From Halalkalibacterium halodurans (GTDB lineage Bacteria; Bacillota; Bacilli; Bacillales; Bacillaceae_D): DNA of 32,000 nt. The translations under genes were made by a program, and so were the position numbers. The notes beneath the pieces were generated by a model, which was not told the origin of the DNA, made no database searches, and saw only the letters and a program-made list of their open reading frames with translations. Of this stretch, positions 1 to 32,000 are shown one piece after another. The stretch covers positions 42,298-74,297 of the forward strand of contig NZ_SNUY01000010.1 in NCBI RefSeq assembly GCF_004376175.1. Reading direction: 5' to 3'. Each line of letters begins with the position of its first letter. Within the stretch, counting starts at the first letter, position 1.

Positions 1-1
1 T

Positions 2-82
2 CAATTAGCGGACGAAGTGGAACGAGTTCTTCATGTGGACAGCTTGCTAGAAAAAATGGAACGGTGGGGCGAAACATCATGA
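2..82 (+). CDS. 3' end of an upstream CDS entering from the left edge (product not identifiable from 26 codons; probably another gene of the cobalamin operon)
   Basis: Frame 2 is open from the window edge (...QLADEVERVLHVDSLLEKMERWGETS*). Its TGA (80-82) overlaps the ATG at 79 of the next gene in an ATGA junction. Confidence 0.4.
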   Translation, partial: QLADEVERVLHVDSLLEKMERWGETS

Positions 83-864
83 AACATGGCCTGAACGGAT
101 TGCTTTTAGCGTTTCAATTTTTAACGACTGTGCCGATCACGCGGCAGATTCCATGGACTGCACGCTCTGCCCGCTGGTCGATTGTCTGTTATCCCTTAAC
201 TGGGCTTGTATTAGGTGGTTTGCTAGTAAGCCTTTACCTTTTGCTGTCCCCGTTTCTCTCGCCGTTAGTGCTGGCAGCTCTACTGGTGACACTCTCCATT
301 TTCTATTCTGGCGGGTTGCACCTCGATGGGTGGATGGACGTGAGTGACGCATTTCTTTCTAGACGAGACCGTGAAACAAAATTGATCATATTAAAAGATT
401 CCCGTGTCGGCGCATTTGCGGTCATGACAACGATCCTCCTCATCGGCTGGAAGGTACTCCTGCTAATGGAGCTGATCGCTTTGGCTCCCCGTGAATTCAC
501 GTGGCTGCTTTTGCTCGTGCCCGTTTGTTTGCGTTGGATGATCATCGTCCAGCTTATCTATGGCAAAACGGCCTCCGATCAGGGGATGGCGGCCAGCTTG
601 CTGCCACATGTAACGACACACGTGAAAAACGCATCGAGAGTATGGTTTCTATTCATTGCTGGAGCTTGTTTTCTCTTGCTGCAAAACGTGATTCTCACCT
701 TATGCTTCCTGCTGATGATTTGGCTTTTCCCCCTCTTCTGGCTGCGCGTGTGCAAACGGGAAATTGGGGGGATGTCTGGTGATACGATTGGCGCAAGTAT
801 CGAAGGGGGCGAGCTATTCCTATGGGGCATCATGTGGACATTCTTCTTATCCGTCACAGCCTAA
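79..864 (+). CDS. cobS: Adenosylcobinamide-GDP ribazoletransferase (cobalamin synthase, CobS)
   Basis: The N-terminus MKHGLNGLLLAFQFLTTVPI is the typical CobS start. The protein is polytopic and hydrophobic, with DGWMDVSDA and GGMSGDTIGA motifs. I prefer ATG 79 over the track's GTG 64 because of the ATGA coupling with the upstream ORF. Confidence 0.85.
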   Translation: MKHGLNGLLLAFQFLTTVPITRQIPWTARSARWSIVCYPLTGLVLGGLLVSLYLLLSPFLSPLVLAALLVTLSIFYSGGLHLDGWMDVSDAFLSRRDRETKLIILKDSRVGAFAVMTTILLIGWKVLLLMELIALAPREFTWLLLLVPVCLRWMIIVQLIYGKTASDQGMAASLLPHVTTHVKNASRVWFLFIAGACFLLLQNVILTLCFLLMIWLFPLFWLRVCKREIGGMSGDTIGASIEGGELFLWGIMWTFFLSVTA

Positions 865-1451
865 CAGTGTGCAATGAACAGAAGCGATATAATGGATGGA
901 AGGACGAGCATTTATCTCCGAACGGAAGGGCTGCTGCGCAAATGCTTTCCCAGCGTATGCCACTAGTCGATTGCGTTTGTTCTAGCGATTTAACCCGGGC
1001 TTGTGAAACGGCTTCGATTCTATTTCCAGGTCATGAGATTCAAGCGTTCCCTGAGTTTCGCGAAGTGAATTTTGGGTGTTGGGAAGGAAAACGTTACGAT
1101 GAACTTATGGACGAACCTTCTTATCGCCAATGGCTTGAGGACGCGGAGCAGTTTTATCCGCCTGATGGAGAGACATTGCCCACCTTCTATAAAAGGGTCA
1201 ACCAGGGATGGGAGAAGTTATTACAAGAAGCAAACGCTAGAAAGGCGCATCGGCTCGCAGTTGTTACCCATGCAGGAGTCATTCGCGTGCTGCTCGATAC
1301 GTGGGCAAGGCGTGAGGATGTCACGTTTTGGGATTGGAAAATTCCATTTGGTGTAGGCTATTGGATTTTTGGTACGTATGAAAAAGAAAGGAAGGAATTT
1401 CAGTGCATTTCGTTACAGGAGGAGCATTTCATGGAAAGCACCAATGGGTGA
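822..1451 (+). CDS. cobC: Histidine phosphatase family protein, probable alpha-ribazole-5'-phosphate phosphatase (CobC)
   Basis: It has the N-terminal ILLIRHS (RHG-type) motif and a later VTHAGVIR motif of the phosphoglycerate-mutase-like fold, and sits between cobS and the cobU-like gene. The start is uncertain (ATG 822 or GTG 834). It overlaps the end of cobS. Confidence 0.7.
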   Translation: MGHHVDILLIRHSLTVCNEQKRYNGWKDEHLSPNGRAAAQMLSQRMPLVDCVCSSDLTRACETASILFPGHEIQAFPEFREVNFGCWEGKRYDELMDEPSYRQWLEDAEQFYPPDGETLPTFYKRVNQGWEKLLQEANARKAHRLAVVTHAGVIRVLLDTWARREDVTFWDWKIPFGVGYWIFGTYEKERKEFQCISLQEEHFMESTNG

Positions 1452-1825
1452 GAGAGCGCTATAATCTCCAAAGGCGATCGGACTATGTTGTTCATAACGG
1501 ATTTGCAGGTGCAAAAGTTTTACCATCAAGTATTGAAGAAGGAGAGCTTGTCATTGTGACAGGGCTCCATCTGTACATTCGAATGCTGCAAGGGCATGAG
1601 GAGCCGCGAACAGTGTTTAAACATTGGCTTCAAGACGCGATTTCATGGGAAAAAGGGGGAAAGACGGTCGTTCTGATCGGAAATGAGATTGGCAAAGGCA
1701 TTGTGCCTGTAAAACGAGAGGACAGGGAATGGCGTGACCTTGTTGGTTTGTGTTATCAAGATATCGTTCGATTAGCTGAGCGGGTCGATCTCATCTGGTA
1801 CGGCTTGAACCAGCAAATAAAATAA
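1403..1825 (+). CDS. CobU-like protein (adenosylcobinamide kinase/guanylyltransferase fold), short with a degenerate P-loop
   Basis: The C-terminal VVLIGNEIGKGIVPVKREDREWRDLVG...RVDLIWYGL aligns, from memory, with S. enterica CobU [27 protein letters not shown]...EVWLVVSGI. The N-terminal FVTGGAFHGKH sits where the Walker A motif VTGGARSGKS would be. The GTG start follows the RBS AAGGAAGGA at 1388-1396. Confidence 0.6.
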   Translation: MHFVTGGAFHGKHQWVRERYNLQRRSDYVVHNGFAGAKVLPSSIEEGELVIVTGLHLYIRMLQGHEEPRTVFKHWLQDAISWEKGGKTVVLIGNEIGKGIVPVKREDREWRDLVGLCYQDIVRLAERVDLIWYGLNQQIK

Positions 1826-1839
1826 AGGGGGACTGTCAC

Positions 1840-2430
1840 ATGCGACTTTATACACGAACTGGAGATGAAGGAAAAACAAGTGTGATCGGGGGACGATTAG
1901 CTAAGGATGATACGAGAGTGGTTGCCTATGGAACAACAGATGAATTAAATTCGTTTGTCGGATTGGCCATCACACAGCTGGACGAAAATACATTTGCTGA
2001 TATCCGCGGTGAGTTATTCAAAATCCAGCATGAGCTCTTTGACTGTGGCGGTGACTTGGCGATGCTGAAAGTGAAGGAAGATCGTCCATACAAAGCGAAG
2101 CAAGAGATCGTGGACTTCCTTGAGCAACGAATTGATGCCTACATTAAGGAAGCACCAGAATTAGAGCGATTTATTTTACCAGGAGGCTCTGAGGCTGCCG
2201 CGAGTCTCCACGTATGTCGCACGATTGCCCGGAGAGCCGAGCGTTATGTTGTCCGTTTGCAGCAAGAAGGAGAGATAAACCCGATCGTATTAAAATATTT
2301 GAATCGGTTATCGGACTACTTTTTTGCTGTTGCCCGTGTAGTAAACTCCCGTCTACAGGTTCCTGATGTGGAGTATGAGCGAAGTGCGATTGTATTCCGT
2401 GAGGGTAAGCGAAAAGAAGATAAGAAATAG
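1840..2430 (+). CDS. PduO-type ATP:cob(I)alamin adenosyltransferase
   Basis: MRLYTRTGDEGKTSVIGG is the hallmark N-terminus of the family. The size (~190 aa) fits, the RBS AAAGGGGGA lies upstream, and the gene is in cobalamin operon context. Confidence 0.9.
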   Translation: MRLYTRTGDEGKTSVIGGRLAKDDTRVVAYGTTDELNSFVGLAITQLDENTFADIRGELFKIQHELFDCGGDLAMLKVKEDRPYKAKQEIVDFLEQRIDAYIKEAPELERFILPGGSEAAASLHVCRTIARRAERYVVRLQQEGEINPIVLKYLNRLSDYFFAVARVVNSRLQVPDVEYERSAIVFREGKRKEDKK

Positions 2431-2576
2431 GGTGGAGCGAGCCTCAATATGACGTGAATCAAATACGTTTTACAAGTTACAACCCCCTTTTTTGAGAGAG
2501 CAATAGAGAGTTGTAAAAACTTTGAAACTGGCGACATATAGTATGGAGCGGAGCTTTTTTGAAAAGGGGGATTGAA

Positions 2577-3497
2577 TTGAAAAGGAAGGTGTGTTTTAGT
2601 TTTATTGGGCTGCTCCTTCTTGCCACCGGTTGTTCTCAAGCGGAAGGAAAGGAACCTGCTTTTGCATCTTTTCATTCACAAATGGCATTGGACCATCATG
2701 GTGCTAAGGCTCCGGTCGTGCTGGATGTGCTATTAATGAATGAACTATCGGGGGAAAATGAAAAGGTCAGATTAAACGATTATGGATACTGGCCTGGGCG
2801 TGAGCTAGACATGACAGCTTTGGCTGATTTGGCGGGCGGGCTTGCGGAAGCGATTGACACTCCGATGAAAAACCCGCGATTGATGACAGATGGAACGTTT
2901 CTCCCCGGGGAACCTCGGGTTATTTTATCAGAACAAGAATTTGTTGAGAAGCTATCCTCTATTGCCCCGCTTGAAGCTGATGTCGTTATGCCGATCTATT
3001 TGACAGAACCGAATGTAACTGAAGAAGAGCTTAAGGAAAAGAAAACGGAAGAAGTCGCTTCGTTTACCACTTATTTTGACTCATCTGTAGCAGGGCGGAC
3101 GGAAAATATTCGTTTGTCGGCTGACGCTATTCATGGCACCGTCCTAGGCCCAGGAGATACGTTTTCGTTTAACCATGAAGTTGGGGAACGAACGGTCGAA
3201 CGAGGCTATAAGGAAGCAAAGGAGATCGTCAACAAAGAGTTTGTTATGGGGATCGGGGGTGGGATTTGTCAAACATCATCCACGCTCTTTAATGCCGTTG
3301 ATCAAGCTGGTTTATCCATCGTTGAGCGTTTCACCCATTCAAGAGAAATTGGGTATGTTCCAACGGGACGGGATGCGACGGTTTCTTGGGGAGGACCTGA
3401 TTTTCGATTTTCAAATCCATTTGACGAGCCGATCTGGATCCAAACAAGCGTCGAAGGTGGTGCCATTACCGTATCAGTCTATGTCTTTACTTCATAA
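2577..3497 (+). CDS. VanW-domain lipoprotein
   Basis: It has a lipobox (LLLATGC S) after a basic N-terminus. The C-terminal GPGDTFSFNHEVGERT...GIGGGICQTSSTLFNAV...HS is the VanW domain signature. I prefer TTG 2577, 7 nt after the RBS AAAGGGGG, over the track start at 2559. Confidence 0.8.
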   Translation: MKRKVCFSFIGLLLLATGCSQAEGKEPAFASFHSQMALDHHGAKAPVVLDVLLMNELSGENEKVRLNDYGYWPGRELDMTALADLAGGLAEAIDTPMKNPRLMTDGTFLPGEPRVILSEQEFVEKLSSIAPLEADVVMPIYLTEPNVTEEELKEKKTEEVASFTTYFDSSVAGRTENIRLSADAIHGTVLGPGDTFSFNHEVGERTVERGYKEAKEIVNKEFVMGIGGGICQTSSTLFNAVDQAGLSIVERFTHSREIGYVPTGRDATVSWGGPDFRFSNPFDEPIWIQTSVEGGAITVSVYVFTS

Positions 3498-3517
3498 CCT
3501 TGCAACATTCTAATGTA

Positions 3518-3548
3518 CCGCATGCTGAAAATAGCTGCGGTTTTTTTG
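3518..3548 (+). terminator. Probable intrinsic terminator after the VanW gene
   Basis: A short stem (ccgca...tgcgg) is followed by a T7 run. Confidence 0.4.
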
Positions 3549-3559
3549 TTGCACTATTT

Positions 3560-3590
3560 GTCATAAAACGGCCTCGCTTATCTCATACTA
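3560..3590 (+). promoter_or_regulatory. Candidate forespore (sigma-G type) promoter of the ger operon
   Basis: CATACTA at 3584-3590 fits the sigma-G -10 consensus CATxHTA as I recall it. TCATA lies 18 nt upstream as an imperfect -35 (GHATR). The element sits ~30 nt upstream of the gerA-family start. Confidence 0.3.
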
Positions 3591-3621
3591 ACGAATAATG
3601 ACGGGCGAGGAGGGAAGGCAA

Positions 3622-5112
3622 ATGTTTTTTAAATGGCTGTTAAACCAAATGCATGCCAAGCCGAAGCTCACCGTTGCAGACGTTTTGTCCCAGTGTAAAC
3701 AGTCCAATGATTATACGGAGTTTTTAAACCATCAAAAAGGTTTCCCATACATACTCTCTTACTACGAAACATTAATCGATGCTGACCGTCTCAATCAAGA
3801 TGTCACGCCTTATTTAAAGAAAGAAGCAAAAACATTAGAGGAATTAATTGAAGATGTTCCAATTCAAAATAAGGAAATCTCAGATGATCCCCAGCAAATT
3901 AAGACAAAGGTGATGCAAGGGTTTGTCTTATTACGAAAAAAAGGGGAGGGCCATGAGGTTGCTCTTATTGAAGTGACGATGGATTCTGGGCGTGAGGTTC
4001 AAAGGCCTGAAGTAGAATTTAGCGTTTCCGGACCACAGGAGTCGTTTGTTGAAGCTTTGCAGATCAATATTAACTTAATTCGTAAACGTCTGCCAATGCC
4101 ACAGTTAAAAGTCGAACAATTAACCGTCGGTCAGTTAACGAAAACAAAGGTCGCCCTGTTGTACATTGAGGGGATTGCCAATGAAGAGAATGTGAATACG
4201 ATTCGCCAGCGGATCGATAAAATCGAATTCGACCAAGTCATTGACTCTAACAGCTTAGCACAAATGATTACCGATAAGTCGTTGTCTATTTTTCCACAAT
4301 TGATTAATACGGAAAGGCCAGAACGGGTAGCCGCCGTATTAGCAGAAGGCAAAGTTGCCTTTTTATGCGATGGTTCCCCTGAAGTGATCTTTGGCCCATC
4401 GACTCTTGTGGAATTTTTCTCTTCACTTGAGGATTATTACTTAACATGGCAAATTGCAACATTTGTTCGGCTATTACGTTTTTTTTCGCTTACGTTTTCC
4501 GTGCTTGCTACACCCGTTTATATTGCAGTATTAACGTTTCATTATGAGCTGATTCCGAAAGATTTACTCGCGACGATAATTGCTTCGCGAAGCAACATTC
4601 CCCTCCCTCCGTTCATTGAAGCGATCATTTTAGAGTTAACGATCGAATTGCTTCGCGAAGCGGGAGCAAGACTCCCGACGAGGATAGGGCAAACGATCGG
4701 GATCGTAGGCGGGATTGTCATTGGACAAGCGTCGGTTGAAGCAGGTCTTACGAGTAACGTGCTATTAATCATCGTCGCGTTAGCCGCACTTGCCTCCTTT
4801 ACAACGCCTGTCTACCAGATGGGGAATACGATTCGTTTATTACGCTTTCCGTTCATGATCGCAGCAGCTGCATTAGGATTAGTAGGGATTACGGTGTGTA
4901 CGATTTATTTAATCGTCCACCTCTTGCGCTTGACTTCTCTCGGCAGACCTTATTTGCAACCAATTTATCCATTCCGGTTTAAGGATCTTCGCGATGCGTT
5001 TGTGCGTATGCCGTTCAGTTGGATGGCAGAGCGACCGCAATTGACACGGCCGAAAGATCGCGGACGTCTGAATTTCTTTCGCGCCAATGAACGTCGCGAC
5101 ATCGATGAGTGA
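3622..5112 (+). CDS. Spore germination protein, GerA-family A subunit
   Basis: A soluble N-terminal domain is followed by a C-terminal multi-TM region typical of GerAA/GerKA proteins, and it is the first gene of an A-B-C operon. I prefer ATG 3622, after the RBS GAGGAGGGA. Confidence 0.85.
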   Translation: MFFKWLLNQMHAKPKLTVADVLSQCKQSNDYTEFLNHQKGFPYILSYYETLIDADRLNQDVTPYLKKEAKTLEELIEDVPIQNKEISDDPQQIKTKVMQGFVLLRKKGEGHEVALIEVTMDSGREVQRPEVEFSVSGPQESFVEALQININLIRKRLPMPQLKVEQLTVGQLTKTKVALLYIEGIANEENVNTIRQRIDKIEFDQVIDSNSLAQMITDKSLSIFPQLINTERPERVAAVLAEGKVAFLCDGSPEVIFGPSTLVEFFSSLEDYYLTWQIATFVRLLRFFSLTFSVLATPVYIAVLTFHYELIPKDLLATIIASRSNIPLPPFIEAIILELTIELLREAGARLPTRIGQTIGIVGGIVIGQASVEAGLTSNVLLIIVALAALASFTTPVYQMGNTIRLLRFPFMIAAAALGLVGITVCTIYLIVHLLRLTSLGRPYLQPIYPFRFKDLRDAFVRMPFSWMAERPQLTRPKDRGRLNFFRANERRDIDE

Positions 5113-5136
5113 TTATTTAGAGAAAAAGGTGATTGG

Positions 5137-6249
5137 ATGGGACATCAAGTAAAGGAGCCATTTCTCGTTTCGACTGGAATGACGTTCTTTTTAGTTCACG
5201 GAATGCAGGTCGGAATCGGGGCCCTTAGTTTTCAACGGGCAATCGTGAAAATTTCCGGTTATGATGGATGGATATCGATCATCATCGCCGGAATTGTCGT
5301 TCAAATCATCATTGCCCTCATGTACGCTCTCCTTAACCGGGCGAATGGTGATTTAATCTCGGTTCATGACGATATTTTTGGAAAATGGCTTGGTGGGGTC
5401 TTTAGCGTCATCTTCGGTGTCTATCTCCTTTTATTAGCTGTCGTTATTTTGCGAATCTATATTCAGATTGTTCAAGCATGGGTGTTTCATGATTTACCGA
5501 CATGGATCATTACGCTTATCTTAGCATGGATCTTTTATTTGCTCATCTCTGGGGGATTCCGTAAAGTGGTCGGCATTTGCTTTCTTGGGGTCATTGTACC
5601 AGCGCCGTTGTTTACGATCTTATTAATGCCTCTAGAATTCGGGCATTTTATTAACATGCTGCCGATCTGGAAGCATACGCTTAGCGAGTTAATAGCAGGT
5701 GCGAAGGAAGCTTCTTTAAGTTATTTAGGCTTTGAAATTTTGTTGTTATGCTATCCGTTCATTAAACAACGAGAAAAATCCCATAAATGGGCACAGCTTG
5801 GTGGTTTAATGACGATTTTTGCTTATACTAGCTTAATGGTAATTAGTTTAGCCTTTTATAGTGAGGAACAGCTTCATCGCACGATTTGGGCAACATTGAC
5901 CCTTTTTAAAGTAGTAGAGTTTCCGTTTATTGAGCGATTTGAATATATTGGTATTTCTTTATGGTTGTTGTTAATTTCACCGAATATTGCGTTACCTGTA
6001 TGGGGAGCCAGTCGAATTGGAAAACGTGTATTAGGCATTAATCAGCGGACGGTCTTAGTGTTTGTCATAGCAATCTTAGCTTTAATTACGATGTTCCTTC
6101 AGACGAGCCAAGAAATAGAAACGCTCGCTTTATGGGTTTCTGAATTCGGTTTTTATTTTGTTGGGGTATACGTTCCGTTGTTGGTTATGGTTTATCTTGC
6201 GGTTTCCCACTTAAGGAGTGGTGCTGATGAAAAAACAACGACAAGTTAA
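5137..6249 (+). CDS. Spore germination protein, GerA-family B subunit (spore permease)
   Basis: It is a ~370 aa protein with about 10 TM segments, permease-like, sitting between the A and C subunits. Confidence 0.85.
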   Translation: MGHQVKEPFLVSTGMTFFLVHGMQVGIGALSFQRAIVKISGYDGWISIIIAGIVVQIIIALMYALLNRANGDLISVHDDIFGKWLGGVFSVIFGVYLLLLAVVILRIYIQIVQAWVFHDLPTWIITLILAWIFYLLISGGFRKVVGICFLGVIVPAPLFTILLMPLEFGHFINMLPIWKHTLSELIAGAKEASLSYLGFEILLLCYPFIKQREKSHKWAQLGGLMTIFAYTSLMVISLAFYSEEQLHRTIWATLTLFKVVEFPFIERFEYIGISLWLLLISPNIALPVWGASRIGKRVLGINQRTVLVFVIAILALITMFLQTSQEIETLALWVSEFGFYFVGVYVPLLVMVYLAVSHLRSGADEKTTTS

Positions 6250-7336
6250 AAAGCTTGCTGTACTTGCGGCAGTATTCCTAATAACTGGCTGCATCCAAAC
6301 AAGTATCATTGATGATGTGGCACTTATTGAGGCAGCGGCACTTGATCGGACGGAAAATGACAACATTAAGCTGACCGTAAGTTATCCTACTTTTTTAGAG
6401 CAAGGTCAAGAAAACATCTTGCAATCTGACCAAGCAACGGCTGTTGCCAAAACGATCAAAGGAGCCCGAGAGCTATTGAACGGTAGCTCACAGCGGCCAT
6501 TAAAGTTCGGACAAATTCGCGTCCTTCTGTTTAGTGATGCCCTTTCAGAATCAGGAGTTGAGCCGTATGTAGATTCGATGTATCGGGATCCATCCATAGG
6601 GAACCGCGTCTTGTTAGCTGTAGTCGACGGGGAGGCACAGGACGCCTTGATGATTAGGCTTGGAGCAGGGGAGCGACCTGGCGTCTTTTTAGGGGATTTA
6701 TTGCTACATAACATGGAGGAACATTTGCTTCCATCGACAAACCTCCATGTTTTTATGTTTAGCGCCCTTAACGATGCCCGTGATCCTTACTTACCGTTAT
6801 TACTCGTAAAAGATGATAAGCTAAGGATCGGAGGAACGGCCCTTTTTAAAAGAGATCGATTCGTCGATAATATCGGAATCGAGGATTCTTTCTTTCTTAA
6901 ATTGATGGTGGATGAGATGAAACAAACAACCCATCAATTTCAAATCGATGAGGATGGAGAAAAAGCCTATGTGGTGGTAGAGAAAATTTTTTCATCCTTC
7001 AATCGCGAGATGACCGGTTCAATGGAGGCGCCTCACTTCCGTTGTCATATTCATTTTCGCGGGGAAATAACCGACTATACAGGCCCGTTGACTTTAACAA
7101 AAGATGAGACGATGAATAAAATTGAAGAGGGAATGGCACGACAAATTGCAACAAAAGGTGAGGAATTGCTCAAGAGATTTCAATCTCTTGGCATCGATCC
7201 TGTAGGGTTAGGGGAAAAATACCGTAGCCATACACGAGACTGGAAGCCGGAAGTGTGGCACGATTCCATATATGAACAGGCCACTGTAGAAGTGACAGCC
7301 GAGGTGGAAATTGTCCAATCAGGAGTAACGGAATAA
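6227..7336 (+). CDS. Spore germination protein, GerA-family C subunit lipoprotein
   Basis: MKKQRQVKKLAVLAAVFLITGC is a lipoprotein signal. The ~370 aa size and position as third gene of the operon fit. ATG 6227 lies 8 nt after AAGGAG, and the gene overlaps the end of the B subunit. Confidence 0.85.
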   Translation: MKKQRQVKKLAVLAAVFLITGCIQTSIIDDVALIEAAALDRTENDNIKLTVSYPTFLEQGQENILQSDQATAVAKTIKGARELLNGSSQRPLKFGQIRVLLFSDALSESGVEPYVDSMYRDPSIGNRVLLAVVDGEAQDALMIRLGAGERPGVFLGDLLLHNMEEHLLPSTNLHVFMFSALNDARDPYLPLLLVKDDKLRIGGTALFKRDRFVDNIGIEDSFFLKLMVDEMKQTTHQFQIDEDGEKAYVVVEKIFSSFNREMTGSMEAPHFRCHIHFRGEITDYTGPLTLTKDETMNKIEEGMARQIATKGEELLKRFQSLGIDPVGLGEKYRSHTRDWKPEVWHDSIYEQATVEVTAEVEIVQSGVTE

Positions 7337-7457
7337 ACAACCTTTCACATACGTTTGAACTTTTTTAGTCATAATATGGAGCATGTGTCCATAGGATAGC
7401 AGTAGATCATGGACGAGTTCATTCCAGCTAAATGAGCGAACACATAAGGAGGAACCC

Positions 7458-8369
7458 ATGCTTGATTTTATTAAAAGGTTGTTTATTGCCCTTGCGATCG
7501 GAACGTGTATCGGAATCATGTTCATCGGTACAAGTACAGCCTCTGCAGAAGAAAAAGCGATTTCACCTATTCATATTTGGCCGACCGTAGGGGAAATTAC
7601 AGATACATTTGGAACGAGAGGCGGGACCCATCACGGGATTGATATTGCTGCACCTGTTGGGACCCCTGTTATTTCTATTGCAGACGGAATGGTAAGAAAA
7701 TCTTATTATTCAGATAGCTATGGCCATGTCATTTTTGTTCAACATGATCATGGTTTGGAAACGGTTTATGCACACTTGAATGAAAGGTTTGTAGAGGAAG
7801 GCGACACAGTAAAGGAAGGCGAGCAAATTGGTACCGTTGGTAACACCGGGAGATCGTCTGGTCCGCACCTTCATTTTGAGGTACATAAGGATGAATGGAA
7901 TGTTGAAAAATCAAATGCGATTGACCCGTTTCTCGTCTTAGCTGATGAGCGGGATTATATGTATGCTGCCGTGGATGATAGCTGGAAAGACGGGAAGGAA
8001 GAGGAATCCACGTATGCATTTAAAAACAAATTTACTAACGAAGATGAGGATGAACTAGAAGAAATAGAGCTGCTAGAAAATCAACAAGTTTTTACGGTTT
8101 CAAAAGGTGATACTTTATGGGGAATCGCGCAAAAACATGAAATGAGTGTAGAAACGTTAATGGAGATCAACGGTTTAAACGACACATTGATCCATCCTAG
8201 AGATGACCTTATCGTCCTTCTTGATGACGAAGAAAGTCATGTCGTGAAAACGGGAGATACACTCTATCGGATTGCGCTAAACCATCAGTTAACAGTGGAA
8301 GAGTTGCAAGCGAATAATGACTTAACAGATGAGTTGATTTTCCCTGGTCAAGTGTTGGCTCTAAAGTAA
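7458..8369 (+). CDS. M23 family metallopeptidase with two C-terminal LysM domains
   Basis: It has a signal/TM N-terminus, the HHGIDIAAPVGTPV and GPHLHFEV M23 zinc motifs, and two LysM repeats (FTVSKGDTLWGIAQKH..., HVVKTGDTLYRIALNH...). Confidence 0.85.
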   Translation: MLDFIKRLFIALAIGTCIGIMFIGTSTASAEEKAISPIHIWPTVGEITDTFGTRGGTHHGIDIAAPVGTPVISIADGMVRKSYYSDSYGHVIFVQHDHGLETVYAHLNERFVEEGDTVKEGEQIGTVGNTGRSSGPHLHFEVHKDEWNVEKSNAIDPFLVLADERDYMYAAVDDSWKDGKEEESTYAFKNKFTNEDEDELEEIELLENQQVFTVSKGDTLWGIAQKHEMSVETLMEINGLNDTLIHPRDDLIVLLDDEESHVVKTGDTLYRIALNHQLTVEELQANNDLTDELIFPGQVLALK

Positions 8370-8447
8370 AAGGAGCTCTGTCGCCAGCCTATGTGTAAGT
8401 GTGGTAAAATAAGACTTGATCACTAGGTAAAAAGGACGGAAAATAGG

Positions 8448-8831
8448 ATGGGACAGGTGCAAGCGACAACAGAGCTTTTTCAATGGTTAAATGAACAAAC
8501 AGACCTTACAAGCTATCAGATCGATTTAGTGGATGGGTTTGTGTTTATGCTGAAAAGAATTAAACACCATGGCCATATTCGTTTAACAGCACCGGATACG
8601 ATTCACCCTCGTTTTTGGAAATGTCATGATCGGACATTTGGCTATCGGTTGATGAAAGGGAACAGAAGACGACCCGCTCATCTATACAAGTTTTATTTTG
8701 ATGTGGCAAAGGTGGAAGGGCTTCTTCACATTCACAAGCAATCCGTTAGCTTGTCAGACAAAGGGGTTCAATTTCTTACGTATTCCAAAGAAATACAATT
8801 AGATCGTTTGTGCCATCATATCTGGATATAA
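8448..8831 (+). CDS. Hypothetical protein (127 aa)
   Basis: It is an isolated ORF with a purine-rich RBS, followed directly by a strong terminator. I recognise no family. Confidence 0.45.
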   Translation: MGQVQATTELFQWLNEQTDLTSYQIDLVDGFVFMLKRIKHHGHIRLTAPDTIHPRFWKCHDRTFGYRLMKGNRRRPAHLYKFYFDVAKVEGLLHIHKQSVSLSDKGVQFLTYSKEIQLDRLCHHIWI

Positions 8832-8865
8832 AAAAACTAGCTGGGTAACGCCAGCTAGTTTTTTT
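8831..8865. terminator. Bidirectional intrinsic terminator between convergent genes
   Basis: The sequence aaaaaa-ctagctgg-gtaacg-ccagctag-ttttttt has an A-run and a T-run flanking a perfect 8-bp stem. Confidence 0.75.
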
Positions 8866-8893
8866 ACAATAGGGACAAGCTTCATTGCTCGTG

Positions 8894-10528
8894 CTACAAC
8901 TCGATGCGATCGGCAAAATGGATTTCATCAACCGCTTTTAAGGCTTCGATCACTTCATCGGTGGCAACTTTGTCCACTGCTACCATCATGATCGCGTCGC
9001 CGCCTTCCTCTTGACGACCAACTTGCATTGTCGCGATGTTCACATTGTGCTCGGCGAGGAGCTGACCCATTTTTCCGATGACACCTGGACGGTCATTGTG
9101 TTGAATGTAAATTAAGTGACCTTCTGGAACAAAATCAACATTGAAGCCATTAATTTTCACAATCCGTGGTCCATATTCCTTAATAAACGTTCCGTGAACC
9201 TCAAACGTGCGATCTTCTCCATGAACGACCGCATGGATGATGTTTGCATACCCGAACGTTTGGTTGCTGCTATGCTTTTCTGTAAAACTAATTCCACGCT
9301 CTTTTGCAATGAGACCAGCGTTAACATCGTTCACGCCCGCATCAACACGTGGAGAAAGGAATCCGGCCATTAAGCTTCTTGTCGTAATCGACGTTTCAAT
9401 ATCGGCGACGTTCCCGCCGTAGCGAACTTCAATTTCTTGTACCGGTGTTTTCATACATTGGGAGAGCAAGAAGCCCATTTTCTTCGTTAACTCATAATAA
9501 GGCTTGACCTTCTCATAAACTTCTTTAGAGAGGGTCGGTAGGTTAATGGAGTTGCTGACAGGGTTGCCTTCTAAGAAGTGAAGAACTTCCTGTGAGACTT
9601 GTTCTGCCACGTTAAGCTGTGCTTCTTTTGTGGAAGCAGCAATATGCGGAGTGGCGATGACGTTGTCAAAGGCGAGTAGCTCTTCGTCAGCGACAGGCTC
9701 TTCTTCAAATACGTCCAATGCCGCACCAGCAATATGGCCTTCACGCAAGTAATGCTTAAGCGCCTCTTCATCGATGATTCCACCGCGGGCACAGTTAATG
9801 AGAAATACCCCTTTTTTCGTTTTGCCAATGTTTTTCATGCCTAGGAGGCCTTTCGTTTCTTTCGTTAAAGGGGTGTGGACCGTAATAATATCGGCGACCT
9901 GAAGAACGTCGTCTAAGCTTGCTACAGTGACACCAAGCTTTTCGGCACGGGCTTTCGTTAAAAATGGATCAAACACATAAGGAGTCATCTCAAACGCCTT
10001 GACACGTTTCGCAATTTGTGAGCCGATTCGGCCGAATCCGATAATCCCGAGCGTCTTGCCGCGGAGCTCGGTTCCTTGGAACGCCTTACGCTTCCATTCA
10101 CCTGCTTTTATCGATGCATTCGCTTGTGGAATTTTGCGCAGGAGGGAACAAATCATCGCAAAAGTATGCTCAGCCGTAGAAATGGTGTTTCCGTCGGGAG
10201 CGTTTACGACGACAATCCCATGCTTTGTCGCAGCATCGATGTCGATATTGTCAACGCCCACACCAGCGCGGGCAATGATTTTTAAGGAAGACATCTTTTC
10301 CATGAGTTCTTCTGTGACCGTTGTGGCGCTACGAACGAGTAACGCATCATATTCATGTAAATCATCCGCGTCTGCTACGTTTTGTTGTACGCACTCTACA
10401 CGAGGGTCATTCAATAAAGGGGAAAGTCCTTGTTCGCTCATAGCATCCGATACGAGGATGCGATAAATGGCTTTGTTCTCCGTTTGGCTTTTGTCAGCGA
10501 TTGCTTGTTCAATCACGTTAAACTCCAC
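8894..10528 (-). CDS. serA: D-3-phosphoglycerate dehydrogenase with C-terminal ACT domain
   Basis: YRILVSD...GLSPL at the N-terminus, the GxGxxG motif GIIGFGRIGS, the 2-hydroxyacid dehydrogenase core and the C-terminal ACT-like segment (LIYIQHNDRPGVIGKMG) all fit. The start may instead be the in-frame GTG ~12 nt downstream (about 10516), which has better spacing from GGAG. Confidence 0.9.
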   Translation of the reverse strand: MEFNVIEQAIADKSQTENKAIYRILVSDAMSEQGLSPLLNDPRVECVQQNVADADDLHEYDALLVRSATTVTEELMEKMSSLKIIARAGVGVDNIDIDAATKHGIVVVNAPDGNTISTAEHTFAMICSLLRKIPQANASIKAGEWKRKAFQGTELRGKTLGIIGFGRIGSQIAKRVKAFEMTPYVFDPFLTKARAEKLGVTVASLDDVLQVADIITVHTPLTKETKGLLGMKNIGKTKKGVFLINCARGGIIDEEALKHYLREGHIAGAALDVFEEEPVADEELLAFDNVIATPHIAASTKEAQLNVAEQVSQEVLHFLEGNPVSNSINLPTLSKEVYEKVKPYYELTKKMGFLLSQCMKTPVQEIEVRYGGNVADIETSITTRSLMAGFLSPRVDAGVNDVNAGLIAKERGISFTEKHSSNQTFGYANIIHAVVHGEDRTFEVHGTFIKEYGPRIVKINGFNVDFVPEGHLIYIQHNDRPGVIGKMGQLLAEHNVNIATMQVGRQEEGGDAIMMVAVDKVATDEVIEALKAVDEIHFADRIEL

Positions 10529-10629
10529 TCCTTAAATTAAGTATTCTCTCTTGATCGTCTGTCCTCTCTACCTTTAGCAGCAAGCAATGGAATGATTTTG
10601 AAGCACATGCCCCCCTAACATCAAACTTT

Positions 10630-10905
10630 TTTGATAGTAAAAAAACCTTCTGCCCACACGACGACTGTCGTGAGGGGCGGAAGGTTCATACCGCGGTGCC
10701 ACCCTCATTCACACATACTTGTTGTCGCAGTATGTGCCTCAAGGAGATTTAACTACGTCTCCAAGGTAACGGATTAACCGGAGCGCTCCTACTTAAATGT
10801 TCAGAGCGTCAACTCAGAAGGGCTACGGAAATTGTAGAGCCAAGCTGGTTCACAGCAACCACCAGCTCTCTGGATTGGTCATCTACATTCCTCATCTTCG
10901 TCATC
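10630..10905 (-). promoter_or_regulatory. T-box riboswitch leader controlling serA (probable Ser specifier)
   Basis: Read on the minus strand: a GA/K-turn start CGAUGACGAAG; an AGAGAG box (plus-strand 10861-10873); the T-box sequence AAUGAGGGUGGCACCGCGG (plus-strand 10691-10709); then immediately a terminator hairpin AACCUUCCGCCCC...GGGCAGAAGGUU (10644-10686) plus a U7 run. Confidence 0.85.
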
Positions 10906-10939
10906 GTTTTTAAGCAAATGTGTTTTATAATTTTTTGAT

Positions 10940-10969
10940 AACTTACCACAGGAGATGGACATTTGTCAA
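10940..10969 (-). promoter_or_regulatory. Candidate sigma-A promoter for the T-box/serA transcript
   Basis: On the minus strand, TTGACA (plus-strand 10964-10969) is followed by an 18-nt spacer and TAAGTT (10940-10945), just upstream of the leader. Confidence 0.4.
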
Positions 10970-11019
10970 TTAGGTACTGAAGATTTACGGTGAGAAATAT
11001 TGTGAAAAGAGGTGGTGAA

Positions 11020-12087
11020 ATGTTGAAACATGTTGTAGAAAAAGGGGAGACGCTAGCGAAAATTGCAAATCGCTACGGAGTTCGTGCGGTCGACCTTTTG
11101 GATAGCAATTCGTTTATTGCCCATGAACGATCTTACGTCTATCCGGGAACAGAACTTTTGATCCCAAAAAGCGTGAATTCAACATTTGCTGCAGGACCGT
11201 TCGAATGTTTGTATGAGTATGGATATACGGAGCTGCTGCTTGATCGGAATAGGCTAAAACAACAACGGGTTAAAGAATCGGTCATCGGCAAATCGGTCAT
11301 GGGGAAGGAGATTGTCGCATTTGAAATAGGATCAGGAGAGATTCCGATTTTTTATTCAGGCGGTTGGCATGCGAACGAATGGCATACAGCAAAATTTTTG
11401 ATGACTTTTTTACAAACGTTAATCGAGGCGGAGGTGAGTAAAGCCGATTTGTTCGGCTATTCGGTTTACGAGTTGCTAAAAAAGGTGACTCTCCATCTCG
11501 TGCCCCTCGTCAACCCTGATGGTGTCGAGCTTGTTCAGCAAGGAATCTACCCAGAACATCCTTTTTATGAACAGGTTCTTGCCATCAATAAAGGTGCACG
11601 GACGTTTGATCATTGGTCGAGCAACATTCGCGGTGTCGATTTGAACCACCAGTGGCCAGCAGGGTGGGAGAAGGAGGCGGCGGAAAGTCCACAGCAGCCA
11701 TGGCCGCGCCACTATAGCGGACCTTCGCCGCTGTCAGAACCAGAGGCGATCGCAATCTACGAGTATACGAAGGCAAATGACTTTGCGTATGTGCTTGCCT
11801 TTCATTCCCAAGGTCAAGAGATTTATTGGGGGTATAAAGGATTCGAGCCTAACGTTAGCAAAGCCATGGTGGAGCGCCTTTCACTTATGAGCTCGTATAA
11901 ACCGGTTCATACGGCGGATAGCGATGGGGGATACAAGGATTGGTTTATTCAAGAGACGAGAAGACCGGGATTTACAATTGAAGTGGGCGTAGGGAAAAAT
12001 CCGCTTCCACTTGAGGCGTTCGGAGAGATTTGGTCTAACAACATTTTGCTCGCATTGGAAGGGCTCACCTTACACGAACTTATGTAA
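11020..12087 (+). CDS. LysM-domain M14 zinc peptidase (gamma-D-glutamyl-L-diamino acid endopeptidase-like, YqgT-like)
   Basis: It has an N-terminal LysM (HVVEKGETLAKIANRYGV) and then an M14 carboxypeptidase core with WHANEWHT (HxxE zinc motif) and LAFHSQG. ATG 11020 follows the RBS AGAGGTGGTGA. Confidence 0.8.
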   Translation: MLKHVVEKGETLAKIANRYGVRAVDLLDSNSFIAHERSYVYPGTELLIPKSVNSTFAAGPFECLYEYGYTELLLDRNRLKQQRVKESVIGKSVMGKEIVAFEIGSGEIPIFYSGGWHANEWHTAKFLMTFLQTLIEAEVSKADLFGYSVYELLKKVTLHLVPLVNPDGVELVQQGIYPEHPFYEQVLAINKGARTFDHWSSNIRGVDLNHQWPAGWEKEAAESPQQPWPRHYSGPSPLSEPEAIAIYEYTKANDFAYVLAFHSQGQEIYWGYKGFEPNVSKAMVERLSLMSSYKPVHTADSDGGYKDWFIQETRRPGFTIEVGVGKNPLPLEAFGEIWSNNILLALEGLTLHELM

Positions 12088-12104
12088 AGGCATAGTGAAA
12101 GAAT

Positions 12105-12137
12105 GAAAAAGACTCGGGATAATCCCGAGCCTTTTTT
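12105..12137. terminator. Bidirectional intrinsic terminator
   Basis: The sequence aaaaag-actcggga-taa-tcccgag-ccttttttcc lies between convergent genes. Confidence 0.7.
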
Positions 12138-12144
12138 CCATATA

Positions 12145-12636
12145 TTATCCTTTATAACGAGCAAAGCACTCGTCAATTAATTTAGCGGCTGCTTCTGCAT
12201 CTTCATACGCACCAACCTCTGTTTTCTTTCCTTCAAGGTCTTTGTACGTTTTGAAGAAGTGAGCGATTTCATCCAGCTTATGCTTGGGTAGATCGTTTAA
12301 AGAGTTCACATCTTTAAAACGAGGATCTTCTGTTGGAACGGCGATTAGTTTTTGATCCTCTTCACCACCGTCAATCATGTTTAAAAATCCGAGTACTTTG
12401 GCATCAATAACGCAGCCCGGGAATGTTGGATTTGAGACAATGACAAGAACATCTAATGGATCGCCGTCAAGGGCTAGTGTGTTTTCAATGTAGCCGTATT
12501 CTGCTGGATAGAACATTGGCGAAAAAAGAACACGATCCAATTTGAAAACGCCACGCTCTTTGTCATACTCGTATTTGTTTTGACTACCAGTTGGAATTTC
12601 AATAAATGCTTCAATGACCTTTGGTTCGATTGCCAT
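12145..12636 (-). CDS. ppa: Inorganic pyrophosphatase, family I
   Basis: MAIEPKVIEAFIEIPTGSQNKYEYDKE...DGDPLDVLV is the classic family I PPase signature. I prefer the ATG at 12636, with the RBS AGGGAGGA, over the longer track ORF. Confidence 0.9.
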   Translation of the reverse strand: MAIEPKVIEAFIEIPTGSQNKYEYDKERGVFKLDRVLFSPMFYPAEYGYIENTLALDGDPLDVLVIVSNPTFPGCVIDAKVLGFLNMIDGGEEDQKLIAVPTEDPRFKDVNSLNDLPKHKLDEIAHFFKTYKDLEGKKTEVGAYEDAEAAAKLIDECFARYKG

Positions 12637-12707
12637 CTGAAGTCCTCCCTTGTTATGTATAAATGTAATCAACGTCCATTATAGCAACTTCGAAAAAAGA
12701 AAGGAAG

Positions 12708-12741
12708 AAAAAAACGGCTCCACCGAAAAGGGCCGCTTTTT
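12708..12741 (-). terminator. Probable terminator of fer
   Basis: A GC-rich short stem (cggc.cc/gg.gccg) is flanked by an A7 run on the plus strand, which gives a U-run on the minus-strand transcript. Confidence 0.5.
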
Positions 12742-12752
12742 CTGCCAACGAT

Positions 12753-13028
<276 letters not shown>

Positions 13029-13279
13029 CTATCTCTTCTCTAACAGTTGTATGACAGAAAAGAAATGGATGTTTATATATTTTTAACGGTCAGCTCGTTC
13101 GTTCCAGTAACTATTGTATCGGTGATGACAACAGTTTTCAACCGTTAAGTTTTTTTCGTATAACGGTTTGTCTTTAACTTGTCCAGAGAGAGTGAGCATT
13201 ACCCCTCTTTTTCAGAGCATTGTCTGTTAAAATAAACGAAGAGCTGTGATCGGTAATTTCGGTGAAGGGAGAGGCGTTC

Positions 13280-14359
13280 ATGACGAATCACGTAACAAAA
13301 GGTGTCATCTTACTGGCAATCGATCGGGTAAGGGGTGATCGCTCCATTTACGGCCTTTACCATTTATTGAACGGAAAACGATCAGCACAAACGATTCAAG
13401 ATGGACACTTATTTGGACTGCTTCCTTACTTCGGACTTCTTTCCCATCTATCGCGAACCGAGTTTGAGGAATTAATTGAGGAGTTAAAAAAGGATGATGC
13501 TCTCACGGTCAACGATAGGCGAGTGGTCGTGACAGCTAAGGGGAGAGAGGAGCTTGAAGAGTGGCGACATACACATACCTTTCTTCACTATGTCGATGGA
13601 TGGAGATGGAAGAATGAAACGAAAAAAGCTTGGATGTGTTTACAATTATGGTTGCAAGCCTTATCGAATCGTGTCGCAGGTGTAACGTTTTATCCTGTAA
13701 CCTTAAATGAGGCCGTTCAACAATGGGTGAAGCGAACCATTCCTCACAGCCCACAAGCTCGCATCCAGCAATTAACACGATTGCATCATGAACTCGTCGA
13801 GCTGTTGACGAAAATGGAGGAAGTGCAATGCGAAGTGCTCGTTCGCCAATTAAGCGGATCTACACAAATCGGCCAAACGTTGGAGCAAATCGCCTATGAT
13901 CTAGGGCTCTCCCGATCTGATGCAGCTTTGATCCATACAGTATCGCTACAGCAAATTGGTTCGGTTGTTATAGAGAATCGTGAGTGTTATCCGCTGATCC
14001 AGTCGTTGTTTCAATCGGGAGAAGATTCGGGTAACGTGTTAACCAATTCAGCTCAGAAGACGTGGTCAATGTTCAGGCAAGGCTTATCATTAGAGGGAAT
14101 TGCAAAGGCTCGGCGATTAAAACGGAGCACGATTGAAGATCATTTTGTCGAAATTGCTCTACACGATGAGACGTTTTCGCTCAGGGCGTTTGTCCCGCGG
14201 GATTTGGAGCAAGAGATCATCCAAATTGCCAGAACGTTAAACACAAAAAAACTGAGGCCAATACGGGATCAGTTGACACAACCAGGTAGTTACTTTCAAA
14301 TCCGATTAGTGCTTGTAAAAATGGAGGCTGTACATGAATTTGGAACAAGAATTACATAA
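13280..14359 (+). CDS. ypbB: YpbB-like helicase-associated HTH protein
   Basis: It is ~360 aa, sits directly upstream of and overlaps a RecQ-family helicase, and is divergent from fer, as I recall for B. subtilis ypbB-recS. ATG 13280 follows GAAGGGAGAGG. The assignment rests on synteny and recall, not on a motif. Confidence 0.6.
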
Positions 14360-15809
14360 ATGGTTTGGATACCATTCGTTCCGCTCAGGACAAAAAGAAG
14401 TGATAGAAGCGCTAGTGGAGGGGAACGATGTGTTTGCGATGCTTCCGACAGGTACTGGGAAGTCCATTTGTTATCAATTACCGGCGCGAATAACAGAAGG
14501 GGTAACGCTCGTCATTTCACCACTGCTTTCACTAATGGAAGATCAAGTGCAGCAACTGAAATCGAACGGCTGGAAAGACGTGGCGGCGCTGAGTAGCTTT
14601 CTGTCAAAAGGAGCTAAGGAGCGAATTATTAAACAGCTTCATCTGTACAAGCTGTTGTTTCTCTCTCCTGAAATGGTGCAGCACCCTGTCGTTTTCAAGC
14701 GGTTAAAGCAAGTGAAGGTGTCGTATTTTGTTGTGGATGAAGCCCATTGTATTTCCCAATGGGGACATGATTTTCGTCCAGACTTCCTTCGCCTCTCAGA
14801 CGTGAAACACCAGCTTGGGAATCCACCATGTTTGGCGTTGACAGCAACGGCTACCCCAGCTGTTCAGCAAGACATCTTAACCCAATTATCGATTGATGAG
14901 GCAGTTACGATTGTTCATAGTGTGGACAGGCCAAACATATCCATTTCGGTAGAGCAAACACCGACCGTAAAGAATAAGCTTGAAGCAATTCGGGGGATTA
15001 TTGAGCGACATAGCGGGGCGGGGATTATTTATTTTTCAAGCCGTTTATGGAGTGAGCAAATCGCTAGGGAGCTTATGTTAAACGTCAAGAAACGAGTGGC
15101 CTTTTATCATGGGGGGATGAGCAACGAGGATCGAATCTTGATCCAACAGCAATTTATGGCGGGAGAGCTTGATTTGATTTGCAGTACGAGTGCATTTGGA
15201 ATGGGCATTAACAAGCAAGATATTCGCTTTGTGATTCATTACCATTACCCGCAGCAGATCGCCTCATATGTCCAGGAAATCGGTAGAGCCGGTCGTGATG
15301 GACTTGCGAGTAGCGCCTATGTGCTGTTTTCGGAGGAGGATAAGGGATTAGCTCGTTCGCTCATGACACATGATCACCCGTCAAAGGATGAAATCATTCA
15401 AATGATTCAAGATTGTCAAACAACTGAAGTGCCTTCATATGGCGGGGATGTAGCGACGGCACACAGATTCGTCCGCTTCTTGCTTGAGAGGTTTAAGAAA
15501 AGGAACCGGACCGTTGATGATTTCGTATCCATTGTGGAATCCCACTTTCAACAGCGCGAGCGAATAAAGGCAAAAGAACTATACTTAGTCGAAGAATGGT
15601 TACAGACAAAGGAATGCCGCCGGGAAAGGCTTCTGTCATTTTTTTCAGAACAACTGACAAGCCGGCCTGTACGGTGCTGTGATAATTGTGGTTTAAAAGA
15701 CCAGCCAGGTGAGCAAGCCTCTGCCATCATAGCAGTGGGTCAAACAGTGCCGCATTGGCGCGAGCGTCTAGCTTTATTGTGCCATCAATCGAAAGGAGGG
15801 CGGGGATGA
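14334..15809 (+). CDS. recS: RecQ-family ATP-dependent DNA helicase (RecS-like, no HRDC)
   Basis: [10 protein letters not shown], the Walker A motif [30 protein letters not shown], the motif [12 protein letters not shown] and a Zn-finger cysteine cluster (C...CCDNC) are all present. Confidence 0.9.
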
Positions 15810-16396
15810 AGAGACAGCAACAGCTTATAAAACAGATGACAGACAGAGAGCTTTTAATAAATCTCTATCTTTCACAAACGTCCATGCTCGTCATTGCGTT
15901 CATATTAGGTTGGTGGTGGTTTGGAAGCTGGGACGCTTACATCGACATCCTTCGTTTCGAGCCGTTCAACATTTTCGTTCTCGGTGGCGGTGCAGCCGTT
16001 CTCGTTGTGACAGTCGACATTGTTTTATACCGATATGTTCCAAAAGAATGGATGGATGATGGGGGCATTAATGAGCGAGTGTTTCGCAACAGATCCACTT
16101 TCCACATTGCGTTTTTATCTCTCGTTGTTGCCGTTGCGGAAGAAACGTTATTCCGCGGCATCATTCAGCAACAGCTTGGTCTCGTGATCGCAAGTCTCGT
16201 GTTCGCTCTCGTCCACTTTCGCTATTTACATAAGCCTATTTTGTTTATAAGCATCGTTGCGATCAGCTTTTTGCTAGGGGTTTTGTTTTTAGTGACAGGG
16301 AATTTACTCGTCACCATCTTTGCTCATTTTTGCATCGATTTTCTTCTCGGGATCTTCTTGCGAAATATGTTAAAATCATCTTCAAATCGGGTATAA
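15806..16396 (+). CDS. CPBP family intramembrane glutamic endopeptidase (YpbD-like)
   Basis: It is a multi-TM protein with the AEETLFRG motif and later FALVHF and FAHFxxD motifs. ATG 15806 follows GGAGGG and overlaps the helicase stop in an ATGA junction. Confidence 0.8.
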
Positions 16397-16428
16397 CGTA
16401 GCCGATAATAACAATAGGGGGGATGATT

Positions 16429-16668
16429 ATGCCAGCACACGTGAATAACCAAGCAGAACATTTGCGGTATGAAGCTAAAGGCAGAAACGTGGAAGAGTTG
16501 CCTGTTGCTAGCGAAAAGCTGCCTTCTCGGCTTGACGTGCATCGCCGTAAGCGAAGGAAGAAGAAAAAGGCGCTTAGCTTTCCACTCATTCGGATCTTGC
16601 TCGTGTTTTTTTTCCTTATTGTCATTGGCGCCCTATTATCTCCGTTTTGGCTTGAATACATGTTATAA
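16429..16668 (+). CDS. Small single-pass membrane protein with a polybasic juxtamembrane stretch
   Basis: A hydrophilic N-terminus, RRKRRKKKK, then a TM segment (LIRILLVFFFLIVIGALL). The RBS is GGGGGGA. No family recognised with certainty. Confidence 0.45.
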   Translation: MPAHVNNQAEHLRYEAKGRNVEELPVASEKLPSRLDVHRRKRRKKKKALSFPLIRILLVFFFLIVIGALLSPFWLEYML

Positions 16669-16727
16669 AAGTTAGTTCTTTAAGCCCCTCTTCGTTCATA
16701 TATCAGATAATGAAGGGGGACTGAAGC

Positions 16728-17177
16728 ATGGGCGGTAAAGGAGCAACTCTGTTCATAAAAAATCGAGTGACCGATGTGACATATGTTATGATTGAAGAGC
16801 TAATTGTCCGTAAAGAAAAATGGGATAAGCTCGAAAAACAGCTTCGATTTTGGTCTGTGCTCGGACTAGCGTTCTTGTTACTAGGCATCATCCATGTCAT
16901 CGTCCTTACTACAAGCACGCACACCACATATTTATTGCAGTTCATTAGTGGCAATCAGACGTTTTTATTCGTGTTGTTAGGTGTGGCCCTTTCGTTCTTT
17001 CAAATGCAATTCGTTCATAAAAAAGCTGAAAAGGCGGAAACGGAATATGAAGAGCTTCGCAAGGAACTTGTGGAACGCTCGGTCGAACTATGGGATACGG
17101 AACCTTTGTGGCAAAAGCGAAATGAGACGTTCCAACACTTAAAGGATACATTTGATATTAATTTATATTATAAATAA
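16728..17177 (+). CDS. Membrane protein, two predicted TM segments plus a C-terminal charged helix (possibly YpbF/DUF2663-like)
   Basis: It has the RBS GAAGGGGGA, two hydrophobic segments (VLGLAFLLLGIIHVIVL and FLFVLLGVALSFF), and is followed by a terminator. The family call rests only on synteny recall. Confidence 0.55.
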   Translation: MGGKGATLFIKNRVTDVTYVMIEELIVRKEKWDKLEKQLRFWSVLGLAFLLLGIIHVIVLTTSTHTTYLLQFISGNQTFLFVLLGVALSFFQMQFVHKKAEKAETEYEELRKELVERSVELWDTEPLWQKRNETFQHLKDTFDINLYYK

Positions 17178-17181
17178 CAGC

Positions 17182-17215
17182 AAAAAAGCCTGATCGACAA
17201 CATCAGGCTTTCTTT
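17182..17215. terminator. Bidirectional intrinsic terminator
   Basis: The sequence aaaaaa-gcctgat-cgacaac-atcaggc-tttcttt is shared by convergent ORFs. Confidence 0.65.
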
Positions 17216-17448
17216 AGTGAAGGGGTGGTTACAGGCTGACCAAAGAACAAGCATTGATCGCGGGAAAAGGTTTGGTCATTTACTTGAACGTACTCTTCGC
17301 TATATGCTTGTATCCGACCAAAGGCGAGTGTGTGCAAACGTTGAAGGCAGACAACTTCAATCGGCAATCCGATCGTTCGGTTAAAGTGGAGGTCCGCATT
17401 TGTCACGAGTGATTTTTCCAATCGTTTCGTTGTGAACAAATAAGTCAC
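17203..17448 (-). CDS. Hypothetical small protein (about 78-81 aa)
   Basis: It is the only ORF here on the minus strand. AAGGAAGG lies upstream, with a likely TTG start at 17439. Its stop lies within the terminator stem. No recognisable family. Confidence 0.35.
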   Translation of the reverse strand: MTYLFTTKRLEKSLVTNADLHFNRTIGLPIEVVCLQRLHTLAFGRIQAYSEEYVQVNDQTFSRDQCLFFGQPVTTPSLKKA

Positions 17449-17749
17449 CTTCCTTTTTCTGTTTTTTTAAATGATAACCAACACGAGCATTTAAACATAA
17501 GTTGTTTCATTTATTTGGACATATCATGTTTTATGAGAGATGGATCGAAAGAAATGTTAACGGTTTCATAATTAAAATTATACAATGAATGGAAATGAAT
17601 TTCAATAAGTTTCTGAAAATTCTTGGTTAGAATTAGAAGTAAATGAATGTCTTATAATTGTCACAAAATGATCACATGAAAAGCCTTTGTTCATGTTAAG
17701 CTACAAGATAAGGAAACGTTTTAAAAAGATATGGGAGTGGATCAAGAGA

Positions 17750-17860
17750 ATGATGACAGCAGGGCAATTAGGTGCAATTATTGGCATTGGTTTTTTAGCA
17801 ATGGGAATTGCAGTGTTAATGGCATATTCTCTCTACAAATTCTCAAATATGTCAGATTAA
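17750..17860 (+). CDS. 36-aa hydrophobic peptide (MMTAGQLGAIIGIGFLAMGIAVLMAYSLYKFSNMSD), not in the ORF track
   Basis: The RBS GGGAGTGG (17733-17740) lies 9 nt upstream of the ATG. The peptide has a single TM-like core with a polar tail, and a strong terminator begins 8 nt after the TAA. Confidence 0.45.
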   Translation: MMTAGQLGAIIGIGFLAMGIAVLMAYSLYKFSNMSD

Positions 17861-17867
17861 TTTACTA

Positions 17868-17900
17868 GGCTGGTACTCATAAAGAGGTACCAGCCTTTTT
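17868..17900 (+). terminator. Intrinsic terminator after the small peptide ORF
   Basis: ggctggtac-tcataaagag-gtaccagcc forms a perfect 9-bp stem followed by ttttt. Confidence 0.75.
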
Positions 17901-17951
17901 CGTATATAATCATAACTAGAGTACTTACAGCACATCTTGGGGGGATGGACG

Positions 17952-18341
17952 TTGCTCGTTTTTGTTTATGGGACGCTTCGCAAAGGAGGAGCCAACGATC
18001 ATTATTTGCGCGGAGCCCGGTGTCACAATCGGCGTTGCTATGTATATGGTCACTTGTATGATTCAGGGCTCGGCTATCCAGCACTTATAGCCGATGAAAA
18101 AGGGGGAAAGGTGGTTGGTGAACTTTATGAGATTAATGAACAGCATTTAGTTTCCCTTGATGAATTGGAGGATTATGCTCCAGATCGGAATCATAACTTG
18201 TACGAGCGGGTCTTACATACACTAGAAGACGGTAGCCATTGTTATTTATATGTAGTTACTCCTGACTCGCCCCTTGTGCGCACATTGATTCCTTCGGGGG
18301 ATTGGCTTGACTGGACGGAAAACAAAAAATCAACCGAATAA
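17952..18341 (+). CDS. Gamma-glutamylcyclotransferase (AIG2/GGACT-like) family protein
   Basis: The N-terminal VFVYGTLRKGGxN motif and the later LDELEDY...Y pattern are typical of the family. I prefer TTG 17952, after GGGGGGA. Confidence 0.8.
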   Translation: MLVFVYGTLRKGGANDHYLRGARCHNRRCYVYGHLYDSGLGYPALIADEKGGKVVGELYEINEQHLVSLDELEDYAPDRNHNLYERVLHTLEDGSHCYLYVVTPDSPLVRTLIPSGDWLDWTENKKSTE

Positions 18342-18402
18342 ACAGACTTTTCTTTTATTTACAGGAGCGTTACACTAGAAGAAAAAGATGGAGGGGATTC
18401 AG

Positions 18403-19617
18403 ATGCTTGAAGCCGTATTGAAAAAAGTGGACGCTTATTTTGACGAATTGGTTGACATTCGGCGGACACTTCATAAACATCCTGAGTTATCATTTGAAGA
18501 AGTAAAAACACCTGCCTTCATCGCAGATTATTTAGAAAAGCTTGGTGTCAATGTTCGTCGCGGCGTAGGAGGCCGAGGCGTTGTTGGCACGATTAAAGGT
18601 GGAAAGCCTGGTCCAACGGTGGCGTTACGAGCTGATTTTGATGCCCTTCCGATCCAAGAGGAAACAGGTCTTCCTTACCAATCAACTGTTCCTGGAGTTA
18701 TGCATGCGTGCGGGCACGATGGTCATACGGCCACCCTTCTCATCATTGCAAAAATTTTAATGGAGCACCGTCAACAGTTGGAAGGAAGTGTTGTCCTTAT
18801 CCACCAATTTGCCGAAGAGCTTGCCCCAGGGGGTGCGATTGCCATGATTGAAGATGGTTGCCTCGATGGGGTGGACGTCATTTACGGCACACACTTATGG
18901 GCGACGATGCCCGTTGGCGAAATCGGGTATCGAAGCGGGGCATTCATGGCAGCAGCGGATAAATTTGCAGTGACGATTTACGGAAAAGGAGGACATGGAG
19001 CAGCACCTCACGAGACGGTCGATGCGGTGACGGTGGGTGCTTCGGTCGTCCAGCAATTGCAGCAAATTGTCAGTAGAAATGTCGACCCGTTAGAATCGGC
19101 TGTTGTAACCGTTGCGTCATTCCAAGCAGGCGGGCCATTTAACGTCATTGCTGATAAGGCAAACCTTGTTGGAACGGTTCGTACGTTTAAAGAAGACATT
19201 CAAGATATGATCATTGAACGAATGGAGCGCACGATTAAAGGTGTTTGTGATGCTGCAGGGGCTACATATGCCTTCGCTTATGATAAAGGCTATCCAGCGG
19301 TGATCAATCATCCGAAAGAAACAGACGACCTTAAGAATGCGGCGGTGGCAGTTGTCGGGGAAGAACATGTAGCTGAAATGGCTCCGGTTATGGGCGGCGA
19401 GGATTTTGCCTATTACCTTCATCATGTGCCAGGGGCCTTTTTCTTTACAGGTGCAGGAAATGAGGATGAAGGGATTATTTACCCTCACCATCATCCGAAA
19501 TTTATGATCGATGAACGATCGTTAGCGATTGCGGCCAAAACATTACTGACGGCTACGCTATCATATAGTCAAAAGGACGCTTCAGCTCATGAGCCATCTG
19601 CCACATCTGATCGCTAA
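18403..19617 (+). CDS. M20 family amidohydrolase (N-acyl-L-amino acid amidohydrolase / hippurate hydrolase-like)
   Basis: LHKHPELSFEE, ALRADFDALP, MHACGHDGH and GGEDFAYY are the motifs of the M20D subfamily. ATG 18403 follows GGAGGGG. Confidence 0.85.
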   Translation: MLEAVLKKVDAYFDELVDIRRTLHKHPELSFEEVKTPAFIADYLEKLGVNVRRGVGGRGVVGTIKGGKPGPTVALRADFDALPIQEETGLPYQSTVPGVMHACGHDGHTATLLIIAKILMEHRQQLEGSVVLIHQFAEELAPGGAIAMIEDGCLDGVDVIYGTHLWATMPVGEIGYRSGAFMAAADKFAVTIYGKGGHGAAPHETVDAVTVGASVVQQLQQIVSRNVDPLESAVVTVASFQAGGPFNVIADKANLVGTVRTFKEDIQDMIIERMERTIKGVCDAAGATYAFAYDKGYPAVINHPKETDDLKNAAVAVVGEEHVAEMAPVMGGEDFAYYLHHVPGAFFFTGAGNEDEGIIYPHHHPKFMIDERSLAIAAKTLLTATLSYSQKDASAHEPSATSDR

Positions 19618-20527
19618 GTTAGAGAATCACGCCGAATGGGTCAAACGCCTAGTGCTTGTGGGCCAGAAAAGCTGGCACACGCCACTCCAGAAGGGAGGAT
19701 GGTCACCTGCTGAGGTGATTCATCACTTTCACCGCTGGGACGATTTTGCCCGCAATCATCGATTTATTCCCTTTCTTGGGGGAAGAGCGACGTTTACCGC
19801 CGGTGCTCATGCAAAGTTCAACGAACAATCGGAGAGGGAAGTTCGGGATGGATTAGGAAAAGAAGCGATCATCGTTCAATGCCTGAAAAGCCGTTATGCG
19901 CTTATTGAAACAGTAGAAAAATTATGTGAGGAAGCATGGGAACAGACGTTGACGATTGGGGATCATGATCTGTCTATTCATACGTACTTACAAGGAGTGA
20001 TCGAGCATGATCGACATCACCGCGAGCAAATAGAGCAGTTTTTTTCTTTAGAACAACAAGGAAAGTTGCCTATGGTCAATATAACGGAGCGATGCGGTGA
20101 GGAACTGCCGATGAATCTTTTGTTGTTAGCTGATCCCGAACAAGCGATGATCGAACGTTACCTTTCTGGTGGCTTAGGCTTCCTAGCCGAAGTGGAAGGA
20201 ACGCCTGTTGGTGTCATCGTCTTGAAGGATAAAGGGCAAGGTCTGTTCGAAGTGATGAACATAGCGGTGGCTGAACAGGAGCAAGGAAAAGGATACGGAA
20301 AACTGTTGCTTCTTCACGGGATTCACGTTGCCCTCAAAAGGGGTACTGACAGAATCGAAATTGGCACGGGAAATTCAAGCATTGGTCAATTGGCTCTTTA
20401 TCAGCGATGCGGGTTTTCGATCACCGCCGTCGACAAAGATTTCTTTACGAAGCATTATCGTGAGCCGATCGTTGAACAAGGTATTCGTTGTGAGCATATG
20501 ATTCGCTTAGCCCAAGACTTGAAATAG
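19589..20527 (+). CDS. DinB-like domain fused to a GNAT N-acetyltransferase domain
   Basis: The N-terminal half has a DinB_2-type His pattern (WSPAEVIHHFHRWDD ... IEHDRHHREQIEQF). The C-terminal half is GNAT (LLLLADPE..., NIAVAEQEQGKGYGKLLL, LALYQRCGF). One uninterrupted frame spans both halves. Confidence 0.7.
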   Translation: MSHLPHLIAKLENHAEWVKRLVLVGQKSWHTPLQKGGWSPAEVIHHFHRWDDFARNHRFIPFLGGRATFTAGAHAKFNEQSEREVRDGLGKEAIIVQCLKSRYALIETVEKLCEEAWEQTLTIGDHDLSIHTYLQGVIEHDRHHREQIEQFFSLEQQGKLPMVNITERCGEELPMNLLLLADPEQAMIERYLSGGLGFLAEVEGTPVGVIVLKDKGQGLFEVMNIAVAEQEQGKGYGKLLLLHGIHVALKRGTDRIEIGTGNSSIGQLALYQRCGFSITAVDKDFFTKHYREPIVEQGIRCEHMIRLAQDLK

Positions 20528-20552
20528 GGGACAAAACTAGCCAAACGTAATC

Positions 20553-20600
20553 AAAAAGGTTCGGATCATTTTCTTTTGATGACCCGAACCTTTTTCTTTT
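20553..20600 (+). terminator. Intrinsic terminator
   Basis: The sequence aaaaaggttcggatcat...atgacccgaaccttttt is followed by a T-rich tail. Confidence 0.7.
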
Positions 20601-20831
20601 GATTGATGGGATCGTTTGATTAGCTTTTATGGCCGTGAACTTACGTACTGTATGTTTCAAAATGTTTTGTATCAACCTGTTTTGGTTGCATCACGGCACC
20701 ATACAAATTTTCACAAAAAGAGCCCACCATGTGCCGGGAAATGGTAGGATGTAAGTATCGGGTCCATACAGGCTTTGCTTATGTCTTCAGGCTCATTAAT
20801 CGCTGAGTTTTTCTAAAAAGACTACATATGG

Positions 20832-20858
20832 TGTAACCTTCAGCTCAAATGTGTCGTT
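20832..20858 (+). promoter_or_regulatory. Candidate ECF-type autoregulatory promoter
   Basis: TGTAAC-N17-CGTT resembles the AAC...CGT ECF promoter architecture (SigX/SigW-like as recalled). It lies ~48 nt upstream of the sigma factor ATG. Confidence 0.35.
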
Positions 20859-20905
20859 TCATAGTCAGATAGAGAAGGTGTACATCTTACGGAGGGTCAT
20901 TACAA

Positions 20906-21436
20906 ATGGAAGAGCTTTTACTGATGAAGGCAAAAAAGGGGGATGAGGGTGCGTTCGAGCAGCTGATCGAACTGCATCTGAAAACGGTAGAAAAATTTGC
21001 CTTCCAGCTAGGTGTTTCACCTTTTGCGGTAGAGGATATTTCCCAAGAGGTGTTTATTAAGGTATATCGGTTTCTCCATAAACATGATCGGGGCAAATTT
21101 ACGACGTGGCTCTATTCAATTACGTTGAACGTTGTCCGCGATCATTACCGAAAAGAGCAGCGGCTGCGAAAGAAAGCGCTAGAGCTGCAACATCAATCAC
21201 CAGAGACGGCGTATGTTGAAGAGCATTTTGACGAAGAGGCGAGAGCCCTTCACGAGATGATTCAACAGCTTGACGATAAATACAAAATCCCGATCGTTCT
21301 CCATTATTTTCACGATCAGACGTACCAGGAGATTGCTCAAGTGTTAGGGATTACAGAAGGAGCTGTTAAGACACGCATGCTTCGTGCAAAACAGCAACTT
21401 AAAGCGAAGTACGAAAAAGTAGGTGAACAGCTATGA
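20906..21436 (+). CDS. ECF-type RNA polymerase sigma-70 family factor
   Basis: It is 176 aa with region 2 (FEQLIELHLKTVEKFA...DISQEVFIKVY...WLYSITLNVVRDHYRK) and a region 4 HTH (YQEIAQVLGITEGAVKTRMLRAKQQL). Confidence 0.85.
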   Translation: MEELLLMKAKKGDEGAFEQLIELHLKTVEKFAFQLGVSPFAVEDISQEVFIKVYRFLHKHDRGKFTTWLYSITLNVVRDHYRKEQRLRKKALELQHQSPETAYVEEHFDEEARALHEMIQQLDDKYKIPIVLHYFHDQTYQEIAQVLGITEGAVKTRMLRAKQQLKAKYEKVGEQL

Positions 21437-22401
21437 GTGAAAACCAATTGGATCGGGCGATGGAAAGGTTGAAGCGTCAATATGATGAGATGCCTACACG
21501 TTCCTCCTCCGCCAAGATTGCGGCAAACATAAAAAAGAAACGTCAATGGTCCGCGCGATTCCGGCGCTGGCAAATGGCGGCCCTTCTCGTTTTAACGGTC
21601 GGCATTGGCTCTGTATTAGGGCTTAACCTTTTCGGCAACCCTTCCCAACCTGAGGAATTTAGCTTACATGCTGATTCTGAACAGGAGCGAGCAATCGAAA
21701 AGGGCTCGCTTGAACAAGACGAACATCAGACCAATATGGATCAAGGCGCAGAAGCCGGAGCGGTAGAAGCAGATGAGGAGCCGGTTGAGACTCCTGCGAT
21801 GGAAGAGGAAGGAGAAGAAACATCTCCTGCTAATGATGCGGAACAGCCAGATATAGGCATGGCTGAAGCTGATGAAGCGGATGTAGAAACACGGATTGTC
21901 TATGGTGAGCTAGAAGGGATGTCTGAGGAATTTGTTTATAAAAAAGAAGTGATCGATGAGTTTGGATTAGATTTTTGGTATGACGAGCGTTTTGTTTTAG
22001 AGCGGTTCAACGAAAACGGTATCGTGGGCAGGCAAGTCTATGTAAAGTTTAGTGGTGGCGATCCTATTTGGGACGTACCTGTGTTTGAGCTGTTTGCGTT
22101 TACGAATGACGCGACTTTCGAAGCTTACGTAGATGTCCTTGAAACAGAGGGTTATACGAAAAGTGGCACAGATGACTTGATTACATCACAGACCCGCCTC
22201 CAGGCGATCGACGATGAGTATGACGTTTTTAGAAACGACGATGTCGAAGTTCATCTCGCTCGATTTGAACACCATCAAGGAGGGGAATTTGCCATCCGTT
22301 TGAATCGCCCGACAGAGTATGTTGAGTGGTCTGAAGGTTACGGCCCTCATGAACAGCTTATGTTAGAGAATATTGAGCATCGCTATGATGAGCGAAATTA
22401 A
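21433..22401 (+). CDS. Putative anti-sigma factor (single-pass membrane protein with an acidic linker)
   Basis: It overlaps the sigma gene in an ATGA junction. A short cytoplasmic N-terminus is followed by one TM (MAALLVLTVGIGSVLGLNLF), a very acidic low-complexity stretch and a ~170 aa extracytoplasmic domain. No HxxxCxxC zinc motif is present. Confidence 0.6.
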   Translation: MSENQLDRAMERLKRQYDEMPTRSSSAKIAANIKKKRQWSARFRRWQMAALLVLTVGIGSVLGLNLFGNPSQPEEFSLHADSEQERAIEKGSLEQDEHQTNMDQGAEAGAVEADEEPVETPAMEEEGEETSPANDAEQPDIGMAEADEADVETRIVYGELEGMSEEFVYKKEVIDEFGLDFWYDERFVLERFNENGIVGRQVYVKFSGGDPIWDVPVFELFAFTNDATFEAYVDVLETEGYTKSGTDDLITSQTRLQAIDDEYDVFRNDDVEVHLARFEHHQGGEFAIRLNRPTEYVEWSEGYGPHEQLMLENIEHRYDERN

Positions 22402-22411
22402 GCAAACCAAT

Positions 22412-22437
22412 GCCCGTTTCACTGGACGGGCTTTTTC
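22412..22437 (+). terminator. Intrinsic terminator after the anti-sigma gene
   Basis: gcccgt-ttcactgg-acgggc is followed by ttttt. Confidence 0.6.
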
Positions 22438-22478
22438 TTTACCGTAAAAAGACATGCTTTAAGCGGAGGCTGAATACA

Positions 22479-22925
22479 ATGCTCTTAGCAACTTGTCTAG
22501 GAGGGTTTTACGTGCTAAAAGATGTCTCGATCAGGTCTGGTTTACTTCTAGCTGGGTATGGTGGCTTGCTTGCAGCTGCAGTTTCCTTTCCCCATTCCCA
22601 TCCATGGTCGGTTTCACTCGTATTAGGACAACTTATTTTTTCGCCAATCAAGCTGCTCGTCGCTGCATTCATGTTTAGCATCGGCTTTTTAGCTTATTCG
22701 CTTTTTGTTCAAGATCTATGTAAAATTTTATTTTTAGAGAAGAATGGGAGACCGGCAGAAAGCCACGTTCGCCTTGCTTTCGTACTTGTGGCTGGGTTGT
22801 CACTCATCCATTTGTTTTTTCATCACTGGATTGTCGCCTTGCTTGGAGGGGTGTTCGCCTTGTTTTATGGTATAATGGACGTTGATTTACCTACTATTTG
22901 GCGGAATCGGAGGATTCCATTATGA
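22479..22925 (+). CDS. Hypothetical polytopic membrane protein (~148 aa)
   Basis: It has four hydrophobic segments. ATG 22479 follows GCGGAGG. The upstream part of the track ORF overlaps the terminator. The stop overlaps the next start in an ATGA junction. Confidence 0.5.
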   Translation: MLLATCLGGFYVLKDVSIRSGLLLAGYGGLLAAAVSFPHSHPWSVSLVLGQLIFSPIKLLVAAFMFSIGFLAYSLFVQDLCKILFLEKNGRPAESHVRLAFVLVAGLSLIHLFFHHWIVALLGGVFALFYGIMDVDLPTIWRNRRIPL

Positions 22926-23692
22926 TCATCCTTGGTAGTATTATCGCTGTTATTATTGGAGCCGTACTTGTTGTCCATATGAAAAAAGAAGCCAAGCAAA
23001 ATCGTTTGATTACTCATGAGTTGTATTTTCCGAGTCTACCTTTGTCATTTGATGGAGTAATGATCTTTTTTATTTCTGATCTCCATCGCCGGAAGCTGGA
23101 AGATGAGCTACTCGAACAGCTCCCTGCATCGATTGATTACGTCATCATCGGAGGCGACCTGCTTGAAAAGAACGTACCGCTCGAACAGGTTCGAGAAAAT
23201 GTCCAAAAACTAAGGCGGCTCGGGCCGACCTTTTTTGTGTGGGGAAACAATGATTATGAAGGGGACATTCAAGGGCTTCGGACGCTATTTCGAGAAGAGC
23301 AAGTAGAAGAGCTCGTGAATCGTTTTACGGTGATTGCGCAAAATGAAGATACCCTCGTTTTCATTGGCGTCGATGACTTGGGTCATGGACGGGATCGTCT
23401 GTCTGACGCGCTGGAAAACGCTCCTGACGGATTTCGTATTCTCATAAGCCATAACCCAGAGATCGTCCATCAGTTAGATCCCCGCCATTCGCTTGACCTT
23501 GTATTAAGTGGTCATACCCACGGTGGACAAATTCGTCTTTTTGGACTCGGATTAGAAAAACCTGGAGCATTAACGAAGCACCGTACCTTCGTTCAACTCG
23601 TCAGCAATGGCTATGGGACGACCGGTGTTCCGTTCAGGCTGGGAGCACCCCCGGAAACTCATGTTCTCATCCTTCGTCGCGGGAAGGAATGA
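22922..23692 (+). CDS. ypbG: Membrane-anchored calcineurin-like metallophosphoesterase (YpbG-like)
   Basis: It has an N-terminal TM followed by the SDLH, GGDL, GNNDYE, SHNP and GHTHGGQ motifs of the metallophosphoesterase fold. Confidence 0.85.
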   Translation: MIILGSIIAVIIGAVLVVHMKKEAKQNRLITHELYFPSLPLSFDGVMIFFISDLHRRKLEDELLEQLPASIDYVIIGGDLLEKNVPLEQVRENVQKLRRLGPTFFVWGNNDYEGDIQGLRTLFREEQVEELVNRFTVIAQNEDTLVFIGVDDLGHGRDRLSDALENAPDGFRILISHNPEIVHQLDPRHSLDLVLSGHTHGGQIRLFGLGLEKPGALTKHRTFVQLVSNGYGTTGVPFRLGAPPETHVLILRRGKE

Positions 23693-24352
23693 TCAAGATT
23701 GTACAAAGGGGTATGTTCCGTTATACTTACTATCAGTAATGGGAATGGGACAGCGTAGGGCAATCATTTGAAGTCGAACGAAGGGAAATCTAACATAAAG
23801 AATGTCGACAAAGCGGGGGCATTTATCCATTCATTCTAAGCGATGGGGGATTGACTATTAGGAACATTTGTGCAATCAGGCGAAAATGGACAAGTTATCA
23901 TTGTGTCAATTGCGTATTTCGTTACAGTTTCAGGTTTCCGTTAGTAGCAAACAATGGGGTGTAACGTTCTTTTCCCCAGAGCAGGAATTTCAGTGGAAGA
24001 TGTGGAACTAATCATTCGTGACGCGAAAACGAGCTTTTTTTAGGGGATTACACGTGTCAATCAAAACTCTATATCGCCTTTTGCTTTATCACAGAGCAGG
24101 AGCGTCAGTGCTTTGGCGTGACGATAAAGGTTACAAAGAGATAAGGCAACGGGCAAAACAGGGGTGGACGCTCCTTATTGGAAGTACAAAAGAATTAGGA
24201 GCGATGGAGCTAAAAATTTATAAAAGTAAATGGGTTGGCTGAAAGGGTTGAATCATGAACCTTCTGTTCAATTCCACATACCGTATAGTAAGAAGATCTC
24301 AAGACTTGGTCCTTCTTCGTCGTGTTAGGAGGCCGTGAGAGGAGGGTCAGAG

Positions 24353-24958
24353 ATGCGTTTAGAGCGTTTAGCTGTGAATAAAATCAAAGTGTTTTTGACA
24401 TTCGATGACTTAAAAGAGCGAGGCATTACCAAGGATGAACTTTGGCAGGATATCCCAAAGGTTCATGACTTGTTTCGCGATATGATGCTAGAAGCAGACG
24501 ATGAATTAGGTTTTAAAGCCGATGGCCCGATTGCTGTTGAAGTGTTTGCCCTCCCAGCACAAGGGATGGTTATTATCGTAACGAAAGGTCACCAAGAATC
24601 AGATTTTGATGAAGATGGGCTCGAAGATGGCTATATTGAAATGCAAGTGACCCTTGATGAGAGCGATGAAGTGTTTTACGAATTTGCCGATATTGAAGAT
24701 GTCATCTCACTTGTCCCTAGGCTGGTAACGTTAGGAATGACGGGCGGGACTCTTTATTCGTATCAAGGGCGATACTATATTTCTTTCACAGATCTTGATT
24801 TGGACGGAATCGATGAAGAGTCGTTAATAGCCCTGCTGGCCGAATACGGTTATCCTTCAACAATCTCAACCTATCGTGTAGCAGAATACGGATCATTAAT
24901 CATTGCTAATGATGCATGCATTAAGTTGTATCAATCTTTTTTCAAAGCGAGAACATAA
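24353..24958 (+). CDS. mecB: MecA-family adaptor protein (MecB/YpbH-like)
   Basis: MRLERLAVNKIKVFLTFDDLKERGI is the typical MecA N-terminus. The ~200 aa length matches the paralog, and the protein has an acidic linker. The RBS is GAGAGGAGGG. Confidence 0.85.
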   Translation: MRLERLAVNKIKVFLTFDDLKERGITKDELWQDIPKVHDLFRDMMLEADDELGFKADGPIAVEVFALPAQGMVIIVTKGHQESDFDEDGLEDGYIEMQVTLDESDEVFYEFADIEDVISLVPRLVTLGMTGGTLYSYQGRYYISFTDLDLDGIDEESLIALLAEYGYPSTISTYRVAEYGSLIIANDACIKLYQSFFKART

Positions 24959-24959
24959 A

Positions 24960-24985
24960 CTGATGGGGAAACTCATCGGTTTTTT
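24960..24985 (+). terminator. Intrinsic terminator
   Basis: ctgatggg-gaaa-ctcatcgg forms an 8-bp stem including G-U pairs, with a GNRA loop, followed by tttttt. Confidence 0.7.
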
Positions 24986-25194
24986 GCACTTAAAAAAATT
25001 AACTACTAAAGAACAAAAGGATCAGAAACGGCTTCGTCAGAGGTCTAGCTCTAAGTCATAACTGGAAATCTCAACAGAGACGAAACGATCCACGTCCTAT
25101 GACAACGTCTAGGTGTCCCACATCGCCAGAGATTGGACAAACGTTCAGCAGAGGCGCCCACTTTGTGAAGTTCACTTTTTTGTGATGAAACTAT

Positions 25195-25226
25195 TAGCTT
25201 CGTCATATTTGAAGCTGTGATACAAT
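25195..25226 (+). promoter_or_regulatory. Candidate sigma-A promoter with an extended -10 for ddl
   Basis: TGaTACAAT lies at 25218-25226. The -35 is weak (TTAGCT region). Confidence 0.35.
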
Positions 25227-25308
25227 GATACAGGATAGACAATCGTCCAATACATAGTTCATTGAATAAAGTGATTGTAGAAACATATGACAGTGGGAGT
25301 GAACATAC

Positions 25309-26226
25309 GTGAAAATAGCGGTTTTATATGGTGGGACATCAGCAGAACGAGAAGTATCATTATCATCAGGAAAAGGGATTATGGAGGCGTTAAAGGTCAA
25401 CGGTCATGAGGTCATTGGCATTGATTTTCATCCAGATCAGGTTCGCGACTTGGTTGACTTAGACGTTGACCTTGTATTTATTGGACTTCACGGACGGTTA
25501 GGCGAAGATGGAAAGGTTCAAGCACTGCTTGACTTGTTAAACATCCCTTATGTTGGTACAGGTGTTCAAGGTTCGGCCCTTGCCATGGATAAAGCGAAGG
25601 CTAAGCTCTTTTTTGAAAAAGCAGGCATTCGGGTTGCAGAGGAGGTCGTACTCCATTCATTTACGTACGATGCAAATGCGTTTAACTTTACAGGCACATA
25701 TCCTGTCGTCGTTAAACCAAATCAGGAAGGATCAACCATCGGCTTAACCGTAGCAGAAACAGAGGAGGAGCTTTTGCAAGGGATTGAAGAAGCTTTCCGT
25801 CATGATGATACAATTCTCATTGAAGAGTTTATCGCCGGAACAGAAGTAACGGTTGCTGTGCTTGGCAATAAAGGGGAAGAGCGGTCACTTCCTGTTGTGG
25901 AAATTGTTCCGAAAAATAAACTTTATGATTATGAGTCAAAATACGCTCCAGGGATGAGCGAACATATTGTTCCTGCCCGAATTTCTGAGGAGCATACCGC
26001 TTATGTGCAACAAGCAGCCGTTCGTGCTCACCAAGCGCTAGGATGTGATGTATATTCGCGGGTTGATTTCATCGTTCCAAACGACGGATCGGATCCGGTC
26101 ATTTTAGAAGTCAATACGCTTCCGGGGATGACACCAACGAGTTTGTATCCAGATGCTGCCAAAGGGGTTGGTATGTCGTATGAGGAAATGATCCAAACGT
26201 TTGTCAACCTTTCGTTAAAAAAATAA
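25309..26226 (+). CDS. ddl: D-alanine--D-alanine ligase (short, DdlB-type, 305 aa)
   Basis: MKIAVLYGGTSAEREVSLSSGK, an ATP-grasp core, LYDYESKY (aligning with E. coli DdlB YDYEAKY as recalled) and LEVNTLPGMTPTSL are all present. The GTG start follows GGGAGTGA. Confidence 0.9.
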   Translation: MKIAVLYGGTSAEREVSLSSGKGIMEALKVNGHEVIGIDFHPDQVRDLVDLDVDLVFIGLHGRLGEDGKVQALLDLLNIPYVGTGVQGSALAMDKAKAKLFFEKAGIRVAEEVVLHSFTYDANAFNFTGTYPVVVKPNQEGSTIGLTVAETEEELLQGIEEAFRHDDTILIEEFIAGTEVTVAVLGNKGEERSLPVVEIVPKNKLYDYESKYAPGMSEHIVPARISEEHTAYVQQAAVRAHQALGCDVYSRVDFIVPNDGSDPVILEVNTLPGMTPTSLYPDAAKGVGMSYEEMIQTFVNLSLKK

Positions 26227-26244
26227 CGTTTCCGTGTTTAAAAA

Positions 26245-26287
26245 CCCTTCAAAAATCGATGCAAAGAATCATCCGATTTTTGAAGGG
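26245..26287. terminator. Perfect 14-bp inverted repeat hairpin after ddl (probable terminator, atypical tail)
   Basis: cccttcaaaaatcg-N15-cgatttttgaaggg. An A5 run lies upstream, but no T-run follows on the plus strand. Confidence 0.5.
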
Positions 26288-26414
26288 TACACTATTGGAT
26301 GATCTCGTAATTTTTCTTACAGAAACGGTGGAAAAAAGAAGGTACTTTCTTTATAGTTATAAGTGTCGAAGCTTTTTAACTAAAGAGTGTAAGGGTGGCC
26401 AGAGGTGAAAACGA

Positions 26415-27680
26415 ATGGAAGATAAAGACAAGCGGTCGGGGAAAACAACAGACGTGCTTGCTTCTACGCAAACAGTGATTAAAAAGGCGCTTGATAAATT
26501 AGGTTATCCAGATGAAATGTATGAGTTGATGAAAGAACCGATTCGCATGTTAACGGTTAGAATTCCTGTGCGAATGGATGACGGTTCAACAAAGATATTT
26601 ACTGGCTATCGGGCCCAGCATAACGATGCGGTAGGCCCAACAAAAGGCGGTGTTCGCTTCCATCCAAATGTAACGGAAAAAGAAGTGAAAGCGCTTTCTA
26701 TCTGGATGAGCTTAAAAGCAGGAATTGTCGACCTTCCGTACGGAGGAGGAAAAGGCGGAATTGTCTGCGACCCGCGGGACATGTCGTTCCGTGAACTAGA
26801 AAGACTCAGTCGCGGCTATGTGCGGGCGATTAGTCAAATTGTCGGTCCGACGAAGGACATTCCGGCACCAGATGTTTTTACAAACTCACAGATCATGGCA
26901 TGGATGCTTGATGAATATAGCCGAATACGTGAATTTGATTCACCGGGCTTTATTACAGGGAAACCAATTGTCCTTGGAGGCTCACACGGACGGGAGTCTG
27001 CTACGGCTAAAGGGGTTACCATTTGCATTCGTGAGGCAGCGAAGAAAAAAGGTATCGATCTTCAAGATGCAAGGGTGGTGATCCAAGGCTTCGGAAACGC
27101 AGGGAGCTTCTTAGCAAAATTCATGCACGATGCAGGAGCAAAGGTGATTGGAATTTCGGATGCTTATGGAGCTCTTCACGATCCAGACGGCCTTGACATT
27201 GACTATTTGCTCGATCGCAGGGACAGCTTTGGTACAGTTACAAAGCTCTTTAAAAATACGATCTCAAATGAAGAGCTATTAGAGTTAGATTGCGATATTC
27301 TTGTACCGGCTGCGATAGAAAATCAAATTACGGAAAAAAATGCGCATAACATTAAGGCACAAATCGTGGTCGAAGCTGCGAATGGTCCGACGACGATTGA
27401 AGCGACGGAAATTTTAACAAAGCGCGATATTCTTCTCGTACCAGACGTACTCGCAAGCGCAGGTGGCGTTACCGTCTCCTACTTTGAATGGGTGCAAAAC
27501 AACCAAGGGTATTATTGGACGGAAGAAGAGGTGGAAGGAAAGTTAGAAGCTGTTATGGTTCACGCTTTTGATAACATTTATAAGCTGGCGAAAGGACGGA
27601 AGGTGGATATGCGTCTAGCAGCGTATATGGTCGGCGTAAGGAAAATGGCCGAAGCATCTCGCTTCCGTGGCTGGGTATAA
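26415..27680 (+). CDS. gudB: NAD-specific glutamate dehydrogenase
   Basis: GPTKGGVRFHP, LPYGGGKGG and GFGNAG are Glu/Leu/Phe/Val dehydrogenase motifs. The gene is 421 aa and adjacent to ypdA, as I recall for B. subtilis gudB. Confidence 0.9.
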   Translation: MEDKDKRSGKTTDVLASTQTVIKKALDKLGYPDEMYELMKEPIRMLTVRIPVRMDDGSTKIFTGYRAQHNDAVGPTKGGVRFHPNVTEKEVKALSIWMSLKAGIVDLPYGGGKGGIVCDPRDMSFRELERLSRGYVRAISQIVGPTKDIPAPDVFTNSQIMAWMLDEYSRIREFDSPGFITGKPIVLGGSHGRESATAKGVTICIREAAKKKGIDLQDARVVIQGFGNAGSFLAKFMHDAGAKVIGISDAYGALHDPDGLDIDYLLDRRDSFGTVTKLFKNTISNEELLELDCDILVPAAIENQITEKNAHNIKAQIVVEAANGPTTIEATEILTKRDILLVPDVLASAGGVTVSYFEWVQNNQGYYWTEEEVEGKLEAVMVHAFDNIYKLAKGRKVDMRLAAYMVGVRKMAEASRFRGWV

Positions 27681-27703
27681 CGAGGTATAATAAAGATGGT
27701 GTC

Positions 27704-27745
27704 CCCTTATAAAGCTTTCACTTTATAGGGGGTTGTTTCATTTTT
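27704..27745 (+). terminator. Intrinsic terminator
   Basis: ccccttataaag-ctttca-ctttataggggg is followed by ttgtttcattttt. Confidence 0.7.
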
Positions 27746-27789
27746 GAACGAAGGTCGATTTAAAGAATAAGAGTGTGGTGAATCAACGT

Positions 27790-28758
27790 ATGGAACAAGA
27801 ACAGGTGATTATTGTCGGTGGTGGTCCGTGCGGGTTGGCAGCAGCGATTGCGTTACAAAATGAAGGTCTCAAGCCTCTTGTTATTGAAAAGGACAACATT
27901 GTGAGCGCAATCCATCGTTATCCGACCCATCAAACGTTTTTTAGTACGAGTGAAAAGCTCGAAATTGGGCAAGTACCGTTTTTAACAGAAGAGCGAAAGC
28001 CAAAGCGAAGCCAAGCTCTCGTCTATTATCGAGAAGTGGTCAAACGAAAGCAGATTCGTGTCAATCCATTTGAGCGAGTCACGAAGGTGACGAAGCAAGA
28101 GGACGGGACATTCTATGTAGTAACATCAAAGCGAACATATCACTGCAAGCAAGTGGTCATTGCCACAGGTTATTATGATCATCCCAATTCACTAGGTGTC
28201 CCAGGGGAAGATCTTCCCCATGTTTTTCACTATTTTAAAGAGGCGCACCCTTACTTTGACCAGGACGTTGTCGTGATCGGCGGGAAAAACTCCGCGGTTG
28301 ACGCAGCCCTTGAATTGGAGAAGGCAGGAGCAAGAGTAACGGTCCTATATCGTGGAGACACGTACTCAGATAGTGTCAAGCCATGGATTTTACCGGAATT
28401 TGTTTCTCTTGTAAACCACGACAAAGTAAAGATGGTGTTTCGTGCACAAGTGAAGCGAATCACAGCTTCGGAAGTGGAGTATGAGACCCAGGGTGAGAGG
28501 AAAGCGGCAAGAGCCGATTTCGTGTTTGCCATGATTGGCTACCATCCGGACCACAACTTTCTGAAAACGATGGGTGTTGCTATCGATCACGATACAGGTC
28601 GTCCCATTCACGACCCAGAAACGATGGAAACTAACGTGGAAGGGATTTTTATCGCAGGTGTTATTGCTGCAGGAAATAACGCTAACGAGATATTTATTGA
28701 AAATGGCAGATTTCACGGAGAAATGTTCGCAAAACTGATTCGGGAACGAGTGGAGTAA
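27790..28758 (+). CDS. ypdA: YpdA-family FAD/NAD(P)-binding oxidoreductase (putative bacillithiol disulfide reductase)
   Basis: VIIVGGGPCGLAAAIAL...YPTHQTFFSTSEKLEIG closely matches the YpdA N-terminus as I recall it. A second dinucleotide motif, VVVIGGKNSAVDAA, is present. The start could be GTG 27775 or ATG 27790. Confidence 0.85.
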   Translation: MEQEQVIIVGGGPCGLAAAIALQNEGLKPLVIEKDNIVSAIHRYPTHQTFFSTSEKLEIGQVPFLTEERKPKRSQALVYYREVVKRKQIRVNPFERVTKVTKQEDGTFYVVTSKRTYHCKQVVIATGYYDHPNSLGVPGEDLPHVFHYFKEAHPYFDQDVVVIGGKNSAVDAALELEKAGARVTVLYRGDTYSDSVKPWILPEFVSLVNHDKVKMVFRAQVKRITASEVEYETQGERKAARADFVFAMIGYHPDHNFLKTMGVAIDHDTGRPIHDPETMETNVEGIFIAGVIAAGNNANEIFIENGRFHGEMFAKLIRERVE

Positions 28759-28771
28759 AGAGCTGGGTACT

Positions 28772-28830
28772 CTGTAAGATTAAGTACAAGTAATTGTACA
28801 TTAAGTCTTATTTAACAGTGTTTTATTTAT
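28772..28830 (+). terminator. AT-rich imperfect palindrome plus U-rich tail (possible native ypdA terminator or recombination site)
   Basis: ctgt-aaga-ttaagtaca / tgtaca(a)ttaa-tctt...acag pair with bulges, followed by tgttttatttat. Confidence 0.35.
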
Positions 28831-28853
28831 AATGTTACACATTAAATAAAAAT

Positions 28854-28900
28854 GCACATTACTAAAAACAAATTTTAGTGATGTGCTTTTTATTTTTATT
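28854..28900 (+). terminator. Strong hairpin plus T-rich tail upstream of the recombinase genes
   Basis: gcacattactaaaa-acaa-attttagtgatgtgc forms a 14-bp stem with one G-U pair, followed by tttttatttttatt. Confidence 0.55.
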
Positions 28901-28936
28901 AACTCTTAAATATAAATTTATTAAAAGGTTAAACAT

Positions 28937-28965
28937 TTTACAATTACTAAGAAAAATATTAATAT
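28937..28965 (+). promoter_or_regulatory. Candidate sigma-A promoter of the recombinase operon
   Basis: TTTACA-N17-TAATAT lies ~35 nt upstream of the TTG start. The -35 overlaps a 10-nt inverted-repeat partner (tacaattact). Confidence 0.4.
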
Positions 28966-28998
28966 AAGAACATACATTCCTATCGAGGGGGAGAATAA

Positions 28999-30339
28999 TT
29001 GTATTGGTTTAAGTATTGTCCGAAGCATGTTGAAAGTAAATATCAGTTACTTGTATTTAAAGATAACCTGCCCTTTATTCCTTTGACAGACTATTATCAT
29101 GATTGTTTAGGGAGAATTGATAAAAGCTCTGCAATATCATATATGAATTGTTTGTTACCATTTTTTAAATGGTTAGATAAAGAAAGTAATTATCAAGGAA
29201 ACCAAGTACAATGGAATGATTCAGAAGAGAAAATACGTGTTGTAGTTGAAGATTATTTGATGAATGAAATGAAGTGTAAGATTCGTGATAAAGATACCTT
29301 TCTTTTTGTAAATTTAACTAATAAAAGTCCTAACACAGTTAGTCGATTTTTATCAGCATTAAAATCATTTTACAAATCAATGATCAGGTTAAAACAGTAT
29401 CACTATAGTAATCCATTAATAGATGGTCAGGCTATCCTACATAGCTACAAAGAGGAGATAAAGGGTGTGCGAGAAGGTAAATCAAGAATGCCTTCAATCG
29501 CTGGTACAGAAGAAGCTATTCCTCATCGAAGATTAACAGATTCCTATTTTAAAATTATCAATGAAGAATGGCAACCACAGATTATTGATGATATAGATTT
29601 ACCATATCAAATATATCAAGCTGGTAAAAAAGCAAATTGGTCACTCCGTGAAATGGTAATAGCCCGTATGCTATTTGAAACAGGCGCAAGGGCAACAGAA
29701 ATTATTGAGTTAACACTAGGGGATTACCGTAAACGTAAAAGTCATCAAGAATTTATTACCTTCAATAAAGGAAGTCATGGTAGAAAAATCAAGTTTATAC
29801 GTGTTAGCAAAGATACGGTAAAAAGGTTGTTTCATTACATAGATACTGAAAGAAAATCCTTTGACGAAAATCATTTAAATTTTGATCAATTACCTGATGA
29901 TGCTTCTATCTTTTTATCAGTAAACGGAACGCCTCTTACTTATCACGCTTGGTACTACCACTGGAATCGAGCAATGAAGATAAATGATTTAAGTTTAAAT
30001 CCACATAAAGCAAGGCATTGGTTCGTTACTTCTCGATTAAGAGAAATTTATAACGTTTCAAAAAATGAAACAGAAATACATCAACGAAAAAATGAGTTGA
30101 TCAAATATATGAAGTGGAAAAATCCCGATACGATAAATGTGTATGAACATCATTTTGATGAAACGAGACATCGAGAAGCACATGAGAAAATGTTAGATCA
30201 AATGCAACAAAACGAAAAGGGCTATGTTAAACGACAGGAAACTTCGAGGAAATCAAAGCAAAAGTTGAGTGTTGTTAAATCATTAGGTATCGAAGACTTT
30301 GATGAAGATTTAAAAGAATTATTAGAAGGGTTGGAGTAA
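28999..30339 (+). CDS. Tyrosine recombinase / site-specific integrase (446 aa, TnpA-like)
   Basis: Catalytic-domain motifs are present: ETGARATEIIELTLGDY (Arg I), HKARHWFVTS (HxxR) and PDTINVYEHH (Tyr). An N-terminal SAM-like core-binding segment is also present (SSAISYMNCLLPFFKWL). The TTG start follows GAGGGGGAG. Confidence 0.85.
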   Translation: MYWFKYCPKHVESKYQLLVFKDNLPFIPLTDYYHDCLGRIDKSSAISYMNCLLPFFKWLDKESNYQGNQVQWNDSEEKIRVVVEDYLMNEMKCKIRDKDTFLFVNLTNKSPNTVSRFLSALKSFYKSMIRLKQYHYSNPLIDGQAILHSYKEEIKGVREGKSRMPSIAGTEEAIPHRRLTDSYFKIINEEWQPQIIDDIDLPYQIYQAGKKANWSLREMVIARMLFETGARATEIIELTLGDYRKRKSHQEFITFNKGSHGRKIKFIRVSKDTVKRLFHYIDTERKSFDENHLNFDQLPDDASIFLSVNGTPLTYHAWYYHWNRAMKINDLSLNPHKARHWFVTSRLREIYNVSKNETEIHQRKNELIKYMKWKNPDTINVYEHHFDETRHREAHEKMLDQMQQNEKGYVKRQETSRKSKQKLSVVKSLGIEDFDEDLKELLEGLE

Positions 30340-30341
30340 AA

Positions 30342-32000
30342 TTGACTGAAACATCTGATGTCAGACCTGTTACAGCTTGGTATGATGAATGGTCTAGAAA
30401 AGTAGATTCTAACCTATTATGCATGCAAAACAGCCGAGGAGAATATTTAATTGATAAAGTAAATGAACGAAACTTAACACATTTAAATTCAACTTGTATA
30501 GATAAAATTTGGTTCCCACAATTATTATTAATTACACTTATTGAAGCTGATAGAAATAAAGATGTGGGATCAATAAGTGTTCAGAATACTGCTTTAAATA
30601 ATAGATTTAGCGATATTTTTAATGAACTTAAGATTGCTTCATGGTCAGATTTTAATCCAAATCAACATATGTATATGTATTTAAAAGCCGAGATTTATCC
30701 AGAACATACTAATAATCAACGGAGGAGATTGTTTGAGTACTATAAGACATGTTTGTACAATACCCAAAAATGGATTAATACTACATTATCAATTGATAAA
30801 CAAACAAATTATAAGCAATTTTTATTACCATCAATCCATTTTGATTCAAGAGATTTCTCCTTAAGTAAATTAGCCAGGGAAGAAGCCCAAAATACTCGAA
30901 AAGATGAAACAGACGCTATTGTACCACATCTTTCAACAATACGTGTAGAAGCAAATCTACGATGGAATCAAATAAAAAGACTAAAAGATGCATTTCAGCA
31001 ACAAATAAGAATTGTAGAAACCGATTCATTATCATTACCAATTGAATTTTCTTATGAGGAACCAAAACGTATTGGAGAAGTATTTCATTTTCGCTTATGG
31101 GATAAACCTTCCTTTGTACTGAAGCACCAAAAGGAGTTTTCAGATGCCGTTGTAAAACTGGCAAAACAAAAAAAAGCAAATTATTCTGATGAAAATAATG
31201 CCTACTTCCTTGAATTTATTCGTGCTGAGTCTGTAGATAGTGATTCAGAACCAGAAGGACTTTGGTTTAATGATTTAATTGAGCAGAATGTTTTAGGAAG
31301 TTGGCCAAAAACCAAACCAGTTGAAGAACATAAGAAGATTCTTAATTTCTTGTCCACTTGGGGCTACGAGGCTGAAAATGGGAAAAAGCCCGTTCCATTT
31401 TTTTCAGGTCATAAAGGTATAATAACACCTTCAACATTTGTTTCTTTACACAAGGATAAAGCAGAGGGCTTATTAATAGATGTAGAACCATTCTATGTAG
31501 CTTGTACATTTGGATTATTAGCCATCGACATTTTAACAACAACAGGTGCAAGAAAGAACGAATTACTTCAAATTAGTAATACGAAAGAATGTATTCAAGT
31601 AAAGAAAATTAATAACAAGCTACATTATTCCTTTAGAGCTATTCCTAAAGGAAGAGATTCATTAGAAGAATTTTATATAAGTAAACAAACGATGGAATAT
31701 ATTCAAATTGTATCAAGGATGTTAAAAGCACATTGTGACAGTGATAAAATTCCAAGCGTCATATACAGAGATAAAAGAAAACATTTATTTCCTACACCTA
31801 TGCCCTATTATTTTCAATATGCAGATAGAGCATTAAGGGATGTTACTTTATATAGTTCCATTCGATTTTTACTTCATGGATTAGTATTTGAGATGCAAGA
31901 TGGAAAAGCTGTAACTATAAAAACACACCTATTACGTCATGCATTTGCGACAGAAGCTGTTCAACGTCAAAAAATGCCGATTGATATTGTCGCAAAAATG
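30342..32000 (+). CDS. Second, large tyrosine recombinase (TnpB-like), partial: open through the window end
   Basis: My own translation gives 553 sense codons from TTG 30342 with no stop. The ORF is absent from the track, presumably because it has no stop in the window. It contains TTGARKNELLQI (Arg at codon 404) and HLLRHAFATEAV (H529-x-x-R532). The catalytic Tyr is expected beyond 32000. The ORF starts 2 nt after the upstream TAA, with GGAG 5 nt upstream. Confidence 0.8.
   Translation, partial: MTETSDVRPVTAWYDEWSRKVDSNLLCMQNSRGEYLIDKVNERNLTHLNSTCIDKIWFPQLLLITLIEADRNKDVGSISVQNTALNNRFSDIFNELKIASWSDFNPNQHMYMYLKAEIYPEHTNNQRRRLFEYYKTCLYNTQKWINTTLSIDKQTNYKQFLLPSIHFDSRDFSLSKLAREEAQNTRKDETDAIVPHLSTIRVEANLRWNQIKRLKDAFQQQIRIVETDSLSLPIEFSYEEPKRIGEVFHFRLWDKPSFVLKHQKEFSDAVVKLAKQKKANYSDENNAYFLEFIRAESVDSDSEPEGLWFNDLIEQNVLGSWPKTKPVEEHKKILNFLSTWGYEAENGKKPVPFFSGHKGIITPSTFVSLHKDKAEGLLIDVEPFYVACTFGLLAIDILTTTGARKNELLQISNTKECIQVKKINNKLHYSFRAIPKGRDSLEEFYISKQTMEYIQIVSRMLKAHCDSDKIPSVIYRDKRKHLFPTPMPYYFQYADRALRDVTLYSSIRFLLHGLVFEMQDGKAVTIKTHLLRHAFATEAVQRQKMPIDIVAKM

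Follow-up and report, generated by a model that had tools for sequence, protein, structure and literature searches.

In the genome of Halalkalibacterium halodurans (NCBI RefSeq assembly GCF_004376175.1, contig NZ_SNUY01000010.1, positions 42,298 to 74,297), base composition changes abruptly directly after ypdA, and two recombinase-like open reading frames (ORFs) follow. We asked what this AT-rich segment is, how it came to lie at this locus and what determined its position. Here, the window denotes the whole 32,000-nt stretch that was analyzed, and positions are those of the window. A preliminary description, made from the sequence alone, had interpreted positions 28759-32000 as the left end of an uncharacterized mobile element with two coupled tyrosine recombinases, resembling Tn554, and had placed its cargo to the right of the window.

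An AT-rich segment downstream of ypdA encodes two tyrosine recombinases

The G+C content is 0.445 for positions 1-28758 and 0.309 for positions 28768-32000, with 0.225 in the 240-nt leader, and no other 1-kb block of the window falls below 0.37. In 300-nt windows, the drop lies between 28500-28799 (0.44) and 28650-28949 (0.28). The three 60-nt counts in the preliminary description (28/60, 11/60 and 22/60) were exact. The stop codon of ypdA is at 28756-28758. ORF2 starts 2 nt after the ORF1 stop, and both start at TTG; ORF2 is absent from the list of ORFs only because it runs off the window. ORF1 scored 38.2 bits against Pfam Phage_integrase (PF00589), above the 27.1-bit cut-off, and R231, K257, H336, R339, W373 and Y382 were invariant in 24 homologues. 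ORF2 was below the Pfam cut-off (E 0.16; 1.8e-4 for its full-length homologue), and its assignment therefore rests on the conserved catalytic residues and the predicted fold. The Arg at codon 404 and HLLR at 529-532 are located where the preliminary description placed them; in 713-aa numbering, R404, K436, H529, R532, H555 and Y564/565 were invariant in 45 homologues, as were four C-terminal cysteines beyond the window. The AlphaFold model (pLDDT 77) had XerA, IntI (2a3v, E 0.01) and Cre as its best PDB matches. These data confirm the observation on composition, ORFs and motifs, with one refinement: homology with related elements starts at 28768, not at 28759. The features of the locus are as follows.

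28757-28767 (no strand assigned): host DNA, AAAGAGCTGGG, whose first two bases are the last two of the ypdA stop codon; left arm of the two-way terminator hairpin shared by ypdA and a convergent asparaginase gene, cut off from its loop and right arm by the insertion.
28768-28774 (+): first 7 nt of the element, TACTCTG, a heptamer nearly constant at every left junction; putative crossover (overlap) region.
28775-28790 (+): left core-type arm TAAGATTAAGTACAAG, an imperfect inverted repeat of the invariant right terminus CTTGACTTTTAATAAAA seen in relatives; the symmetry was read directly from the aligned sequences.
28828-28843 (+): TATAATGTTACACATT box, with an invariant core in the alignments of related elements (A2 and A3), repeated in direct orientation about 70 nt inside the right end of relatives; putative accessory recombinase-binding site, inferred from sequence.
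28854-28896 (+): predicted intrinsic terminator inside the left end (14-bp stem, then TTTTTATTTT), facing incoming transcription from ypdA.
28937-28965 (+): promoter-like site TTTACA-17-TAATAT upstream of ORF1, a consensus match only and no more frequent than in shuffled sequence, followed by a degenerate palindrome (28967-28980) and the ribosome-binding site GAGGGGGAG (28985-28993); the block is conserved in alignment A2.
28999-30339 (+): ORF1, the ordinary-sized tyrosine recombinase (tnpA-like, 446 aa), identical to H. halodurans WP_134229024.1.
30342-32000 (+): ORF2, the large tyrosine recombinase (tnpB-like), first 552 of 713 codons and still open at 32000; matches H. halodurans WP_166740022.1 over all 552 visible codons.

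A search of the leader for known RNA families found none.

The segment interrupts a terminator hairpin that is intact in other H. halodurans genomes

The preliminary description would have failed if related genomes all carried this segment or if the ORFs lacked integrase features, and neither was the case. Every distinct H. halodurans context returned for identical YpdA or GudB (4 and 10 places, drawn from 23 and 15 contigs read) lacked the segment and had ypdA followed 26 nt later by the convergent asparaginase gene, and then PrsW and the met genes. The 26-nt spacer holds the uninterrupted hairpin. This empty site reads GAGTAAAGAGCTGGG|C(T/A)TGGTGCC(C/T)AGCTC(C/T)TTTA, where the bar marks the junction, and folds at -23.4 kcal/mol. 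The element thus starts at the junction of the left arm and the loop of the hairpin. Only the left 3.2 kb lie within the window, and exact look-ups of ORF1, of the 686-aa form of ORF2 and of the database copy of ORF1 returned no indexed contig; the intactness and size of this copy, with its tnpC, cargo and right junction, are therefore inferred from relatives.

Related elements share a gene trio, conserved ends and variable cargo

Relatives with 49-92% identity to ORF1 were found in Lysinibacillus, Sporosarcina, Kurthia, the Bacillus cereus group and Priestia, and the nearest, at 82-88% DNA identity, are in Lysinibacillus and Kurthia. Ends were mapped in those of 63% identity or more. Motif searches did not reliably locate the ends of the 49%-identity subfamilies (loci designated L065 and L066, and the Paenibacillus loci), which were not counted; the B. 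cereus-group locus L048-L054 is one vertically inherited site and added only a left junction. The relatives share a trio of co-oriented genes (446 + 713 + 157 aa), the third overlapping the end of the second, followed by 0-5 kb of variable cargo, including resistance-like and defence-like genes, and a conserved right end. The 157-aa protein has no integrase domain and no PHROG hit. Homology started sharply at TACTCTG in 16 related loci whose flanks all differ, and the right terminus TTGACTTTTAATAAAA was invariant. The nine complete close relatives first mapped span 2.5-9.2 kb, two of them being decayed, and a tenth spans 9.7 kb; undecayed complete copies span 4.7-9.7 kb, and one has no cargo.

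The left-end terminator was the only terminator-like hit in 28600-29100, against 0.2 expected, and was conserved in 14 elements, with paired changes in the stem in loci L010, L013 and L025. Inward-facing terminators at the right end were detected in 8 of 12 elements.

Relatives lie in hairpins of unrelated sequence

Since the window copy splits a hairpin, we examined the flanks of its relatives. Arm complementarity was at least 8 of 12 at a spacer of 6-7 nt in 7 of 9 close relatives, with an eighth scoring 6, whereas locus L010 did not fit; the empty site of the window scored 10, and a random site reaches 8 with a probability of 0.002. The more distant members L015, L017, L047, L063 and L064 behaved in the same way. 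In total, the flanks rebuilt a hairpin with a 6-7-nt spacer in 13 of the 14 relatives in which both junctions are visible. About 20 different flanks shared no sequence, and the last six bases of the left flanks showed no consensus. A second direct set of an empty site plus both junctions was recovered for L015 in the B. cereus group, where the empty site folds at -22.1 kcal/mol. No target duplication was seen at the window's left junction or in this set. A simple retention of the target loop at the right junction fits the spacing everywhere but is contradicted by L015, in which the 6 nt at the right junction (CAATTG) differ at 2-3 positions from the loop of the closest empty sites (TATTTA or TATTTG), although the flanks are about 99% identical; the exchange rule thus remains unresolved. 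We also considered that the target might be read on one particular DNA strand, as in integron-type recombination on folded single-stranded DNA, but the orientation of the element relative to the GC skew of its flanks was 11 positive, 7 negative and 2 neutral, giving no support for this, although the test is weak because a palindrome can fold on either strand.

Interpretation

As a whole, these data lead us to conclude, with good confidence, that positions 28768-32000 are the left 3.2 kb of a small transposon moved by tyrosine recombinases and acquired recently and horizontally by this H. halodurans strain. The preliminary interpretation is therefore supported, in that the segment is the left end of a mobile element with the Tn554-like layout that it had suggested. 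The expectation of a novel system to the right of 32000 remains possible, but given the size of complete relatives it is not expected to be large, and the suggested site-specific insertion holds only in an unusual sense, because the target is a class of structures (terminator palindromes) and not one sequence. Its exact position between the left arm and the loop of a pre-existing terminator hairpin, the absence of a target duplication, the equivalent position of relatives in hairpins of unrelated sequence and the inward-facing terminators at the left end and most right ends rest directly on the sequence comparisons, whereas mobility and everything that follows on mechanism, including the circle junction and the crossover positions, are deduced from integrated copies only.

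We postulate that the two recombinases excise the element as a circle, whose junction (CTTGACTTTTAAT-AAAA / TACTCTG / TAAG-ATTAAGTACAAG) would form a classical core site with two inverted arms around a 7-bp overlap. This site would recombine with any short palindrome whose arms are 6-7 bp apart, the cut lying 3-3.5 nt to one side of the dyad, which is the normal tyrosine-recombinase geometry. Because the arms share no sequence, in this view the target must be read by shape (an extruded cruciform or a hairpin), and the extra domains of the large subunit, a helical N-terminal extension and a four-cysteine C-terminal module, are the likely reader. The heptamer is always at the left junction and never at the right, suggesting a strand-biased reaction in which one pair of strands is exchanged and replication finishes the job. 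The built-in terminators would replace the one destroyed, so that the insertion would be nearly harmless to both flanking genes. In this view, the right terminus ...TTGACTTTTAATAAAA of the window copy would be followed by ...CCCAGCTC and the asparaginase gene within about 10 kb of 28768.

In its widest form, which we consider as likely as not, this hypothesis describes a widespread family of transposons that choose targets by DNA shape, treat any short palindrome with a 6-7 bp centre, in practice intrinsic terminators, as a pseudo core site, insert at a fixed offset from the dyad through a strand-biased exchange, and bring their own terminators to replace the one they split. It would be a generic safe-harbour insertion system carrying small resistance and defence cargo across Bacillales, with cousins on enterobacterial plasmids. 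Tyrosine-recombinase elements are thought of as sequence-specific (phage integrases, Tn554) or as preferring AT-rich, bent DNA (Tn916). The gene layout found here has precedents, but we could not find this way of choosing targets described for this kind of element; it would add target choice by structure to the behaviour of such transposons and offer a tractable system for asking how a recombinase pair reads a palindrome. It also bears on what the large second recombinase and the small third protein of Tn554-like elements do and how these elements move, an open question in the literature (PMC3414803, PMC10214605). In practice, hundreds of protein clusters annotated only as "site-specific integrase" could be recognized as markers of a transposon with predictable ends, which carries resistance-like and anti-phage-like genes between genera, and an element that inserts at terminators and brings its own insulation is an attractive basis for a low-impact integration tool.

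Alternative explanations

Of the alternatives, all of which we consider unlikely, the one that survives best is that the element is a bona fide Tn554 family member working as Tn554 does, with sequence-specific recognition of an att554-like core and a 6-bp footprint carried from the donor's left flank to the new right junction. The gene layout, the two catalytically complete recombinases, the absence of target duplication and the asymmetric ends agree with this. Tn554-related sets of a short recombinase, a long recombinase and TnpC have been described outside staphylococci (PMC3414803), as has the 6-bp footprint rule (PMC10214605), and the altered spacer at the L015 right junction could be such a footprint. 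However, the targets share no core sequence, and the left junction carries a constant heptamer belonging to the element and not 6 bp from the target. By eye, the right-junction spacers are AT-rich and loop-like, whereas the left-flank hexamers are GC-rich, so that the spacers do not look like copies of donor left flanks, and no spacer matched the left flank of another copy in the same genome.

Another possibility is that the segment is the integration module of a large island (prophage, ICE or integrative mobilisable element) with tens of kilobases of cargo and two integrases that happen to be adjacent. Only 3.2 kb are visible, and on some plasmids the trio lies beside larger accessory regions. 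On the other hand, all fourteen relatives in which both ends were located are 2.5-9.7 kb, with the right terminus a few kb past tnpC, many short-read contigs carrying the recombinases are 4.4-5.5 kb, the size of the cargo-less element, and no phage or conjugation genes lie next to the trio in any relative.

Finally, essentially random insertion followed by loss of harmful insertions is the least likely, because, although sites between convergent genes are neutral places to land and only surviving insertions can be seen, selection could enrich for intergenic DNA but not for the single nucleotide position, at the arm/loop boundary with a spacing that matches tyrosine-recombinase cleavage geometry, seen in 13 of 14 relatives and in both direct empty-site comparisons.

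Comparison with known elements

Tn554 and its staphylococcal, enterococcal and listerial relatives (Tn558, Tn559, Tn6188, Tn6674) likewise have three co-oriented genes encoding an ordinary tyrosine recombinase, a large one with a long N-terminal extension and a small third protein, with the full catalytic set in both recombinases; they are small, their cargo lies distal to the trio, and they show neither target duplication nor long terminal inverted repeats. In the elements described here, the ends share only an imperfect inverted repeat of roughly 15 bp. The trio is known from relatives, only its first two genes being visible in the window. The proteins are larger (446/713/157 aa) than those of Tn554 (roughly 361/630/125 aa), the target is any terminator-like palindrome and not att554 in radC, and the left junction carries the heptamer instead of the target's 6 bp (rule as given in PMC10214605). 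At the sequence level, tblastn of both proteins against 72,556 plasmids gave no staphylococcal or enterococcal hit among the records listed; five Tn554-type accessions were absent from the collections searched, FR675942, AJ715531, KC206006 and KU521355 among them from the plasmid collection. Pfam, NCBIfam and PHROGs contain no model specific to Tn554, and a profile search of 1.84 billion representative proteins gave 750 related clusters, of which ten sampled distant hits carried no Tn554 name. These searches did not demonstrate sequence homology to the Tn554 proteins themselves, and the only link to them is indirect, through the literature (PMC3414803).

Tn554-related elements of Actinobacteria, B. 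cereus pBc10987 and Novosphingobium (Van Houdt et al. 2012, PMC3414803) have a short and an "abnormally long" tyrosine recombinase with a TnpC-like partner and are present in several copies. The catalytic domain of the large protein weakly matched actinobacterial plasmid integrases (22-25% identity, E 1e-4 to 1e-8), and ORF1 matched a Novosphingobium plasmid protein (E 2e-8). Those are different sequence families, pBc10987 was not among the records listed for ORF1, and no target rule was described for them.

SE elements and GInts of Proteobacteria (strand-biased circularizing integrative elements; PMC10214605, PMC5385486) are not self-transmissible and have asymmetric junctions, which suggests a strand-biased reaction. 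They differ in having a fourth core gene between the two recombinases, encoding a recombinase-fold protein without catalytic residues (Tfp/GinC), and they insert at a few sequence-defined sites and leave a 6-bp footprint; here, ORF2 starts 2 nt after ORF1, and relatives have no fourth conserved gene. RIT (recombinase-in-trio) elements, with three adjacent tyrosine recombinase genes, and integron or Xer/dif modules were likewise rejected on gene content.

Integron integrase acting on folded attC and XerCD acting on folded CTX-phage DNA are tyrosine recombinases that read DNA structure and exchange a single strand pair, with replication completing the product. In attC, the crossover lies near the base of the stem of a single-stranded hairpin, whereas here it is at the loop, symmetric about the dyad. 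Other mobile elements also use extragenic palindromes or terminators as harmless landing sites, namely class C group II introns (downstream of intrinsic terminators) and IS1397/ISKpn1 and IS110-family elements (REP palindromes), but their chemistry is entirely different, being retrohoming or DDE/DEDD transposases, some of them RNA-guided.

A trio on enterobacterial IncL/M and other plasmids (445 + 977 + 150 aa), annotated only as "site-specific integrase", has the same gene order, and all three proteins are homologous (29%, 27% and 36% identity; E 2e-42, 1e-42 and 2e-9), although the large subunit is much longer. This trio is located next to a truncated umuC-like gene, toxin-antitoxin genes and a CBASS system.

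Composition and coding content of the island

All of the features recorded in the preliminary description, namely an abrupt fall in G+C directly after ypdA and two closely spaced recombinase ORFs, were confirmed in the sequence. G+C content was 0.445 over positions 1-28758 and 0.309 over 28768-32000, and the three counts made by hand for single 60-nt lines (28/60 at 27001-27060, 11/60 at 28801-28860 and 22/60 at 29401-29460) were exact. In 300-nt windows the drop occurred just after the ypdA stop codon. No other 1-kb block of the window fell below 0.37, the only other dip being that at 17001-18000 (0.373). The features considered below are as follows.

28756-28758, stop codon of ypdA
28768, first base of the inserted element
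28854-28896, terminator in the left end of the element, facing ypdA
28967-28980, degenerate palindrome between a promoter-like site and the ribosome-binding site of ORF1
28999-30339, ORF1, TTG start, 446 aa, tyrosine recombinase
30342-32000, ORF2, TTG start 2 nt after ORF1, open for 552 codons to the end of the window, large tyrosine recombinase

ORF1 passed the Pfam integrase threshold (38.2 bits) and contains invariant R231, K257, H336, R339, W373 and Y382. ORF2 did not pass the threshold (E 0.16; full-length homologue, 1.8e-4). However, the residues to which the preliminary description had pointed (Arg 404 and HLLR at 529-532) are present and are invariant in 45 homologues, as are a Lys, a second His and a Tyr-Tyr pair. 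An AlphaFold model of the full protein (pLDDT 77, pTM 0.70) matched XerA, the integron integrase and Cre best.

Host and empty site

The YpdA protein, read from the ATG at 27790, is identical to that of Halalkalibacterium (Bacillus) halodurans. ORF1 is identical to WP_134229024.1, and ORF2 to the first 552 residues of the 713-aa WP_166740022.1; both proteins come from an 86,913-bp H. halodurans contig. In the GenBank annotation, ORF1 is TES56378.1 and ORF2 is TES56390.1, twelve numbers apart although the genes are adjacent in the window, and ORF2 was called 27 codons short (686 aa). This may be only a quirk of accession ordering, or there may be a second copy on the contig.

The contigs encoding the identical YpdA or GudB all showed ypdA followed 26 nt later by a convergent asparaginase gene, and then by PrsW and methionine genes. 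The spacer in these contigs reads GAGTAAAGAGCTGGG C(T/A)TGGTG CC(C/T)AGCTC(C/T)TTTA, which is a two-way terminator hairpin that folds at -23.4 kcal/mol, whereas the window reads ...AAAGAGCTGGG followed immediately by TACTCTGTAAG.... The island is therefore a strain-specific insertion that begins at 28768, exactly where the left arm of the hairpin meets its loop.

Structure and distribution of the element

A scan of one genome per species found 31 loci encoding relatives of ORF1 (49-90% identity), in Lysinibacillus, Kurthia, Sporosarcina, Jeotgalicoccus, Psychrobacillus, the B. cereus group, Priestia, Paenibacillus and Brevibacillus. In these loci (given L numbers below) ORF1 is followed by a 713-aa gene and then by a 157-aa gene that overlaps its end, which is the arrangement that the preliminary description had likened to Tn554. 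DNA similarity to the window starts abruptly at TACTCTGTAAGATTAAGTACAAG in 16 loci, and the DNA to the left differs in each. About 4.15 kb is conserved, followed by variable DNA and then by a conserved right end of roughly 300 bp, which finishes in the invariant TTGACTTTTAATAAAA. The interpretation of the island as the left end of a mobile element is upheld. The window itself contributes only the left end and one and three-quarter genes; its cargo, if it has any, lies outside the sequence seen and is probably small. By analogy with the relatives, the end of tnpB in this copy would be expected to be followed by an overlapping tnpC of about 157 aa and 0-5 kb of cargo, and the right junction to read ...TTGACTTTTAATAAAA, 6-7 nt and CCCAGCTC(C/T)TTTA, followed by the asparaginase gene.

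Complete, intact copies measured from 4.66 kb, with no cargo (L008), up to 9.7 kb, and two shorter copies, L025 and L027, are decayed. Cargo in relatives includes a cREC-domain protein with an Abi_C protein, an aminoglycoside-type phosphotransferase, an erythromycin esterase with a sensor kinase, an MFS transporter, a short-chain dehydrogenase, a STAND NTPase with an AAA_21 ATPase, and a GNAT acetyltransferase. The family is large: there were 220 hits for ORF1 and 269 for ORF2 in the 90%-identity clusters, all annotated only as integrases, and a profile of the large protein found 750 clusters at 50% identity. Many short-read contigs that carry the genes are 4.4-5.5 kb, the size of the bare element. 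Close relatives (65-71% identity) also appeared in assemblies labelled Vibrio (L018, a 3.9-kb scaffold of Vibrio sp. Y2-5) and Mycobacteroides (P0051, annotated M. abscessus), for which contamination of the assemblies seems more likely than transfer of a Bacillales element.

Insertion in terminator hairpins

The reconstructed flanks formed a hairpin in every close relative but one, such that the left flank ends with the top of one arm and the right arm starts 6-7 nt after the last A of the element. In L005 the flanks read AAAAAGGACTTCAAT / element / CACCGAG ATTGAGGTCCTTTTT, and in L025 they read AAAGCGATTTCTC / element / GTAACA GAGAAATCGCTTT. Arm complementarity was scored out of 12, allowing one mismatch. 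Seven of the nine close relatives with both junctions reached 8-12 and an eighth scored 6, while the empty site of the window scored 10; among 54,000 random positions in the same flanks, 0.2% reached 8. The one relative that breaks the rule is L010 of Sporosarcina limicola (16527-16560), whose right flank, TTTTTAAGTACACTTATTTTATT, resembles an inverted or degenerate copy of the element's own left arm (ATTAAGTACAAGTAATT); the element may have inserted next to the remnant of an older copy.

More distant members, which share 63-74% ORF1 identity with the window, behaved in the same way: L017 of Priestia, L015 of B. paranthracis, and the plasmid loci L047 (B. thuringiensis), L063 (L. irui) and L064 (B. 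toyonensis). In total, 13 of 14 relatives with both junctions sit in a palindrome. For L015, empty sites were recovered from other B. cereus-group strains. The empty site is AAAAAGAAAAAAAGAATC TATTT(A/G) GATTCTTTTTTTCTTTTT, which folds at -22.1 kcal/mol, the left junction is AGAATC/TACTATGTAAT, and the right junction is AATAAAA/CAATTG/GATTCT. The L015 target is the terminator of a HAD-hydrolase gene, and in two B. cereus-group genomes (L056, 241-1296, and L057, 169-1296) an IS605-type OrfB/TnpB gene lies just upstream of that gene, replacing the P450 and 192-aa genes seen in other strains.

In both direct comparisons with empty sites nothing is duplicated, and the cut lies 3-3.5 nt to the left of the dyad. 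The tops of the arms share no sequence (…CTGGG, …GCTCC, …AGGCA, …TCAAT, …CCACC, …AGAGG, …TCTAC, …TTCTC, …CGGCC, …GGATT, …GAATC), and the common feature is therefore symmetry, not sequence. Survivorship alone cannot explain placement to a single nucleotide.

The elements at L007 and L008 are 100% identical over 4432 bp, yet they come from a Bacillaceae MAG, Jeotgalicoccus aerolatus and a 'Coprovivens' MAG. L007 (1940-1991) and L008 (9720-9769) have unrelated left flanks that both end in CCACC immediately before TACTCTG, which could be chance, a target preference or a few carried nucleotides, and L008 and L009 share the same flank even though they are assigned to different taxa. In addition, two different elements, L003 (9745-9766; 88% DNA identity to the window) and L063 (9755-9777; 74% ORF1 protein identity to the window), sit in hairpins with the same arm, AAAAGCTTAGG(A), although their contexts, a Lysinibacillus sphaericus contig and a L. 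irui plasmid, are otherwise non-homologous. This may be a repeated terminator or a hot-spot.

Features of the element ends

The circle that precise excision would produce reads CTTGACTTTTAAT-AAAA / TACTCTG / TAAG-ATTAAGTACAAG, as read from the alignments of the element ends (A2 and A3); the predicted circle junction is ...TTTTAATAAAA, 0-7 nt and TACTCTGTAAG.... This corresponds to two imperfect inverted arms around a 7-bp centre, the layout of a classical tyrosine-recombinase core site. In the same alignments, a TATAATGT..ACATT box occurs in direct orientation about 60-70 nt inside each end. When the right terminus of relatives is joined to window positions 28768-28780, the invariant TTGACT at the right end lies 17 bp from TAAGAT/TAATAT at the left end. 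On sequence reading alone, this would form a promoter only in the excised circle, as in some insertion sequences, although the left-end terminator lies between it and ORF1.

The strong terminator of the left end, which faces ypdA, is the only such hit in the region, and it is conserved with paired stem changes in other copies. Eight of twelve right ends have a hairpin with a T-run that faces inward from the other flank. In this view, the element would replace the terminator it splits, for both neighbouring genes. In relatives, a palindrome (AGAACATTCGTTCT) that looks like an operator lies between the promoter-like site and the ribosome-binding site of ORF1, whereas in the window copy it is degenerate (AGAACATACATTCC).

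Inferred mechanism of insertion

The sequence comparisons demonstrate a recent insertion at a hairpin loop without duplication, the same geometry across the family, two catalytically complete recombinases with a conserved small partner, and built-in terminators. From these we infer, without direct observation, that the element is excised to a circle, and that the core site of the circle recombines with a palindrome acting as a pseudo-site, with cuts 6-7 bp apart around the dyad. Recognition of shape rather than sequence is likewise an inference, as is a role in that recognition for the parts of the large subunit that have no structural match, namely the roughly 200-aa helical N-terminus and the C-terminal four-cysteine module with its coiled coil.

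The heptamer of the element, TACTCTG, was found at the left junction in about 20 copies and at the right junction in none of 14. Since a symmetric two-strand exchange with heteroduplex resolution should give both outcomes, this points to a strand-biased reaction of the kind proposed for SE elements and Tn554 (PMC10214605). Many right-junction spacers look like native loops with a closing pair (C-ACCGA-G, C-TCAAT-G, T-GCAAA-A); in L015, however, the spacer differs at 2-3 of 6 positions from the nearest empty sites. Orientation of the element relative to the GC skew of the flanks was 11:7, which gave no sign that one replication strand is preferred.

Relationship to described elements

The layout, the absence of duplication and the asymmetric ends match Tn554, while the target rule and the left-junction rule do not. 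The resemblance rests on these features rather than on demonstrated sequence homology to Tn554's own proteins, and no staphylococcal or enterococcal hits were among the records listed in our searches. Van Houdt et al. described Tn554-related sets of a short recombinase, a long recombinase and TnpC in Actinobacteria, on B. cereus pBc10987 and in Novosphingobium (PMC3414803), and the proteins studied here hit some of those groups weakly. Full-text searches found no description of a tyrosine-recombinase element that targets terminator hairpins, although these covered open-access papers only, so that prior description elsewhere cannot be excluded. We regard the element as belonging to the broad, already described Tn554-like kind, but as choosing its target in a way that appears to be undescribed.

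Homologous trios also sit on enterobacterial plasmids, next to a CBASS system. In L046 (Klebsiella pneumoniae p299-OXA-48, NZ_CP092591.1, 7944-17137), a trio of 445 + 977 + 150 aa, which occurs on IncL/M and other enterobacterial plasmids, sits between a truncated umuC-like gene and a toxin-antitoxin pair followed by a CBASS system (NucC, Cap6, Cap7, cyclase). CBASS may be cargo of a Gram-negative cousin of this element. The leader of this trio also contains TATGTAACAC/TGTACAC motifs that resemble the TATAATGTTACACATT box.
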